From a virus (Duplodnaviria > Caudoviricetes), in IMG/VR virus record IMGVR_UViG_3300037067_012889, positions 32,001 through 96,000 of that record: a stretch of 64,000 nt of DNA. The stretch is one strand, 5' to 3'. The notes beneath the pieces are model-generated. The model worked only from the letters and a program-made list of their open reading frames with translations, ran no database searches and had not been told where the DNA came from. A program made the translations under genes and the position numbers. Shown piece by piece: positions 1-64,000 of the stretch (position 1 is the first letter of the stretch; each line of letters starts with the position of its first letter).

Positions 1-122
1 ATATGATTGGTTAGTAGACGGAGACAGACATATCTGCCCCGACTGCCAAAGCAATGAGAATAAGAGTTAGTCTTTTATTGTGATCTCGTTATTATAGTGA
101 AAACTAAAATAAAGGATAACAT

Positions 123-695
123 ATGCAATTGGATAATTTATCTGGGACGACTACAGAATCTGACGACACCACATTAATTCCATTTCCGGAATTGCGCCAG
201 GTATACCATTATGATTGCGTAGCATGCGCGTTGACATGCATACTCGCCGCTAACAATATTAATGTTCGCGAAGATGAAGTTATTAGAATCGCCGGAACTA
301 CAGAAAAGGATGGGACAGATCCACCGGGCGTGTTCAAAGTCTTGGAGCATTTTGAATTAAAATATCGTGCTGGTTCGATGGTTCTACAAGATATCAAATC
401 AGCAATTAAAAATGGGCACCCGGTCCTTCTAATGCTACAGGCATATCGTGATAATCCCACCATACCATATCAAGATTGTTGGGATGACGGCCATGGCGTA
501 GTTTGTATTGGATACGGAGATGAGAAATTCATCTTCGAAGATCCAGCCAGCTATACTCGTACATGGCTAAGTGAAAATGAACTGCTAACTCGATGGCACG
601 ATACTGACGTAAATGGCACACGTCTTATGTCATGGGGATGCGAAATATTACAAAGGCCACAATTTGAATCTGGAAAAGTCGTCAGGATGGAATAA
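123..695 (+). CDS. Peptidase C39-like (papain-fold) protein
   Basis: Q..YDC (Cys), GHGVVCIGY (His), FEDP (Asp) in C39 order. Confidence 0.75.
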   Translation: MQLDNLSGTTTESDDTTLIPFPELRQVYHYDCVACALTCILAANNINVREDEVIRIAGTTEKDGTDPPGVFKVLEHFELKYRAGSMVLQDIKSAIKNGHPVLLMLQAYRDNPTIPYQDCWDDGHGVVCIGYGDEKFIFEDPASYTRTWLSENELLTRWHDTDVNGTRLMSWGCEILQRPQFESGKVVRME

Positions 696-1114
696 TGCAA
701 CTTAATGGTTTACAAGGGACGATCATAGAATCGATAAGAAATCTCGAAGTATACCATGGCGGCTCTCCTGCTAAGGGCAAGTTAGTTACCTATTATACTA
801 CATCGGAAAAGATGGCACAAAGCTATGTCGAGATGTTCAATGATAGGTTCGGTAACACTGGAAGGGTCCACAGATCGACAATTACTATAAGTAATCCAGC
901 TCCACCGGAAATCATCGATCTGGAAGCGAAAAAGGTTGGTGTGAATATTGATGACTATACCCCGGCAAGCGTCTTTGATTCCAATCTACAAGGGTATAAT
1001 GAGGTTGCTAGGCTGGTAATAACCCTCAAAAAGCGGGGTTATGATGGTGCAATACTAAAAGATATAGGATATGGTATAGGTATTGTAGAGGATGTCTACA
1101 TTGTCCTTAGTTAA
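695..1114 (+). CDS. ADP-ribosyltransferase-like phage protein
   Basis: VYHG ... YYTT..MAQSY ... GYDGAI pattern of small phage ART-fold domains. Confidence 0.5.
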   Translation: MQLNGLQGTIIESIRNLEVYHGGSPAKGKLVTYYTTSEKMAQSYVEMFNDRFGNTGRVHRSTITISNPAPPEIIDLEAKKVGVNIDDYTPASVFDSNLQGYNEVARLVITLKKRGYDGAILKDIGYGIGIVEDVYIVLS

Positions 1115-1139
1115 TGATTGATTTCTTTTGTGCTAGAAC
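1111..1139 (+). promoter_or_regulatory. Phage promoter motif
   Basis: TTAA-N14-TGTGCTAGAAC; TTAA includes upstream stop codon. Confidence 0.65.
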
Positions 1140-1194
1140 AGTCTAACCATTTGGTGCCACAGTAGTATCACTATCCTTTCTACCGGAGGTCGTC

Positions 1195-1536
1195 ATGAGA
1201 ACGTTATTAGCATGTTTGGTGCTGCTTCTCACAACCAGTGTAGCCAATGCGGCTTGGCAAGAAAAGGTGTTTGATGAAAAGTACCAAATAAAGGTATATC
1301 CCGCACCTACTTGGGAAGTATGTGACCACGGGAGCCTCCATCTCGTTCAACCGGCTCCATATTGGGAAGAACGAACCAGGACAGTGCGTCAATGGTACTG
1401 GGTAGCAGATCCACAACCCATATATGTGCATCCACAGGTCTACTCAACATCTCCAATCTACGTATGTCCACAGACTATCTGCGTGTGCCCGCAAACCTAT
1501 GTGTGTCCGCAACCAACATATTTTTATAGTTGGTGA
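1195..1536 (+). CDS. Secreted hypothetical protein with YVCPQ repeats
   Basis: GGAGG RBS; signal-peptide-like N-terminus (ANA-A); C-terminal repeats. Confidence 0.65.
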   Translation: MRTLLACLVLLLTTSVANAAWQEKVFDEKYQIKVYPAPTWEVCDHGSLHLVQPAPYWEERTRTVRQWYWVADPQPIYVHPQVYSTSPIYVCPQTICVCPQTYVCPQPTYFYSW

Positions 1537-1588
1537 TGTGTTCAGAATGTCGGAAATAGTATTTAATTCTCCGGAGAAGGAGAATAAT

Positions 1589-1936
1589 ATGCCGACACCT
1601 GAACCGACGCCCGAGCAAAAAAGTATGATAGAGCAATCGCGGGAAGCGTTCAAAAAGGGCGAATACATATTGCTCAAGGACTACATTTCTGAATTACGTG
1701 AAAAAGCGATCCTTAAACGGATAACAATAGTAACGGCTCAACAAAAGAGTAAGTGCGAATTGGCCATAGATATAATGACCAACGGGCCTGTTGTTGCCGT
1801 ATCAGTCCTTGAACATGGCGGATATAACATAACAGTCAAGTCAGGAGTGGCATTGATATCGACCGTCTATAATGGAATGTCATTGGCTGACGCGATTATA
1901 TCGGCTAGTACAGATTATGAACTTAAATCAGAATAA
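1589..1936 (+). CDS. Hypothetical protein
   Basis: AAGGAG RBS before ATG 1589; in co-oriented run. Confidence 0.55.
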   Translation: MPTPEPTPEQKSMIEQSREAFKKGEYILLKDYISELREKAILKRITIVTAQQKSKCELAIDIMTNGPVVAVSVLEHGGYNITVKSGVALISTVYNGMSLADAIISASTDYELKSE

Positions 1937-2225
1937 CATTCACATCACACAATGCTGCTGTTCGAACCATCATTGTGTAGCGGCTGCAGCGTGGGAAGAA
2001 CCTCACTACACATTAGAAACGATGGTGGCTGTGTTCAAAAACAGCATCGCTACCGCTATCAATAACAGACTAATCAATCCATGGTGCGGCATTTGCCACA
2101 ATGACACGTTCATCTACATTGACGAAGTAGTCACATCTAGTTTTGAGGACGCGGTACAGCGTGCGTTAGAAATCCAGGCCGAAAGTTTCAAAGCGAAGCG
2201 GGAATTAGACATATTAAGGAACTGA
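1917..2225 (+). CDS. Hypothetical Cys-rich protein
   Basis: ORF overlapping previous stop; CxxC motif. Confidence 0.5.
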   Translation: MNLNQNNIHITQCCCSNHHCVAAAAWEEPHYTLETMVAVFKNSIATAINNRLINPWCGICHNDTFIYIDEVVTSSFEDAVQRALEIQAESFKAKRELDILRN

Positions 2226-2230
2226 CCTGG

Positions 2231-2398
2231 ATGACAGTCAGAGATTTACGAGAACTATTGTTACTGTGGCGAGAAGCAAACAAGCGTCTAGATTTGATCG
2301 AAAGCATCCATATGTCCGGTGGTGATGCTTTCGATTTAGAATGCAAGCTCGATGAAAGATTGGGTCGCGTTCTAGAATTGCTCAAGAAGGAATCTTGA
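2231..2398 (+). CDS. Small hypothetical protein (55 aa)
   Basis: Hand-translated ORF MTVRDLRELL... fills gap. Confidence 0.5.
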   Translation: MTVRDLRELLLLWREANKRLDLIESIHMSGGDAFDLECKLDERLGRVLELLKKES

Positions 2399-2401
2399 TA
2401 T

Positions 2402-2665
2402 ATGCCCGGTCCAATAAGCGACTCATATGATCCGGTTTGGGGAACGGCCAGTAATGCCAGTGAAGTTCGTGATGGAATACACGAAATGGACGTCGTGTTG
2501 ACGCATATGATAAAAACCCTCGCTCACAGCGAAGAGGCACCACGTTATATTCTGAATGAAATCAGAAGAAAAGACCATACTAAGATCCAGGTCGAATTAA
2601 CAGAACGTCAAATGCGAATATTACGCTACGCTTGCCGTGTAGCACTCGACGAAGAGGACATATGA
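2402..2665 (+). CDS. Hypothetical protein
   Basis: ORF in co-oriented run. Confidence 0.6.
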   Translation: MPGPISDSYDPVWGTASNASEVRDGIHEMDVVLTHMIKTLAHSEEAPRYILNEIRRKDHTKIQVELTERQMRILRYACRVALDEEDI

Positions 2666-3162
2666 TCATGTTCAAAGTTATGCAGTTTGAACCGAAGACG
2701 CTGCGATGGTGGTACTCGCAGCGTTCTAAGATCGATATGAACCCTTCCTACCAATGGCGTGGTCGCTCTTGGTCACAAACAGACAAAGCACTTCTGATAG
2801 ATTCAGTCCTTAATGAATACGACCTACCGAAGTTCTATCTTATCGACTTCACTTTCGGCCATACTAAACTGAATGTGAAAGGTATACCCTATGCCATTAT
2901 CGACGGCAAACAACGTTTTGAGACTCTATTCGACTTCTTCGATGGAAAACTTGTTCTAGGGAATGACTTTGTATTCCAACAGAACCGCTCATTAAAGCTA
3001 TCTGGGCTTGGATTTGCGGACCTAAGAAAGAGCTACCCCGAAGTCGCAGATATTTTCGATAGCCACAACCTGTCTGTCATGCGCGTTGTGACCGACGACA
3101 AAGACAAGATTGGTGAATTGTTCACCCGACTGAATCATGGTGAGCCGCACGTCTTAGTTTAA
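2662..3162 (+). CDS. DUF262 (GmrS/ParB-like) domain protein, probably truncated
   Basis: P.YQ.R..W, LIDS, IIDGKQR, LF.RLN motifs; ends right after RLN. Confidence 0.8.
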   Translation: MIMFKVMQFEPKTLRWWYSQRSKIDMNPSYQWRGRSWSQTDKALLIDSVLNEYDLPKFYLIDFTFGHTKLNVKGIPYAIIDGKQRFETLFDFFDGKLVLGNDFVFQQNRSLKLSGLGFADLRKSYPEVADIFDSHNLSVMRVVTDDKDKIGELFTRLNHGEPHVLV

Positions 3163-3169
3163 TGAAAGA

Positions 3170-3646
3170 TTGGGTCGAATTTTGATGTATGACTGTGGTG
3201 AAACAGAATGTTTCGGGCAACCAATCAATGGAAAGCTTCTTGTCGTAGGAAAATCGGCTGCTGGTGATTTTACCAGTTGCAGACCATGGGCATGCATATC
3301 AATCGGATGCGAACCGGGCGATTGGCCAAAAATCAACAAATGTCAACTCATAGATTGTCTGCAAATCGCATTTGCCGATATCGATCAGGCCGATAAAGAT
3401 AAAATCCTGTTCAGCGAAGAACACGCTCGACAAATTTGGGAGTTTGTCGAGCGTACTTGGGACAAGGTTGATTTATTGTTGATTCATTGCCTTGCTGGGG
3501 CATGTCGATCACCAGCTGTTGCCGCTGCTATCGCAAAGGTTAAGTATGGCGATGATAGTCTTTATTTCAAATTCTATGCACCAAATATGCTTGTCTATCG
3601 TATAATGATAGAATGCGCATTCACCAAGGGACTTATTAATGTCTGA
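3170..3646 (+). CDS. Protein tyrosine/dual-specificity phosphatase-like
   Basis: HCLAGACRS = CX5R P-loop; start uncertain. Confidence 0.8.
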   Translation: MGRILMYDCGETECFGQPINGKLLVVGKSAAGDFTSCRPWACISIGCEPGDWPKINKCQLIDCLQIAFADIDQADKDKILFSEEHARQIWEFVERTWDKVDLLLIHCLAGACRSPAVAAAIAKVKYGDDSLYFKFYAPNMLVYRIMIECAFTKGLINV

Positions 3647-3986
3647 TTATCTTCATATCGCTAGCGATGATGACAACGACGATTCACAATCAGATCTGAA
3701 AGAAGAATTCACCAAGGAAGATCTAACTCCCGGTACGCTAGACAATCCGAAGAAATTTGGTCTTTTTGATATTAAGACCAAAACATGGATGGGCTCAACC
3801 GTCGCTCCCCTCACATTCGGAAAGCATATAGTTGCGCAAATCTCTGCGCAGCTACTTTGTGAGAGGATGGAAGTACCGCTAGGACGAATCGTAGTTAAAC
3901 CATATATCGACGCTAGAAAAAAGGTCGAAGATATTCATCTAAACGTCTCTTTTGAAGACGCCTGGGAGAGGTTGACAAAAGAATAA
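3639..3986 (+). CDS. Hypothetical protein
   Basis: ORF in co-oriented run. Confidence 0.6.
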   Translation: MSDYLHIASDDDNDDSQSDLKEEFTKEDLTPGTLDNPKKFGLFDIKTKTWMGSTVAPLTFGKHIVAQISAQLLCERMEVPLGRIVVKPYIDARKKVEDIHLNVSFEDAWERLTKE

Positions 3987-3988
3987 TA

Positions 3989-4732
3989 ATGTTACCGCAT
4001 ATTATCCCATATAACAAAGCGAACGTCGCAAAAGATCAGCCATGGCTATCTGACGTCGATCCGAATTACTTGGATATGCTAGATATATTCGGATATAACA
4101 CAGACATAGAACCATGTGTTCTGCAAGATCTGATTACTAGAGCAGATGAAGGCGATCAATACGCCTATCAGCAGATCTACCCTCTTTCGCATTTCATATT
4201 AACCACAGATTATCGTATCGTCCAAGAACCAAACGTATTGCGGTGGGGAGTTTTCTTGGAAAAAGCTGAACACCGTTCGATAGACATCACGACAATATCT
4301 GTCGGACGAGACCATAAGCACGGCACTCCATCGTTTAAGACTGAATATGTTTGTGTCTCAACCGTCTTTATTGGTGCTAGTGAAAATGAACTATTTGAAA
4401 CGAGGATTTTCGGCGGTCCACTAGATGGTGCATGCTGGCGTCACAAAACTCTTATCGATTCCAAAACAAAGCATTGGAAAATTGTCCAGACTGTCCGTAG
4501 TTTGAATCGACACATGAAGCGTCATGGGAAATCATTCAGAAAAGATTGGCTGAGATTGCAAAAAGTACATCGGCTTGCGAGTATTCGTGGTTTCGGATGG
4601 CTTAGTAAGCATGTAGATGTTCTGGAAAATCTATATATCAGACTCGGACGTGTGCCTGGCCGTCCGCAAGTCCCGCAACCAAACATTATGCGCACAATGA
4701 TCCAAATATTCATACCAAGGGAATCATTATGA
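3989..4732 (+). CDS. Hypothetical protein
   Basis: Long ORF; STVF...LFET.IFGG phage-like motif. Confidence 0.65.
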   Translation: MLPHIIPYNKANVAKDQPWLSDVDPNYLDMLDIFGYNTDIEPCVLQDLITRADEGDQYAYQQIYPLSHFILTTDYRIVQEPNVLRWGVFLEKAEHRSIDITTISVGRDHKHGTPSFKTEYVCVSTVFIGASENELFETRIFGGPLDGACWRHKTLIDSKTKHWKIVQTVRSLNRHMKRHGKSFRKDWLRLQKVHRLASIRGFGWLSKHVDVLENLYIRLGRVPGRPQVPQPNIMRTMIQIFIPRESL

Positions 4733-5115
4733 GTTTTCCGCCACGTTTCCTACATAGTCACGATCATCTTCAACAAAATCCGGATCATGAGCACGTTGTA
4801 GTTGATCGCGAAGATTGGATTGAAGCACGGAAAGCTTTAGGGCTTCCATCGCAATTAACTGAGGAAGATTGGAACGAATACGATTTTTGCGTCTTCTTAA
4901 TTGATGGGACAGTCATTAATCAAGAGATTACAGATGCATTGTTTGTGGCTGGGTGCGACGATGGAACAATCGCCACTTCAGGCACTCGTGCCTGGATCAG
5001 ATTCACAAGGAAAGCCGAGTCGCTCAGAGCTGCTATCAAATCGGCAGTCCACGATATAGAGAAAGCCAAATGTGTCGTTGTAGCCCATGTTGAAATTGAG
5101 ACTAATACATTATGA
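4729..5115 (+). CDS. Hypothetical protein
   Basis: LF.AGCDD...F.R.A.SL..AI.SA..DI pattern resembles a small bacterial family (recollection). Confidence 0.65.
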   Translation: MSFPPRFLHSHDHLQQNPDHEHVVVDREDWIEARKALGLPSQLTEEDWNEYDFCVFLIDGTVINQEITDALFVAGCDDGTIATSGTRAWIRFTRKAESLRAAIKSAVHDIEKAKCVVVAHVEIETNTL

Positions 5116-5729
5116 TCTACTTCACTTCCGACATGCACATACGACACGGAAACGTGTTAAAGCATATGCCGCTCAGGGCCGCTGCTTTCGGCAACATAGA
5201 TACTATGGGCGAGCACTTTATCGATGAGTGCAATCGCGTCGTGAAGCCGAATGATGAATTACGTATACTTGGTGATTGGATTTGGGGTGCCAGTTGGTAT
5301 GGACATTACCGTGCGAAGTTCAAGGTACGCAAAATTCATGTAGTAGGTGGCAATCATGATTATCGATCTATTTCAAAGTATGTCTCGTCGTACAAAGAGA
5401 TCGATTACACTAAAATCGATGGCATCAGGTTTCACTTATCACATTATCCGATATTCTCTTGGCGTGGCCGTGAAAGGCCGAAGTCGATACATCTATATGG
5501 ACATTCTCACGGCAGGAGCGAAGCATTCTTGAACGAGCATTTTCCAGGAAGAAGAGCAATGGATATCGGAATAGATAACGCATTCACACTGCTTGGAGAA
5601 TGGCGACCATTTTCGCTCGATGAAATATTATCTATATTAAAGATCACCCGATGCCCAATTTGTAATAAAATCGATCCGAGGCACGATAAAACGTGCCCAA
5701 ATTTTGTCAGTATACAGCGTGGTATTTAA
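5112..5729 (+). CDS. Calcineurin-like metallophosphoesterase
   Basis: SDxH, LGD, GNHD, HYP, GHSH motifs. Confidence 0.9.
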   Translation: MIYFTSDMHIRHGNVLKHMPLRAAAFGNIDTMGEHFIDECNRVVKPNDELRILGDWIWGASWYGHYRAKFKVRKIHVVGGNHDYRSISKYVSSYKEIDYTKIDGIRFHLSHYPIFSWRGRERPKSIHLYGHSHGRSEAFLNEHFPGRRAMDIGIDNAFTLLGEWRPFSLDEILSILKITRCPICNKIDPRHDKTCPNFVSIQRGI

Positions 5730-5740
5730 AAGGAACACAT

Positions 5741-5813
5741 GGGCCAGAAGCATAATGGTTTATGCAAGACACTCATAATGTCGGGATTGCAGGTTCGAGT
5801 CCTGCCTGGCCTA
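5741..5813 (+). tRNA. tRNA with CAT anticodon (probably Ile2, otherwise Met)
   Basis: GGGCCAG/CTGGCCT acceptor, loop CTCATAA, GTTCGAGT T-loop; no CCA. Confidence 0.85.
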
Positions 5814-5903
5814 CTCAAGCCCACTTTGGGCTTGAGGCGGTTAATTGGTACGCTTGACGTGCAAAGGGAAAACTCTTAACCGCCTATTTTTACAATCAAG
5901 ATT

Positions 5904-6077
5904 ATGCTTTGCGAAGATTGTCATCAAGAGATTGCGCCAGAGCGTTTGGAATATCTTCCAAATACTAAATATTGTGTAAAATGTGCTGTAAACCATCCAC
6001 CGCCTACACCAGATCCAAATATTTTGTGTGCAAAGGCTAGTGCATCGTGTTCTAATGGATTTGCTCCGAAGGACTAA
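5904..6077 (+). CDS. DksA/TraR C4-type zinc-finger protein (57 aa)
   Basis: Hand-translated MLCEDCHQEIAPERLEYLPNTKYCVKCA matches C..C...I...RL...P....C..C. Confidence 0.8.
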   Translation: MLCEDCHQEIAPERLEYLPNTKYCVKCAVNHPPPTPDPNILCAKASASCSNGFAPKD

Positions 6078-6078
6078 T

Positions 6079-6438
6079 GTGGAATATACTACACTAAAAG
6101 TTCGAAAGGACGATGTAAAAGCCGTTCGTGAATTTCTGGCGGAACGAAGGAGACAGCGTGCACATGACAAAGCAGTTAAACGTTACCTTGCTAAAGCCTA
6201 TAAATTTCTAAACGCCAATAATGACAGAAGACTAGCCTACGTCAAAAGAAGGCCAAAAACAGAATTTCATTGGTGTCATATTATGGACCAAGAATTAGCG
6301 ATGTGGGCATCACTCGCAAGGCTCGTCAAAAAGGATGAATATATCGACATGTGTGCCAGACGAGGATTTGGCCCAGCACAACGGCGATTTCTAGAAGAGG
6401 GACTGGAATCAATCGGATTAAAAGGTTGGACATCTTAA
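6079..6438 (+). CDS. Hypothetical protein
   Basis: GTG start after previous stop. Confidence 0.55.
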   Translation: MEYTTLKVRKDDVKAVREFLAERRRQRAHDKAVKRYLAKAYKFLNANNDRRLAYVKRRPKTEFHWCHIMDQELAMWASLARLVKKDEYIDMCARRGFGPAQRRFLEEGLESIGLKGWTS

Positions 6439-6605
6439 TGCCAGAAACCACAGAAACTCAATTCAAATGCCCAAACTGTGGATTCGTTGGATCTCTTGAA
6501 CATTTTGATGTATGTGGTGCTGATGATGGCAAGATGTTCTGTACACAATGCTCGTTGGAAGATGAGATGATAGAATTAGACGAAAACGGAAATCAAGTGC
6601 CTTGA
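6438..6605 (+). CDS. Small zinc-ribbon protein
   Basis: CPNC...CTQC. Confidence 0.6.
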   Translation: MPETTETQFKCPNCGFVGSLEHFDVCGADDGKMFCTQCSLEDEMIELDENGNQVP

Positions 6606-6859
6606 TGAACGAGAAACGCATTGCCAAAGAAAAATTAAAACCAAAGAAAAGACCAGAAACTGTCTGGTGTAGTTTTAACTTCTATGACAATCAAGAGGCA
6701 AAACCATTACAAGTGGGCGGCAAACGCCCCAATCACGTACGCTGTCCCAAATGTGGCAGAAGGTTAACCCCACAAACAGTTACTCATACCGGTTGTGGTG
6801 AACCCTTTGAACCATCATATCTTATACCGAAACACAAAATACCATATTCGAAACGATAG
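6605..6859 (+). CDS. Hypothetical zinc-ribbon protein
   Basis: CPKCGRRL motif. Confidence 0.55.
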   Translation: MNEKRIAKEKLKPKKRPETVWCSFNFYDNQEAKPLQVGGKRPNHVRCPKCGRRLTPQTVTHTGCGEPFEPSYLIPKHKIPYSKR

Positions 6860-6930
6860 CCGGTGTAGCTCAGTGGTAGAGCAGCTGATCTGTAATCAGC
6901 TGGTCGTGGGTTCGACTCCCTCCACCGGCT
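6859..6930 (+). tRNA. tRNA-Thr(TGT)
   Basis: GCCGGTG/CACCGGC acceptor; stem GCTGA/TCAGC, loop TCTGTAA. Confidence 0.85.
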
Positions 6931-6942
6931 CTGTGCAGCATA

Positions 6943-6971
6943 TTAACTAGATAGTCTTCTCGTGCTATAAA
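6943..6971 (+). promoter_or_regulatory. Phage promoter motif (leaderless gene)
   Basis: TTAA-N14-CGTGCTATAAA; ATG 6 nt downstream. Confidence 0.75.
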
Positions 6972-6976
6972 ATAAT

Positions 6977-7192
6977 ATGACAATGATATATAAGAAAATG
7001 TCTGGTACAGAAGCTAACCAGCTAATTGATTGGGCTGAAAAACACAACGTAGATTGGGATATATGGAATGCTGGTCAAACACTTTCCAATCACAATATCC
7101 AATGGGAAGTTGGTTTGAATAGATGGCCAGAAGAAACCATCACAAAACCATCACAAAACCATCACAAAACCATCACAAAAAGTCTAACATAA
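6977..7192 (+). CDS. Hypothetical protein with repeat-derived C-terminus
   Basis: ORF directly after promoter motif. Confidence 0.55.
   Translation: MTMIYKKMSGTEANQLIDWAEKHNVDWDIWNAGQTLSNHNIQWEVGLNRWPEETITKPSQNHHKTITKSLT
7134..7177 (+). repeat. 11-bp tandem repeat x4
   Basis: AAACCATCACA four times. Confidence 0.95.
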
Positions 7193-7194
7193 CC

Positions 7195-7404
7195 ATGCCA
7201 GAATATACGCTACACTCGCTATTCGACCCAGACTCGATGTGCTCAGATCCTCGCAATTTTGTCGATACGCCAACAAAAGATGGCCGGATGATTCGCACTA
7301 CATGCAGGGTGTGCGGATCATTTGTCGGATATAGACCGGTAGAAGTCATCAAAAAGACAAGAAAGCGTGTAGGAAAAACTACAAAAATGTTGGCGATCAT
7401 ATAG
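7195..7404 (+). CDS. Hypothetical protein
   Basis: CRVCGSFVGY motif. Confidence 0.55.
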   Translation: MPEYTLHSLFDPDSMCSDPRNFVDTPTKDGRMIRTTCRVCGSFVGYRPVEVIKKTRKRVGKTTKMLAII

Positions 7405-7422
7405 TCAATGTGCCATGCCAAC

Positions 7423-7496
7423 GCTCCCGTAGCTCAGTGGACAGTAGCAGCGAGCTTCTACCTCGCAGGTCGTCCGTTCGAATCGGACCGGGAGTA
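7423..7496 (+). tRNA. tRNA-Arg(TCT)
   Basis: GCTCCCG/CGGGAGT acceptor; GCGAG-CTTCTAC-CTCGC anticodon arm. Confidence 0.9.
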
Positions 7497-7533
7497 CTTG
7501 ATTAGACAGTAGTGTTCTAATCAAAATTATGTA

Positions 7534-8034
7534 ATGAAAAGCACATTTTTGATTTGTACACATTGTGGAAAGAAATTCATCAGCAACAAAGACCGTATAC
7601 CGAAAACACCATTTTGTTCTCAGAAATGCAGAATAATATGGCAGCAATCGCTAAGACGGCAACAAATAACTCATGGAGCCACGTCGCGATGTGCTAAATG
7701 CGGTGATACCAAACCAATAATAGAGTTCAATTCGAAAGGGAAAAGGATACAATCATATTGTAGGACTTGTTTGAGCACTTACCAGATGAGGCGATGGAAT
7801 AAGAAGAAACTATTAGCTATCGAATACCTGGGAGGAGTTTGCAAGTCTTGCGGGAAAGGCGGTCATCCGGCGACATTCACATTTCATCACCGGGACAATA
7901 AAGAATTCGAGTGGGCGAAGCTTAAACAGAAATCATGGGATAAGATTCAAAAAGAGCTTGACAAATGCGATTTACTGCATGGCGACTGTCATGTTATGTT
8001 GCATATTAAGCCGGAATTATGGAACGACCTTTAG
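7534..8034 (+). CDS. HNH-type homing endonuclease
   Basis: Multiple CxxC, FHH.D, EL.KC.LL...CH...H. Confidence 0.75.
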   Translation: MKSTFLICTHCGKKFISNKDRIPKTPFCSQKCRIIWQQSLRRQQITHGATSRCAKCGDTKPIIEFNSKGKRIQSYCRTCLSTYQMRRWNKKKLLAIEYLGGVCKSCGKGGHPATFTFHHRDNKEFEWAKLKQKSWDKIQKELDKCDLLHGDCHVMLHIKPELWNDL

Positions 8035-8121
8035 GATCGGTGGCCGAGTGGTTATAAGGCGGTGGTCTTGAAAATCACTGTAGGTGAAAATCTACCGGGG
8101 GTTCGAATCCCTCCCGATCCG
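8034..8121 (+). tRNA. tRNA-Ser(TGA)
   Basis: GGATCGG/CCGATCC, loop CTTGAAA, long variable arm, G73. Confidence 0.92.
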
Positions 8122-8152
8122 CTACGAATTTCACTGAGTATGTGAGAAAAGG

Positions 8153-8377
8153 ATGGCTAATAGAAATCCACTGACAGATCCACGACGAGGAGATATTATC
8201 TCGGCCAATAATTGCGATATTGGCCGAGAAGTAAATCATGGCGACAACTTCAGGGTTGACTATAGCCCATGGAAGGGTGGAGGAGCAGAATATCACCCTG
8301 ATGGTACATGCTCACTTGAAACTTGGCGTCGTTGGTGTCGCGAGCACAAGGCAGCGGTAGTGAAGAAAGGTGAGTGA
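8153..8377 (+). CDS. Hypothetical protein
   Basis: ORF in co-oriented run. Confidence 0.55.
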   Translation: MANRNPLTDPRRGDIISANNCDIGREVNHGDNFRVDYSPWKGGGAEYHPDGTCSLETWRRWCREHKAAVVKKGE

Positions 8378-8594
8378 AATGGCTGATGCTCCGAAAACAC
8401 GCTTCAAAGTATTTTTTGATCGTATTGATACTCCCCATCACGAAGAAGCGATGAATAAGCTATTAGAGCGTGTTAACAATTGGGAGCTAGAAGGAAACAG
8501 GACTATTGTTGCATGGGAGTGGCGTCATATGTCCGAATCCGGGCTTCCAAGTCGCACCTATGTCGAAGTCGAAGTCATATATCGAGAAACATAA
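8370..8594 (+). CDS. Hypothetical protein
   Basis: ORF in co-oriented run. Confidence 0.55.
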   Translation: MSEMADAPKTRFKVFFDRIDTPHHEEAMNKLLERVNNWELEGNRTIVAWEWRHMSESGLPSRTYVEVEVIYRET

Positions 8595-8837
8595 ATGAAA
8601 CTTTCGCAAGCAATTAGGGAATTAACACAGATACAAAGCCGAGTTGGTGATATTGAATTCAAAATCATTATTCGAGGCGAGATCATAGAGCGAGACACAG
8701 AACAATGTTTCGCCACAGAAAATTTCCACATTGTAGCGGTCGCCAAGGATTTTTGTCCACCGGATTTGTTTGTCACGCCATTGCATTTAGATGCACTAGG
8801 AGAATTAAATGATCAGTGTAGTGGACGAATTAGTTAA
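8595..8837 (+). CDS. Hypothetical protein
   Basis: ORF abutting previous stop. Confidence 0.5.
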   Translation: MKLSQAIRELTQIQSRVGDIEFKIIIRGEIIERDTEQCFATENFHIVAVAKDFCPPDLFVTPLHLDALGELNDQCSGRIS

Positions 8838-9207
8838 TGCTCTCAAAGCCCAACATGTCGAAAGCACTGAATCTGGCGAATCAGATGATGCCATTGTACA
8901 AATCGCCAAAGAGCATGCTGAATGGATGGCTGCTAACAATAATCTGACGCACGACGGATTCGAAGATCGACAAGCAAAGGCTATTAGCGAGGTTTCTGAT
9001 GTCAGAAATTTTGCCGAAGTTGTTGCGATGAATGGCGAAGAGACAGCACAAGATGCCGCAGCCAGCATGGTTCAACAATGGCTACACAGCCGTCCGCACA
9101 GACTCATTATTAATGGCCACCATGATTTGTATGGGTACGCTATGGCCAAAAATGACTCCGGCAAATGGTACGCTTGTGGATTTTTGTGCGATGCGTTACC
9201 GGGATAA
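8809..9207 (+). CDS. CAP/SCP domain protein
   Basis: A..HA..MA....LTH, AEVVA, W..S..HR. Confidence 0.8.
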   Translation: MISVVDELVNALKAQHVESTESGESDDAIVQIAKEHAEWMAANNNLTHDGFEDRQAKAISEVSDVRNFAEVVAMNGEETAQDAAASMVQQWLHSRPHRLIINGHHDLYGYAMAKNDSGKWYACGFLCDALPG

Positions 9208-9212
9208 GTGAT

Positions 9213-9482
9213 ATGGCTAAAAAATCAAAGACAAAGAAAACGACACCAAAGCTTCCATTTCTTGCGCCGCTGGAACAGAAGTTTTCATTCGACACCGAAG
9301 CAGTACTACTTATGGCGGCACTTGGCTTTGTCATAAGAAATGCGGTGCAAGACTCTGCTGTTGAGATGTCTAAAGATAAGATGTGCATCTCAAAATCCAC
9401 AGTGACTAAAGCCATCGAAGCTGTTGGTCTCGGTGACTGGATAGCGAAAATCGAAGAAAAAGTCGATATGAAATGCCATTGA
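9213..9482 (+). CDS. Hypothetical protein
   Basis: ORF in co-oriented run. Confidence 0.5.
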   Translation: MAKKSKTKKTTPKLPFLAPLEQKFSFDTEAVLLMAALGFVIRNAVQDSAVEMSKDKMCISKSTVTKAIEAVGLGDWIAKIEEKVDMKCH

Positions 9483-9503
9483 GAGAATCAGACAGGGCTA
9501 AGC

Positions 9504-10388
9504 ATGAGCATAACAGTATCGATAATCGGCAGGAATGAAGAAGACAATATCAGTCGTTGTATCAAATCTGTATTGCCTATTGCCGATTTAGTTGTCTATG
9601 CCGACACTGGCAGCACAGATTCTACTGTAGGAATTGTAGAGTCTTTAGCTAATAAAACACATAAAATTACGATACGCCATATTACATTCGACGATTTCGC
9701 ACAAGCACGTAATGAAGCGAAGAAAGGCGTTCCTGGCGACTGGATCCTACAAATCGATGCCGACGAAACGCTAAACAATGCATCAAAATTGCATACACTT
9801 TGTGGGCCAGATGAGTTCAAAGAGGCATACCTATTTTCACAAGAGCATCTGATACTCGGCGGCAATAAGACGTCTGTCGTAATGCGCCTATTCAAAAACC
9901 GCGAGCATTATCAATATGTCGGCTGCATTCACGAGATGCCAGAAAACATCCAGGTCACTGGACCAGATAAAGCCATTGAGCCTTTTGCATTCATTCAAGG
10001 TATCTATTTTGCTCATTATGGCTGCGTCGATGAACAGTTACGACGCGCGAAAGTCTCAAATCGCAATCTCGAACTACTTATTAAAGATCTGCGTGTAAAT
10101 CCAGATAGATCATATAATAAGTATCTCATGATTCGAGATTACCTCAACATCTATAAATGGCGAACAGCGGCAAATGGCTTTCGATGCACATACAATTCAA
10201 TTGAACATCAACTACTTTGTGCAATTATCAGAGATCACGACCAATACAAGGATATCGTATTACCACGATATCAAGAGCTAGCTAGTGAAGTGTGTGCTAC
10301 GGCATATTCCCTATTAGCACAACAGGAAATGCAACTTATCGAGACTGATCTGCAACCGACTGCTCTATTATCTTTAGGATTGTCGTAA
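9504..10388 (+). CDS. Glycosyltransferase family 2
   Basis: NEE..I..C, DTGSTD, FAQARN, DADE, IHE, HYG. Confidence 0.9.
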   Translation: MSITVSIIGRNEEDNISRCIKSVLPIADLVVYADTGSTDSTVGIVESLANKTHKITIRHITFDDFAQARNEAKKGVPGDWILQIDADETLNNASKLHTLCGPDEFKEAYLFSQEHLILGGNKTSVVMRLFKNREHYQYVGCIHEMPENIQVTGPDKAIEPFAFIQGIYFAHYGCVDEQLRRAKVSNRNLELLIKDLRVNPDRSYNKYLMIRDYLNIYKWRTAANGFRCTYNSIEHQLLCAIIRDHDQYKDIVLPRYQELASEVCATAYSLLAQQEMQLIETDLQPTALLSLGLS

Positions 10389-11035
10389 TGCCGCCACCAA
10401 GAGTTACATGCTGCATTTGTGGGCAAGAAGTCAACAAAGCACAGACATTATATATCGGCGACGGTAAGAGAGCATGTCGTACACACGACGGAACAGTAGA
10501 GAAGAACAAGCTTGAAATCGATAAACTGAAACGAGAGAAAGAAGCTGAAATCAAGAAAGCTGCACAGAAAAAACAAAGAAAAGAATTTACTGCAAAACCA
10601 AAATGTGTTCTGTGTGGTCAAGTTGGAATGCTGCAAGAAGATTGGTATACTCGATTGATGATCGAGATGAAGAAATATGAACTAACGCACGGAAAACATA
10701 TTAATCCTTTCTCGGATGAAATAAAAAGAGCAGCCAATGTTCTTATTGGCATTCCTTGTCTTTTCTATGTAATGTGGCGTGGCAAAAACACACACATCAA
10801 GATACCTTTTGATGCGTACGAATTCGTCAAAATGCAACAGATGATGAATCCTGTCGCAGATCCTGTATTGCTAATCTGCCAAAACTGCGTCACCGAAAAG
10901 GGATTTACCACTTATTCGCAAGAACGCCAAGATAGTATGGGTGAGTTGTTTTTACATGCCGCCCAACTAATTCATGCTGTTGTGGTACCAGAGATTGAGA
11001 AAGCAGCGATACGTGAAATAACAGAGTCGAACTAG
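10388..11035 (+). CDS. Hypothetical zinc-binding protein
   Basis: Several CxxC pairs. Confidence 0.65.
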   Translation: MPPPRVTCCICGQEVNKAQTLYIGDGKRACRTHDGTVEKNKLEIDKLKREKEAEIKKAAQKKQRKEFTAKPKCVLCGQVGMLQEDWYTRLMIEMKKYELTHGKHINPFSDEIKRAANVLIGIPCLFYVMWRGKNTHIKIPFDAYEFVKMQQMMNPVADPVLLICQNCVTEKGFTTYSQERQDSMGELFLHAAQLIHAVVVPEIEKAAIREITESN

Positions 11036-11043
11036 GTGCGGAT

Positions 11044-11787
11044 ATGAGAATCAAGTCGGACTTTCACGATTATTATGATTGTATTCAACGCTTTGGTCAG
11101 GATCGAAGTCTTCTATATGTTCGTAAGAAAGTTGATTTTCCACTTGAAACTGAATTAAAATCAAGAACGATACCATTTCTCGTTCCAGCGCTTGGATATG
11201 GATGCGGATATATTAGAGCTGGTGATCTGCCGAATAGCATGAGATTCTATGTTGTTGGCGTTGCCGGAAAGATATGGCCGGTATTCAAGCTTTCCTGGGA
11301 TTACGCTGAGAACGCAATGCCTTTCGAGACGTTCTGTTATAGTCTCGCAGACATTGATAAAATTATCGCAACTCGGTGCAATAAGAAAGCACAAGAAACA
11401 TTTCATGAAGTATCGCTCGGTCGCAAAAGCAGATATAGCATGAAAGTCAGACACGACGATTTTACCAATTTTTTCGATAAATGGCAAGAGAGGATTCAAC
11501 AAGAGCGAACAATGACCATGATGGGTATGCTTTTTCAGCAGTATCCAGTTTGGAATCTCGAAGCACGACGAAATAATTGGTATGTTTGTTATAATTGCCC
11601 ACTAAAGAATTTCAAATTCTTCAAAGTAATGGATCCAGCAACAGTATTTCAAGAAATCTCAATGTTCTTAGGAGGCATAGCAATACCGCAAAAAACAATC
11701 CCGGTCCCTTCTGATAAGGACATGGTCAGTATTAAAGGGTTTGACAAATTCAGCTTTCGCAAGGATAAGAAGAACAAGAAGAAATGA
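11044..11787 (+). CDS. Conserved-looking phage hypothetical protein
   Basis: MRI.S.F.DYYD ... FQEI.MFL ... GFD..SFRK. Confidence 0.7.
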   Translation: MRIKSDFHDYYDCIQRFGQDRSLLYVRKKVDFPLETELKSRTIPFLVPALGYGCGYIRAGDLPNSMRFYVVGVAGKIWPVFKLSWDYAENAMPFETFCYSLADIDKIIATRCNKKAQETFHEVSLGRKSRYSMKVRHDDFTNFFDKWQERIQQERTMTMMGMLFQQYPVWNLEARRNNWYVCYNCPLKNFKFFKVMDPATVFQEISMFLGGIAIPQKTIPVPSDKDMVSIKGFDKFSFRKDKKNKKK

Positions 11788-12152
11788 AAATCACAGAAAA
11801 GAATTTGCCAATTGCTCTTGCTTTATATCTGACACGCAGCGACGTAGAACAACACCTATGGAATAAGACAGCGACTTGGCGATTCATTAGTGGTGTCGAT
11901 AAACGACATCCACAACGAACAGCCGTCTGCACCTTTGCCGATGCCGTAGCAGCGTTCTTACTCAATGAAATCGGTGATTACTTCGGCGATTGGGTACCTT
12001 GTTCGATGGAACAAATCCCAAATTGCAATAACGGAAGAATAGTTGAAGTATTCGACACGGACATCAAACACCGAACCATCAATATCCTATCTAAGGAAGA
12101 ACTAGACATAATGGTCGCGGATGGGTTCGATCCCATCGGCTATAAGAAATAA
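11784..12152 (+). CDS. Hypothetical protein
   Basis: ATGA overlap with previous gene. Confidence 0.55.
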   Translation: MKITEKNLPIALALYLTRSDVEQHLWNKTATWRFISGVDKRHPQRTAVCTFADAVAAFLLNEIGDYFGDWVPCSMEQIPNCNNGRIVEVFDTDIKHRTINILSKEELDIMVADGFDPIGYKK

Positions 12153-12153
12153 C

Positions 12154-13158
12154 ATGAATTTAGATCAACTAAAAGCAATATTGGCGTCTCCAAAAACAGC
12201 TATGGACTTGTTTGGCGATGACCCAGACAAGACTTATCGTGAATGGGCTTTGATTTGCCATCCGGACCGTTTTGTAACTAGCACAGATGATGTAAAGGAA
12301 TACGCCAAAAATGTTTTCACGCTGCTTGAAAAACGCCGTGAAGAATTAAAGACGCCACCTACGATTTGGAAGTCCCCGGATTTCGAATATCATCTTGGAC
12401 CACAGATCGGAAGCGGCGAAGTTTCAAAGGTCTATCTCGCCACACAGAAGAAAGGCGGCGACTCAAAGCCGGTCGTTCTTAAAGTCGCTCACGTTAAAGA
12501 GGCGAACGAATACATCGAGAAAGAGGCCAAGATTCTCGCCGATATACGTGTTCAAGCCGGTGATCGGAAATATAGCGAATATGTGGCCAAACCGATCGAG
12601 CTTTTCACGCACGACGAGCTTCGAATTGCTGTCCAGCAGCACTATGATGGATACTACACCGTCAACGAGTACATGACGAAATATCCAAATGGCGTGGGCG
12701 GCAGGCATGTTGCGTGGATGTTCAATCGGACACTCACAATTCTCGGTTTCATACACGCTATCAATTACATGCATTGTGCCCCGATGCCGATGCATTTGCT
12801 GTTCAACAATGTCAATCGTGGCTGCAAGTTGATAAGTTGGGCTAGCTGCTGTCGTATGGAGCAGAAGCTTTCAGTCGTGCCGTTGTCCCACAAAACATGG
12901 TATCCGAAGCTGGAAATCACAAAACAGTACCCAGCAACACCAAGCCTTGATATCTATTTGGCGTCGAAAACGATGTTGGAAATGTGCAAACAACACAAGC
13001 CGGGCGAAGTTCCGTCGAAATTGATTGTGTTTTTGGAATCGTGCGTTAATCCGAAGCCACTACAAAGACCACAAGACGCTTGGAAATTATTAGACGAATG
13101 GAAACATCTGCTTAAGTTGGTCTATGGACCTCCACGATATGACGCTTTACCAATGTAA
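12154..13158 (+). CDS. J-domain / protein-kinase-fold fusion (degenerate catalytic motifs)
   Basis: HPD motif, then IGSGEVSKVY, VVLK; HRD and DFG positions altered. Confidence 0.75.
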   Translation: MNLDQLKAILASPKTAMDLFGDDPDKTYREWALICHPDRFVTSTDDVKEYAKNVFTLLEKRREELKTPPTIWKSPDFEYHLGPQIGSGEVSKVYLATQKKGGDSKPVVLKVAHVKEANEYIEKEAKILADIRVQAGDRKYSEYVAKPIELFTHDELRIAVQQHYDGYYTVNEYMTKYPNGVGGRHVAWMFNRTLTILGFIHAINYMHCAPMPMHLLFNNVNRGCKLISWASCCRMEQKLSVVPLSHKTWYPKLEITKQYPATPSLDIYLASKTMLEMCKQHKPGEVPSKLIVFLESCVNPKPLQRPQDAWKLLDEWKHLLKLVYGPPRYDALPM

Positions 13159-13194
13159 CTAATCCGTGTTCCCCTAACCTATGGAGTGATTACT

Positions 13195-14175
13195 ATGGGT
13201 GGTACTAGATGGTCTGACGACCATTACAAAGATCGTGTTACAATGCGGGCCGCAACCGGCAAGCCTACTTTCGCCTATGATAGTGCGATGAGATCGGCAC
13301 CAGTCAGTGCCCGCAAAGTCCACGACAGCCTCAACCCGTTCGGCGTGAAATTCCGCGAAAGCCGCGACAGCGATGCCCATCCGACAAGCTTGGCTATCGG
13401 CGTTCTCTTCGACGAAACCGGCTCCATGGCACGAGTTCCGGTACAGTTCCAGACCGCATTGCCACAATTGATGGGTCTCCTGATGCGGAAGGGTGTCGTC
13501 GAGCATCCGCAAATCTTGATTGGTGCCTTCGGAGACGCCAGTGGTGGCGGCGAGCGTGCTCCGCTGCAAGTCGGTCAATTCGAATCCGGCATCGAGATCG
13601 AAGACTGCTTGACCAACATCTATCTGGAAGGCCAGGGCGGCGGTCAGAACACCGAGAGCTACGAGTTGGCTATGTACTTCATGGCTCGACATACGGCACT
13701 CGACTGCTTCGAGAAGCGGAACAAGAAGGGCTACCTCTTCTTGACCGGCGACGAGTTGTATTATCCGCAGGTGAAGGCCGAAGAAGTCAAGCGGCTTATC
13801 GGTGACACCCTGCAGGAGAACATCCCCGTCGAGACGATTATGGAAGAATTGCAGACGATGTATGACGTCTACTTCCTGATTCCACGTGGCACCAGCCATT
13901 ATGACGCGCCGTGGCTGCTGGAAGGCTGGCAGAAGCTTCTCGGGCAGCAAGTCTTGCGACTCGACGACCCCGATGCCATCAGCGAAGTCGTCGCGAGCAC
14001 GATCAGCCTCGCCGAGGGCTATGATCTCGATTCGGTTGGCCGTGGCCTTGATGAAGCCGGTGTTTCCAAGGACCGGCGTGCCTCAATCACCAAGGCCCTC
14101 GTGCCCTTGGCTGATTCGGCTGGTCGTAAGATCGTTAAAGGTTCCGTTTCTGGAACCGGGTTGGCGAAGATCTGA
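13195..14175 (+). CDS. vWA (MIDAS) domain protein
   Basis: DETGSM, GDA, GGG..ESY, TGDE motifs. Confidence 0.85.
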   Translation: MGGTRWSDDHYKDRVTMRAATGKPTFAYDSAMRSAPVSARKVHDSLNPFGVKFRESRDSDAHPTSLAIGVLFDETGSMARVPVQFQTALPQLMGLLMRKGVVEHPQILIGAFGDASGGGERAPLQVGQFESGIEIEDCLTNIYLEGQGGGQNTESYELAMYFMARHTALDCFEKRNKKGYLFLTGDELYYPQVKAEEVKRLIGDTLQENIPVETIMEELQTMYDVYFLIPRGTSHYDAPWLLEGWQKLLGQQVLRLDDPDAISEVVASTISLAEGYDLDSVGRGLDEAGVSKDRRASITKALVPLADSAGRKIVKGSVSGTGLAKI

Positions 14176-14194
14176 AGTAGATGAATATTACTTC

Positions 14195-14226
14195 ACGGGA
14201 GTGCCAATCAAAGTTGGCACTCCCGT
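14195..14226. terminator. Intergenic hairpin
   Basis: 13-bp stem ACGGGAGTGCCAA/TTGGCACTCCCGT. Confidence 0.55.
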
Positions 14227-14252
14227 TCCATATAAAAGTAAGGATACGATAA

Positions 14253-15458
14253 GTGAGACGTGCTGTAATAACTGTCGGTCTTGGGTTTGGTGATGAAGCC
14301 AAGGGGGCCACATGTGATTATTTATGCAGAAGGCTTAAAGCCGATCTTGTCGTTCGCTATTGTGGTGGGTGCCAGGCTGCACACAATGTAGTATTGCCGG
14401 ATGGAACACACCACACTTTTAGCCAATTTGGTTCTGGAACTTTTTCTGGTGTCTCGACCTATCTAGGACCAGATGTGATTATTTCACCATTGGCAATGGT
14501 GAATGAAGCTAATCATCTAATTGACATCGGACTACGGAATCCGTGGGCCAGTTTGCGTGTTGATGAGCGATGCCTAATAGCAACACCATATCATCAATCT
14601 CTAAACAGATTCAGAGAACGAAATAGAGGTAATGAGTGTCACGGCTCTTGCGGTATGGGAGTTGGCGCGACACGAGAGCATGCTATATATTATAATGACG
14701 ATGCACTTAGAGTACAAGACTTAGCATCTTATAGTAATACTATAACAAAACTGAGAAAAATACAACAATGGGTCCATGAATCTGCAGGGCATCCAATAAC
14801 AGATCATATGGATTCATATAGCGTTTATGATCGTCTACATGATGCATCTTCTAAAATGCCTATCGTCAGAGAGATGCCAAGATTCAAAATGGCTATATTC
14901 GAGGGTGCTCAAGGTATTCTTCTTGACGAAAATCATGGTTGCCATCCCTATACTACTTGGTCAACAGTCACGCTAAAACACGCCATCGAATTGCTTCGAA
15001 ATACAGACATAGAAGTTAATGTTATGGGGTGTATTAGATCGTACATGACGCGGCATGGAGCTGGTCCGCTATCACTAGAGAACCCAAATTTGATCGGTGC
15101 CGCCGACGCTAGTAATCCGCCAAATGAATGGCAAGGACGTATGCGATATGCTCCGCTTGACTTAAATATTTTAAGTCACTCGAAAGAAGTTTTAGGTGGA
15201 AAGCTTCATAATGTTTCATTGAGTTGTTTAGATCATATCGACGGTTCAATTCCTGTAGTTGATAAAGATATCGAGCATGTAAGCTCAGTAGAGCTTATTA
15301 AAAAAATTGAAAGAGTATTAGCACCGGTCGCTATTACGGGGCGTGGGCCATGTTATACCGATCGCTGCATGGGGAGCTTGTCGTGGCATTCTTTAGAAGA
15401 AACAATCGAGGTGAATGATGGCCAAAGATTTACGGTCTGCAATAGCACAAGCACGTGA
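14253..15458 (+). CDS. purA: Adenylosuccinate synthetase family protein (divergent PurA)
   Basis: GDEAKG, GG.QAAH, HGSCG.G, FEGAQG.LLD...G..PY.T.S, Y.TRHG.GP. Confidence 0.85.
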   Translation: MRRAVITVGLGFGDEAKGATCDYLCRRLKADLVVRYCGGCQAAHNVVLPDGTHHTFSQFGSGTFSGVSTYLGPDVIISPLAMVNEANHLIDIGLRNPWASLRVDERCLIATPYHQSLNRFRERNRGNECHGSCGMGVGATREHAIYYNDDALRVQDLASYSNTITKLRKIQQWVHESAGHPITDHMDSYSVYDRLHDASSKMPIVREMPRFKMAIFEGAQGILLDENHGCHPYTTWSTVTLKHAIELLRNTDIEVNVMGCIRSYMTRHGAGPLSLENPNLIGAADASNPPNEWQGRMRYAPLDLNILSHSKEVLGGKLHNVSLSCLDHIDGSIPVVDKDIEHVSSVELIKKIERVLAPVAITGRGPCYTDRCMGSLSWHSLEETIEVNDGQRFTVCNSTST

Positions 15459-15645
15459 TGTATGGCTCGATTCAGACGAAGGGCGTCGATGTTGTGAAGG
15501 AACTGCAACAGGTACATATCTCCGAAATCGAATTGAAACTGCATTTGTCGCAGGTGCTACGATAAGAGAGAGCCAAATCGAAGCTAAAATTGTCGAAGCA
15601 CAGGCGAATTTGGCCGCAGCTGTCGAAGCATTAAAAGTCATCTAA
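15415..15645 (+). CDS. Hypothetical protein
   Basis: GAGGTG RBS. Confidence 0.55.
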   Translation: MMAKDLRSAIAQARDVWLDSDEGRRCCEGTATGTYLRNRIETAFVAGATIRESQIEAKIVEAQANLAAAVEALKVI

Positions 15646-15646
15646 A

Positions 15647-15820
15647 ATGCGAAGTCTCAGATACGAGCAACATTGTAAGGATGCTAAGACGGCAATAGAT
15701 GCCTTATTTGCTGATCGTTCAGTAGAACAACATCAGACGCTTTGTGCATTACAAGATTTACAAGACCACATCTGTATCCTGATCGACGCTATCAAATCCG
15801 ATCTGAATAGCAAAGACTAG
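15647..15820 (+). CDS. Small hypothetical protein (57 aa)
   Basis: Hand-translated MRSLRYEQHC... fills gap. Confidence 0.5.
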   Translation: MRSLRYEQHCKDAKTAIDALFADRSVEQHQTLCALQDLQDHICILIDAIKSDLNSKD

Positions 15821-15822
15821 AT

Positions 15823-16126
15823 ATGAGACTTCGAACAGCCATCAAAATTCAGAGGATGTATGAAGAACCCATAACTAAATGGCCGATTACGATATAAGGG
15901 TATTAGATGGCCATATAACATAAAGCAATATACAAAATCTGCTACTATTTGCAAGCGGCATCTGATGGATAGTAGGGTCCCATATATTCCATCAAATCGC
16001 GAACTTGAAGAACGAGCCGAAATACAAATATGTTTATTAGCAGACCTGCTTATCGATGAACCAGAATGCGAAGAATTTAAAGAACAGGCATTGCTGGAAC
16101 TTGAACGCGGCAGAATTAAAAAATGA
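15823..16126 (+). pseudogene. Probable frameshifted small gene
   Basis: MRLRTAIK.. stops at 15897; +1 frame open 15875-16126. Confidence 0.35.
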
Positions 16127-16144
16127 TGAGATTCGTGCTAACAT
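16116..16144 (+). promoter_or_regulatory. Phage promoter motif
   Basis: TTAA-N14-CGTGCTAACAT. Confidence 0.6.
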
Positions 16145-16160
16145 AACATGGAGGACAATT

Positions 16161-16583
16161 ATGCTATTAGAACAAGCTTTTCCAAAAGGCACCAGGGGCG
16201 CAGAGCGTGGGAAATATTTTCCGCCAAAAGGAACTCTCGGCGATGATTTTTATGCCCTAAAGGACAGTGGGTGTATTCAGGCTGAGAATGATTCGCTCAA
16301 AAGCATGTTCAGTGTGGTGATGAGCATGACCCTGCGCAATCCGTGCAACGGCTGCCCAGTCTGGGATAGGAAAGGACCAGGATGCGTAGCTTTTCAGAAG
16401 CACCACTCAGCCTATCTTCATTGGAAGAAAGAGCATGATGCTGAAATCGCCTACAACACGACTCCCCAAAATGCCCCGAGTGGACACAAGTTCGAAGGCA
16501 TGAATATGAAGAAAATCGCTAGCGAGCTTGGTATTAGCCTAGGAGAAGCACGACGCCGCAAATCGGCGGGCACATTGTTCTAA
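16161..16583 (+). CDS. Hypothetical protein with C-terminal HTH-like segment
   Basis: GGAGG RBS; IASELGISLGEARR. Confidence 0.65.
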   Translation: MLLEQAFPKGTRGAERGKYFPPKGTLGDDFYALKDSGCIQAENDSLKSMFSVVMSMTLRNPCNGCPVWDRKGPGCVAFQKHHSAYLHWKKEHDAEIAYNTTPQNAPSGHKFEGMNMKKIASELGISLGEARRRKSAGTLF

Positions 16584-16651
16584 TCGTAGAGGAACAAATG
16601 GAGCCAAGCGAAATCAAGCAAGGCGTAACCACCATATAGGAATAGAAAGAA

Positions 16652-17005
16652 ATGAACGAGTTGCTCATCATTGCCGTATTTGGCGATTCTTTCGCAACAA
16701 GATTCATGCAAGATGCCGATGTGTTCGAACATTTCAAGATTATTGCAAAGCCCGTACATTTAAAACTGACCTTAAAGCCGGGCTGCACAAAAATCAAAGC
16801 TTTGGTCGATACGCGAGATCTACTGGAAGAGAACGGCCAACGTGTCGCAGCCGTATTCATCCCAAATGATCCAGAGGGAGCGTGGAGAGATGATAAGATT
16901 CTCTCCATAAGTGATGGCACAAAATGGTGCACACTCAACGATTGCCTTGATGCTTATGGTTTCGTGCAGCCAGAAGCCATATTACAAGAGAAAGCTGAAA
17001 AATGA
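16652..17005 (+). CDS. Hypothetical protein
   Basis: ORF in co-oriented run. Confidence 0.6.
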   Translation: MNELLIIAVFGDSFATRFMQDADVFEHFKIIAKPVHLKLTLKPGCTKIKALVDTRDLLEENGQRVAAVFIPNDPEGAWRDDKILSISDGTKWCTLNDCLDAYGFVQPEAILQEKAEK

Positions 17006-17193
17006 GCTTCAAGAAAGCAGTAACGTTCCCACGTGAATTGCGAGAGAAAGCCAAAAAAGAAAAATTGGCCCTCGTCTGTATCTCTGTCCCAGGTATGGAG
17101 TATGTCGGTGCACTTCCGGACGAATTGGCATCTAAACTCATCAACTGGACGACCGAGAACATCTTCAAGAGAGACCACAAATCGAAAGCATAA
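17002..17193 (+). CDS. Hypothetical protein
   Basis: ATGA overlap. Confidence 0.5.
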   Translation: MSFKKAVTFPRELREKAKKEKLALVCISVPGMEYVGALPDELASKLINWTTENIFKRDHKSKA

Positions 17194-17956
17194 CCTCGTT
17201 TAATTCGCTCTTCGATATCGATCTCTGACCAACAGTATTGTTGTGGTCCCATTTAAAACGATTCAATCCAGCTATAACTGAATCGATGCGTTTCTCATCT
17301 TCTAACTTTATATAATAGTGTGCAGTCGACGCCACTGACAATTCTTTACTTGCCTTGCCCGCATACATACCTACTCTTCTTACACAGAAATGTGCTTCAT
17401 TTCTCCTCACATAGGAGAATCCGACCGGTGCGGCACGATGTTGTTTTGGTCTGGGAACATTTTTATTTTCCCAGATTTGAAACACTACGGGCACTTCTTG
17501 TACTTTTCCATCTAATGTAGCGTTCTTTAACGGAACGTCTATCTGTTTCACCAGATGGTAATTCTTAGGCACTCTCGCCTGTATGCTGTCCTTCTTATAT
17601 GACAATGGCAAGATGAATGCGATAGTATCAGCTATTTCAGCACATTTCTTGATAAATGCGAGAGCTAATGATCCATTTGTACCAAAAGGTGGATTACCTA
17701 TACATAATATGTCTTTGCGATCTACTGGTCCGACGTAGCCTAGTCGTAAGAAGTTATATTTTACTATCGACGAATGTTTTGGGTCTATGTCGAAGGCAAC
17801 ACATCCTGGTATTTGGCAAGAAAATGAGCCATCTCCAGCCGATGGCTCAATCACTAATTTAAATCTGGATGTATCGACTTCATCGATTAACTTCTTTGCT
17901 ATATCTGGAATAGTAAAAAATGTACATTGGCTGCTTTTTCTTATATGAATTCCCAT
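17165..17956 (-). CDS. N6-adenine DNA methyltransferase
   Basis: IEPSAGDGSF (motif I), GNPPFG (motif IV). Confidence 0.85.
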   Translation of the reverse strand: MGIHIRKSSQCTFFTIPDIAKKLIDEVDTSRFKLVIEPSAGDGSFSCQIPGCVAFDIDPKHSSIVKYNFLRLGYVGPVDRKDILCIGNPPFGTNGSLALAFIKKCAEIADTIAFILPLSYKKDSIQARVPKNYHLVKQIDVPLKNATLDGKVQEVPVVFQIWENKNVPRPKQHRAAPVGFSYVRRNEAHFCVRRVGMYAGKASKELSVASTAHYYIKLEDEKRIDSVIAGLNRFKWDHNNTVGQRSISKSELNEVMLSICGLS

Positions 17957-17982
17957 GTATTTAAAATACCATAGGAGTAATT

Positions 17983-18357
17983 ATGAAACATACAGAGACA
18001 CCATGGGAAGTCCGGAAGGCTAAGACTAATAGTAGATTTTCTGAAAGTTGGCGTGAAATCTATGCTGGCCGCATACCAGTTGTATGCGCCACCTCATATG
18101 ATTCTAGTAGAGATGGAACCATCTGCGGTGTTCATATCAACGATTACGATGCTGAATTTATTGCATGCGCATGCAATAATCACGAAGAGCTATTACGAGT
18201 CTGTGAAATGTTAGTCCGCGACATAGAGGCAGATCCGATGGCCGCAGCTTATTTTGATTTGCGACACATCGAGGCCGCACAAGTTATATTGACTAAAGTG
18301 AAGAAATGCGAGCTTCAGATTCCACACCAAACAAGCTCAGCATCTGCTACATCATAG
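17983..18357 (+). CDS. Phage hypothetical protein
   Basis: HT.TPW ... DAEFIA.A.N...ELL pattern; GGAG RBS. Confidence 0.65.
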   Translation: MKHTETPWEVRKAKTNSRFSESWREIYAGRIPVVCATSYDSSRDGTICGVHINDYDAEFIACACNNHEELLRVCEMLVRDIEADPMAAAYFDLRHIEAAQVILTKVKKCELQIPHQTSSASATS

Positions 18358-18569
18358 ACAAGCTGAAGCACGCGATTCAACTCTGCGATAGTTTTACTCT
18401 CTGTAACACGCGGTGCAAGTCTTGTAAGTGGCCAAGCCTTAGAAATTTCGGCGGCGATCAAATCTTTCACATCCTGAGGGCATTCTTCCTCGTAATGTGA
18501 CAAGTCATGGTTCTCATTGCACTTCTCAAGGACTTTGGCTAACTCAATCCTATATCGCCAATTTGTCAT
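18315..18569 (-). CDS. Hypothetical protein
   Basis: Minus-strand run. Confidence 0.55.
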   Translation of the reverse strand: MTNWRYRIELAKVLEKCNENHDLSHYEEECPQDVKDLIAAEISKAWPLTRLAPRVTESKTIAELNRVLQLVYDVADAELVWCGI

Positions 18570-18572
18570 CGG

Positions 18573-18830
18573 TCAAAACCTTGTGTTAATCTTGTCTATG
18601 TCGGCTCGATAGCCAGGCAGTTCGCCAGCTAATGCTCTAAGGATCTTACCGACCTTCATATCTTGGTCGCTATCCCAATAATCAAAAGCCTCTGCGGCAA
18701 TCTTCCGAATTGATAGTAATTCCTCACATTCAGTCGGAATATCAATCGTATATAGAAACTGGCGAAAATCATCGATCGTCAAATCGCGTCGTTCAACGAT
18801 CTGTGCAATTACAATCTCTGGTAATTTCAT
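18573..18830 (-). CDS. Hypothetical protein
   Basis: Minus-strand run. Confidence 0.55.
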   Translation of the reverse strand: MKLPEIVIAQIVERRDLTIDDFRQFLYTIDIPTECEELLSIRKIAAEAFDYWDSDQDMKVGKILRALAGELPGYRADIDKINTRF

Positions 18831-19303
18831 GTTCGGTGCCTGCCACGTTCTAGTACTGGGCGTCGATTCTTGCGCTCTTCTTGTTTTGCCAATTCTTTAG
18901 CACGAGCAGAATTTCCGCTCATCTTATTGTCAGAGATTACCTGATCTATAGTCTCCCACATAAATTCTCGTTCACATTCGCCGAGAGGCCATTCTTTATC
19001 TCCAACACGCAACACTACATCGATAGTCATATGATTTGAAGAAATAACAATGTCGAATTTATTGGTTACACCATATGCTTTCAACATTCGTCTTTTGCAT
19101 TCGGCGAATGATGAGAGACCTATTCCATTCGTCATGGTGATATATGCCATATCATTTACAACGGCATTAATATGACAATATAATATCGCTCCACAGATAG
19201 GGCGAACTTCCACACAGACAGAATGAGTTTCTTTGACATTATCTTGATCACATTCAGTCTCAGTGTCGCTTTCAACGCTGTCTTCATCGTCGATAAAATC
19301 CAT
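18827..19303 (-). CDS. Hypothetical protein
   Basis: GGAG RBS before MDFIDD. Confidence 0.55.
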   Translation of the reverse strand: MDFIDDEDSVESDTETECDQDNVKETHSVCVEVRPICGAILYCHINAVVNDMAYITMTNGIGLSSFAECKRRMLKAYGVTNKFDIVISSNHMTIDVVLRVGDKEWPLGECEREFMWETIDQVISDNKMSGNSARAKELAKQEERKNRRPVLERGRHRT

Positions 19304-19465
19304 TACAACTCCGCAAGAAAATTTACAGTGGTAAATATGATGGCTCAGGAGCACATCATGCACAGGCTCAAACGATTATTGTGTTTTAGAAAACGTAAAA
19401 AGGCCATATGTTTTCGGTGGCGTATTGGCCCGGTTGAAACATCACCGAAAAATGGAGAAGTTACG

Positions 19466-19846
19466 ATGAGTATTGTCCTTAAAGACACCCAGAGAGTTTC
19501 CATTAGTGTATCGCCGGTTGATGCAAAGGGGAACCCAGCAAAAGTGGACGGAGCACCTTCTTGGGCAGTAGTTGGCCCCGCAATCGTCACACTTGTGCCA
19601 TCCGACGACGGGTTGACATGTGTCGCAACAACAACCGGTGATTTGGGCACAACCCAAATCACGGTGTCGGCAGACGCCGATGTTGGCGAAGGTGTGCAAA
19701 CCATCTCTGGCCTACTGGACGTCGAAGTTGTTGGTGGTGTTGCCGTCAGTTTGAGTGTTGCTGCTGGCGTTCCTGAGGAAATTCCTACCACGCCAGAAAC
19801 CACTACGACGCCAGCACCAGTTGCGACCGATGCACCGGCTGCGTAG
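19466..19846 (+). CDS. Ig-like beta-sandwich protein
   Basis: Beta-strand-rich V/T/G sequence, PT-rich tail; GGAG RBS. Confidence 0.6.
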   Translation: MSIVLKDTQRVSISVSPVDAKGNPAKVDGAPSWAVVGPAIVTLVPSDDGLTCVATTTGDLGTTQITVSADADVGEGVQTISGLLDVEVVGGVAVSLSVAAGVPEEIPTTPETTTTPAPVATDAPAA

Positions 19847-19869
19847 TTTCATTGCTATTTGATTATCGT

Positions 19870-19905
19870 GCCGCCCTGCCAGCTTAGCTGGCAGGGCGGC
19901 TATTT
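19870..19905 (+). terminator. Rho-independent terminator-like hairpin between convergent genes
   Basis: 14-bp GC stem GCCGCCCTGCCAGC/GCTGGCAGGGCGGC. Confidence 0.7.
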
Positions 19906-19997
19906 AGAACGTACGTGGCAGTGGTACTACATTTCGCCGTTTGTACTGCTGATCTGGTAAATCTCGTGGTGGTATATCATCTCGAATGATATAGAAT

Positions 19998-20750
19998 TTA
20001 TTGTTCATCTTTGTCGTGTGATCTCTTCTGATCTTCCATGTTTCTGATTGCGTTGTCTGAACAAGCAACAATATCAAGTGGACCTATCCACATAGGCTCT
20101 CTCGATACTGACAATTTGTCCATTACAATATCCCTCGGATCCAACAATCCAATTCTGCCCTTCGATCCAGATGGGAGTCGAATCGATAGTGCAGTGATCA
20201 TGTTGTCATGACAAAAGCTCGCTGCAATCTTTTGTTCTTCTGCCGACAGATTATCAAATTCCGACATGTCTATCAGACCGTTTGGTGATCTTGACTGCAG
20301 CATTGGCCGCGATCCGAATCGCAGCGGTTGAAATAAAATTACTTTATCACCAGATGAAAGATCTTCGCGCTCTATCAGATTGCGGAGTTTGAATCTTTTG
20401 ACGCTCTCGCTAAGATTAGGCATCAAGACAATGCTATATCTATCATCAGTAACGGCCCAATCTAGTGTGAACCATTTATCGGGCCGATTGTCGGACCATT
20501 CATAAAGATCACGATAAACTTCCGCAGCATCCGGTATCAAAAAGACCGGTGCAAAAGGCGAGCTACCTTCAACAGAACTATCAGATACCCAGATACAGCT
20601 GGCTGCCTCTGCGATAACAGAGGCGTCAGAGACAATTTGATATATGTCAGTGATCTGTTTTTTAGATGGGTCATTAATTATAGATTTATCTGTCCGCCTA
20701 CAGCACATTGGGAAATATGATACAATAATTTGCATACTAGACTCTTGCAT
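19998..20750 (-). CDS. Hypothetical protein
   Basis: 250-aa ORF. Confidence 0.6.
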   Translation of the reverse strand: MQESSMQIIVSYFPMCCRRTDKSIINDPSKKQITDIYQIVSDASVIAEAASCIWVSDSSVEGSSPFAPVFLIPDAAEVYRDLYEWSDNRPDKWFTLDWAVTDDRYSIVLMPNLSESVKRFKLRNLIEREDLSSGDKVILFQPLRFGSRPMLQSRSPNGLIDMSEFDNLSAEEQKIAASFCHDNMITALSIRLPSGSKGRIGLLDPRDIVMDKLSVSREPMWIGPLDIVACSDNAIRNMEDQKRSHDKDEQ

Positions 20751-20753
20751 AAC

Positions 20754-20954
20754 TCACCATCGGCCTTGTCTCAGGTATGGTTCAAGTGCTTTCAATTCTA
20801 CAATATGGCCTTCTATCGCATCCAATGCCTTATCACACGCAATACCATTTCTAAAATTATACATATGTCCTTCCATAGACATAAGAATCACGACATGCTG
20901 ATCAAATGGGTTTTCTTGCTTCCAATGCTCTCGCCAGTTCTTTTCACACATCAT
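20754..20954 (-). CDS. Hypothetical protein
   Basis: Minus-strand run. Confidence 0.5.
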   Translation of the reverse strand: MMCEKNWREHWKQENPFDQHVVILMSMEGHMYNFRNGIACDKALDAIEGHIVELKALEPYLRQGRW

Positions 20955-21133
20955 CTATTAACCCAGTGTGTACGATATTGACGTTTGATTGTATCAAACT
21001 TCCAAACTTTATACTGCGATTTTCTGCAAAGAGTGCATGCTCTTACCTGTGGAACAATTTTATTATTGCCGCATGCAGGCCCTTCAACTATTGTCCGCCA
21101 TTTATGTTGGCACATAGTAACTCTGGTCGCCAT
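20951..21133 (-). CDS. Small zinc-binding protein
   Basis: CQHKW...CTLC. Confidence 0.5.
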   Translation of the reverse strand: MATRVTMCQHKWRTIVEGPACGNNKIVPQVRACTLCRKSQYKVWKFDTIKRQYRTHWVNR

Positions 21134-21140
21134 TTATATT

Positions 21141-21169
21141 GTTTTAGCACGAACGACGAACACGCTTAG
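21141..21169 (-). promoter_or_regulatory. Phage promoter motif variant
   Basis: CTAA-N14-CGTGCTAAAAC. Confidence 0.5.
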
Positions 21170-21187
21170 CCCAGGCGACCATTATTA

Positions 21188-21442
21188 TTATTCGCTTTGT
21201 TTGCCTAAAGTATCGACTGGCACATATTCGGAAAATCCAAACAAACTGCGCCATGATACTAGATATAATTTACCCCAATTCCGGCGAAAGAAGCATCGCC
21301 ACGGAACTCCACCACCAAGTGTTAGGCGTTTTTTCCAAAATGGGACCCATTGCTGTCTAAGAAGACACCATCGATAAAAGCCATATGGGCTTCGTTTTAG
21401 CCATCTGAGCTTAAACGGGCACCCATAAATAGTCAGATGCAT
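21188..21442 (-). CDS. Hypothetical protein (W/R-rich)
   Basis: Start overlaps previous stop. Confidence 0.4.
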   Translation of the reverse strand: MHLTIYGCPFKLRWLKRSPYGFYRWCLLRQQWVPFWKKRLTLGGGVPWRCFFRRNWGKLYLVSWRSLFGFSEYVPVDTLGKQSE

Positions 21443-21639
21443 TATGGTACTTCCTCGACAGCGATCGCCTGATCACTGTCTAGATACCACCCCTGAATAT
21501 CTTCCATAGTAGTAAGATTTTCTGGTATTTCGCTGTCGAGTGCCTTCGCCGCTTCTTCTGGCGAACTAGCCATATCAACAAACTTGATTTTGACTTCTTG
21601 CGTAAAAAGATTCGCTATCGCTACTGCAAAACGGCTCAT
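21442..21639 (-). CDS. Hypothetical protein
   Basis: GGAGG RBS. Confidence 0.6.
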   Translation of the reverse strand: MSRFAVAIANLFTQEVKIKFVDMASSPEEAAKALDSEIPENLTTMEDIQGWYLDSDQAIAVEEVP

Positions 21640-21914
21640 AGTGTTCCCTCCTGTCCACAGACTTCATCCCACTCTTTTTTGATGGCCTCTAATTCTTCTG
21701 ACGTTATAGATTCTGGATCAAAATGAAAATCATTGTGGTTCTGATCCATCACGGAGTAGCCGTGCTCTATCGAGAATAGCTCGCCGAAAAAATCAAAAAC
21801 AACAACTGCACCATATTCTTCATAGTCGCTCCATGAATTTTCATAGACGACTTCGAGATTCTCAAAGCCACTAGGACAATCGTCTTCAAGACACTCCAAC
21901 AAAGTCATATTCAA
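21636..21914 (-). CDS. Acidic hypothetical protein
   Basis: Downstream of promoter motif. Confidence 0.6.
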   Translation of the reverse strand: MNMTLLECLEDDCPSGFENLEVVYENSWSDYEEYGAVVVFDFFGELFSIEHGYSVMDQNHNDFHFDPESITSEELEAIKKEWDEVCGQEGTL

Positions 21915-21941
21915 CTTTTCAATTATTGTTCCCGCCTATCG

Positions 21942-21970
21942 GTTATAGCATAGAGGTTAATCTGAGTTAA
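21942..21970 (-). promoter_or_regulatory. Phage promoter motif
   Basis: TTAA-N14-TATGCTATAAC. Confidence 0.7.
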
Positions 21971-22346
21971 CCTCTTCCGTTGTCCCGAGTAATTTCAACT
22001 GATTTTTCGTAAGTTTAGACGCCTTCCTAAGCATAACTTTACCACTAGCAATGGCACGAATATATGCCATACCATCGATTCCGAGGAATACTTTCCCGTT
22101 AATAAACGTATCTTGGACCCTGACTGTTGGTAAAAACCCTTTACCGTCAAAGCTTTCAACGTGGCAAATTGCCAAACCGTCCTCATTCTTTGCACGTAAA
22201 AAATCTTCAGCATGTATGACAACACAACACTCAGTCGGAATTTCACCTCTCGTATCCAGATCACTGCGCCACACTTGTCGCATTTTCGAATTCATGATGA
22301 CTCTCTGTGACTTTGTATAATACCTATGCTCAGATACTGATGTCAT
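21957..22346 (-). CDS. Hypothetical protein
   Basis: 129-aa ORF. Confidence 0.55.
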   Translation of the reverse strand: MTSVSEHRYYTKSQRVIMNSKMRQVWRSDLDTRGEIPTECCVVIHAEDFLRAKNEDGLAICHVESFDGKGFLPTVRVQDTFINGKVFLGIDGMAYIRAIASGKVMLRKASKLTKNQLKLLGTTEEVNSD

Positions 22347-22359
22347 ATTGGTATTTAAA

Positions 22360-22439
22360 TTAAAAAGTCATCGGTGTCGTGCTAAAACCAATCAGACAAT
22401 TAAAAAATCGTCGGTGTCGTGCTAAAACCAGTCAGATAA
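22360..22439 (+). repeat. Tandem 40-bp duplication carrying two promoter motifs
   Basis: TTAA-N14-CGTGCTAAAAC at 22360 and 22400. Confidence 0.9.
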
Positions 22440-22461
22440 GCATTATAGGAGATATTGAGAA

Positions 22462-23178
22462 ATGTGCGAACCCTGCCACAGCATTGTACAATATCCAGAT
22501 CACGATGACGACGATCGATCGTCTGGGACGCCGACCGAACAGCGCGTTTCCAAGATGAAACTTGGGGAATGGCTTCGGAAAATTGGCCAATGGCTCCATT
22601 TGTCCAAAATGGGCGAAGGCCATACCGAAGCTGTTCAGAAGATGAGCCATCAATCGGAACTCTTCCTCCCAGCGGCCCAACTCTACCTCCCAACTCCAAC
22701 CCTCTACGAAGTGAATTGGTGGGAGCGCACATTGCACATCGACGGTGCATTCCGTGGCGGATTCAATGGAATTGGAAGAAATGGCCTCGCGAGGTACTCT
22801 GCCGAAAATATGGCTGCTCGTAGAGGAGTCAACCAACTTCTCGAACAAGAGGCCAAAAAAGCGGCGCAACAATATGCGAATGCTGTCTCTATCGGCAGTA
22901 TGACTGCATTGCGCAGGTTTCTCACAACATCTATGGAAAAGAGTGTAATGCCGTGGAGGTACATTGAGCTGTTTAAGGAAATGCTTAATGCAGCCGGTCA
23001 AAACAAGTTCCTTCAAAAAATCGGGTCACTTACAATGCGACGTGGCCGTATCGAAACGAGGAATGCCAAAAATGCTACTAAAGTTATGATGTGGTTCACT
23101 CGGAAGCGCGAGTTCCTTATCCCCGAATGGGCAGACGACAAGCGTCTGTGGGTGCCAAACAAGTCCGTCATGGAATAG
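22462..23178 (+). CDS. Hypothetical protein
   Basis: AGGAG RBS downstream of tandem promoters. Confidence 0.65.
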   Translation: MCEPCHSIVQYPDHDDDDRSSGTPTEQRVSKMKLGEWLRKIGQWLHLSKMGEGHTEAVQKMSHQSELFLPAAQLYLPTPTLYEVNWWERTLHIDGAFRGGFNGIGRNGLARYSAENMAARRGVNQLLEQEAKKAAQQYANAVSIGSMTALRRFLTTSMEKSVMPWRYIELFKEMLNAAGQNKFLQKIGSLTMRRGRIETRNAKNATKVMMWFTRKREFLIPEWADDKRLWVPNKSVME

Positions 23179-23424
23179 GACGCCGGGTCATAGCCTTAGT
23201 CTGGTACGCACCCGTCGCTTTACAGCCCATTCCACTAATGGTTGTCAAGAAAGGAGCAAATACAACTCGGTTGCCACTTGGAAAATAGTGGCCGTCGTGA
23301 CCGACCAGAAAAGGTCTGTGGGATTGCCCATATAGGTAGTTCTAGTTTCTAGACCGTGATAATAAGTCTAGAATTATTATCACACCAGTCGAACAAGCTT
23401 GAACCCTATCATCTGGTGGTGTCT
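23178..23424 (+). ncRNA. Candidate structured RNA
   Basis: Terminal pairing GGACGCC/GGTGTCT enclosing several hairpins; no convincing ORF. Confidence 0.35.
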
Positions 23425-23459
23425 TAAATATTAAAATTAAATGAAGAACGAAAAATGTG

Positions 23460-23496
23460 GGCAGCGGGGAGTAGAACATCACTACTCCCCGCTGCC
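23460..23496. terminator. Perfect 15-bp hairpin
   Basis: GGCAGCGGGGAGTAG/CTACTCCCCGCTGCC. Confidence 0.6.
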
Positions 23497-23674
23497 GTAT
23501 TTGAAATGTATGGTTATATTGGTCGACCCCTGTGCTCATGGTCCGCATATCTGGTGGCCAGCCAACATGTGGTGTTATCTTGGTTCCTATATCGATTTCC
23601 TCCGATTAGAGAAGACGCATATTATAGCTAGACGAAATGTCTATTACTTTTCTAAAATAGAAAATTGCTAAGAT

Positions 23675-24475
23675 ATGTATACGACAACTCCGCGTTTGAT
23701 TGCATATCGTGGTATGTCCAAGACAGTTAGAGATTGGGCGATTTTTCTCGGCATACCAGAGACCACTATTCGTGGCAGAATAGCAAGGGGATTGCGGAAT
23801 CCAAGTGAGATTCTGAGTGCGACCTATGCAGCAAACTATGACCATTTAGCACGAACTATTACCTATAATGGTAAAACTCAGTCAGTACAAAAGTGGGCAC
23901 AGGAGCTCGATTTACCGGCAGTCACAATTCATAGGCGAATCAAAATAGGCATTACAAACCCAGAAACACTGCTTTGTACAGACAGACTCGCCAGCAAAAG
24001 GGAAACGATAGAGTACGAAGGCCAATTATGTTTAATTAAAGAATTAGCGGCCACTCGCGGGATTTCAACTACACAGCTACGTAAGCGACTAAAGCATGTC
24101 TCTGTCGAAGAAGCCCTGTCACCGTCATATACTTATCCTGTACGCAATTACCCAGCAACAAGATATACTTGTAATGGCGAAACATTAACGATGCGTGAGT
24201 GGGCAAAAAAGCTCGGATGTACTAGACAATGCATCCATTTACGTCTAAAATCATATCCGCCAGAAATTGCATTAGATCCGATAAAATGGGCGAAATATCC
24301 CATGCATATTGGTCATAGTGGTGGAAAAGTAGCGAAAAGATATGCTTGTAATGGTAAGTCGTTAACCATTCGAGAGTGGGCAAAAAAGCTTGGATATCGA
24401 GAATGCACAATATACGAGCGCTTAAAGAAATATCCAATAGAAATCGCACTAAAGAAACGCAAATGGCTCCGATAG
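23675..24475 (+). CDS. Protein of five tandem HTH-like repeats (homing-endonuclease-associated type)
   Basis: Repeats of Y.G...T..EWA..LG.....I..R; no nuclease motif seen. Confidence 0.7.
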   Translation: MYTTTPRLIAYRGMSKTVRDWAIFLGIPETTIRGRIARGLRNPSEILSATYAANYDHLARTITYNGKTQSVQKWAQELDLPAVTIHRRIKIGITNPETLLCTDRLASKRETIEYEGQLCLIKELAATRGISTTQLRKRLKHVSVEEALSPSYTYPVRNYPATRYTCNGETLTMREWAKKLGCTRQCIHLRLKSYPPEIALDPIKWAKYPMHIGHSGGKVAKRYACNGKSLTIREWAKKLGYRECTIYERLKKYPIEIALKKRKWLR

Positions 24476-24729
24476 GTGAATGCGTTTTCTGCGGCTATTG
24501 CTGTAAGAAGGCTCCCTGTGGCTGGGGAGCGTTGGCTAAAGATGGTTCGTGTGCAAAACTCATTCCACACCCGATACTGCCATGTCGATTTATCTGTGGC
24601 ATCTATGACGAAATCATCGGTAAGCCTACATCCGAAATCAGCCCTGCGTTTGGTGCTGGCTGCTGTTGCGGCCTGAATTCTCTTCGTAGGCATATCATAT
24701 TTATCAATAAAATAATATGCAATGGATGA
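24463..24729 (+). CDS. Cys-cluster protein (CxxCxxCC type)
   Basis: CVFCGYCC...PC...C..L...C.IY. Confidence 0.6.
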   Translation: MAPIGECVFCGYCCKKAPCGWGALAKDGSCAKLIPHPILPCRFICGIYDEIIGKPTSEISPAFGAGCCCGLNSLRRHIIFINKIICNG

Positions 24730-24925
24730 CACATATTGCTATCGGTGCGGAGACAAGGTAATACCAAACGTAGACGCCATATTAGATTATGGTGATAATT
24801 ACCTATGTGCTATATGCCACTACATCGAATTTGATGTCTTCCCGACAGGAATGACACCAACCGATTATCCAGAAAACTACCACTCTTCATCGTCGTCATC
24901 TTCGCCGCCGATAGCGGGCACGTAA
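24722..24925 (+). CDS. Small zinc-finger protein
   Basis: CYRC...CAIC. Confidence 0.45.
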   Translation: MDDTYCYRCGDKVIPNVDAILDYGDNYLCAICHYIEFDVFPTGMTPTDYPENYHSSSSSSSPPIAGT

Positions 24926-27882
24926 TTAATTACGACTTCCTTGATTTTCTCGTAGTATTCGACTTCATTTGCCGTGCCATCATATCCATATGCACGTGCA
25001 CTGGAAAGCAATTTGTCGATTGTCCATCCATCGATATCGACGCCACGCTCGATGACATATTCAGAGATGACCCTGACCCAGCTAGGCCAAAGATTGCTTG
25101 GGACTTTTAAATCTTCCTTATAATCTTCCCATAATTCGCCATCGTCATCGATGTATTCTTCGAGGAATTTTATGTGTTGCTCTTCGTACCAGACTACTTT
25201 AATCGCTTCGTATACTTTATTTTCAATAGCACGAATTGGTTTCATCAATCTGCGCTTTTCTGTCCTAATCTTTTCAACCTTGCACTCTTCAATAGCAGCC
25301 AATGCCACGTTCTCATCAAAAACGATAAGCGCGTTATTTTTCCATTGCGGATTATTCAGATCCACTGAACGTCCGCTACAACACGATAGTTTGAAGCTCA
25401 AACCATCTTTTTTACACCACCTGATGTTGACGGTAGAATATTCAGGACCTTCAACACATCTGGTTAATAATTTTTTCGCCAGTGCTGCGTGATATTGCAA
25501 GAAATAGAGAGTAAGCCTTTCTTTCTCTTCTACTGTAATAGCAAGCGGCTTCATCCATATTCGACGTCCGTCTTTGCGTCTCCAATCAGTGAACGCCGAA
25601 CGATCATCTGCATCTGGTGCAATTGCTTTTTCCAATTCGGCCAACGCATATTCTGCGGCTTGCTTCCGCTCCATGTCGGTCAGATGTTCCTGTGGTCGTG
25701 CCCCGATGAGCCACTCACTCCATCGTGCGTGATTCCATATCAGCTGCCAGCTTTCATGACGCTTATCGACGACGGTCCATTCTTTCACAGACACCATGCG
25801 TACAAACACACCACAATCAAAATGGATGATGTTGGTGCCATCAGTTGATGCCAGCACGGACCCAAGTTGAGTATCGGCACACAACTTCCAAACTTCCTCC
25901 CTGGCCCAAATGTTTTCAGCATTCTCGCACCGTAACACTACGTAGCTCCGATCGGGTCGATAGAAGACGGCCATCGTTTTGTCGTCGCAAAGTTTGCCGA
26001 CAGCCTGCTCATGTGCTTCCGTCAAAGCTCCGTCATTTAGTAGCTTCCGACGACCGAATTCAACAACGATCATTCTCAATGCTTTCGAATCGTCAGACGT
26101 TAATGCACGGTGTTCTCGCGTCTTGAATTTCCACCATTTTATCAATGCATCAATGCTTCTCTCCGCCCTCGCAAATGAAACGTCGTGCTTTTTAGCAATT
26201 TCGCTAACAAGCAATTGGCGAAATGGTGCTTCTTCGGCTGCTTCTCTCTTTTTAATCGCCAATGCCGCCTTTAATAGCGGTATCATACTGAGATAGCGAT
26301 GACGATTCGTTCGCGACCTGATATAGAACTCAATGTCGGAGGCAGTAACGCTGTCGATATTGATGATGAAGTCGTCAGTTAAACAGATGCGATAACTCAC
26401 ACGTGGTCTATTAGCGTCCGCATAGTCAGATTGGTATAAGAATTTAAAGCTTCTTTCATCAATCTTTCTATCGAGAACATATATCTCATGGTCGTTCGGC
26501 CAGCTGGCCCATCTATTGCTCTTTCGGTCTTCCAAGCCATGCTGCCGAGAGTAAAAACTGTCGAACTCGCCAATGATTCTGCATCCTACTTCCAACTCAT
26601 TGTTCACATTGGCGAGCCAATCTTTATAACTCGGCCTTCCATTTCCAAGCAAGTTCTCAGCGTCATACAGTAACGTTATGTACTTCTGGCCATCCAGATT
26701 ACAGACGTTGATTTGCTCATTGATCGGCAATGGATGAAACACTTTTGTGCGATCGAGCAGACCCTGGATCAGAATCAATGCCGTATAAAATCGGCGTTTC
26801 TTCGCTTCGGCCCTGTCCATAGCCTGCATATACTTTGCAGACCCTGGGATTAATGGTTCTCGCTTCTGCTCGCGCGTATCCCAATCCGTGTGCGTTTCGT
26901 AGAAGAAGTGTTCGAACTCGTCTTTTCGTGGCAAAAACACTTCATCGACCCATAGCGTCGTATAGATTCGATATAAGTTGTCGCCATTACGAATAAGAAT
27001 GTAAAGGCACTTGTTCAGACGATTCAATTCACCGTTGACAAGCGGATTGTCGTCGTAAAACTTATCATTACGCCGAGGCTTGATTGCCACGACGCCTTTA
27101 GTTTCAGGCAACACCTGTTGCAGGTGAGATGGCTCACATATCCATCGATCGAATTCGGATATTTCTTTGAAATCGACACCGCCACGCTTGGCCATGTCTT
27201 CTGCAGCCGCACTTTCTTCATCCATGAATAACACTTGCTGCCTGATGACTATTTTCTCGTCATCGGGTGCTGGCTCACCTTTCGCCAATCGGATGATCTC
27301 TTCGTCCTGCCCCAAGTAAGCATTGATCATATAGATTGCTTCTTGGGCCATTTCGATTTGTCGAGTTAGAGCATCCGTTTTCGCTCTCAGGATCAATTCT
27401 TGCTCTTTAATCAGCGTCTGCAGAGCAGAATGCCGTTTTGCAATTTGATTCTTCGTAACAGCAAAAACGGTTTTTACTCTTTTCAGATTCTTAGCAGCCG
27501 TTGTTGGATTCGCACGGCTCGCCATTGCGATTAGATCTGTCCCGGTCGGCTGTTGTGATTCGACCGGATGTGCATCGTCAGCTAGCAATTTCGGTGTTGA
27601 AGCCGATTCGATAAGGTTGTCCTGACGATCGCCGACAGCATGCAGACTCGACATTAGGGCGACGAGTTCTCTTTGTCGTTCCTCGACCCCATCTGGGGCA
27701 TATTCGAAGTGGTCTAGAAATACTTCGAGCGTGAACGTCCAAGTACTGTCGCCCTTAATGAGCGTTACTTCGTCTCCTTGGACACCCGAAAGATACCACA
27801 GGCTACCGACTTCACATCGGCTACCATCACGATCCTCGGATTCATCGATACATTCAGTAAGTTTGTAATATCCTTGTTCCAT
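24877..27882 (-). CDS. Large hypothetical protein (1001 aa) with coiled-coil segment
   Basis: Uninterrupted 3-kb ORF; leaderless start. Confidence 0.85.
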   Translation of the reverse strand: MEQGYYKLTECIDESEDRDGSRCEVGSLWYLSGVQGDEVTLIKGDSTWTFTLEVFLDHFEYAPDGVEERQRELVALMSSLHAVGDRQDNLIESASTPKLLADDAHPVESQQPTGTDLIAMASRANPTTAAKNLKRVKTVFAVTKNQIAKRHSALQTLIKEQELILRAKTDALTRQIEMAQEAIYMINAYLGQDEEIIRLAKGEPAPDDEKIVIRQQVLFMDEESAAAEDMAKRGGVDFKEISEFDRWICEPSHLQQVLPETKGVVAIKPRRNDKFYDDNPLVNGELNRLNKCLYILIRNGDNLYRIYTTLWVDEVFLPRKDEFEHFFYETHTDWDTREQKREPLIPGSAKYMQAMDRAEAKKRRFYTALILIQGLLDRTKVFHPLPINEQINVCNLDGQKYITLLYDAENLLGNGRPSYKDWLANVNNELEVGCRIIGEFDSFYSRQHGLEDRKSNRWASWPNDHEIYVLDRKIDERSFKFLYQSDYADANRPRVSYRICLTDDFIINIDSVTASDIEFYIRSRTNRHRYLSMIPLLKAALAIKKREAAEEAPFRQLLVSEIAKKHDVSFARAERSIDALIKWWKFKTREHRALTSDDSKALRMIVVEFGRRKLLNDGALTEAHEQAVGKLCDDKTMAVFYRPDRSYVVLRCENAENIWAREEVWKLCADTQLGSVLASTDGTNIIHFDCGVFVRMVSVKEWTVVDKRHESWQLIWNHARWSEWLIGARPQEHLTDMERKQAAEYALAELEKAIAPDADDRSAFTDWRRKDGRRIWMKPLAITVEEKERLTLYFLQYHAALAKKLLTRCVEGPEYSTVNIRWCKKDGLSFKLSCCSGRSVDLNNPQWKNNALIVFDENVALAAIEECKVEKIRTEKRRLMKPIRAIENKVYEAIKVVWYEEQHIKFLEEYIDDDGELWEDYKEDLKVPSNLWPSWVRVISEYVIERGVDIDGWTIDKLLSSARAYGYDGTANEVEYYEKIKEVVINYVPAIGGEDDDDEEW

Positions 27883-27887
27883 GATTA

Positions 27888-27941
27888 GTTATAGCATCAT
27901 AAAACATCTTTATTAATTATGGCAACAAATTGTGCTATAAA
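27888..27941. promoter_or_regulatory. Bidirectional promoter pair sharing one TTAA
   Basis: GTTATAGCATC-N14-TTAA(27913-16)-N14-TGTGCTATAAA. Confidence 0.8.
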
Positions 27942-27957
27942 TGTTTGGGAGATAATA

Positions 27958-28170
27958 ATGGAAATACCTGGCGTCCTGGAAATCGATCACGAACGTGGTG
28001 TCGTTTACTTCCACACCGATGATAGCAAAGCATTGAAAGTATATGGTGCTACGACTATCTTACGTATCTGTGGTCTTGGTAAAATACCCAAGAAGGCCAT
28101 GGATGTTACTCTACGGCCAAAAGAACAACTTAACACAGATGTCTGTGCAATCGTTGCGTATTCTACCTAA
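27958..28170 (+). CDS. Hypothetical protein
   Basis: GGAG RBS. Confidence 0.6.
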   Translation: MEIPGVLEIDHERGVVYFHTDDSKALKVYGATTILRICGLGKIPKKAMDVTLRPKEQLNTDVCAIVAYST

Positions 28171-28568
28171 CTATGCTCTTCCAAGAATCGATCAATGATC
28201 TTGGCAATGCTGCTGTCGTCGATTACTTGCGTTCGATACGCCGTCAACAATGATGTCAAATCTATTTCATCAGCCAGCTCTTTAGTCTCTTCTAAACTGA
28301 CATATTCTCCCGACTCACCAGCGGGGACATTGTCCATTAACGGTCCAATTATCCTCCTCGCCCCGGTTATTCCTATAGTGATCCAGAGTGAACCTTCCGT
28401 AAGTCCTTCTATGAAAATTGCATTGTCTCGAATGTGTGGTGGAAAATCGTCTCGATTTTTACAACCGATGAACGACAATAATAACTCTACATTGCCATTC
28501 TCAGTCGGCATGAGAATGGCAATGGAATTTTTAGAAGTGACGCCATTAATTCTGTTTGGTTTGTCCAT
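28167..28568 (-). CDS. Hypothetical protein
   Basis: Leaderless start 6 nt after -10 box. Confidence 0.6.
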   Translation of the reverse strand: MDKPNRINGVTSKNSIAILMPTENGNVELLLSFIGCKNRDDFPPHIRDNAIFIEGLTEGSLWITIGITGARRIIGPLMDNVPAGESGEYVSLEETKELADEIDLTSLLTAYRTQVIDDSSIAKIIDRFLEEHS

Positions 28569-28573
28569 AGTAT

Positions 28574-28627
28574 GTTATAGCACAACAGAAGAAGGCTGTT
28601 AACTTAAATACCTAATCGTGCTATAAC
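28574..28627. promoter_or_regulatory. Bidirectional promoter pair sharing one TTAA
   Basis: GTTATAGCACA-N14-TTAA(28599-602)-N14-CGTGCTATAAC. Confidence 0.8.
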
Positions 28628-28638
28628 GAGGTAGAACA

Positions 28639-28800
28639 ATGATCGCGACATGTCGATGCTGTGCTGGACATGAATTTGTGAGCCGCGTGATCGAGGATTC
28701 ACCAGAAATTAACGTAATGGAAGTAGCAACCGAGACATGTCCAGTCTGTGACACGGATTCGTTTGAGATTGTGAATATCGAATATGATGACGCTGACTAA
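28639..28800 (+). CDS. Small zinc-ribbon protein (53 aa)
   Basis: Hand-translated; CRCC...CPVC; GAGG RBS. Confidence 0.55.
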   Translation: MIATCRCCAGHEFVSRVIEDSPEINVMEVATETCPVCDTDSFEIVNIEYDDAD

Positions 28801-29116
28801 GAACATGGGAATTATCAGACATATCTGTCGATCAATTTTTTACAGCATTAGGAATGCACTTTTCTATCGCAGTGAATGGATGCCTGCCAATAGGAATCCC
28901 AATTCCTATGCACGGAAGCACATTAACGACGCTATTTCTAGCAATTCAAAGGAACAGATATTTCTCTTCGCTACGAATTATATGTTGATGGGTATCGGTT
29001 TGATTGTGACTGAAAAACCCGGCAATCATCTGGCCTGGATTTATCTGACTAAACGCCAAAAAGAGGTTATGAATAAAGTCCGAAGCGTAGGTGGTTACAA
29101 TATTGATTTGTTATAA
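28784..29116 (+). CDS. Hypothetical protein
   Basis: ORF in run. Confidence 0.45.
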   Translation: MMTLTKNMGIIRHICRSIFYSIRNALFYRSEWMPANRNPNSYARKHINDAISSNSKEQIFLFATNYMLMGIGLIVTEKPGNHLAWIYLTKRQKEVMNKVRSVGGYNIDLL

Positions 29117-29143
29117 TTCAAAAATACTCCAAGGAGAATTATC

Positions 29144-29572
29144 ATGAATTATAACCTTGACGAAGCCAAGGATCTCACTACCACTTCTGACATGAACCCC
29201 ACTAAATGGCTTTACGAGCACTATGAAGATCTGAAAGGAATGGATGCTTCCGAACTTGGTCCTTTTCTCCTTCGCAGCATTCCACAGATGGGTGCATTTA
29301 GCCCACAAGCCGTTAAGAAGTTTACGATTGCCGTCCGACAGCTTACTTCACGAGACGACACAGTGGGTCTTCTGACCTATATCACGAATTTCATGATGAA
29401 GGGCATTGACCCGAGTCTAGGCGTCGTCCATGCCGGTCATTACCGCGAAGAAATTCAGATTATTGCTAATGTAATTACCGAGGATGTAAATGAGAAGATT
29501 TCTCCCAGATTCTTCGAATTGAAGAAAATGGTCGAAACCGACACAGGTTTGCGCCTCGTGCTGCGTCGTTAA
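29144..29572 (+). CDS. Hypothetical protein
   Basis: AAGGAG RBS. Confidence 0.7.
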   Translation: MNYNLDEAKDLTTTSDMNPTKWLYEHYEDLKGMDASELGPFLLRSIPQMGAFSPQAVKKFTIAVRQLTSRDDTVGLLTYITNFMMKGIDPSLGVVHAGHYREEIQIIANVITEDVNEKISPRFFELKKMVETDTGLRLVLRR

Positions 29573-29597
29573 TGGCTATTTTTTCTCGTGCTATAAT
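29569..29597 (+). promoter_or_regulatory. Phage promoter motif (leaderless gene)
   Basis: TTAA(stop)-N14-CGTGCTATAAT; ATG 6 nt after. Confidence 0.75.
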
Positions 29598-29602
29598 ATA
29601 GT

Positions 29603-30082
29603 ATGAGAGAACAACTAATATCCGAGATAGAACATGCCATTTCAAAGCTTGATGACAGACCCGGATTATGTCTCTATTATGCTAAAGAGACAATAGCCAT
29701 CTTGGCCCGCCACGGCTACAAGGCTATCATCCAAGCTGGATCGCTACAATGGCCCTGCTTGCGTCCAGAGGACGACGACGGCATCATCTCAACGCACTTC
29801 GCTTATATGTGGAGTCCTGGCGATCCAATCAGTGCCCTCTCTGTAGCTCTAGGAAATCTCCCAGAAATACATTGCTGGGTTGGATTGTTAGAAGAGCAGG
29901 AAATAGTCGATTTCAGTATCAGGCATCTAAAGAAAGCGGCAGCCGTACATGGCGTAAGGTGGACGGCTGCCGACCCGCCTCCATATCTCTGGTGTCCGGT
30001 GAACGAGATACCCGACGATGTCCGGTACATCCCAAATAGGGAAGCATCTATGTATGCTTCTATTCTGCTAAAGCGATTATAA
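29603..30082 (+). CDS. Hypothetical protein
   Basis: C...H.W...D pattern, possibly transglutaminase/papain-like. Confidence 0.65.
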   Translation: MREQLISEIEHAISKLDDRPGLCLYYAKETIAILARHGYKAIIQAGSLQWPCLRPEDDDGIISTHFAYMWSPGDPISALSVALGNLPEIHCWVGLLEEQEIVDFSIRHLKKAAAVHGVRWTAADPPPYLWCPVNEIPDDVRYIPNREASMYASILLKRL

Positions 30083-30103
30083 CCATTCTAAGCAGAGATA
30101 AAC

Positions 30104-30742
30104 ATGTCTTATAAAATCTTTGGGTTATATCCAGAGGATTACAACTTAATCCATTCGATTGATTTATCGGTACTGACCGATCTGATTCCGCACATCGATC
30201 TACGACCGGATCAGAAAGAATGTGATGCCCCTTTGCGGCTGAAAATACCGGATGAGCTTGAAAAGGCAATCAGACGTGTAACGAAGATGAAGACAAAGAG
30301 AACCGATCACAAATATCTCTACGTCCTGTTAACCGCAGCACGTTGTTATCGTGCTAAATATCCGATACCAGACGATTGGAAAGAGCCAGATTGCGGCAGT
30401 TATGCGAAAGCTGAACGCGACCGACGCCAAGAAGAAGAAACAGACTTAAATAGGAATAAGATTGTCCTGCGGCTACCACCAAAAGACAGAGAATTGTTAC
30501 TAAATCTTGGTCGTGGTCGCCAAGACATTATTACCCGCCATGCGGCCCTTTGCGAATTGGTGCCGATTGTTAAGAGCCTTGACGACACTGGTGCATTTGA
30601 AACAATCAAAAAACACAATAGAAAGTCGTATAGAGTCGACATCCCAAATGAACTTGAAGCGGCAATTGCACAAAGAGTATCTGATAGTACAGCATTCTTG
30701 ACTATTCTGCTTACTGCCGCTAAATTCTATTATTATGGCTAA
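30104..30742 (+). CDS. Internally duplicated putative DNA-binding (RHH-like) protein
   Basis: LKIPDELEKAI..LLTAARCY and VDIPNELEAAI..LLTAAKFY. Confidence 0.6.
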   Translation: MSYKIFGLYPEDYNLIHSIDLSVLTDLIPHIDLRPDQKECDAPLRLKIPDELEKAIRRVTKMKTKRTDHKYLYVLLTAARCYRAKYPIPDDWKEPDCGSYAKAERDRRQEEETDLNRNKIVLRLPPKDRELLLNLGRGRQDIITRHAALCELVPIVKSLDDTGAFETIKKHNRKSYRVDIPNELEAAIAQRVSDSTAFLTILLTAAKFYYYG

Positions 30743-30763
30743 GAGTTGCCAATCGGAGCAAAA

Positions 30764-31036
30764 ATGCAATCTGACCAAAATGCAGAACTGTCACCACGAC
30801 GTTTAACAGCCAACTGGTCTGACGATTCCTTGTTTTTCACCCATGTCTGGCGTGATGAAACAAGCATGTTTGACGATCATCCAAGCGTCCGATGGGAAGG
30901 CGGCGGCGAGTATTATAGCCGCGAATTCAAATGCCGCGTACCGAAAGCATTTGAAAACTGTGATGAATTGATTGACATGTTCATCGAATGGATGACCGAC
31001 AACGCTACCGAAACAAAAGGTTTCTGGGTCAATTAG
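30764..31036 (+). CDS. Hypothetical protein
   Basis: GGAG RBS. Confidence 0.55.
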   Translation: MQSDQNAELSPRRLTANWSDDSLFFTHVWRDETSMFDDHPSVRWEGGGEYYSREFKCRVPKAFENCDELIDMFIEWMTDNATETKGFWVN

Positions 31037-31451
31037 TTGGCGAATAATATCTAAATGAATTTACGTGAAACGTATTCTTCCATATCGTTGTATCTGTACG
31101 TGCACTAAAGTCATTCATTGGCCCACCATATAACTGAGAAGCTGGCCGACGTGGAACGGAAACATTTTACCAATACGCGAAGCGTACGGCGGTATATGGT
31201 AAAATCGATTATCACATTGGCACACCACCTCTACGTGGTATACTCGGCCTTTCATGTGCGGAAAATTTATTCGAGCGGAAATTCGATATCGGGTCCTCCT
31301 GTATATTATTCATTTTTTCGCCGGGAACATAACTTAATTTGGTATCCTGGGCATTGAATATCGGCCCTGGAGGTGGGATGAGCTTGGCAACTTCCTATTT
31401 TCCAACTTCCCCATTTTCCCAGCTTCCCTCTCCTGCCAGCTCTAAACGGTC

Positions 31452-31538
31452 ATACTTAAATGGTTATACTTAAATGGTTTATGACTGGTTATGTGACTGA
31501 AAGAAATACCACGGTTATATGACTGAAAGAAATACCAC
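31452..31538 (+). repeat. Clustered direct repeats (14 bp x2, 26 bp x2) in a long non-coding region
   Basis: ATACTTAAATGGTT x2; GGTTATRTGACTGAAAGAAATACCAC x2. Confidence 0.9.
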
Positions 31539-31733
31539 CTAACAGTAGTATATAGCCTTCACATATGCGGAAAATATATTCGATACAGAGAAAGACCTGG
31601 CCCCGGTCCACCAAATACGGTATCTTTGGGGCATAGTTACCCCACTATATGGGTAGAGTATACATACATTCCATTATAGGGGAGTATATCCCTTCGGGCG
31701 GCTGCATATCGCGACGAGGCCGATCGTTTAACT

Positions 31734-31762
31734 GGAAACAGGCACCTGCGTCGTGCTATAAC
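31734..31762 (+). promoter_or_regulatory. Phage promoter motif variant
   Basis: GGAA-N14-CGTGCTATAAC. Confidence 0.55.
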
Positions 31763-31843
31763 GGTGTGGCGGGGGAGGGTGACGCGAGACCGGGTTTTCT
31801 GGTCCGGCTCTCCGAGACCTGCCAACACACAGGAATCCGTACC

Positions 31844-32038
31844 ATGACGAAGAAAGAACTCCAAGCCATTACCGACAGCATCGTGGCCGCCGTGTTGCTC
31901 AAGGGCACCGAAGGCAAGGACGACGCGTACGTACCAACCCCGTCCGAAGAGGACCAAGCCCGCACCCTGGTCGGCATGACGATTCGAGCCAACCGCCAGA
32001 AGCTCATCGACGCGGTGCCGGTCGTCGGCTCGCTCTAG
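31844..32038 (+). CDS. Small hypothetical protein
   Basis: ACAGGA RBS; paralog of next gene. Confidence 0.65.
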   Translation: MTKKELQAITDSIVAAVLLKGTEGKDDAYVPTPSEEDQARTLVGMTIRANRQKLIDAVPVVGSL

Positions 32039-32057
32039 TCCGCACTATCTGCCGCTG

Positions 32058-32099
32058 AGACCCTCCCTGGTCTTCGTGATCGGGGAGGGTCTTGATTTT
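32058..32099 (+). terminator. Terminator-like hairpin with alternative pairing
   Basis: AGACCCTCCC/GGGAGGGTCT then TGATTTT. Confidence 0.55.
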
Positions 32100-32160
32100 G
32101 GTCTATCGGTGTTGGTCGGCCAAAATCAAGACCCTCCCTATTCTCTTTCAGGAGATAGTT

Positions 32161-32355
32161 ATGGACGAAGTTGTCGTATATCACTCACCAATCAAGATGT
32201 CGCCAAAAAAGCGACTATGCCGCCTTATCAACGGTATGATCGATGAGGTGAAGCGAACACATCCTCTGGTTTCCATCGAGGAAGCGCGGACGATGTTGGG
32301 GATCGTGCTGGTTGCGAGCAGAAACAGACTCGTAGAACAGGCGACCAATCTGTAG
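32161..32355 (+). CDS. Small hypothetical protein
   Basis: AGGAG RBS. Confidence 0.65.
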   Translation: MDEVVVYHSPIKMSPKKRLCRLINGMIDEVKRTHPLVSIEEARTMLGIVLVASRNRLVEQATNL

Positions 32356-32368
32356 AAACGAACGCCGG

Positions 32369-32408
32369 TTTCCAGGACGGAAACCGGCGTATGCTTTCGT
32401 GCTACAAC
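32369..32408 (+). promoter_or_regulatory. TTTCCA-N3-TGGAAA palindrome overlapping -35 of promoter
   Basis: TTTCCAGGACGGAAA-N14-CGTGCTACAAC. Confidence 0.7.
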
Positions 32409-32451
32409 AGTACTTTGGCAGGAGTCTATCCCAGAGTATAGGAGCAACGGT

Positions 32452-32631
32452 ATGCCAACACTGGCACAAGCAATCCGACAGAATCTCGTGCAGGCTGCAG
32501 AGCACACGTACGGTTCGTGTGTCGTGGAATTCGAAGGCCGCGAAGTCTCCTTCCGTTGGCGGGACGGAGTGGCGACCGTCGAAGACGGCGAAACCGAGCG
32601 TAGATTCCGTATCGAGGTCGTAGAGGAGTAG
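32452..32631 (+). CDS. Small hypothetical protein (59 aa)
   Basis: Hand-translated MPTLAQAIRQ...; AGGAG RBS. Confidence 0.65.
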   Translation: MPTLAQAIRQNLVQAAEHTYGSCVVEFEGREVSFRWRDGVATVEDGETERRFRIEVVEE

Positions 32632-32637
32632 TCCAGG

Positions 32638-32652
32638 TTTCCATCGTGGAAA
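32638..32652. repeat. TTTCCA-N3-TGGAAA palindrome
   Basis: TTTCCATCGTGGAAA, 6 nt after stop. Confidence 0.85.
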
Positions 32653-32668
32653 ATTGTGGAGATCATGT

Positions 32669-32866
32669 ATGTCTATAAACGTCATTCGTGGCGACAGGAT
32701 CGAACTCCTATCCATGTCAAACGATCCGCACCCAATCGAAACTGGGGCGCGAGGCACGGTGCTTTTCGTGGAGCCGATTGACGTCGGTATCCAAATCGTC
32801 GTCGACTGGGACAACGGCAGAAAGCTCAACCTCATCGTTCCACCCGACAGGTACAGAAAGATCTAA
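32669..32866 (+). CDS. DUF4314 family protein
   Basis: G.RIEL..M.DP.P...G.RGTV..V...I.V.WDNG..L.L...D. Confidence 0.75.
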   Translation: MSINVIRGDRIELLSMSNDPHPIETGARGTVLFVEPIDVGIQIVVDWDNGRKLNLIVPPDRYRKI

Positions 32867-32873
32867 TCCGAGG

Positions 32874-32913
32874 TTTCCAGCGTGGAAACAAACACCTATC
32901 ATGGTGCTATAAC
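32874..32913 (+). promoter_or_regulatory. Palindrome overlapping -35 of promoter
   Basis: TTTCCAGCGTGGAAA-N14-GGTGCTATAAC. Confidence 0.75.
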
Positions 32914-32929
32914 AACATAGAGGGACATC

Positions 32930-33145
32930 ATGCCAACGAAAAAAGAGCTGCAAGAAGCCTGTCGCAGGTTTGCAATTGAATCAATCAGTGCCGATCATTT
33001 CTTTGATCCCGTCTTCGACCATCTGATGGATAGGATGGCGGATGAAGAGATTGAGCGATTATGCGAATCTGATGACAGGAATGCAGCAGCTCTGGCGGCG
33101 GCACAAGAGATCAAAGCAGCAATCAAATCGCTGCCAATGTTGTGA
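32930..33145 (+). CDS. Small hypothetical protein
   Basis: GAGGG RBS; flanked by 30-bp direct repeats. Confidence 0.65.
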   Translation: MPTKKELQEACRRFAIESISADHFFDPVFDHLMDRMADEEIERLCESDDRNAAALAAAQEIKAAIKSLPML

Positions 33146-33150
33146 TCCGA

Positions 33151-33190
33151 TTTCCATCATGGAAACAAACACCTATCATGGTGCTATAAT
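33151..33190 (+). promoter_or_regulatory. Palindrome overlapping -35 of promoter
   Basis: TTTCCATCATGGAAA-N14-GGTGCTATAAT. Confidence 0.75.
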
Positions 33191-33266
33191 TAGGTGCAAC
33201 GGCGTCAAAAACGACATCTCAAACGCGGTGCCGGGATCCGCCAAGAAGAATCGAGCAAATCATGAA

Positions 33267-33497
33267 ATGGCATTTGTGAGTCGAGCGGCAGAACAGCGTA
33301 TCTTCAAACTTGCCTGTGATGGGTATGGATTTGAAGAGATCGAACAGACAGCAGATGGGCTATACTGCACTGGTTGCCAACAGGTCCACCATCGTCCAAT
33401 CAAGATGTATTCGAACGGACAAAACGAAGTGCTCTGCAAATCGGCAGTAGTTCGCTTCTATAATCCCGAGATTTCCAAGGAGGAAACAAAGAAATGA
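33267..33497 (+). CDS. Small hypothetical protein
   Basis: CTGC motif; start uncertain. Confidence 0.5.
   Translation: MAFVSRAAEQRIFKLACDGYGFEEIEQTADGLYCTGCQQVHHRPIKMYSNGQNEVLCKSAVVRFYNPEISKEETKK
33472..33486. repeat. TTTCCA-N3-TGGAAA palindrome (1 mismatch)
   Basis: TTTCCAAGGAGGAAA overlapping RBS of next gene. Confidence 0.65.
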
Positions 33498-33742
33498 CAT
33501 ACGTTATCGTCCGCAGCCAGATTGACTATCAGAACGAGATTTTGGCGGTCAGATCGACCAAGAAGGCGGCCAATACCTGTATGACCGAAATCGCCAAGCA
33601 GATGGTCGAGGATGCAAGCGACACGGAACCGCTTGGCATTGATACCACAAAGAGCGGCGAAATCACGCTGACCAGGACGGAGTTTGAGAATGAGGAACCG
33701 AAGTGGGTCCTGGAAATAATCATGGTTGAGGACGATAAATAA
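33494..33742 (+). CDS. Hypothetical protein
   Basis: AAGGAGG RBS. Confidence 0.65.
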   Translation: MTYVIVRSQIDYQNEILAVRSTKKAANTCMTEIAKQMVEDASDTEPLGIDTTKSGEITLTRTEFENEEPKWVLEIIMVEDDK

Positions 33743-33764
33743 CGTAGAAATCATCCACATGGCG

Positions 33765-33797
33765 AAGCCTCACGGCCCGAATAGCCGTGGGGCTTTT
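33765..33797 (+). terminator. Rho-independent terminator
   Basis: AAGCCTCACGGC/GCCGTGGGGCTT then TT, between convergent genes. Confidence 0.7.
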
Positions 33798-33802
33798 GTG
33801 TT

Positions 33803-33991
33803 TTAGCACGAGCATTTTGGATAGTGGGTGATTCTGATCGGTCCGACATCAACCGTGCAGCCTCGGACCTGAATGGGTCGGAATTGCCACCCTATCGGCT
33901 TGGATGGATGAGATTGGCCCTCTCGATAGATCCAGCGGCCAAATGTGGTTCGCCATCCCGTCCAGAGCATTTCGATCTTCCATCGCTTCAT
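33803..33991 (-). CDS. Small hypothetical protein
   Basis: ACAGGAGAT RBS after promoter cassette. Confidence 0.55.
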   Translation of the reverse strand: MKRWKIEMLWTGWRTTFGRWIYREGQSHPSKPIGWQFRPIQVRGCTVDVGPIRITHYPKCSC

Positions 33992-34016
33992 TTTCGAATC
34001 TCCTGTGCTTGGGGCG

Positions 34017-34069
34017 GACCTCCCTCCCCGGTACCAAGTTGTAGCACGAGAGCAGGTGATTATTAACCG
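34017..34069 (-). repeat. 53-bp promoter-leader cassette copy
   Basis: CGGTTAATAATCACC..CGTGCTACAACTTGGTACCGGGGAGGGAGGTC. Confidence 0.85.
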
Positions 34070-34431
34070 GGGCTTGCAGCGAAATCGGCTTTTGCCCATT
34101 CGAGCATCTGGTTTGTGATGGTCGGGAAGTCGCCAAGCTGTGTGAATTGTTCGCAGCAATCCGTTGGTGATTCTCCCCACGACATCCCACCAGTTATTAG
34201 CAGGATGAAGTTCATTCCGTCGATGCGAAACTCGGAGTATTCCTCTGATGGTCCGTTGACGATTTCAACTAGTTCGTTGACTGTGGTTTTTGCGATTTTT
34301 CGCCAGTCGGTCATTTCTTCGTTGCTTGTACCATCCGGGAATGGAATTTCGTCAGCGAGTTGTAGTAGCTTGGCAACTCGGTCTTCGGTTAGCTTACAAG
34401 CCGGAACCGTAGCATAAATGAACTCTGACAT
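34063..34431 (-). CDS. Hypothetical protein
   Basis: TGGMSWG motif; between two cassettes. Confidence 0.7.
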   Translation of the reverse strand: MSEFIYATVPACKLTEDRVAKLLQLADEIPFPDGTSNEEMTDWRKIAKTTVNELVEIVNGPSEEYSEFRIDGMNFILLITGGMSWGESPTDCCEQFTQLGDFPTITNQMLEWAKADFAASPG

Positions 34432-34463
34432 GGCATCTCTTTCTAGGCTGAAAACTTGAAGCT

Positions 34464-34516
34464 GACCTTCCTCTCCGGTACCAAGTTATAGCACAAGAAG
34501 AGGTGATTGTTAACCG
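34464..34516 (-). repeat. 53-bp promoter-leader cassette copy
   Basis: CGGTTAACAATCACC..TGTGCTATAACTTGGTACCGGAGAGGAAGGTC. Confidence 0.85.
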
Positions 34517-34587
34517 ACCATACACAAGCACCCGCAACGACTACGAGCCATTGCGGGTGCTAAGCACAGGAGACCACCACACTTATT

Positions 34588-34767
34588 TCAAACTTCTCCA
34601 AGTGGGAGAGTTGTCGATTCGGTCGTCACTTTGCCGCCATCTCTGATTGCCAAGTCGGACTTGTAAGCGAAATCACGCTTCGATTCGGCGTCATCCCAGT
34701 TGATGACACGCTTGTGGCATTCACCGGTGTCGGCATAAAAGACGGTGCAAAGAACTTTGAACATCAT
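34588..34767 (-). CDS. Small hypothetical protein (59 aa)
   Basis: Hand-translated MMFKVLCTVF...; GAAAGG RBS. Confidence 0.55.
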   Translation of the reverse strand: MMFKVLCTVFYADTGECHKRVINWDDAESKRDFAYKSDLAIRDGGKVTTESTTLPLGEV

Positions 34768-34794
34768 CGGCCTTTCTCAAAAAGACCCCGCAAT

Positions 34795-35250
34795 AGCTTC
34801 AACACCAAGCCTACTGTTACGGTGTTAGTTTTACCGACACAGCAATATGTCGGCGTGGCTTGGCTCCACTATCGCGAGATCTCTGCATGATGGGTTACGC
34901 AGCCCTTTCGGGCACTTGTTTATAGTGGGCTTATATACCACGTTGAGCGCTACCCATCTCTGCGTTATGTTTTCGGTCTGTGGCAGAGGGTGTCGTCACT
35001 GACGGCAGCCTCTGCCACCCTCTGCTGAGAGAGTGGCGACCATTATAATACGCAAAAGGCTTTTGCCTGCACCTAACCCCATCCGACTTTCCAGACGTTC
35101 GTTTTTACGTACGCTTTCTGTTGACGCCCATTATCTTGTGGCGTCGTTCTGGAAAACCAGCAAAGGTCCGAGAGCAGGCACCGCAGAAAAATCGCGATGC
35201 CGAACATTCAAGCTCTCCTTTTTCCGATGACCACGATTGGTTTCATCCGC
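34795..35250 (-). ncRNA. Candidate large structured RNA
   Basis: Own promoter; at least 8 nested helices; GAAA tetraloop on minus strand. Confidence 0.5.
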
Positions 35251-35255
35251 CCTTC

Positions 35256-35284
35256 GTTGTAGCACCGCGATGGTGCCCGCTTAA
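35256..35284 (-). promoter_or_regulatory. Phage promoter motif
   Basis: TTAA-N14-GGTGCTACAAC. Confidence 0.7.
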
Positions 35285-35288
35285 CTGA

Positions 35289-35582
35289 TCACGCCGTGTC
35301 TCTGGATTCGTTGAAATTCACGATGGCGTCCCTGAGGACTTCGAAGACGGTCTGCCGTGCTTTCGGGCTGTCGAGATAGTAAAAGGCCGCAGCCGCTTCG
35401 GACGTGAGCCACCAGAAGCTGAACTCAATGCCGTTGATCTTCACGCCGACGCACGGGCAGTGGTCGTCTTCCCAACCAGAAACGAGTTCGACCGTCAATT
35501 GTTCTGCATTGGTGATGTTCTCCAACGTCTGGAGTTCGTCACCGTTCAGATCGTCAATCATCCGGGTGCATCGTTCGGTCAT
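35289..35582 (-). CDS. Hypothetical protein
   Basis: ACAGGAG RBS. Confidence 0.65.
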   Translation of the reverse strand: MTERCTRMIDDLNGDELQTLENITNAEQLTVELVSGWEDDHCPCVGVKINGIEFSFWWLTSEAAAAFYYLDSPKARQTVFEVLRDAIVNFNESRDTA

Positions 35583-35607
35583 CGCGTCTCTCCTGTGTGT
35601 TGGAGAG

Positions 35608-35660
35608 GACCTTCCTCTCCGGTACCAAGTTATGGCACGAGGGGAGGTGATTGTTAACCG
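35608..35660 (-). repeat. 53-bp promoter-leader cassette copy
   Basis: CGGTTAACAATCACC..CGTGCCATAACTTGGTACCGGAGAGGAAGGTC. Confidence 0.85.
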
Positions 35661-35944
35661 GCGTCTTTGATGGCTTCCTCAACCATCTGGTTCAGATAGC
35701 CGCTATTGAGTGCGAAATCTTCTGCCGACTTGTAAGAGCAGTTGCCAAGATAAGCCGTTCCTACGCAAGTTCCAACCTTGGCCAAAACCGTAGCCGTACA
35801 CCAGCCCCATCTTCCCTCTGCCGTCTTCATAACCTCTCTGACAGCCTTGGCGTAACCGGGTGTCGATTTTGTTCGCCTCTCGGACTGTTCTGGCGTCTCG
35901 TCCTCTTCAAGCGTACTAATTGTGATCGTGATTTTCGTCGCCAT
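35654..35944 (-). CDS. Hypothetical protein
   Basis: ACAGGAGAT RBS; YLG.CSY motif. Confidence 0.65.
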   Translation of the reverse strand: MATKITITISTLEEDETPEQSERRTKSTPGYAKAVREVMKTAEGRWGWCTATVLAKVGTCVGTAYLGNCSYKSAEDFALNSGYLNQMVEEAIKDAG

Positions 35945-35972
35945 TTCGGAATCTCCTGTGTGACCTCGAACG

Positions 35973-36001
35973 TTTATAGCACCAGAGCAGGAGATTATTA
36001 A
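35973..36001 (-). promoter_or_regulatory. Phage promoter motif
   Basis: TTAA-N14-GGTGCTATAAA. Confidence 0.7.
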
Positions 36002-36024
36002 CCGGCTTGCGACGGCGATCAAAG

Positions 36025-36076
36025 CGGTTAACAATCACCGCCCATCGTGCTATAACTTGGCATGGGGAGGGAGGTC
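36025..36076 (+). repeat. Promoter-leader cassette copy
   Basis: CGGTTAACAATCACC..CGTGCTATAACTTGGCATGGGGAGGGAGGTC. Confidence 0.85.
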
Positions 36077-36103
36077 CGACCCAGAAACACAGGAGATTTC
36101 GAA

Positions 36104-37666
36104 ATGCTCAGCTTCACCGAACAGTTTCTCGCAGCTCGCAAGGTCGGCGTTCCTCTCATCGGAATCGAAAGCAGCGATCCTGGTGCGACGATGAAGACGC
36201 TGGTCAAGGACTGCTCCGAAACGCCTGTTTCTGCTGCTGTCGTTACGTGGAATTCGGCCACTGGTGTTGTTGGCAACAACGTTGCTGGTGAGAAACTGGC
36301 ATCGCGTCTGAACGAAGACCCCGACATCGCCGCTCCGATCGCTTTTCTGACCGCAATCGCCAGCGACGTCACGCCGGGATGGACCATCATCGGGATGCAA
36401 GCGGCAACCGATTGGTTCGACAACCCGGTCGTTCGTCAGGCCATCTGGAATCTCCGCGACAACTTCAAGCGTCGTGGTTGCACTCTCGTCCTGCTCTCGG
36501 ACGTCATCCAGCTACCGAACAGCCTCAAAAACGACGTCGTCATCATCGAAGAGCCGATGCCGAACGAAGAGCAGTTGGCCGGAATCGTCAAGACGCTCGA
36601 CGCACAAACGAGCCGTTGCGATTGTGGCGGCGTCAAGGGCTGCACGAAGTGCAAGGGGACTGGCATCAAGACGAAGCGGCCGTTGTGTGACGAGGACACG
36701 GTTGGCCGCGTGGTCGAAGCCGTGAAGGGCTTGCCGTACTTCGGTGCTGAACAGGTCGTGGCGATGGCACTCCGCAATCAGCCGGTCGCCGGACAGAAGC
36801 CCACGAGCTGCATCGACCTCGAACACTGCTGGAGTGCGAAGCGGAAGCAGGTCGAGCAGACGAAGGGGCTGTCGATCCATCGTGGCGGCGAGACTTTCGA
36901 TGATCTCGGTGGTCTCGACCAAATCAAGACCTACTTGAGTCGCATCATGACGGGCCGCAAGGCTCCGAAGCTCATCGTGTGGCTCGACGAAATCGAGAAG
37001 ACCGGCTTGGCAAATCGTGGCGACACGAGCGGCGTCAATCAGGACCAGGAAGGTACACTGCTTTCCTGGATGGAAGATTTCGACGTCTTCGGTGTCATGC
37101 TCCTTGGCGTTCCGGGTTGCGGCAAGTCGGCCATCTGCAAGGCGGTTGGTGCCGAATACGATCGCGTCGTCATCCGAATCGATCTCGGTGCGATGCAAGG
37201 CTCGCTGGTCGGCCAAAGCCAGACCAACATCCGAGCAGCCTTGAAGGTGGTGCAGGCCATCGGTGGTACCGACACGCTGTGGCTGGCGACGAGCAACAGC
37301 ATCAGCGGCTTGTCCTCTGCGATGAAGTCCCGATTCACCGACACCTTCTTTTTCGACCTGCCGCCGAAGGAAGAGCGTCTGCCGATTTGGAAGGTGTGGC
37401 TCGACAAGAACGGCCTCTCGGACAAGCCTTTCACGAACGACGAAGGCTGGGTCGCCCGCAACATCAAGAAGTGCTGCGACAAGGCGTTCCGAATGGGCAT
37501 CTCCATCGCGGAAGCCGCCACATACATCACCCCTGTTGGCCTGACCGACCGCGAGGACATCAAGAATCTGCGGTCCTGCGCCGACAACCGGTACCTCTCG
37601 GCCTCTCATGCTGGCGTCTACAAGGTGCCGAAGACCGTCGAGCCGGAACGGGCTTTGAGCCTCTGA
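36104..37666 (+). CDS. Ycf46-like AAA+ ATPase with swapped Walker A/B segments
   Basis: GGL..IK, WLDEIEK, GVPGCGKS, ATSN, RF...FFFDLP; CxxCxGxG insertion. Confidence 0.9.
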   Translation: MLSFTEQFLAARKVGVPLIGIESSDPGATMKTLVKDCSETPVSAAVVTWNSATGVVGNNVAGEKLASRLNEDPDIAAPIAFLTAIASDVTPGWTIIGMQAATDWFDNPVVRQAIWNLRDNFKRRGCTLVLLSDVIQLPNSLKNDVVIIEEPMPNEEQLAGIVKTLDAQTSRCDCGGVKGCTKCKGTGIKTKRPLCDEDTVGRVVEAVKGLPYFGAEQVVAMALRNQPVAGQKPTSCIDLEHCWSAKRKQVEQTKGLSIHRGGETFDDLGGLDQIKTYLSRIMTGRKAPKLIVWLDEIEKTGLANRGDTSGVNQDQEGTLLSWMEDFDVFGVMLLGVPGCGKSAICKAVGAEYDRVVIRIDLGAMQGSLVGQSQTNIRAALKVVQAIGGTDTLWLATSNSISGLSSAMKSRFTDTFFFDLPPKEERLPIWKVWLDKNGLSDKPFTNDEGWVARNIKKCCDKAFRMGISIAEAATYITPVGLTDREDIKNLRSCADNRYLSASHAGVYKVPKTVEPERALSL

Positions 37667-37859
37667 TACGTCCTGTGTCACAACTCGATCGGATGTGGCT
37701 CGTAGTCGCTCCGATCGGGTTGTTTTCTTTGAGGTAATAGATGAAAACCCGCGAATTGGTGAAACTGTTAATTGGTGCGCTATTAATAACTGGTGTGTGT
37801 TGGCTTGTGCATCTGGTCGAGTGGTGTTGTCAGCCATAGTCGAGATGGCAAACAGGCGG

Positions 37860-37888
37860 TTAATAATTACCCCTCATCGTGCTATAAC
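37860..37888 (+). promoter_or_regulatory. Phage promoter motif
   Basis: TTAA-N14-CGTGCTATAAC. Confidence 0.75.
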
Positions 37889-37925
37889 TAGTTACCGGAA
37901 AACAACATCTAACAGGAGATAGACG

Positions 37926-38882
37926 ATGACCGAGATCGAAAAAGCCCAATCAGAAGACGCTCAAGCCGCAAACGTGCTCGATTTGACAACCTGCTTGCTG
38001 CTCCGATTCCACAAAACCGGCCTCATTCGGAAGGGCAACATCACCAAAATCCAAACGATTGCCAACAAGAAACGTCTTGGACTCAACAAGAAGATTCTGA
38101 CCAGCGGGAATTACGACAGCATGATGCTCATCGCCCGCGACATTCGCCGCTACGCCGTGAAGCGTCAGGTCCCAGGGTCGCCGTTCTCGGAAGGAACTCA
38201 CCTGATCCCATTGCCACTCGTCGACGACCTGAACGACAAGATCACGAATGCTGAGAACGCGTACAACACGTGGGCCGACATGTTCGTCGACGAATACGCC
38301 AACCTGGTCGAGGAAGCGAAAGAGGAATTGCAAGATCAGTTCGATCCCAACAACTACTTCGACGTGAGCACCGATTCAGGTCGCAACGCACTGCGTGCCA
38401 AGTTCTGGGTAGAGCGGCGATGGTTCGACTGGTCGCCGTCCAGCGACAAGAAGGTGTCGAGTGTGGTTGCCTCACAGGAAAGGCGTCGTCAAGCAACCGA
38501 AATCCAGGATATGGCACTGCAGGTCAAAGCAGCGTTGCGGATGGGCTTGAAGAAACTCATCGACCATCTGGTCGAGCGTCTGACGCCTACCCCTGGTGGC
38601 GCTCGCAAGATGTTCGCTCCGACGACGATCACGAAAATCGCTGATTTCTTGGAGTTGTTCTCTGCCCGCAATGTCTGCGGTGACAAGGAATTGGCACTGC
38701 TCGCCGATCAAGCACGTGAGGTGCTCGACGGTCAAACTGCAGAATCTATCAGAGGCGACGAAGAAGTACAATCGGTCGTCGCCGGACATATGTCAACGAT
38801 CAAGGAAGGGTTGGACAAACTGCTGCAAGACATGCCAGAACGTGTCATCAACCTGGACGATGATGAGGATGATGATGAATAA
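37926..38882 (+). CDS. Helical protein, DUF3150-like AAA-module partner
   Basis: K.IL...G..LIP...F..EY...F....Y...KF...F...NV..D.EL pattern; position after AAA gene. Confidence 0.6.
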   Translation: MTEIEKAQSEDAQAANVLDLTTCLLLRFHKTGLIRKGNITKIQTIANKKRLGLNKKILTSGNYDSMMLIARDIRRYAVKRQVPGSPFSEGTHLIPLPLVDDLNDKITNAENAYNTWADMFVDEYANLVEEAKEELQDQFDPNNYFDVSTDSGRNALRAKFWVERRWFDWSPSSDKKVSSVVASQERRRQATEIQDMALQVKAALRMGLKKLIDHLVERLTPTPGGARKMFAPTTITKIADFLELFSARNVCGDKELALLADQAREVLDGQTAESIRGDEEVQSVVAGHMSTIKEGLDKLLQDMPERVINLDDDEDDDE

Positions 38883-39210
38883 GCTCGTCAAATTACTACT
38901 ACAGGTCCTAGTGTGGCCTGTAGTAGTAATTTTTCGATGGTTCGATGGTGATCGATTATCATCACTTCAAGCATGGTCTGATGAAGTCTTAAAGGACGAC
39001 CAAGACCTCGACAATGAGGGATTTCTAAAGAAGGTCCAAGAAGATAATCTCACCAAAACACTATTCCCTACCGAATTTGCTAAGAAGGTAGCAGAGATTT
39101 ACGGTGCAACGGGGTGTGTTAGCACTGCTGCTCCTCTCGACATCCAAAATAAGGACTCTGACAAGCCAGAAATAGATACAGGCGACGAAAGAGTTATCTG
39201 TCTCGATTAA
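38875..39210 (+). CDS. Hypothetical membrane-anchored protein
   Basis: Hydrophobic N-terminus. Confidence 0.5.
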   Translation: MNKLVKLLLQVLVWPVVVIFRWFDGDRLSSLQAWSDEVLKDDQDLDNEGFLKKVQEDNLTKTLFPTEFAKKVAEIYGATGCVSTAAPLDIQNKDSDKPEIDTGDERVICLD

Positions 39211-39235
39211 TAATTACCCGGATTCGTGCTATAAC
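39207..39235 (+). promoter_or_regulatory. Phage promoter motif
   Basis: TTAA(stop)-N14-CGTGCTATAAC. Confidence 0.75.
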
Positions 39236-39267
39236 TGGGTAGCGGGAAAGCAAATACAGGAGCAATC

Positions 39268-39714
39268 ATGTCACACGTCGTCGCGATCAAGCTCGAAATC
39301 AAAGACCTGAAAGCATTGGCCGAAGCAGCGAAAGCTCTCGGAGCCGAATTCGTCGAAGGTAAAAAGACCTTCCGATGGTACGGCAGATGGGTGAACGACT
39401 ACAGCGAAGAGAATGCCGCGTACAAGAACGGCATCGACCCGAAGGACTACGGGAAGTGCGATCACATCATCAGTCATCCCGACTGCTGCTACGACATTGG
39501 ACTCGTCAAGCAGTCGAATGGCACGTTCCTTGTCGTAGCCGACGAGTGGCATGCTGGTGGATTGGCACAGGTGTTCGGAAGTGGAATGTCGAAGCTCAAA
39601 CAGCGGTACGCGGTTTCCGTCGCCGCTCGAACCATGCGAGCCAAGGGATGGCGTGTCTCCGAGCGACCCGGCCAAAAGGCCGACAGCGTTCGTCTTGTCT
39701 GCACCAAAATGTGA
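39268..39714 (+). CDS. DUF1257 (Ycf35-like) protein
   Basis: MSH...I..EI.D...L..A...LG; DIG......G.F..VAD.W; L.Q.YA. Confidence 0.8.
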   Translation: MSHVVAIKLEIKDLKALAEAAKALGAEFVEGKKTFRWYGRWVNDYSEENAAYKNGIDPKDYGKCDHIISHPDCCYDIGLVKQSNGTFLVVADEWHAGGLAQVFGSGMSKLKQRYAVSVAARTMRAKGWRVSERPGQKADSVRLVCTKM

Positions 39715-39724
39715 AAGGGAGAAA

Positions 39725-39910
39725 ATGCAAACGATCACGATCGATATCGATACCGATGGGTCACCAACGATCAAAGTCAACGGTGTCCCCGGCAAGTCGT
39801 GCAAGGACGTCACAAAAACCGTTGAACGTGCTCTCGGGACAGTCACCTCGGATAAATCGACGCCTGAAATGTACCAACCGGAGAAGGCCCAACGACATGT
39901 CAGCCAATGA
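39725..39910 (+). CDS. DUF2997 protein
   Basis: I.I.I..DG...I.V.G..G.SC...T...E.ALG.V.....T.E.Y. Confidence 0.85.
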   Translation: MQTITIDIDTDGSPTIKVNGVPGKSCKDVTKTVERALGTVTSDKSTPEMYQPEKAQRHVSQ

Positions 39911-40157
39911 ACTCTTAATCGACGTGCTCGATGACGGCAGCTTGGCCGCGATCCACAACGATGCGTTGGTGGATTTGTATAGCGAAGGCCAGACGACCAT
40001 ACGGCGTGCAAGCAACGTTGAGCCGGTCGTAGTAGATGGCAAGGTGGCATGGGTTGCAGACCTCTCGCCTGTTGGTGGTCCGAAGCTCGAACCATGCGAC
40101 CTACGGGCCGACGCACTCGCGGCCGAGGTTGTTTGGTTGCAAGAGAACGGATTCTAA
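39897..40157 (+). CDS. Small conserved protein of the DUF1257/DUF2997 module
   Basis: IRRAS.VEP...W.ADLSPVGGP.L...R.DALAAE..WL. Confidence 0.7.
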   Translation: MSANELLIDVLDDGSLAAIHNDALVDLYSEGQTTIRRASNVEPVVVDGKVAWVADLSPVGGPKLEPCDLRADALAAEVVWLQENGF

Positions 40158-40159
40158 TC

Positions 40160-40174
40160 TTTCCAGAATGGAAA
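40160..40174. repeat. TTTCCA-N3-TGGAAA palindrome
   Basis: TTTCCAGAATGGAAA, 2 nt after stop. Confidence 0.85.
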
Positions 40175-40178
40175 TCAA

Positions 40179-40358
40179 GTGCAAGTAGGTCATCACATCC
40201 TGGAAGCATTGCGGTACGCAGCGAAACAACCGTGCCATCGATCTAACTGCGGCACAGTATGTAAGTGTGGTCCATGTCACGCACGAGCAGCACTCCAAGT
40301 TGTTGAAGAACGAGAACACAAACGCCTAAAGGCAAAATATGAGCAGCGAAACACATGA
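40179..40358 (+). CDS. Small Cys-rich protein (59 aa)
   Basis: Hand-translated, GTG start. Confidence 0.4.
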   Translation: MQVGHHILEALRYAAKQPCHRSNCGTVCKCGPCHARAALQVVEEREHKRLKAKYEQRNT

Positions 40359-40998
40359 AAGCTATGGCATGGTAGGGTTCTCGCGGACGAGTTGCCGCCC
40401 TGGTGTCAACCTCTTCGGATCGGCTATCAAACACGCCAACATTATAACACTACGTATCAAGCAGGCCAAAAAAGAACGCAGCTTGAACGAAGATCGGTAT
40501 TATGGTGGCGAATCGCTCATCGAGGTCGCCATGAGCCAAAACCAGTTTGCCGAAGCTATTACAGCGATGAATGTCGGCGACGGCGTTCCGTGCACTATCC
40601 GGCGAATTGGGAAGACCGGCGTGGCTGATTGCCCAGAAGAAACTGTGCGGCAAGTGTTCGAACAGGAATTCAAGCAGCATTGTGCTGAAATCGTAGAAGC
40701 TGCTGCTGGTCTGGTATCGAAGGCAGGGAAGATGCTGGAACAGAAGACGGTCAAAAAATCGGAATTGAAGGAACTTATCTCCGTTCTCAGGAAGCTTTCG
40801 ATTGAGCTTAATTGCAATCTACCATTCGTCGGCAGCCAGTTCAACGACGCGATGGATAAGATTGTCACTGACGGCAAGAATACCGTCGAAGCCTACATCT
40901 TACACCGGCTTACCGAGCTTGGTACCAAGGCACTCAGCAAAGAGATTGACGATTCGAACGAGCTTCCGGCAATCACTTTCCAGGGTACATTGGGTTAA
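40339..40998 (+). CDS. Conserved-looking phage hypothetical protein
   Basis: H.SYG...SR...LFGS ... EV.MS..QFA..IT..N.G.GVPCTI. Confidence 0.75.
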   Translation: MSSETHESYGMVGFSRTSCRPGVNLFGSAIKHANIITLRIKQAKKERSLNEDRYYGGESLIEVAMSQNQFAEAITAMNVGDGVPCTIRRIGKTGVADCPEETVRQVFEQEFKQHCAEIVEAAAGLVSKAGKMLEQKTVKKSELKELISVLRKLSIELNCNLPFVGSQFNDAMDKIVTDGKNTVEAYILHRLTELGTKALSKEIDDSNELPAITFQGTLG

Positions 40999-41046
40999 AT
41001 CCGTTACTATTTCGTGCTATAACTGGGTAGCGGGGAGGGAGGTCCG
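40995..41046 (+). promoter_or_regulatory. Promoter motif with conserved GGGGAGGGAGGTCC leader
   Basis: TTAA(stop)-N14-CGTGCTATAAC. Confidence 0.75.
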
Positions 41047-41065
41047 ACCGCATAGGAGGCATGAA

Positions 41066-41275
41066 ATGGCTAGCTCGAAAATCGTCAGAATTCCGGTGGA
41101 TCGTCTCGACTTCATTGTCAATGTTCTGACCTCAATCAACGACGCATCAGAAGAATGGGTCTTGTCATTTTCTGGCAAGACAAAGCATGAAGCCATCAAG
41201 AACGTTGTTGAGGGACTCAGGCTCATCGCACATCCGGTCGAAGCGATCGCACCAAACACAGGAGATTCAAAGTGA
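41066..41275 (+). CDS. Hypothetical protein
   Basis: AGGAGG RBS. Confidence 0.6.
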   Translation: MASSKIVRIPVDRLDFIVNVLTSINDASEEWVLSFSGKTKHEAIKNVVEGLRLIAHPVEAIAPNTGDSK

Positions 41276-41673
41276 TTACGACAACGATCGATGTTAAGCT
41301 CCACGATGTCGTCAAGATGCCCGATGGTTCCCAATTCATCATTGTCGACATCAAGCCGAATCGGCCATCCAACCAATTTGTCGGCATCTTGGTCAACGGC
41401 AAAGGTGCCCCGTACAAATTCGGCTTTCGGCATCGTCCGGCAGTGGTAGGACATGCCGAAGACAACCACCCTGCACTCGTGGCATATCTGCAACGCACAC
41501 AACGTGTCTTTACCGGATTCTGCAACAATTCGAATCCAGCTATGGCATCGACGACTGCGGTGTTCTTTCACCTTCTCGAAGCCGTCGAAGCCGACGACAT
41601 GCCGAAGGCAAAGATTCTTGCCGCCGCCATCAGAACGATGCCGGGATACGCCATTGCAAACCTAATTAAGTGA
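41272..41673 (+). CDS. Hypothetical protein
   Basis: ACAGGAGAT RBS, GTG start. Confidence 0.65.
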   Translation: MITTTIDVKLHDVVKMPDGSQFIIVDIKPNRPSNQFVGILVNGKGAPYKFGFRHRPAVVGHAEDNHPALVAYLQRTQRVFTGFCNNSNPAMASTTAVFFHLLEAVEADDMPKAKILAAAIRTMPGYAIANLIK

Positions 41674-41687
41674 ACGATGTATCCAGT

Positions 41688-41702
41688 TTTCCAAGATGGA
41701 AA
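41688..41702. repeat. TTTCCA-N3-TGGAAA palindrome
   Basis: TTTCCAAGATGGAAA. Confidence 0.85.
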
Positions 41703-42046
41703 GGAAGTGCATCATACCCTGCTACACCGTGCAAACAATGTCGGTAGCTTTCAAGGCCGAGAATAAGGATCTCCTGGTCGAAGCTTTGAAAGCCATCGAC
41801 TATCCATTCCGTTATATCGGAAACAAAATCGAGGTCCGGACTCCCGGTGGAATGATAACTTTAGACCTCGCTGCCGAGACGGCCTCCCTCTCCGGCCAGG
41901 ATACCAAATTCCTCCAAGAAACGTTGAACAAACTGAAACGGTCTTACAGCATGGAAGCCATCAAGGTAATTGCTAAGAAGCAGCACTGGACGCTCAAGAC
42001 CAAAGCTTCCAATAAAATGGCGGGTGTCCTTCAACGCCGGAATTAG
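41696..42046 (+). CDS. Divergent DUF1257-like protein
   Basis: DLL..AL..., LKR.YS...I...A.K..W; start uncertain. Confidence 0.55.
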   Translation: MERKCIIPCYTVQTMSVAFKAENKDLLVEALKAIDYPFRYIGNKIEVRTPGGMITLDLAAETASLSGQDTKFLQETLNKLKRSYSMEAIKVIAKKQHWTLKTKASNKMAGVLQRRN

Positions 42047-42051
42047 GAGAA

Positions 42052-42309
42052 ATGGTGGCCACATTATCTGAAATGAATGGCGGTTTTGACTCGATCCCAT
42101 TTGAAATTCTTGAGGATGGCACGATTAGCATCAAAACCGATCGCATCAGCGGGACAAATCACATGTCAGCCGACGACCTACTGGCCGACTTAGCTAAGGT
42201 CATGGGTGGCGAACACACATCAAAACAGCGGGAAGACGTCAAGGTCCCACTTCGTCATCACCATCACGGCCACGAGCACGGACACGAGCACGGCCATCTA
42301 CATCAATGA
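42052..42309 (+). CDS. Divergent DUF2997-like protein with His-rich tail
   Basis: FEILEDGTISI.T; HHHHGHEHGHEH tail. Confidence 0.55.
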   Translation: MVATLSEMNGGFDSIPFEILEDGTISIKTDRISGTNHMSADDLLADLAKVMGGEHTSKQREDVKVPLRHHHHGHEHGHEHGHLHQ

Positions 42310-42947
42310 AACTATCTGAATTGCAAAACGGCTGGGAACTAATCGAATCCATGAATAATGAGATTCGATTAGCCGATGGCATCGTTGGCGAGATTCAAGA
42401 CCACAATCGCCGACGAGCTGCCATGCAGTTTATGCAGCATAAACTGTTGAAGGAAGACGAGACCACAGATCCGCAAACGGGGATCTTCTTCTGGGTTCCG
42501 ATCATCGGATCCAAAATCACTTGGCGTCTCGAAACGTTTTTCGATTCACAATTCCCAGTCAACTCAGAACATAGCCAAGGTTTGGATCATCAAGGCATTT
42601 GGCTCCGATGGGCAAATACCATTCTTGGAAAAGATGATTCCGACGCACCAAGAGAAATAAGGCATCATTATAGTGGTTTGCCGCGTGGCAGGGTGACAGT
42701 TACGAAAGAACGAAAATATATCGGGGCACCAGCAACCAAGGTCTGGCTGATTCTCAACGGTGGCGATGCACCAATGCCGGAAGCAAAAGCAGGCAAGCTA
42801 CTCGCCTCACGATTCTGTCTTCCGGACGGCCAATGGAAGTACGTATTTGACGATCATGAACGCATGCTAGCCGATGACGTCAAGGCCATTCAACGCTATC
42901 TTGGCCGCGATTTAGGGTTACTCAAAAAAGTGGCCAAATTCGACTAA
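42306..42947 (+). CDS. Hypothetical protein
   Basis: PRGRV motif; N-terminal M.L..L...IES leader. Confidence 0.65.
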   Translation: MKLSELQNGWELIESMNNEIRLADGIVGEIQDHNRRRAAMQFMQHKLLKEDETTDPQTGIFFWVPIIGSKITWRLETFFDSQFPVNSEHSQGLDHQGIWLRWANTILGKDDSDAPREIRHHYSGLPRGRVTVTKERKYIGAPATKVWLILNGGDAPMPEAKAGKLLASRFCLPDGQWKYVFDDHERMLADDVKAIQRYLGRDLGLLKKVAKFD

Positions 42948-42960
42948 TTGCTAGTTTTAG

Positions 42961-42989
42961 TTAACGAGGAATATGTCTGGTGCTATAAC
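42961..42989 (+). promoter_or_regulatory. Phage promoter motif
   Basis: TTAA-N14-GGTGCTATAAC. Confidence 0.75.
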
Positions 42990-43031
42990 TAGACAGAGGG
43001 GACACAGCACACAGCAAATAGGAGATTTATC

Positions 43032-43460
43032 TTGGCGAAAATGACCGAAAACGACAAAATTGCGAAGTATGGTGTGGTTGTGCAACTCGTCATGAGCCAC
43101 TCGAAACCCGACGAGGGAGCACATGCTATCCGGATGAAGGACGGTGTTTACGCTTGCGATTGCAAGGGGTGGGTCTTCTCGAAGTCCGTCCCAAAAACGT
43201 GCAAGCACATTGACTTTTACCTGAAACAGGCAAAGGTCAGCCAGAAAGTCGTCGAGCTGACTGAGATCCAGATCACCGAGAAGTGCCTGAAAACTGCTGG
43301 TTGCTACGACGCCGTCAAGAACGACTGTCCGACGCTTGAAGCTTTTCAGCACAAGCTGGCCCGTCTCGCACAGGCTCTCCTTCCGTATTTCGGAGGGAAC
43401 GGTCCTGCCCTCGCCATGGACACGACCAACGACATCCGTACCATTTGGCTCGACGATTAA
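43032..43460 (+). CDS. SWIM zinc-finger protein
   Basis: CDC..W.F......CKHI; TTG start with AGGAG RBS. Confidence 0.75.
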   Translation: MAKMTENDKIAKYGVVVQLVMSHSKPDEGAHAIRMKDGVYACDCKGWVFSKSVPKTCKHIDFYLKQAKVSQKVVELTEIQITEKCLKTAGCYDAVKNDCPTLEAFQHKLARLAQALLPYFGGNGPALAMDTTNDIRTIWLDD

Positions 43461-43493
43461 CACTCTTTCCTTTATAGAAATCTAGGAGAAACC

Positions 43494-43724
43494 ATGAACG
43501 TCGACGAAATTATCAAATCCGCCAAGGGTCCAAAAGAGAAGATGGCGGAACAGGTCGATCTTGAGGCCCATATTCAGATGTGGGTCCCCGAAGCCGAGCG
43601 AGAAATATGTCTCTCGAATCTTTGCTTTTTGCTACAGATGGAGTATCTACGCGGCCAGCGTGATGCTCTCATTGAAAACATCGAGAGGCAGAAGACTAAG
43701 GCTGACCAGGAACGATCAGCTTAG
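43494..43724 (+). CDS. Hypothetical protein
   Basis: AGGAG RBS. Confidence 0.6.
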   Translation: MNVDEIIKSAKGPKEKMAEQVDLEAHIQMWVPEAEREICLSNLCFLLQMEYLRGQRDALIENIERQKTKADQERSA

Positions 43725-44010
43725 GCGGTTCTGGTGAGACGATCTGCGGTTGGAATTTCGACCGATATTCCGCCGCAAGTTGATCAATGCACACAGATTC
43801 TGTCAAAATATGTGCCGTCGCCACCGCAACAGGCTTGTCCATATCCGATGGGCACCACATCTGTAGCGCAATACCTTGCTGAGTGAAAGTCATCTTCAAC
43901 GGTCGCCTAACGAAGGTGACATCACTATTAGCGGGGTCTGGGTTGTCGGTTGAATCCCAATCGGCAATCATTGTCTCGCCGTTGACGAACTTGTAAATCT
44001 TAGTCAGCAT
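43696..44010 (-). CDS. Small Sm-like phage protein (tentative)
   Basis: K..NGE..IA ... P ... W.P ... Y ... I..P pattern; GGAGG RBS. Confidence 0.55.
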   Translation of the reverse strand: MLTKIYKFVNGETMIADWDSTDNPDPANSDVTFVRRPLKMTFTQQGIALQMWCPSDMDKPVAVATAHILTESVCIDQLAAEYRSKFQPQIVSPEPPKLIVPGQP

Positions 44011-44062
44011 TTGATGGTCCTCCTACAATCTAAGTAGAAATTCCATCAAATACATCATTCGA

Positions 44063-44077
44063 TTTCCAAGATGGAAA
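44063..44077. repeat. TTTCCA-N3-TGGAAA palindrome
   Basis: TTTCCAAGATGGAAA, 9 nt past minus-strand stop. Confidence 0.85.
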
Positions 44078-44086
44078 CTAAACACC

Positions 44087-44575
44087 CTACTCGCCGCTGG
44101 TTGTATATTCGAAGTAAGGTGCAAATCCACCAGCTTCAAGCCGAGGATCCCACGACTGTTCGAGAATCTTCTTTTCCAACTCTTCGACCGCTGTGGCCTC
44201 TTCTTCGAAGGCACAGACATGGCGTTTGGTGTTCGAATGGTCATAATAATACAAATGACCAGAGAACATTTTGTGTCGACGGCTGGTATGTGCACCGGAC
44301 AAATCGATGACATGAGTGGGTTCTTCGCTGTTGATGTCGGCCCAAATACGTAGTATGGGCTTCCCATCGACATACTCCAAGTAGATTGGAGCGTCATCAT
44401 ACCCATCAGCGGACGTCTTAGTAGAACAACCTTCGAGCGAGATGGCAATCCCGTCGCTGTCTTCGCTTTTGACAGTAATGCCGAGACGCGTATCAGCACC
44501 GAGATCTCGAATCTCGAAATATGAACGCGTTGAGGTTGCGATAATTGATCGTTCCATTCTGGCTGGCTTCGTCAT
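44087..44575 (-). CDS. Hypothetical protein
   Basis: PI.LE...G......WADIN.EEPTH.I.L. Confidence 0.65.
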   Translation of the reverse strand: MTKPARMERSIIATSTRSYFEIRDLGADTRLGITVKSEDSDGIAISLEGCSTKTSADGYDDAPIYLEYVDGKPILRIWADINSEEPTHVIDLSGAHTSRRHKMFSGHLYYYDHSNTKRHVCAFEEEATAVEELEKKILEQSWDPRLEAGGFAPYFEYTTSGE

Positions 44576-44796
44576 CAAAGTACCCAATCTGCTGTTGCGT
44601 GTGTGATGGTTTCTTTGCACTTGTTCTTCTTGACGGTGAGCGTGAACCTGACACGCCCATTTACGAGTTTTGCCGACAAGAATCCGATAGCACGATTACC
44701 GGCCTCATCCTCAACAGCAACCCTGGTAATCGTCTTGTCGGAATCGGTGAGCAAACCCTTGCTGAAGGTCGTGTCGAAATCAACTTTGTCTTGCAT
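44575..44796 (-). CDS. Hypothetical protein
   Basis: AGGAG RBS. Confidence 0.65.
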   Translation of the reverse strand: MQDKVDFDTTFSKGLLTDSDKTITRVAVEDEAGNRAIGFLSAKLVNGRVRFTLTVKKNKCKETITHATADWVL

Positions 44797-44815
44797 GCTG
44801 TTTCTCCTATGCCCT

Positions 44816-44844
44816 GTTATAGCATCACAGCGGTAGACGCTTAA
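44816..44844 (-). promoter_or_regulatory. Phage promoter motif
   Basis: TTAA-N14-GATGCTATAAC. Confidence 0.75.
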
Positions 44845-44849
44845 CCTGA

Positions 44850-45155
44850 TTAATGAGGGGACAGAGCATCAAGCTCGTCCAACTCTGCTTCGGTGAGATC
44901 CCAGACGTCGATTTCTTCTCTGGCGATTTTGTAATCGCCAAATTCACCATCGTTGAGCGCTTCTACCATCATATCAACGGTGACACCGAACCAAAAAGCA
45001 GCGCTCTTAACCAAATCGCTCAAATTCGTTGCCGTGATCGGCAACATCGGAGGCTTACGGCCCATTTCGGTCGGATTCGGTCCACTTTCCATCACTACCG
45101 GACACAATGTAGTCTTGTCGACCAATGTGTATCGTACATAATGACGTAATGCCAT
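44850..45155 (-). CDS. Hypothetical protein
   Basis: AAGGAG RBS. Confidence 0.6.
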   Translation of the reverse strand: MALRHYVRYTLVDKTTLCPVVMESGPNPTEMGRKPPMLPITATNLSDLVKSAAFWFGVTVDMMVEALNDGEFGDYKIAREEIDVWDLTEAELDELDALSPH

Positions 45156-45167
45156 CGCAACTCTCCT

Positions 45168-45617
45168 TTATCCTACCTCAACGCACCAATACACAAATGG
45201 ACGTTTCGAATGCAGTAGCAGCCGCAAATTCTCATCTAACGTTTCACAAGCATCACAATACTTGGAAATCGTACTGACTTGTACTGGCTTCACCCTCAGT
45301 ATCTCGTAACCATTGATATACTCGCCGACGACAGGCTTGTTGTCGCCCTTGATTGGTGTGTGTGATTTGGCGACCGGAATGTCGTCATAAAATATGGTCG
45401 CCTTAGGTTTAAGTTCATCAAGCCTGACCTCTGACTCTTCACCCAAACGTGTTCGGACATAAGCCCTCTCACTGATATCGTTGTATGAGAGGATCTTCAC
45501 GAAATCGCCACGGTGGATGAATTCTTTGTCGGCTCGAATCATCAATGTTTGAAGACTCGTGCGACAAGCATAGGTCATACCCTCTTTGACTTCGACATGT
45601 CCGGCCTTAGTGCTCAT
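45168..45617 (-). CDS. Hypothetical protein
   Basis: AAGGAG RBS. Confidence 0.6.
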   Translation of the reverse strand: MSTKAGHVEVKEGMTYACRTSLQTLMIRADKEFIHRGDFVKILSYNDISERAYVRTRLGEESEVRLDELKPKATIFYDDIPVAKSHTPIKGDNKPVVGEYINGYEILRVKPVQVSTISKYCDACETLDENLRLLLHSKRPFVYWCVEVG

Positions 45618-46111
45618 AACTCTCCTTTGATCGGCTTGAAATCCTTAAATTGCGGCTTGAGAATCTTCTCATTTTCAAGGAAGAATCGGATCTCGCCACG
45701 AATGCTGATGTTCTGCATTTCGTGCTCGACGAGCTTCCCTTTGACTCGCATCTTAAACATGACTTTGAGATCGCAGTCCCAGACGCGACCGTCACGCATC
45801 ACTACGCCGCTGTAGTAGAAAACATGGCCGCCGATGTTGAGCCGATTTGGTCCGGTCCGCTTCACATAGCGAGCGAGCTTCCACCGGTCATTGATGAGAA
45901 CTGGCAGCCAATTGCGATCAAAGAGATGCTTGTTTTCTTTCCGCATCAGGTAACGTTGAGCTTGGACCTTTGTGACCTTGCGGTCAGCAGTGGTCATCTC
46001 GCCTTTGCCGTAGACCCAGCTCAACGACAAGCAGCCATCACCGCTGTAATAGCAGTGCATTCTTGGATAGATTTTTTGGCCGCAGCACGTGCAAACCCGA
46101 TATTTCGACAT
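45614..46111 (-). CDS. Hypothetical basic protein
   Basis: AGGAG RBS after promoter. Confidence 0.65.
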   Translation of the reverse strand: MSKYRVCTCCGQKIYPRMHCYYSGDGCLSLSWVYGKGEMTTADRKVTKVQAQRYLMRKENKHLFDRNWLPVLINDRWKLARYVKRTGPNRLNIGGHVFYYSGVVMRDGRVWDCDLKVMFKMRVKGKLVEHEMQNISIRGEIRFFLENEKILKPQFKDFKPIKGEL

Positions 46112-46131
46112 AGTTGGTTCTCCTATACTCC

Positions 46132-46160
46132 GTTATAGCACCAGAACCCATATTATTTAA
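46132..46160 (-). promoter_or_regulatory. Phage promoter motif
   Basis: TTAA-N14-GGTGCTATAAC. Confidence 0.75.
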
Positions 46161-46175
46161 CGGGTGGGCAGCTTC

Positions 46176-46370
46176 TTATTGATTTAGCTTCGCGAGCATC
46201 TTCGAGACAGCTTCTTCCGGAGTTGCTCCGAGCGTATTACGAATCTCTCCATTGGTATGGTAGTTGACGCAAGCACATACCCATTCATCTTGCTTGCGTA
46301 GTTCGTAATACTCACCAGCTTCGGTGACTGCTGGTAATCTATTGAGAAGCTCAACTAATGACTCATTCAT
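46176..46370 (-). CDS. Hypothetical protein
   Basis: ATGA overlap with ligase; GATPEEAV. Confidence 0.6.
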   Translation of the reverse strand: MNESLVELLNRLPAVTEAGEYYELRKQDEWVCACVNYHTNGEIRNTLGATPEEAVSKMLAKLNQ

Positions 46371-48433
46371 GGTAGCTCACGTTCTCCATCCAAGACGGCT
46401 CGCAGGCAATCGATACTGATGATCTTCGTGCCGTAGCTTTCGGCCTTCAATGTCTTGCCAGACGAAGATGTCGCATCTTTCTGAACCAGGTAGTCGAGTC
46501 CTTTGCTTACGCCGCTCTTTACGACACCGCCCTTCGCAACAACCTCGTCGATATAATCGCGGCAACCAGTCCAGCAGAATGACGATCCGGCAATTTGTTT
46601 CTGCTTCGGCTCGCCATCGACCGTCTCGTCTGCCACCTCGTTTACCACGACAGCAATCGGCACAATTGGCGAAACCACGACACCAACCGATAACAAATCA
46701 TCGATGATTGGTCGAGCAGCCGCCAGACCTTCAACGATCGATTTCTGCATTATCTTGCTTGGAATTGCTGTTTTCAGTTTCTCCTCGTCCAGCCAATCTT
46801 CGAGTGTTGTCAAACCTTGTTCGGTGGCGATGATCTCGACGCGGCGACGTCCAAGCAATGAAATGCCGAGAGCGCCGAGAAACTTGTGTAATTGCAGCTG
46901 TTTCGATTTCTCGATCTCTGCAAGCAGGCTTGCTGTTCTGCTGTCACCGAGGCGGATCGGCGTTCCAGTCTTGCTCTCACCAATTTTCAGATCGACAAGC
47001 TGTTCGGCCTTAAGACGATAAAGATCGGCTGGCGTCGAAACAAGCTCCGCATCAACAAGAGCTTGCAATACCGAATCACCGATACCCACAATACCGACAC
47101 CCTTGTCGGAACTACCGATGTAGTGCTTGATTTTGCCAGTCGATTGGCCTGCACAGTCGAGATTTGTGCAATATGTGACCGCACTCATCTTCTCCCGCAG
47201 CATTCTGGTCGTTGGCGAACCACAAATCGGGCATACTTTCGGTTCTTCAATCGGCTGACGGTCAGCGGGACGATCAATGATGCTAACGACCTTGGGAATG
47301 ACGTCGCCTTGCCGTGCAATCTCGACGATATCGCCGATGGCGACGTGTGCTGCTGATGGATACTCGCTTGCAGGATTCCAGTTATTCAACAACACGTTCG
47401 TCACTGTGACGCCGCCGACGAAGACCGGTTCGAGAATTGCTGTGGGAATAATGGCCCCGGTGTGTCCGAGCGTGATTGTGACGTCCTTGACTTTCGTCTG
47501 TGCCTTTGCAGTGACGAACTTGACGGCTCGTCCATACTTCGGACGAAGCTCATCTTTCCGATCTTTTGTAATCTGTTTCTGCATCACGATGTCGTCAACC
47601 ATCACCACGACGCCGTCGATCTCGAATGGCAGTGTTGGCCGTCGTGCCTCGATCTCGGAAAAATAGTCCTCGAACGACTTGACAGCTTCGTCTCCGCCGA
47701 TGACAACATACTGCACTGGTGTGAAGCCAAGCTTTCGAAGCGTTTTGAACTTCATGTTAAGCGACGGGAAGCTCAGGCCATCGCTAACGACATTGAAGGC
47801 CACGAACTGAATCATTTCATTCTGTGTACCGTCTGTCCGACCAAGAATGCCACTCCCGACATTTCTCGGATTGGTGAGCGTCGGGTCAGCCGCCTTCATC
47901 ATGTCGAACCAGCACTTGTAGAGAATCGCTTCGCCGCGCACAGTTCCAGTAAACGGAACCGGCAGGCTCGTCGGTACACCGGCCCATTTGACGGCATTCG
48001 CGGTAAGCGATTCACCGATTTCGCCATTCCCACGGCTGATAGCTTCGACGAATTCACCTTTAACGTAGCTCAACGCTACGCTATTGCCGTCCATCTTCAA
48101 CGAAGCATTAACGTCAAAACCGTCAACGCCAAGCAAGGCGCAGGTTTTATCATACCACGACGCAAAACCGCTCAGACCACCATCGGTGTTGTCGAGTGAC
48201 CCCATCGGGATTGAATGTGTTCGCTTCTCCCTCATGTCGTCCGAGGAGAATGGGGTGCCGACCCGTGTCAGGCGAGGATCATCGGGGACCAGCTCGCGAA
48301 GCTCACCGATCAGGGCTTCAAATTCATCATCGGTGACTGGCGACTCACAACCCGGAGTGTAGTAGAGTTGTGCGGCACGGTCGATGGCCGACCGTAGTGT
48401 TGCCAATCTGGCTTTTTGATCGCTATCTTTCAT
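46367..48433 (-). CDS. ligA: NAD-dependent DNA ligase
   Basis: YY...P.TD..F, PM.SL, KMDG, SRGNG..GE, EIDGVV, GDVIP, C4 zinc finger, HhH, BRCT. Confidence 0.97.
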   Translation of the reverse strand: MKDSDQKARLATLRSAIDRAAQLYYTPGCESPVTDDEFEALIGELRELVPDDPRLTRVGTPFSSDDMREKRTHSIPMGSLDNTDGGLSGFASWYDKTCALLGVDGFDVNASLKMDGNSVALSYVKGEFVEAISRGNGEIGESLTANAVKWAGVPTSLPVPFTGTVRGEAILYKCWFDMMKAADPTLTNPRNVGSGILGRTDGTQNEMIQFVAFNVVSDGLSFPSLNMKFKTLRKLGFTPVQYVVIGGDEAVKSFEDYFSEIEARRPTLPFEIDGVVVMVDDIVMQKQITKDRKDELRPKYGRAVKFVTAKAQTKVKDVTITLGHTGAIIPTAILEPVFVGGVTVTNVLLNNWNPASEYPSAAHVAIGDIVEIARQGDVIPKVVSIIDRPADRQPIEEPKVCPICGSPTTRMLREKMSAVTYCTNLDCAGQSTGKIKHYIGSSDKGVGIVGIGDSVLQALVDAELVSTPADLYRLKAEQLVDLKIGESKTGTPIRLGDSRTASLLAEIEKSKQLQLHKFLGALGISLLGRRRVEIIATEQGLTTLEDWLDEEKLKTAIPSKIMQKSIVEGLAAARPIIDDLLSVGVVVSPIVPIAVVVNEVADETVDGEPKQKQIAGSSFCWTGCRDYIDEVVAKGGVVKSGVSKGLDYLVQKDATSSSGKTLKAESYGTKIISIDCLRAVLDGERELP

Positions 48434-48453
48434 GTGTATTTCTCCTATGTGCA

Positions 48454-48482
48454 GTTATAGCACGAGAGTACCGAGGAATTAA
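48454..48482 (-). promoter_or_regulatory. Phage promoter motif
   Basis: TTAA-N14-CGTGCTATAAC. Confidence 0.75.
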
Positions 48483-48681
48483 TATAATCCTAGTACTCAG
48501 ATACATCAAGATCCGATCCAACCAGATGCCAGTTTGTCATAACCGGCGTTACTTTCGGCGACATATTCCTCATAGCATGCCTCGTGCATACCATTCTTAT
48601 TCGGACCGTCCAATGGTTTGTCGCACCACGGGCACACAGGAATAAGAATTTCGGCATGCCCAGCTTCGTCTACTTGAACCA

Positions 48682-48981
48682 TTATTCACTCACTTTCCGA
48701 TGTTCGAGCCATCGTTTGGCGTCCGCCTCATTGATATGACACTCAAACCCGACGTCTTTGATGTTGTGGGCCGCTTCGACGTACGTGAACATCCTAGCCA
48801 ATTCGTCATTGTGATCGGCCATGAAGATCGCCACGTTGTCGGCTGGGTAGTCGCCACCCCAATCACATGCTTCCAGATCCGCGATTTCCTTATCGCTTGC
48901 TTGCTCGAACCAAGGCGTCGCATCGAACTTCACTTCGCTCGCATGGTCGTCGGAATGAGCCTCAGCCATTACTTTGCACAT
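48682..48981 (-). CDS. Hypothetical protein
   Basis: HSDD...FDA.PWF ... WGGDY.AD.VA; AGGAG RBS. Confidence 0.7.
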   Translation of the reverse strand: MCKVMAEAHSDDHASEVKFDATPWFEQASDKEIADLEACDWGGDYPADNVAIFMADHNDELARMFTYVEAAHNIKDVGFECHINEADAKRWLEHRKVSE

Positions 48982-49011
48982 CGTTTTCTCCTGGTTAGTT
49001 TCCTATACTTC

Positions 49012-49040
49012 GTTATAGCATAGGAATAGGTCCTATTTAA
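49012..49040 (-). promoter_or_regulatory. Phage promoter motif
   Basis: TTAA-N14-TATGCTATAAC. Confidence 0.75.
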
Positions 49041-49044
49041 TCGA

Positions 49045-50514
49045 TCAGACAAAGCAGCGGTTGAACTTCTGACGTTCTTTCAGAACAACGCCAGTCATCT
49101 TAGTGAGAGTGCTGCTGTAGCATTCATCGTGAGCACTCAACCCCATAGTGCCGTGCACAAATTCGTGCAGTGCGTCTGCGACGATGGCCCAACGTCCGGC
49201 TGCGTTGAATTTCCATCGTTTCGACATAGAGCGGCTATTACTGTTGTCTTGTTTGACGATTGAGATTGGATTGATGTAGTACACCTTGCCATATTCATAG
49301 GTCTGCTCGTGCTCCGCTTCCCTGCTCTCGTCGAAAATGAAACCGACAGAGAACGTAGCTTCCCTGCTGAATAGGTCGTGCATCGTGAGCATCACTTTCG
49401 ACCAGATCTTCGTCAGCTTTTCGCTATACTCGCTAAACTCTTCCGGCTTGTAGTGCGAAGGAACGACCATTCCTGTGGTGTTCTTGATCACGAATTCATG
49501 ATTGATTCGTGATCGCCTTCCAAGCATTCGGACAACTTCGTCGCCCTGCTGCACGAAATCAACCTTCTTATCGACAACCGCATTATCGACAACCTTGTCT
49601 TCGTCACTAGAAGTCGGAACCGTGGCATAGGCTTCTGACACAATCTGCTCCATCGTCGCATTGGCCTTGATAGAACGGAGCTTATCGCCGTGATAGTGAA
49701 TGTACGATGGCTTGACTTCGCGAAGAGCCGACACTTTGTTGACGGTGATTTCGTCGACGAACGCCTCAAGTTGTGCGTGGTATTGCCACTTCAAAGAATC
49801 GCGGTTCGATTGAAGAACATCGGAATTGCCATTCTTCAATTCCACCACAACACAACGACCGTTGCATTCCAGGTGGCGATGGAACATCGGAATGCCTTTG
49901 ATACGCACTATCATTCGATTGGTAATCGACTTGTTCGTATGAACTGTGCACCATTCGAATTCACGACGTTTGGAACCCTTATGAAGCCTGCAATCACAGA
50001 TTTCATTGTTGATCGTAACCGTACCATTCCATTGAGCCATCTGCATGAATAGGTTGAAGCTCATACGCAGCTCGTTGCTGTGATCTCCTTCAACCATCAC
50101 TCTCGTAGCCGTACCAGGAAAGTATTTGTCGCTCTTCTCGATTTCATACTCACCACCACATCCGACGACACGATAATAGCCAGTATCGATTTCATAGCTG
50201 AGATGTGCCATCATCAGCACTTCTTTTGCTTTACCGAAACCACCGACAGTGTCCTGAAAATCCTTGCCGGATTCACCAAGAGTAAGGAGCTTTCCGCTCA
50301 GAATTTCTTCTGTCATCGGATCGCCGTCATTCTGCCACGCAAACAGCGTATTGCCATTTGCTTGCGGTTCGATAGACAGTTCGATGTTTTTAGAGTGCGG
50401 CGCGTCCATGCTGTTCTGCATGGCTTCGCGAACCAGTGCCCACTTCCAATCACGATAATCGTTGAACGATTTCTTGAAGAAGTTCGGGCCGATTCCAACT
50501 CGCATTTTAGCCAT
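49045..50514 (-). CDS. GHKL (HATPase_c) ATPase with C-terminal HExxH motif
   Basis: RE..QNS.DA, NDG.PM, GGFG, GT; LHEFVH......H. Confidence 0.8.
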   Translation of the reverse strand: MAKMRVGIGPNFFKKSFNDYRDWKWALVREAMQNSMDAPHSKNIELSIEPQANGNTLFAWQNDGDPMTEEILSGKLLTLGESGKDFQDTVGGFGKAKEVLMMAHLSYEIDTGYYRVVGCGGEYEIEKSDKYFPGTATRVMVEGDHSNELRMSFNLFMQMAQWNGTVTINNEICDCRLHKGSKRREFEWCTVHTNKSITNRMIVRIKGIPMFHRHLECNGRCVVVELKNGNSDVLQSNRDSLKWQYHAQLEAFVDEITVNKVSALREVKPSYIHYHGDKLRSIKANATMEQIVSEAYATVPTSSDEDKVVDNAVVDKKVDFVQQGDEVVRMLGRRSRINHEFVIKNTTGMVVPSHYKPEEFSEYSEKLTKIWSKVMLTMHDLFSREATFSVGFIFDESREAEHEQTYEYGKVYYINPISIVKQDNSNSRSMSKRWKFNAAGRWAIVADALHEFVHGTMGLSAHDECYSSTLTKMTGVVLKERQKFNRCFV

Positions 50515-50550
50515 TTCGAGAATCTCCTATGTGCTTGGCTTGTCTAACAA

Positions 50551-50579
50551 GTTATAGCATGAGAATATGGCGGAATTAA
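50551..50579 (-). promoter_or_regulatory. Phage promoter motif
   Basis: TTAA-N14-CATGCTATAAC. Confidence 0.75.
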
Positions 50580-50645
50580 TTCCTGGTTGGCGATTCCTGA
50601 CAGTATTTAAACTGTAGATGAATATCGACGGCAAAGTTGAGCTGG

Positions 50646-50674
50646 TTAATCACCGACAGACGTCGTGCCATAAT
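50646..50674 (+). promoter_or_regulatory. Phage promoter motif
   Basis: TTAA-N14-CGTGCCATAAT. Confidence 0.7.
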
Positions 50675-50707
50675 GAAGTATCACCGATTTCACACATAGG
50701 AGCAACC

Positions 50708-51082
50708 ATGACAGCGACAAAGACCAGAAAGCCTCTCACCGAAGCGAAAGAAGAGAAGGCACCAGTGCTGCTGACCGAACTCACTGAAAAAGCTGTCCTC
50801 ACTGCACTCGGCAAACCAAGCGATTTTCACAGCATTGGCGTCCATCGGCACGACTCATCGCGTTGCCGCGTCAACGTCAGGCGCGCTATGAATAAAGAAG
50901 CAGCAACGGCTTACTTCCGTGCCAATGGCGTCGAGAAGGCCGAGGCCGAGAAGATGATCGACCAAATCGATCACACCATCGCCAGAACGATTGTCTTGAT
51001 TACCGATAGCTTCTATCTTCGCACCAATTTCGACGGCTCGCTGCGTAGCGACAACAAGCCAATTGAGAGGAAGTACAAATGA
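50708..51082 (+). CDS. Hypothetical protein
   Basis: AGGAG RBS; LG.P ... RVNV ... I.DSF. Confidence 0.7.
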   Translation: MTATKTRKPLTEAKEEKAPVLLTELTEKAVLTALGKPSDFHSIGVHRHDSSRCRVNVRRAMNKEAATAYFRANGVEKAEAEKMIDQIDHTIARTIVLITDSFYLRTNFDGSLRSDNKPIERKYK

Positions 51083-51360
51083 AGCGGCAAAAGAAGCCAA
51101 AGGTTGAGATCTTGTTCGAAGTCGGTCTCGCGGGAGAGCGGATCAAACAAGATGACTTTATCGAATACTTGGAGACAGTTCACAACATCTCTAAGGTTTA
51201 CCCTGAAGCACTTACGGCCGTCATCGATGCACCTGAGATAGAGAGCCTCTTTTGCATCCCTTCCTTTTATGTCATTTACCGCAAGATTGCGAAGCGTGTC
51301 ACGGAAAATGACATTCGTCTCGCACTTAAAGAACTCATTAAGAGTGAAAATGACGAATGA
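51079..51360 (+). CDS. Hypothetical protein
   Basis: ATGA overlap. Confidence 0.6.
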   Translation: MKRQKKPKVEILFEVGLAGERIKQDDFIEYLETVHNISKVYPEALTAVIDAPEIESLFCIPSFYVIYRKIAKRVTENDIRLALKELIKSENDE

Positions 51361-51650
51361 AGGTTGGCAAAAACAAAGTCATGGTCGATGGATTTGAGGG
51401 GTTGCTTGAACGGGTCGAGAAACCAAATCAAGCTTTGACCCTCAAACTCCATCTTCCATGCGTTCTATCTGTTCGCAATTTCGACGTATTCAAAGTCATC
51501 AAGCAACTCGCCATATCACTCGAAATACGATCGAAATGGTGGCAGGTGGACGATAAATACTACGCTATACTCTTCGAAAGTCGAATAACAGGACAAGAAA
51601 TCTCAAAACTCGTCCACGAATTCGAAGATTCGGTTAACCAGTGCTCCTGA
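51357..51650 (+). CDS. Hypothetical protein
   Basis: ATGA overlap. Confidence 0.6.
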   Translation: MKVGKNKVMVDGFEGLLERVEKPNQALTLKLHLPCVLSVRNFDVFKVIKQLAISLEIRSKWWQVDDKYYAILFESRITGQEISKLVHEFEDSVNQCS

Positions 51651-51662
51651 TAGTGCTATAAC
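51634..51662 (+). promoter_or_regulatory. Phage promoter motif
   Basis: TTAA-N14-AGTGCTATAAC. Confidence 0.7.
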
Positions 51663-51700
51663 CCAGTGTAAGGGGATGACACTGTCACAGGAGAAACGCT

Positions 51701-51973
51701 ATGGGCGAGAAATTGTGTATCGTTGTTGACGTCAGCAAAGAAACGAGGATGCTCGGATTTCAAAAAGCAGACGTCATTATTATTCGAATGCTTAATGACG
51801 ACCGATGTGGTTGTCATCCGACCACGCCGATTCGTCTTTCGGACATCGACGGTGGCCGTCATATACAGGCCAGCGAGATCGTCAAGGGCCAGCGAATCTG
51901 GCTCCCTGTCGATCACCTCGTCAAAGAGCATGTGTTCTTTCTGAATCCAGAAACAATCGACGCCCTCGAATAA
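51701..51973 (+). CDS. Hypothetical protein
   Basis: ACAGGAG RBS. Confidence 0.6.
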   Translation: MGEKLCIVVDVSKETRMLGFQKADVIIIRMLNDDRCGCHPTTPIRLSDIDGGRHIQASEIVKGQRIWLPVDHLVKEHVFFLNPETIDALE

Positions 51974-51978
51974 CCGAA

Positions 51979-52007
51979 TTAAACGACGGCATTTGTTGTG
52001 CTAAAAC
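51979..52007 (+). promoter_or_regulatory. Phage promoter motif
   Basis: TTAA-N14-TGTGCTAAAAC. Confidence 0.7.
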
Positions 52008-52044
52008 AAACAGGACACGAAACACTCATAATAGGAGATCTGAG

Positions 52045-52788
52045 ATGGCGAAGAAACCCGCAACCGCAACCAAGAATGCCGCTCCGAAGCCGAATTTGTT
52101 CGCGAAGGCCAAAGCTGCCGCTGTCGCTGCGCCGCCGAAGTCGGCCGGATCCGTGATCGAACTCCCGAAGGAACTCGATTCCGATGGCAAGCTCATTGGA
52201 GAGTCCGCACTGCTGAACAGCGCCGTCACCGAAGCCATCGAAGCCGACGCAGAAGCGAAGGCGGCAAGCAACAAATCCACGCTCGCCAAGAACAGGCTGG
52301 TCGGCTACGCTACCGGTCGATTCGTTGAGATGACTGCCAAGCTTGGTGTCCTCCCGCCAACCCCGGTGAAGATCATCAACCACAATGGTGAATCCGTCAC
52401 GTTTATCGTGATGGACAAGTCGCAGCAATACCCGATTCGCTCCGAACAGATCGACCTGTTCAGGGGAATCCTCGGCGACGACGGAGCAGCCCGTATCGTG
52501 AACACCAAGACGGTCTACGCGTTCAACCCGGCCACGATGGACGAGAAGGCTGCGAACGCCGACATGAGCGTTGCCGAAATCGTCGCGGAACTCGTGAGCA
52601 ATGCCCTGATGTCTGACTCTCGGCTGAGCGATGAGCAGAAGGGCGATTTGATTACGAGCAGCGAGAAGACCTACATCGCACAGAATACGCTGACCCGCGT
52701 GGCGGAGCTGTGTGGTGCCGACGCCGGTCGCATCGGCCAGTTCATCACAGCGGCTGGTACGGCTTTCACCAAGTACATCAAGACCTGA
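52045..52788 (+). CDS. Hypothetical protein (Ala/Lys-rich N-terminus, strongly biased codons)
   Basis: AGGAGAT RBS, own promoter and terminator. Confidence 0.75.
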   Translation: MAKKPATATKNAAPKPNLFAKAKAAAVAAPPKSAGSVIELPKELDSDGKLIGESALLNSAVTEAIEADAEAKAASNKSTLAKNRLVGYATGRFVEMTAKLGVLPPTPVKIINHNGESVTFIVMDKSQQYPIRSEQIDLFRGILGDDGAARIVNTKTVYAFNPATMDEKAANADMSVAEIVAELVSNALMSDSRLSDEQKGDLITSSEKTYIAQNTLTRVAELCGADAGRIGQFITAAGTAFTKYIKT

Positions 52789-52809
52789 GGCATTCATTTG
52801 CCTCGGTCG

Positions 52810-52846
52810 GCCCCGGCAGGCCCTCCTATCCTGCCGGGGCTTTTTA
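52810..52846 (+). terminator. Rho-independent terminator
   Basis: GCCCCGGCAGG/CCTGCCGGGGC then TTTTT. Confidence 0.85.
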
Positions 52847-52849
52847 TGT

Positions 52850-52961
52850 GCCCCTGTCGTCCAAATGGCAAAGGGTTTGACGCGTCACCCTTGGCATGGA
52901 GTAGCACTCCGTGTCAGGACACCTGTAAAAGGAAATTCACGTTCGATTCGTGATGGGGGCT
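52850..52961 (+). ncRNA. tRNA-like RNA with expanded D-loop and shrunken anticodon arm
   Basis: Acceptor GCCCCTG/TGGGGGC, D-stem GTCC/GGAC, T-arm TCACG-TTCGATT-CGTGA. Confidence 0.65.
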
Positions 52962-52965
52962 ATTT

Positions 52966-53208
52966 ATGCAACCTTGGCTTATTACCGATCCACAGGAATT
53001 CTATGACGAGATAGTCGTCCCGTCTGGATTCTTTGAAAAGGCTAGGGAAATCTTCCCCGATTACAATAATCGCCAGTCCGACGCCGCAGCCTGTTGGATT
53101 GTGTATATGGTCGAGGAATCCATTGATGTCGATGCCGATCTCAAATGGTCGAACCTTGTCTCAATGCGCGACGACATTTTTGAAATGATCATCGCAGGAT
53201 TGACATGA
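52966..53208 (+). CDS. Hypothetical protein
   Basis: ORF in run. Confidence 0.55.
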   Translation: MQPWLITDPQEFYDEIVVPSGFFEKAREIFPDYNNRQSDAAACWIVYMVEESIDVDADLKWSNLVSMRDDIFEMIIAGLT

Positions 53209-53408
53209 ACAGAAAATTCCTATGTCTCGTTCTTGACAGAACAAGTAAGGCAACTATTAAGGAATACCCAGAAGTTGTCGCTATCGATGCCTATCATGCA
53301 CTTAGGATGACGGCCAATCGATATGCCGAAGAAATCGGATCTTGGTCCGGTGATTGGTACGTGGATTGTTTAGAAACTACCGAGGAGAATGATCATGGCT
53401 CAACCTGA
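53205..53408 (+). CDS. Hypothetical protein
   Basis: ATGA overlap. Confidence 0.55.
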   Translation: MNRKFLCLVLDRTSKATIKEYPEVVAIDAYHALRMTANRYAEEIGSWSGDWYVDCLETTEENDHGST

Positions 53409-53553
53409 ATTCTGTGTCAAGCTGATTGTCGAAGGCAAGAATACCCAGACGACCGTCTACGCCAATGATGCTGCTTCTGCAGCACGACTGGCTCGCGAGC
53501 AGTACAGTGGCAGCAACGTGCGAGTGCTCAGTACCGACAAGGTCAAAGGCTAA
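53395..53553 (+). CDS. Small hypothetical protein (52 aa)
   Basis: Hand-translated MAQPEFCVKL...; GAGGAG RBS. Confidence 0.55.
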   Translation: MAQPEFCVKLIVEGKNTQTTVYANDAASAARLAREQYSGSNVRVLSTDKVKG

Positions 53554-53797
53554 TCAACTGCACTTTGTGAACAGGCATCTTATGTTCCTGTTCGGCAGCT
53601 TTCAAGGTTAAGACAGCTAGAACCCTTTTCTGAATCTCTGTCTTAGCCTCAATGACCTGACCTGATCGCGTAACTTCCACAAAATCCCTTAGAAGTCTGT
53701 TAAAGCATTCCATAGCTTCCTCCGTAATCAGTATTTTAGGTATGGCGATAGTAGTGTTGTCATAGATGTCTGCGCATATATTTGCGGTGTCACGCAG

Positions 53798-53826
53798 TTA
53801 AATAGTACCCCTATTTGTGCTATAAC
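53798..53826 (+). promoter_or_regulatory. Phage promoter motif
   Basis: TTAA-N14-TGTGCTATAAC. Confidence 0.75.
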
Positions 53827-53866
53827 GTGGCATACGGAAACCACACCCGCTGACACAGGAGTCATA

Positions 53867-55078
53867 ATGCCAGCCGCAGAAGCCAGAGACTACCAGATCC
53901 GATTGGTCGACAAAACGATCCATCTCTTCAATAATGGATTCAAATCAGTACTACTCAATTCGCCGACCGGCTCTGGCAAGTCTTATATGGGTCTAAAGAC
54001 CGTCGCAGAATTGCAGAGGATACACAACGTCGGGGCGATGTGGGTCGCGATGCGTCGGAATCTGCTCAAGCAAGTCGTGGCCGAGAATGAGAAACTCGGA
54101 GTTGGAGCAGAAATCACCCCGATTTCGATGTTCAATAGGAATCCACCAACTCATGACAACCTCGGACGGCCCATCAAGATCGTCGTACTTGATGAGAGTC
54201 AGCACGATCCTGCTGGCAGCATGTCGAATATCTACAACATTGTCAAGCCGAGTTGGATTCTCGGAATGACGGCAACGCCGTTTCGGACCGACCGGATGCG
54301 ACTGAGTTTCGACAAGGTGCTACGCGATATCGGCATTCATCAGCTAATCCAATCGGGGTATCTCTCGCAGTACCATCAATACACGATTCCACAATGGAAC
54401 GTCGATGAGGTCGTCTCCTGCTATCTTCGCGAACCAGAGCGATGGGGCAAGAGTGTCTTCTATTGGTTTACGCACGAAGACGCCCTCAAATGCACCAATC
54501 GTCTGAACGCAGCCGGTGTCAGGACAGAACTAGTGACGGCTGAGACCGACCGCGAGACACAACTCGCTCAGTTCGAGAGCGGCGAAGTGAAGTGTCTCGT
54601 GAACATGCAAATCCTGACAGAGGGATTCGATTCTCCGTCGCTCAGAACGGTCTTCGTCCGAGACTCGCAGCGTGGCCCAACTATCCAAATGGCCGGTCGC
54701 GTCTTCCGGAAATACCCCGGAATCGAGTTCAAACAAATCGTTCAGAGCAAGATGACTCACTGGCCAATCCAACGAACAGCCGCACCGGCTCACGCGAGTG
54801 TCTGGCTGCCGGAAGAGCGGGAATGGAGGAGCTACGCTCAGAGCGAAGCGATTGAGAAGGTATCCATGCGGGTCTGCATCACTCTCGCCCACACCAAGAC
54901 CTCGATGCCAACATTCATCGTCAAGGCACAAGAGAAAAAAGGTCGTCGGCATCGCCGAGTGGACGATACCGGAGGGCGGGCAAATACCGAATCTGGGTTG
55001 CCACAACGTGACGATAGCCAATTCGACGCTCGTCCGGGATGGGTGGGTGGATTTGGTGGCGGTGCCATCATTCACTAA
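53867..55078 (+). CDS. Superfamily 2 (DExH-like) helicase
   Basis: RDYQ, SPTGSGKS, LDESQH, GMTATP, LTEGFD, QMAGRVFR. Confidence 0.9.
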   Translation: MPAAEARDYQIRLVDKTIHLFNNGFKSVLLNSPTGSGKSYMGLKTVAELQRIHNVGAMWVAMRRNLLKQVVAENEKLGVGAEITPISMFNRNPPTHDNLGRPIKIVVLDESQHDPAGSMSNIYNIVKPSWILGMTATPFRTDRMRLSFDKVLRDIGIHQLIQSGYLSQYHQYTIPQWNVDEVVSCYLREPERWGKSVFYWFTHEDALKCTNRLNAAGVRTELVTAETDRETQLAQFESGEVKCLVNMQILTEGFDSPSLRTVFVRDSQRGPTIQMAGRVFRKYPGIEFKQIVQSKMTHWPIQRTAAPAHASVWLPEEREWRSYAQSEAIEKVSMRVCITLAHTKTSMPTFIVKAQEKKGRRHRRVDDTGGRANTESGLPQRDDSQFDARPGWVGGFGGGAIIH

Positions 55079-55158
55079 TCGTGACTATTTCTCGTTTTCT
55101 GACAGAGTGCAACATGTATTTCAAAATCCAGAGGATTTCACTCCATCTGGATTTGCAA

Positions 55159-55187
55159 TTAAATCCGATACACTATCGTGCTAAAAC
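55159..55187 (+). promoter_or_regulatory. Phage promoter motif
   Basis: TTAA-N14-CGTGCTAAAAC. Confidence 0.7.
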
Positions 55188-55227
55188 CTGATGGGTTTGA
55201 TTCACCACCTTTTTCTATGAGGGACAC

Positions 55228-56430
55228 ATGACCACAGCAACGCAAGCTCCGAAGCTCGATTACGCAGTCGCACCGCTCCGCTCGATCAAAATCGAAGAGG
55301 TCGGACAGAAGGGACGGGTGTCGATGTTAAGCATCGACGATCGCAAATTCTGCCCGACGTCGCGATTCTGGACCAGCCTGTGCAGCACCTACAGCACCCA
55401 CGGCCTCAGCACGAAGGTCTTCAAGCTGTTCAGCCACCAGGAAGTGCTGCAACGGCTGACCGACGTCCTGGGCGGCGACGACAAGGCCCGGATTCGCTTC
55501 ACGTTCGAAGACAAGGGAACGGCTCCCGGCAACATTCTAGCAATCACGCTCCCCTCGAAGCCGGTCATCACCTACGAGACGATCAACGGCACCTTGAGCA
55601 AGTATAACGCCCTCTCCGTCACGTACGGCGACGGTATCGTCCGCTCCACACACACGCCGAACCATATGCAGGATTTCAAGATCGGCGGTGACGGATTCGC
55701 CCATCAATACGTTCTTGAAACTCCCATCGACGGCTTCGGCTCCCCGCTGATCTATTTGTCGCTCCTGCGCCAGGTCTGCAGCAACGGTGCCATCGGCTAC
55801 TCTCGTGCATTCCGGAGTGAAATCTCCATGGGTCGCGGCGATACGAAGAATGCCGACCTCATGTTCAGCATGGAGCGGGCACTCGATTCGTTCAGCAACG
55901 AAGAGGGCTTCGCGGCCTTGCGTACTCGCTTCGAATCGTCTACCCAATCGTGGGCGTCGATCTCCGAATGCAACCGCATCTACAAGGTGCTGGCGGCAAT
56001 GGCTCAGAAGGGCCTGTTCTTGAAGCAGGGCACCGAAGGGGCCAAACTCGTCGAGAAGCATGCGGCCCGTCGTGAAGCCGTCATCAACGCCGGCGGCGAA
56101 GGTACCCAAGAGAACCCGGTTGTCGTGAAGATCATGCGGGCTTACGCTTCGCTGACCGGCGACCTCTGCTCCATCTACGGTCTGACGCACTTGGACGCGC
56201 TCAGCCGCAAGAAGATGCAGCAACTCCCTGCCCATTGCACGATGTACGATTTGCTCAACTTCGCGACCGAGGTCGCCACGCACCACTGTGAGGAGAAGAA
56301 CGGCCGTCTGCTCCAAGCCGAAGTCGGCAATTTCGTCAGCAACGAGTATGACCTGGAAGGTTCGAAGGTGTCGAAGGAGCAATTCGCTGATTGGTTCCTC
56401 GACACGTCGGACATTCCGCCGAAGGAATAG
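55228..56430 (+). CDS. DUF932-like protein
   Basis: DG.G......LLR.VC.NG and T.YDL.N..TE.A.H motifs. Confidence 0.65.
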   Translation: MTTATQAPKLDYAVAPLRSIKIEEVGQKGRVSMLSIDDRKFCPTSRFWTSLCSTYSTHGLSTKVFKLFSHQEVLQRLTDVLGGDDKARIRFTFEDKGTAPGNILAITLPSKPVITYETINGTLSKYNALSVTYGDGIVRSTHTPNHMQDFKIGGDGFAHQYVLETPIDGFGSPLIYLSLLRQVCSNGAIGYSRAFRSEISMGRGDTKNADLMFSMERALDSFSNEEGFAALRTRFESSTQSWASISECNRIYKVLAAMAQKGLFLKQGTEGAKLVEKHAARREAVINAGGEGTQENPVVVKIMRAYASLTGDLCSIYGLTHLDALSRKKMQQLPAHCTMYDLLNFATEVATHHCEEKNGRLLQAEVGNFVSNEYDLEGSKVSKEQFADWFLDTSDIPPKE

Positions 56431-56436
56431 TTCCGG

Positions 56437-56451
56437 TTTCCAGAATGGAAA
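56437..56451. repeat. TTTCCA-N3-TGGAAA palindrome
   Basis: TTTCCAGAATGGAAA, 6 nt after stop, upstream of a separate terminator. Confidence 0.85.
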
Positions 56452-56481
56452 GCCGGGAGAGAAATCTCCCGGCTTCTTTTT
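56450..56481 (+). terminator. Rho-independent terminator
   Basis: AAGCCGGGAGA/TCTCCCGGCTT then CTTTTT. Confidence 0.85.
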
Positions 56482-56492
56482 AGGATTATGAA

Positions 56493-56876
56493 ATGAGACT
56501 TCTACTAGAAATGGCTTTTACCAGGGATGGTTTTAAGAATCAGCTTGAACACAAGCTGGTCGGTGCCATTATCCATCATTATCAAGCCGAACTTGCTAAG
56601 GCAAATGGTAAGAATAAGTGGGTGGTACACTGGTCGAACGAATCGAAACGCCTGTTGGTAGAATTCCGAACACTTCTATCTCATAGTATCAAAGGGACAT
56701 GGAGCCGTACAAAAGCTGCTAAAGAGGTAGTCACACTGATGAAGAGAAACGACAAGCAATACCGAAGAGTGGCATATAATGTCGTTTGTCGAGATTTCAG
56801 ATCCAAGCTTTCGAACACGCTACCAGAAAGAACGAAATTCTGGGATAGAGTTGGAGATATTATCTCAGATAGTTGA
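56493..56876 (+). CDS. Hypothetical protein
   Basis: LLEMA N-terminus; HW..E motif. Confidence 0.6.
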   Translation: MRLLLEMAFTRDGFKNQLEHKLVGAIIHHYQAELAKANGKNKWVVHWSNESKRLLVEFRTLLSHSIKGTWSRTKAAKEVVTLMKRNDKQYRRVAYNVVCRDFRSKLSNTLPERTKFWDRVGDIISDS

Positions 56877-56968
56877 TATTCACCCCGCGCTGGTATCGTC
56901 GGGTCAGCCTTCGGGCTGGACAGCCAGAGCAATAAACGAACGAGCCTGAAAAAATTGCTCCCTTTCGG

Positions 56969-57007
56969 GGCGGCGATGCAACGAGTCTCCTGCATCGCCG
57001 CCTTTTT
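56969..57007 (+). terminator. Rho-independent terminator
   Basis: GGCGGCGATGCA/TGCATCGCCGCC then TTTTT. Confidence 0.8.
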
Positions 57008-57024
57008 GTATTTAAATGTATCTT

Positions 57025-57112
57025 GGCCGTGTGGAGAAATCGGTAAACTCAACAAATTTAAAATTTGTCACCTATTCAAACGGGTTTGCGGGTTCGAATC
57101 CCGCCACGGCTA
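57025..57112 (+). tRNA. tRNA-Leu(TAA)
   Basis: GGCCGTG/CACGGCT, ACAAA-TTTAAAA-TTTGT, long variable arm, A73. Confidence 0.9.
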
Positions 57113-57147
57113 CTAACCTCCATTACGTAAATAATGTGGAGGTTCGA

Positions 57148-57840
57148 ATGATACCAGATAATACCCTCTTCGAGATGGCACACGAATCCTATTCAGTATG
57201 CGACGTTATGATAAAGCTTGGCTTAGTACCTGCGGGAGGTAATCACAGATTATACAGCAAGCGGCTTGCAGGATTCGCCTTTAAAAAACGACCACCGTTA
57301 GGTGCTGCGGGTAAGAGTAGGGCAATCATCGATTATCTGGTACTTGACGGTCCGGTGATCTTGACATCCAAGCTAAAGAAGAAGCTATTCAATGCAGGTC
57401 TCAAAAAGAAAATCTGTGAAATATGTGGGCAGGGGCCTGTTTGGAATAATAAACCACTAACCTTCCATCTAGATCATGAAGATGGAAATAATAGGAATAA
57501 TCGATTAGAAAACCTACGTGTTTTATGCCCTAACTGCCACACTCAAACTCCGACGTACGCAATTAGTGTGCAAAGAAAAGAACCCCGAGAAGTAAGAAAT
57601 GGCGTCATAAAACCGAGAAAACTCATAAGATGTAAGTCTTGTGACTGTCGATTGAAGACTCGCAGAAAGACTGGTTTGTGCCGTAAATGCTTCGAAGTTA
57701 AATTTCCACCACCACGCAAAGTGTCGAATAGACCAGAAAAGAACGTACTATTAAAAGAGATAGCCGAAATGGGTTATTGTGGTGTTGGTAGAAAATATGG
57801 CGTATCTGATCACGCTGTTCGAAAATGGGTAAAAACTTAA
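57148..57840 (+). CDS. HNH homing endonuclease
   Basis: CEICG...LDH.DG...NN.LENLR.LCPNCH; C-terminal HTH. Confidence 0.9.
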   Translation: MIPDNTLFEMAHESYSVCDVMIKLGLVPAGGNHRLYSKRLAGFAFKKRPPLGAAGKSRAIIDYLVLDGPVILTSKLKKKLFNAGLKKKICEICGQGPVWNNKPLTFHLDHEDGNNRNNRLENLRVLCPNCHTQTPTYAISVQRKEPREVRNGVIKPRKLIRCKSCDCRLKTRRKTGLCRKCFEVKFPPPRKVSNRPEKNVLLKEIAEMGYCGVGRKYGVSDHAVRKWVKT

Positions 57841-57865
57841 ACACTTACTATTGTCGTGCTATAAC
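57837..57865 (+). promoter_or_regulatory. Phage promoter motif
   Basis: TTAA(stop)-N14-CGTGCTATAAC. Confidence 0.75.
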
Positions 57866-57894
57866 CTTGCGTAAACCCAAACATAGGAGACATT

Positions 57895-58599
57895 ATGATT
57901 CATTACGACGAGTCCGACAATCCGAGTAATGGCTGGCGTGCACCAGATCCCGACGAGGTTGACGATATCGAAAATCGTCTTCACGACCTCGAACCCGGTG
58001 CCGAAGAAAATCCGCTTGAAAAGGCACCACTGGCCTACAATCCGCTCAATCATGCCTACCCCATGACCGCTGAAACGACCATCGGCGTCGTCGAATTCAT
58101 GGTGCAATTCACGATTATCAAGGGAGCTAGCAACCTCCCTGTTGAATTCTTCAGCAGCACCAACGAGTTGCAGTTGCCCATGTCAATCGAAGACGTGCCG
58201 GTCACCGAGAACCCCGGCCAATCCTTCTTCGGCCAAGATTTCAAGGGTTGGGCCAATGATCAGGTTAACGAAAGTGCCCTCGTCAGCGAGTTGAAAGGAG
58301 ACGAGAGGTATTTCTTGATACCGATGATCGTCCGAGCACGACGTCTCGTAACGGGAGAACCTGACGCCACCGATACCTGGGAGCCACTTACTGTAGAGCA
58401 AACGGCGGGTCTCATTTCCGGCCAAGCTCTACTCGATCTCATTCTCGGCTATTACGAGAAGATCTCCGACGACGACAATGCTCCTACGGCCCTCTTGGAC
58501 ATTCTGGAACATTTCACTGGCAGATACGATCGCAACAAAACCAAATATCCCGGAGTCGCCGACGAGGAGTGGGAATCCGGCGAGGAAGAGTGGAACTGA
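57895..58599 (+). CDS. Acidic hypothetical protein
   Basis: AGGAG RBS. Confidence 0.7.
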   Translation: MIHYDESDNPSNGWRAPDPDEVDDIENRLHDLEPGAEENPLEKAPLAYNPLNHAYPMTAETTIGVVEFMVQFTIIKGASNLPVEFFSSTNELQLPMSIEDVPVTENPGQSFFGQDFKGWANDQVNESALVSELKGDERYFLIPMIVRARRLVTGEPDATDTWEPLTVEQTAGLISGQALLDLILGYYEKISDDDNAPTALLDILEHFTGRYDRNKTKYPGVADEEWESGEEEWN

Positions 58600-58668
58600 T
58601 ACTGAAGAGAGCTTGCGGTCACCTCGGATCCAAGTTCTACTGAACTAAGCTAGTCTCAAATAGATAGG

Positions 58669-59547
58669 ATGGATAAAATGCCCGATCAAGCCGTCGAAAA
58701 TATAGCGGCCCTCTTGGCCGCATCGTATCTGAACAAAGCTGGTGTCATTAGCTGCCAGTTTGTAATCAAACTGAAGCAACAGACGCCTGAAATAATCGCC
58801 GCCACGAATACCAAGCTTGTCGAGATGGGATATCCGGCGTACGACATCGACGCAAAGAAATCTCGCAACCGAAACAAGACGCGAGCACAACCAGCAGGAC
58901 ATCCTATCGCATTGTCTGGCGAGGACGCCGAGAAGGAACGGCAGATCATCGCCATGCTGGAAGAAATCCAGCGAGACAAAAACGCTGCCCAATCGTGGCT
59001 TGATACCGTCATCGGCGCTGAAAACCACTACCAGCAGAAGCTGCATGAACTCCGAGGGACCAAGTTCACCCCAAAACCCGATCCATATGTTGAAATTTAC
59101 GCACCGGCCCACGATCATGCTCGCAACAACCGAGCCGAACTGGCGGCAAGTTCCAAATGCGGTTGTTTCTTCTGCCGAGCCATCTTCGATCCAAAAATTA
59201 TTGCCGAATTCGCCGACAACGGGCAAACGGCCATATGCCCAAATTGCGGGGTCGATTCACTCATCGGCGACAAAGCCGGATACGAACTGAACAACGAATT
59301 TCTTATCGCTATGTTCAGGCGGTGGTTTGCAGTGCCAATCCGGATCCGTAAGATCCGGGAATTGAACCCTATGGCTATTGCACCTCCAACAGTACCTCCT
59401 GCTATTGCACCTCCAATACCTCCTGCACCACCGGCCCCCGAGCCGGAGCCGGAGCCGGAATTGCCCGAAATCGATGACGAGAAGTTGGCCGGTCTTGGTA
59501 GTAAGTTGATTGCCAACCTCCCGGCCGATGACGAAGAGGATATGTAG
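58669..59547 (+). CDS. Hypothetical protein with Cys-rich zinc domain and Pro-rich tail
   Basis: CGCF.C..IF ... TAICP.CG.DS.IGD. Confidence 0.7.
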   Translation: MDKMPDQAVENIAALLAASYLNKAGVISCQFVIKLKQQTPEIIAATNTKLVEMGYPAYDIDAKKSRNRNKTRAQPAGHPIALSGEDAEKERQIIAMLEEIQRDKNAAQSWLDTVIGAENHYQQKLHELRGTKFTPKPDPYVEIYAPAHDHARNNRAELAASSKCGCFFCRAIFDPKIIAEFADNGQTAICPNCGVDSLIGDKAGYELNNEFLIAMFRRWFAVPIRIRKIRELNPMAIAPPTVPPAIAPPIPPAPPAPEPEPEPELPEIDDEKLAGLGSKLIANLPADDEEDM

Positions 59548-59589
59548 TTATTCTTGAAACGTGAAGCGAAACGGGGCGTGTTGGAGAAA

Positions 59590-59618
59590 TTCAGCACGCC
59601 CCGTTTTCGTGCCATAAC
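59590..59618 (+). promoter_or_regulatory. Promoter variant overlapping a terminator-like hairpin
   Basis: TTCA-N14-CGTGCCATAAC; hairpin AAACGGGGCGTG/CACGCCCCGTTT. Confidence 0.55.
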
Positions 59619-59635
59619 GTACTGGAGGAGTCTAA

Positions 59636-59839
59636 ATGCAAGACGAATGTTTAGTGATTTGTAAAGACGACGGTGTGTACTATGTGGCTACTCGCCAACT
59701 TATGACACAGTCGGATGCCGAAGAATACGTCAAGCGTTGCGATCCCAGCCGCGAACCCATTATCGTGCATCCAAATCGCAATTGGCAACTGCGGTCAGCC
59801 TCAATCGCCGCAGCGTGGCGAGCAACTCTTGGTCTTTGA
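59636..59839 (+). CDS. Hypothetical protein
   Basis: GGAGG RBS. Confidence 0.6.
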   Translation: MQDECLVICKDDGVYYVATRQLMTQSDAEEYVKRCDPSREPIIVHPNRNWQLRSASIAAAWRATLGL

Positions 59840-59846
59840 GACAACG

Positions 59847-60200
59847 ATGCCAGAACATGACGAACAATGGCAATGGATTGTCGATCTGACAACCGATGAG
59901 CCGAAGCTACCACCTCGGCCGCAGTCAAAGACCGATAAAGAAGACGAGAGGAAGGTATACGCTCTTCTGCACAAACGCATGTGGACCTGTGCAGAAGAGC
60001 GTATAGGCAGATGGATAGGGTTTGTAACCGCAGTGTTGTTTTGGGGCATGATGGCCATTTCCTATTACAATTACACCATGCAGCCAAAGCCTGTTATGTA
60101 TTATGACGCCGACACTCAGACGATGAAGCCAATTCCTGGACTCTACAAAGTAGGCGGGAAAGAGATGTTTCTACAGGTTAAAGATGAGAAAACAAAGTAG
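59847..60200 (+). CDS. Hypothetical membrane protein
   Basis: One hydrophobic helix. Confidence 0.55.
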   Translation: MPEHDEQWQWIVDLTTDEPKLPPRPQSKTDKEDERKVYALLHKRMWTCAEERIGRWIGFVTAVLFWGMMAISYYNYTMQPKPVMYYDADTQTMKPIPGLYKVGGKEMFLQVKDEKTK

Positions 60201-60354
60201 GATTACCTTCGCAGAACTCGATAAACCCATGCTTGCTTGGTATAGCTTCAAATGGTTTATCATTTGGAGTGGCCGAATCCTGACATTGGGTCTGGCAGTC
60301 ATCGTCGCTATCACTGCTTTGCTGGCGTCCTCTAAGAAATCCGATCAATCTTAA
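60184..60354 (+). CDS. Small membrane protein (56 aa)
   Basis: Hand-translated MRKQSRITF...; TM segment; stop abuts palindrome. Confidence 0.55.
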   Translation: MRKQSRITFAELDKPMLAWYSFKWFIIWSGRILTLGLAVIVAITALLASSKKSDQS

Positions 60355-60369
60355 TTTCCAACTTGGAAA
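60355..60369. repeat. TTTCCA-N3-TGGAAA palindrome
   Basis: TTTCCAACTTGGAAA directly after TAA. Confidence 0.85.
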
Positions 60370-60374
60370 CCACT

Positions 60375-60641
60375 ATGAACGACATCCCCTGGTATCGATA
60401 CCTTCTATTCCCAGTCTGGCTTCTCTTGGTGACCGGACGTTTTGTCGCCAATCTATTCAGGCCAGATCCACCCGATTGGAAAGAAAAGCGAGCCGCATGG
60501 CTGGCAAAAGTAGAGGAGTCGGACGACCGGGCCAGAGCTCTGTCTGAGCTAAGTCCGGAAAATCAAGAGAAATTTAAACATCTCGCTCCTTGGCAGCAGA
60601 AGAAGTTCATAGCTGCTTTGAAGTCTAAGAAATGTATTTAA
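60375..60641 (+). CDS. Hypothetical membrane-anchored protein
   Basis: Fills exactly the space between two palindromes. Confidence 0.6.
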   Translation: MNDIPWYRYLLFPVWLLLVTGRFVANLFRPDPPDWKEKRAAWLAKVEESDDRARALSELSPENQEKFKHLAPWQQKKFIAALKSKKCI

Positions 60642-60656
60642 TTTCCATCATGGAAA
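60642..60656. repeat. TTTCCA-N3-TGGAAA palindrome
   Basis: TTTCCATCATGGAAA directly after TAA. Confidence 0.85.
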
Positions 60657-60671
60657 CCATAAGGATATAAG

Positions 60672-60878
60672 ATGTCTGGGAAGATAGAACTCGGTAAGGT
60701 AGTGGCCGGAACAGCATGTGTCAGAGAAGTCCGGTTAGATCCAGCAGGCAGACCGGTATTCTGCACGAGTTCAGCTGTAATGGCTATCAATACCAAGCCA
60801 CTATGTCAAAGACACGCCCAAGAGGCCATGCTTGCCTTTGAAGCTCAACAGACAGCGACGGCTAACGTGGCGTCTTAA
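60672..60878 (+). CDS. Small Cys-containing protein
   Basis: AAGGA RBS; LC..HA. Confidence 0.6.
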   Translation: MSGKIELGKVVAGTACVREVRLDPAGRPVFCTSSAVMAINTKPLCQRHAQEAMLAFEAQQTATANVAS

Positions 60879-60879
60879 A

Positions 60880-60894
60880 TTTCCAAGGTGGAAA
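60880..60894. repeat. TTTCCA-N3-TGGAAA palindrome
   Basis: TTTCCAAGGTGGAAA 1 nt after TAA. Confidence 0.85.
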
Positions 60895-60908
60895 TTCCAG
60901 GATATGAT

Positions 60909-61091
60909 ATGAATAAACCAGAATTAGATCTACTCAAAGCGGCCAAGGTATTATTAGCCTTGATGGACGATGTCCCACCAGATCCAACGCCGGGACTTAG
61001 TTACGAGCAAAATGACCGTTGTTTTGCTCGTTACGAGTTTGAAGACCTCCGTGCCGCCATCGCTAAAGTAGAAGGCAGCATGGAGGTCTAA
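60909..61091 (+). CDS. Small phage hypothetical protein
   Basis: DLL.AAK..L ... LRAAIAK.EG. Confidence 0.6.
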   Translation: MNKPELDLLKAAKVLLALMDDVPPDPTPGLSYEQNDRCFARYEFEDLRAAIAKVEGSMEV

Positions 61092-61106
61092 TTGTGGCGT
61101 CTTGAA

Positions 61107-61121
61107 TTTCCAAGGTGGAAA
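61107..61121. repeat. TTTCCA-N3-TGGAAA palindrome
   Basis: TTTCCAAGGTGGAAA between convergent stops. Confidence 0.85.
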
Positions 61122-61616
61122 CTACTTACCCATCTTCTTGCGATAATACAGATCGGTTCGCAGTTGCAAGATGTCGGTTCGCCCCAACTTCTTAGCAATC
61201 TTCTTGGTAATGGCCCAAGTAGCGCTCTCGACATACGGGAGCTTCTCGATCACACTGCAGTGACTTGGTTCGAGAGTATGCTTGCATTTTGCTTGGTCGG
61301 ATTTCAGGTCGTGAAACTCCTCCATCTCTGAGTGAGGAATAGACGAGTTACCCTTACTCAATTTGATGACTCCATGCCCCTTGCGATTCGAGGTTGCACG
61401 GACTCCTTTCTTCTTCTCGATAAGCTCATTCAGCTTATCACCAGCGTCGCCTTCCCAACTCGTCTCGCAAATCCAGGAGTCCTCCGTCTTCTTAGGCTTT
61501 GAACAGCCGAGAGGATGATGCTGACCAAGCTCCACGCGATCGATAGAAGTAGCGACCACCAACTCAATAGCCGTCTCACACGAACATTCAACACCATTCA
61601 ACTTGAAGTGATACAT
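61122..61616 (-). CDS. Hypothetical protein
   Basis: 164-aa ORF whose stop abuts palindrome. Confidence 0.6.
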   Translation of the reverse strand: MYHFKLNGVECSCETAIELVVATSIDRVELGQHHPLGCSKPKKTEDSWICETSWEGDAGDKLNELIEKKKGVRATSNRKGHGVIKLSKGNSSIPHSEMEEFHDLKSDQAKCKHTLEPSHCSVIEKLPYVESATWAITKKIAKKLGRTDILQLRTDLYYRKKMGK

Positions 61617-61624
61617 CTGAATAT

Positions 61625-62088
61625 CTTAGGTTAGAGAGGTTTTCGCAGAGTTAACCGGTGTGCTCTTTCCAGAAAAAGATGCAGGATTTGTACCGGGATG
61701 CTGCAAAATGGAACTGGCTTATCAAAATAGCGAGCGGGATAGCCGTGTTTAATAATCGCCCGTCGAATCCGACGATTGTACGGTTTGCTCATAGGCTGCA
61801 TGTCGTTCTCAAATCATCTGAATAATCAAATATTTGAGAATTTGCTGAAAATGCCATCTTTTTAGTAATTGATTGTTCACACTATGTCAAATCATCCTTA
61901 ATGGAGATTCCAGATCGGCTGGGTTAGGGAGTAGTATGACTGCAGGCACAAGATGTGTCTCTTTAGTCTTCAAATTCCCGCTCCCAGCCGAGTCTATTCA
62001 TGCGGCTCTCTTTGTTGTGGCGTGCCGTCTGGATAGCGATTCCCAAACTAACACGCCTGTCACTACCGTCTTTAGACAGTGCCGCGAA
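61625..62088 (-). ncRNA. Candidate large structured RNA or long 5' leader
   Basis: Own promoter; several 5-9 bp long-range helices; no good ORF. Confidence 0.4.
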
Positions 62089-62094
62089 CATCTT

Positions 62095-62123
62095 GTTATA
62101 GCACGAATTGCATAATTTTTTAA
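62095..62123 (-). promoter_or_regulatory. Phage promoter motif
   Basis: TTAA-N14-CGTGCTATAAC, embedded in inverted repeat CGAATTGCATA/TATGCAATTCG. Confidence 0.75.
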
Positions 62124-62715
62124 CTATGCAATTCGCCACTGTCGGGTTAATATAAATGGCTATCATTGGGGTATCATCCATATTTTGCGATAATATCGGT
62201 CGACCCCCACGAGCTTCCCGATATATCTCCGAGGCTTTCCTTTATATCTTCCGTGCATTCTCTGCATATCGTAAATAGTCTGAAAGGATAAAATCACGCA
62301 CGCACGGAAGATATAAGCGAGATACCAGGAAAGCAGGCTTTTCCCTTTCTTTTCATCTTGTTATTCTTTAGGTTTATATTTTCCTTTCAGTCGTTTACGG
62401 ATTGATAACTAAAAATGTATTATTGTGTCGACAATTAGACAACTTTTGTGGTATCTAAGTCCTATATTCTAAGCTCTAAATGCAGGTATAAAAATCGTTA
62501 TCTATCTGTGAAAACGCTCGCTTGTTCCATTGGATACTGAAAATCGTTTCGACACAGGATGGCCATCCTGGGCAAAACGACCTCAATACCGTATTAGTTT
62601 CAGGATGAAAAAACAACAAATTCACTAAACAGCAAGTAAAACCTGATTTCATCTTTTTCCTTCTTTTTCATTCTCCCGTTATGCTCTCTCCCGTCTCTTA
62701 CGCTCTTATCTCTTC

Positions 62716-63120
62716 TTATGGATGACTTTGTTGTTTCGAAATTGCTACGCTTCCTCTGAAATCTGCTAGAGTCATCTTATGTTCTTCTAATTCCTCAATC
62801 TTCTTAGCTGCCATTATAGCAAGCGTTTTAGGCGTCTCGGATCCACCTATCTTATCCAATGGAAAACCAAGTGCCTTACCAAGAATCTGCTTAACCTCAT
62901 AGTTCTGGCGTTCACATATGTCCAACTTTTGAAGCGTTTCACGAAGCTCATATTCGTTATCAACGCGTCTCTGTATGAGCCTATCCTCTATCTCTTCTAG
63001 GACGTCAGCGGCCAACTTAAGAGGGCGTAACACGTCCAACTCTGCTTGCTGTTGCTTTACGATGGCAAGAAGCTGTCTACGATGGGTGTTTGCATGGTCT
63101 AAATCTTTTCGTAAACTCAC
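62716..63120 (-). CDS. Coiled-coil hypothetical protein
   Basis: AGGAG RBS, GTG start. Confidence 0.6.
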   Translation of the reverse strand: MSLRKDLDHANTHRRQLLAIVKQQQAELDVLRPLKLAADVLEEIEDRLIQRRVDNEYELRETLQKLDICERQNYEVKQILGKALGFPLDKIGGSETPKTLAIMAAKKIEELEEHKMTLADFRGSVAISKQQSHP

Positions 63121-63181
63121 TATAGTCTCCTATAGACTCTGTCATTTCCGAATCGCTGGCTTCCTCTGAAAATTGCTAGAG

Positions 63182-63763
63182 TCATCTTCCGGAAACGTTC
63201 TCACAAACTTCTGCTATGTCGTCTTCATCAACCTTAAACGACAATTCGGAAGCAACCTTCTTAGCGATTTCTTCACGCGTGGATTCCGGGTCACACTTAA
63301 CGGCCCAGTTGATAGCCGCATGGAATAATTCCATCTCCTTGGTTGTTAATAGCTTGGCCTTCATCACTTCGGGCTCCTGTTTAAATGCTTCATTCTTATA
63401 CCTAAGTACTTCCTCATCGGTGAAAGTGCAGCGATGGTCGGAAACCTCTTGCCATTTCTCGTTCGTTAAACCGTTCTTCCAGGAATCCCAGGTCTCATAC
63501 CAAGTCCAATAAGCAGGAGTAGCCTTACCGTCAGCGTCAAGCGGTTCGACTCCAAAACGGGGGAGTTCCTTAATGATCTCCAACTGTCGCGATTTTACCC
63601 TCTTAACGTCCTCATCAATAGCGGCATGTTCTATCTGAGGGATGCGTCCATTGCACATATCGTGCTTCATACGCCAGATAAAAGCACCACAGGCGTTAAT
63701 AGTAAGATATGCGTCAAGTTCCTTAAATTCAGAAGGATTCCTAACAGAAACATCGTCACTCAT
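63182..63763 (-). CDS. Hypothetical protein
   Basis: AAGGA RBS; 193-aa ORF. Confidence 0.65.
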   Translation of the reverse strand: MSDDVSVRNPSEFKELDAYLTINACGAFIWRMKHDMCNGRIPQIEHAAIDEDVKRVKSRQLEIIKELPRFGVEPLDADGKATPAYWTWYETWDSWKNGLTNEKWQEVSDHRCTFTDEEVLRYKNEAFKQEPEVMKAKLLTTKEMELFHAAINWAVKCDPESTREEIAKKVASELSFKVDEDDIAEVCENVSGR

Positions 63764-64000
63764 TTGTGAGTCCTTTTAATCATCCGGTTATGTATGAAAT
63801 GACTTTCTCATAAGCATTGTGCATTGAAAGACTATATAGGGGATTCTCGAAGCTAAACTGGCTTCGAGAGCTAACGAGACTGAACACAATGCGATTCAAT
63901 TCACTACGCCAGTACTCGTTCAAATAAAAGCCCGATAGACCTGCCTCGAAAACGCCGTCAAGTCCAAAGGAATTAACTTGATAATATGGACCTGTGTTTG

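Follow-up and report, generated by a model that had tools for sequence, protein, structure and literature searches.

A putative single-gene insertion at a conserved palindromic motif in an early operon of an uncultured jumbo phage

We analyzed a 64,000-nt stretch of DNA (hereafter the window), which corresponds to bases 32001-96000 of a 363,885-bp jumbo phage genome held as an IMG/VR virus record and rated 100% complete by CheckV. Towards the right-hand end of the window, a run of small plus-strand genes, here called b, c, d, e and X, converges on the minus-strand gene g (Table 1). The stop codons at 60352-54, 60639-41, 60876-78 and 61089-91 are followed by the palindrome TTTCCA-N3-TGGAAA at 60355, 60642, 60880 and 61107, respectively, with gaps of 0, 0, 1 and 15 nt, while the stop codon of g directly abuts the fourth palindrome. 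The genes of this right array lie on the same strand and are promoterless, and none of its four palindromes is accompanied by a promoter. An initial annotation, made from the letters of this DNA, had described four genes that are each closed by the palindrome and a minus-strand gene that adjoins the last of them, and both descriptions are borne out. It had also reported a 28-bp duplication that brackets X and takes in the last codons of the upstream gene e. This direct repeat is indeed present, with 27 of 28 positions identical and a sole mismatch that changes TAA to TGA.

Table 1. Coordinates of the right-array features, given as positions in the window.
Feature	Position	Strand	Description
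Gene b	59847..60200	+	117 aa, probable membrane protein; opens the small-gene operon; family-conserved
Gene c	60184..60354	+	56 aa, probable membrane protein; TAA stop abuts palindrome 1
Palindrome 1	60355..60369	.	Centre ACT; between c and d; orthologous site in every relative
Gene d	60375..60641	+	88 aa, probable membrane protein; family-conserved
Palindrome 2	60642..60656	.	Centre TCA; between d and e; orthologous site in every relative
Gene e	60672..60878	+	68 aa, small protein; last four codons (V-A-S-stop) within repeat copy 1
Repeat copy 1	60867..60894	+	28 bp, comprising a 13-nt flank and palindrome 3 (60880-60894, centre AGG)
Inserted segment	60895..61093	+	199 bp; contains gene X (60909-61091, 60 aa); present in no relative locus
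Repeat copy 2	61094..61121	+	28 bp, comprising the flank and palindrome 4 (61107-61121, centre AGG)
Gene g	61122..61616	-	164 aa, family-conserved, convergent with the operon

The palindrome is concentrated in one part of the genome. With at most one mismatch allowed, the window contains 13 sites against 0.32 expected. Across the whole 363,885-bp genome, TTTCC-N5-GGAAA is present in 13 copies, all of which fall within window positions 32369-61121, and every other spacer length from 0 to 11 gives 0-1 copies. The excess over expectation, together with the near absence of other spacers, excludes chance. The 29-kb block that holds the palindromes has a raised G+C content. Of the 43 extended -10 boxes in the genome (GTGCTAYAA, most of them with TTAA 15 nt upstream), it contains 24.

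Relatives were found on metagenome contigs through homologues of the 292-aa anchor gene located upstream of the array (58669-59547). The nearest of these, L001, shares 78-86% nucleotide identity with the window over 47.7-63.2 kb. A contig from the same study, L036, is ~78% identical to the left array of the window, and L036 and L001 probably belong to the same phage. In the seven distant lineages (L003, L007, L009/L010, L017, L019 and L020), the anchor protein is 40-46% identical. The order b, c, palindrome, d, palindrome, e, palindrome and convergent gene is kept in eight further lineages, and the convergent gene is g in all of these except L009/L010. Homology of b, c, e and g across lineages, and of d in some of them, was detected by blastp; matches to b and c were obtained in L001, L003, L007 and L009/L010, and matches to d in L001 and L003, with a positional counterpart of d that has a similar N-terminus in L007, L009, L017, L019 and L020. 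A reading of the whole array as integron-like cassettes is not supported by the comparison: since c, d and e are syntenic with their palindromes in all relatives, the array is not made up of four mobile cassettes, and three of its four genes are fixed core genes.

The sole other assembly with an identical anchor protein has the same layout, X included. Single-protein queries with X and g found no match in IMG/VR, and searches of viral and JGI metagenome contigs with the exact 28-mer, the flank plus palindrome, and the 3' end of g found none either, in collections from which this genome and near-identical records may have been absent. A scan with a 17-nt pattern returned 13 loci, each with one site and none with a homologue of e or g, which is consistent with chance matches. 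As a separate observation, the coding sequence of b includes two perfectly complementary 18-bp arms separated by 14 nt (window 59956-60005). The right arm, which codes for the conserved EERxGRW motif, is all that L001 keeps of this inverted repeat, and the hairpin is thus peculiar to this phage.

Conservation marks the palindrome as functional, with constraint that differs between its arms and its centre. When orthologous sites of the window and L001/L036 are compared, none of the 8 pairs shows a difference in the ten core bases (80/80 nt), where the surrounding DNA is ~78% identical. The three centre bases of the same pairs match at 12 of 24 positions, and the centres seem to change faster than the neutral expectation. 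The core is kept at forty sites in eight lineages, among which the arms vary only at the innermost pair and never with a compensating change. Genes of both strands are followed by palindromes, and the stop codon then directly adjoins the site. At five promoter-associated sites (window 32369, 32874 and 33151; L036 1451 and 2139), a spacing of exactly 15 nt separates the palindrome from the extended -10 box, and the palindrome therefore occupies the -35 position at these promoters.

We considered and rejected a role as an intrinsic terminator, as the predicted RNA hairpins have little stability (typically -3.8 kcal/mol) and are without a U tract, and a terminator scan called none of the four right-array sites. 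A search for Rfam families over 31-62.5 kb returned only a tRNA. The invariant arms, the free centre of fixed length, the lack of covariation and the fixed promoter register are together better fitted by a dimeric DNA-binding protein than by an RNA structure. The routine job of the palindrome would accordingly be to bind such a protein on the DNA and so control early transcription; a role at the RNA level is also conceivable, given the tight link to stop codons.

Candidates for the protein that reads the palindrome were sought among the products of the block. Pfam and PHROGs searches with the six operon proteins and g gave no match. Among ~30 further block proteins, Pfam recognized only DUF1257 and DUF2997, with no domain for DNA binding or recombination; the larger ORFs of the window, scanned on their own, added domains of AAA, ligase and helicase type and a weak HNH match, and ParB_N is absent from the genome. 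Gene g, which lies beside the terminal site, encodes a protein with an N-terminal CxC motif (alignment A1). Its structural model is poor overall (mean pLDDT 56) except for a C-terminal three-helix segment (pLDDT 81-87) that is compatible with a helix-turn-helix (HTH). This structure produces weak matches to HTH domains (Z 3-4.2), and a profile search of PDB sequences yielded nothing meaningful. With its modelled HTH-like tail, g is one candidate reader of the palindrome. The e family consists of mini-proteins of 58-68 aa with invariant Cys16, Cys31, Cys45 and His48 (alignment A2), residues that probably form a zinc site. The AlphaFold2 model of e has a pLDDT of 88 and found no match in the PDB with Foldseek.

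The junction between e and g exists in an empty, a filled and a differently filled state. In L003, L007, L017, L019 and L020, e is followed by a single palindrome and then by g, with no gene between them, which is the kind of empty junction that the initial annotation had proposed to look for in reads or close relatives. The terminal palindrome has the centre AGG in L007, L019 and L020, as do both window copies, and the flank to its left in these three lineages and in L009 is recognisably the one that makes up the 13-nt extension of the window repeat. This shared left flank indicates that the repeat is a duplicated ancestral unit, and copy 2 is the ancestral terminal site between the convergent genes. 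In L001, two palindromes bracket a slot of 221 bp that is without a convincing ORF and is unrelated to X and to all other relative sequence that was fetched. Homology between the window and L001 ends at 60845 and resumes at 61098, nine bases before palindrome 4, such that the correspondence is lost over 60846-61097. The history of these two loci may have involved one insertion before their split followed by replacement, or two separate insertions.

Two further features of the e end were observed. At L001 11962-12164, e is broken by indels into ORFs of 36 and 31 aa, and the stretch surrounding the second conserved cysteine is missing, as in a pseudogene or an assembly error. In three of the empty-junction lineages (L007 8190-8240, L019 4020-4069 and L020 8045-8094), the end of e is overlapped by a GC-rich inverted repeat of 14 bp, located immediately ahead of the terminal palindrome. 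This stem together with the T-rich left arm of the palindrome looks like an intrinsic terminator; most of it has been lost in the window.

No homologue of X was detected by blastp in any relative locus. Its only database relative is the C-terminal half of P0018, a 105-aa PF27050 protein, with 81% amino acid identity over that half and 78% nucleotide identity over 113 nt. The gene for this protein adjoins a CsrA gene on unrelated GC-rich contigs that are without palindromes. An ordinary tandem gene duplication, which the initial annotation had set against integration, was rejected: the e and X units are alike only in the 28-mer (global alignment z = 1.7 against shuffles), and the alignment score of the two proteins equals the shuffle mean. 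From these comparisons, X is a lineage-specific one-gene insertion that appears to have duplicated the ancestral terminal palindrome and its flank.

Other differences from relatives are linked to the palindrome. In T4-type phages, promoter/stem-loop repeats (PeSL) act as patches of homology for the excision and insertion of small genes, and mini-circles have been detected (Arbiol et al., 2010, PMC2839356; Comeau et al., 2014, PMC4122927). In our dataset, relatives likewise differ by small-gene indels or replacements bounded by the motif at three places, namely the X slot, the left array and position 56437. In the left array, window 32625-33150 and L036 1712-2138 lie between orthologous palindromes and do not align, while both flanks of this swap are ~78% identical. 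The window has an extra 65-aa gene here (32669-32866) and an extra copy of a palindrome arm plus promoter, which generates a repeat that brackets gene 32930-33145 (25 nt seen directly); L036 2132-2178 aligns to window 32867-32913. The product of gene 32930-33145 is 37% identical to its L036 counterpart, and its neighbours are ~80% identical. The promoter of that counterpart (L036 1740-1780) carries a lone right half-site (GGAAA) at -35, 9 nt after a complete palindrome, which could be the relic of a second palindrome. Relative to L001, an insertion in the 56435-57853 region of the window starts 2 nt before the palindrome at 56437 and contains the palindrome, a strong intrinsic terminator and a low-GC ORF of 127 aa. 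Past a conserved tRNA-Leu, the window also carries an HNH endonuclease gene that L001 does not have.

The coincidence of breakpoints and palindromes was dropped as a statistical argument, since the intergenic DNA of the arrays is mostly palindrome. Gene-sized swaps must break between genes, and nearly every gap contains a palindrome, so that the coincidence is weak evidence alone; by a rough estimate, ~4 of 16 boundaries would fall near a palindrome by chance.

The mechanism that we infer for the right array starts from a conserved early operon (b, c, d and e) that ends against the convergent gene g and has a 15-bp palindrome at each gap and between e and g. A foreign 199-bp segment carrying X would have entered at the terminal palindrome in the lineage of this phage and, in doing so, duplicated the palindrome with 13 nt of its ancestral left flank to leave the 28-bp direct repeat. 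Short-homology recombination at the palindrome unit could have occurred by a single crossover with a small circle, by exchange with a co-infecting relative or by later conversion, and it would have been driven by the phage RecA (present in the genome, E 1e-101) or by host functions, as is the case for PeSL motifs in T4-type phages. We assign a probability of roughly 0.6 to the reading that the foreign segment was inserted at the terminal palindrome, most likely via short-homology recombination.

The initial annotation had interpreted the repeat as the footprint of a one-gene circle that integrated by crossover at the site. The insertion of a single gene stands, but a crossover confined to the 15 bp would not be expected to duplicate 13 extra bases on one side, as exchange of the whole unit or conversion from a neighbouring one would. 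Two points weigh against short-homology recombination. A homology of 28 bp is short for RecA-type recombination. The putative X circle, at 227 bp, would also be smaller than any reported PeSL mini-circle (about 400-1400 bp; Arbiol et al., 2010; Comeau et al., 2014).

It is possible, if unlikely, that X or a predecessor entered long ago and that gene conversion later copied the terminal unit onto the end of e. The site after e in L001 has another centre (TCC) and another flank while its terminal site matches that of the window, and a two-palindrome slot may therefore predate the split between the two. The C-termini of e in the window and L001 are loosely alignable by eye in the DNA alignment, and the faster-than-background turnover of palindrome centres also speaks for this reading. 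The single mismatch between the repeat copies, however, suggests a recent event, and conversion would itself be recombination at the palindrome unit, which alters the timing but not the kind of process.

We similarly doubt that the insertion arose by template switching or slipped repair at a hairpin-forming palindrome, which would have inserted DNA and duplicated the target with neither homologous nor site-specific recombination. Palindromes can extrude hairpins in single-stranded DNA, and X comes from an unrelated GC-rich source that lacks the palindrome, so a homologous crossover would have had nothing to pair with in the donor. Slippage would not, however, usually leave a clean 28-bp duplication whose end coincides with the edge of the palindrome, and the left array, where the other side of the palindrome is duplicated with the promoter, is better explained by exchange between repeated units.

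There is little to recommend integron-like integration, in which a dedicated recombinase would read the palindrome as an attC-like site and integrate one-gene circles, making the four genes cassettes. It would account for promoterless same-strand genes with a site 0-15 nt past each stop codon, for a terminal slot that holds X, unrelated DNA or nothing depending on the lineage, and for the AGG centre of both copies around X. Against it, searches of the complete genome for a tyrosine recombinase (Phage_integrase, PF00589), a serine recombinase (Resolvase) and a Y1 transposase (Y1_Tnp) found no match, while the PF00589 control genomes all matched; an unrecognised recombinase may lie among the many ORFans, as Pfam and PHROGs are blank for most block proteins. 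In addition, c, d, e and their sites keep the same order even at ~45% anchor identity, and the duplication takes in 13 nt outside the site on one side only. Integron attC sites span ~57-141 bp, with paired R and L boxes and a GTTRRRY core, and the element found here is a perfect palindrome of 15 bp. These observations are better accounted for by recombination over short homology at the conserved regulatory motif than by integron-like integration. We hold it to be just as improbable that the palindromes are the sites of an unrecognised phage recombination or DNA-binding machine, in which e or g could take part, that both regulates the 29-kb early block and captures single foreign genes at the terminal site, although this would, if true, amount to a minimal integron-like form of gene capture in jumbo phages that operates without a tyrosine recombinase.

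The locus provides a clean comparative example of the gain of a single small gene in a jumbo phage, in which one junction is seen empty, with X and with other DNA in different lineages. The kind of scar is already known from T4-type phages; its occurrence here would extend PeSL-type modular shuffling to an unrelated family of uncultured jumbo phages and to a motif whose probable function is protein binding, not termination. It raises the question of what reads a palindrome that is present in 13 copies in one early block and has an unchanged core at ~45% identity of the neighbouring protein.

With respect to the routine role of the palindrome, one possible model by analogy is the stoperators of Cluster A mycobacteriophages, which are asymmetric, oriented with transcription and bound by the monomeric immunity repressor of a temperate phage (PMC9283540; PMC6550527). 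In both cases, many copies of a short site of protein-binding type occupy short intergenic gaps, with some at promoters and most not. Unlike stoperators, the palindrome is symmetric and adjoins genes of both orientations, and searches of this phage revealed neither a repressor nor an integrase. The Mor and C activators of phage Mu offer another comparison, since they are small proteins that have a C-terminal HTH and bind dyad sites at the -35 position of promoters that lack a -35 box (PDB 1rr7 and 9l0x). Three promoters in the window have the palindrome at -35, and the modelled g shows weak structural matches to these activators. These matches (Z 3.2-3.5) extend over only ~45-50 residues and tie with those to many unrelated three-helix domains, and g has no sequence-family match; a Mor/C-like activator role for g is thus a lead only.

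The right array resembles an integron in having promoterless same-strand small genes, each directly 5' of an imperfectly conserved palindromic site, and in the variability of its last position. It differs in that an IntI-type integrase is lacking (no PF00589 match in the complete genome), in that the site is 15 bp without R and L boxes and the duplication reaches outside it, and in that the order of c, d and e is fixed in all eight related lineages while only the terminal slot varies.

The closest parallel is with the PeSL of T4-type phages, from which the present motif is nonetheless distinct in several respects. PeSL stems are GC-rich, whereas the motif described here is AT-rich, a perfect palindrome of 15 bp whose core is invariant and whose centre is free. 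It is kept across a whole jumbo-phage family, and its weak RNA fold makes it unlikely to be an intrinsic terminator. The four right-array copies are promoterless, and most of the genes flanked by palindromes are conserved core genes and not ORFans. In both systems, small early genes without an assigned function are separated by copies of a short regulatory motif, and the left-array palindrome is, like a PeSL, fused to a promoter, in this case a sigma-70-like one with an extended -10 box. In both, recombination proteins are invoked rather than a dedicated recombinase, close relatives differ by single small genes that have been gained, lost or replaced between copies of the motif, and duplicated motif copies bracket the gene that was gained.
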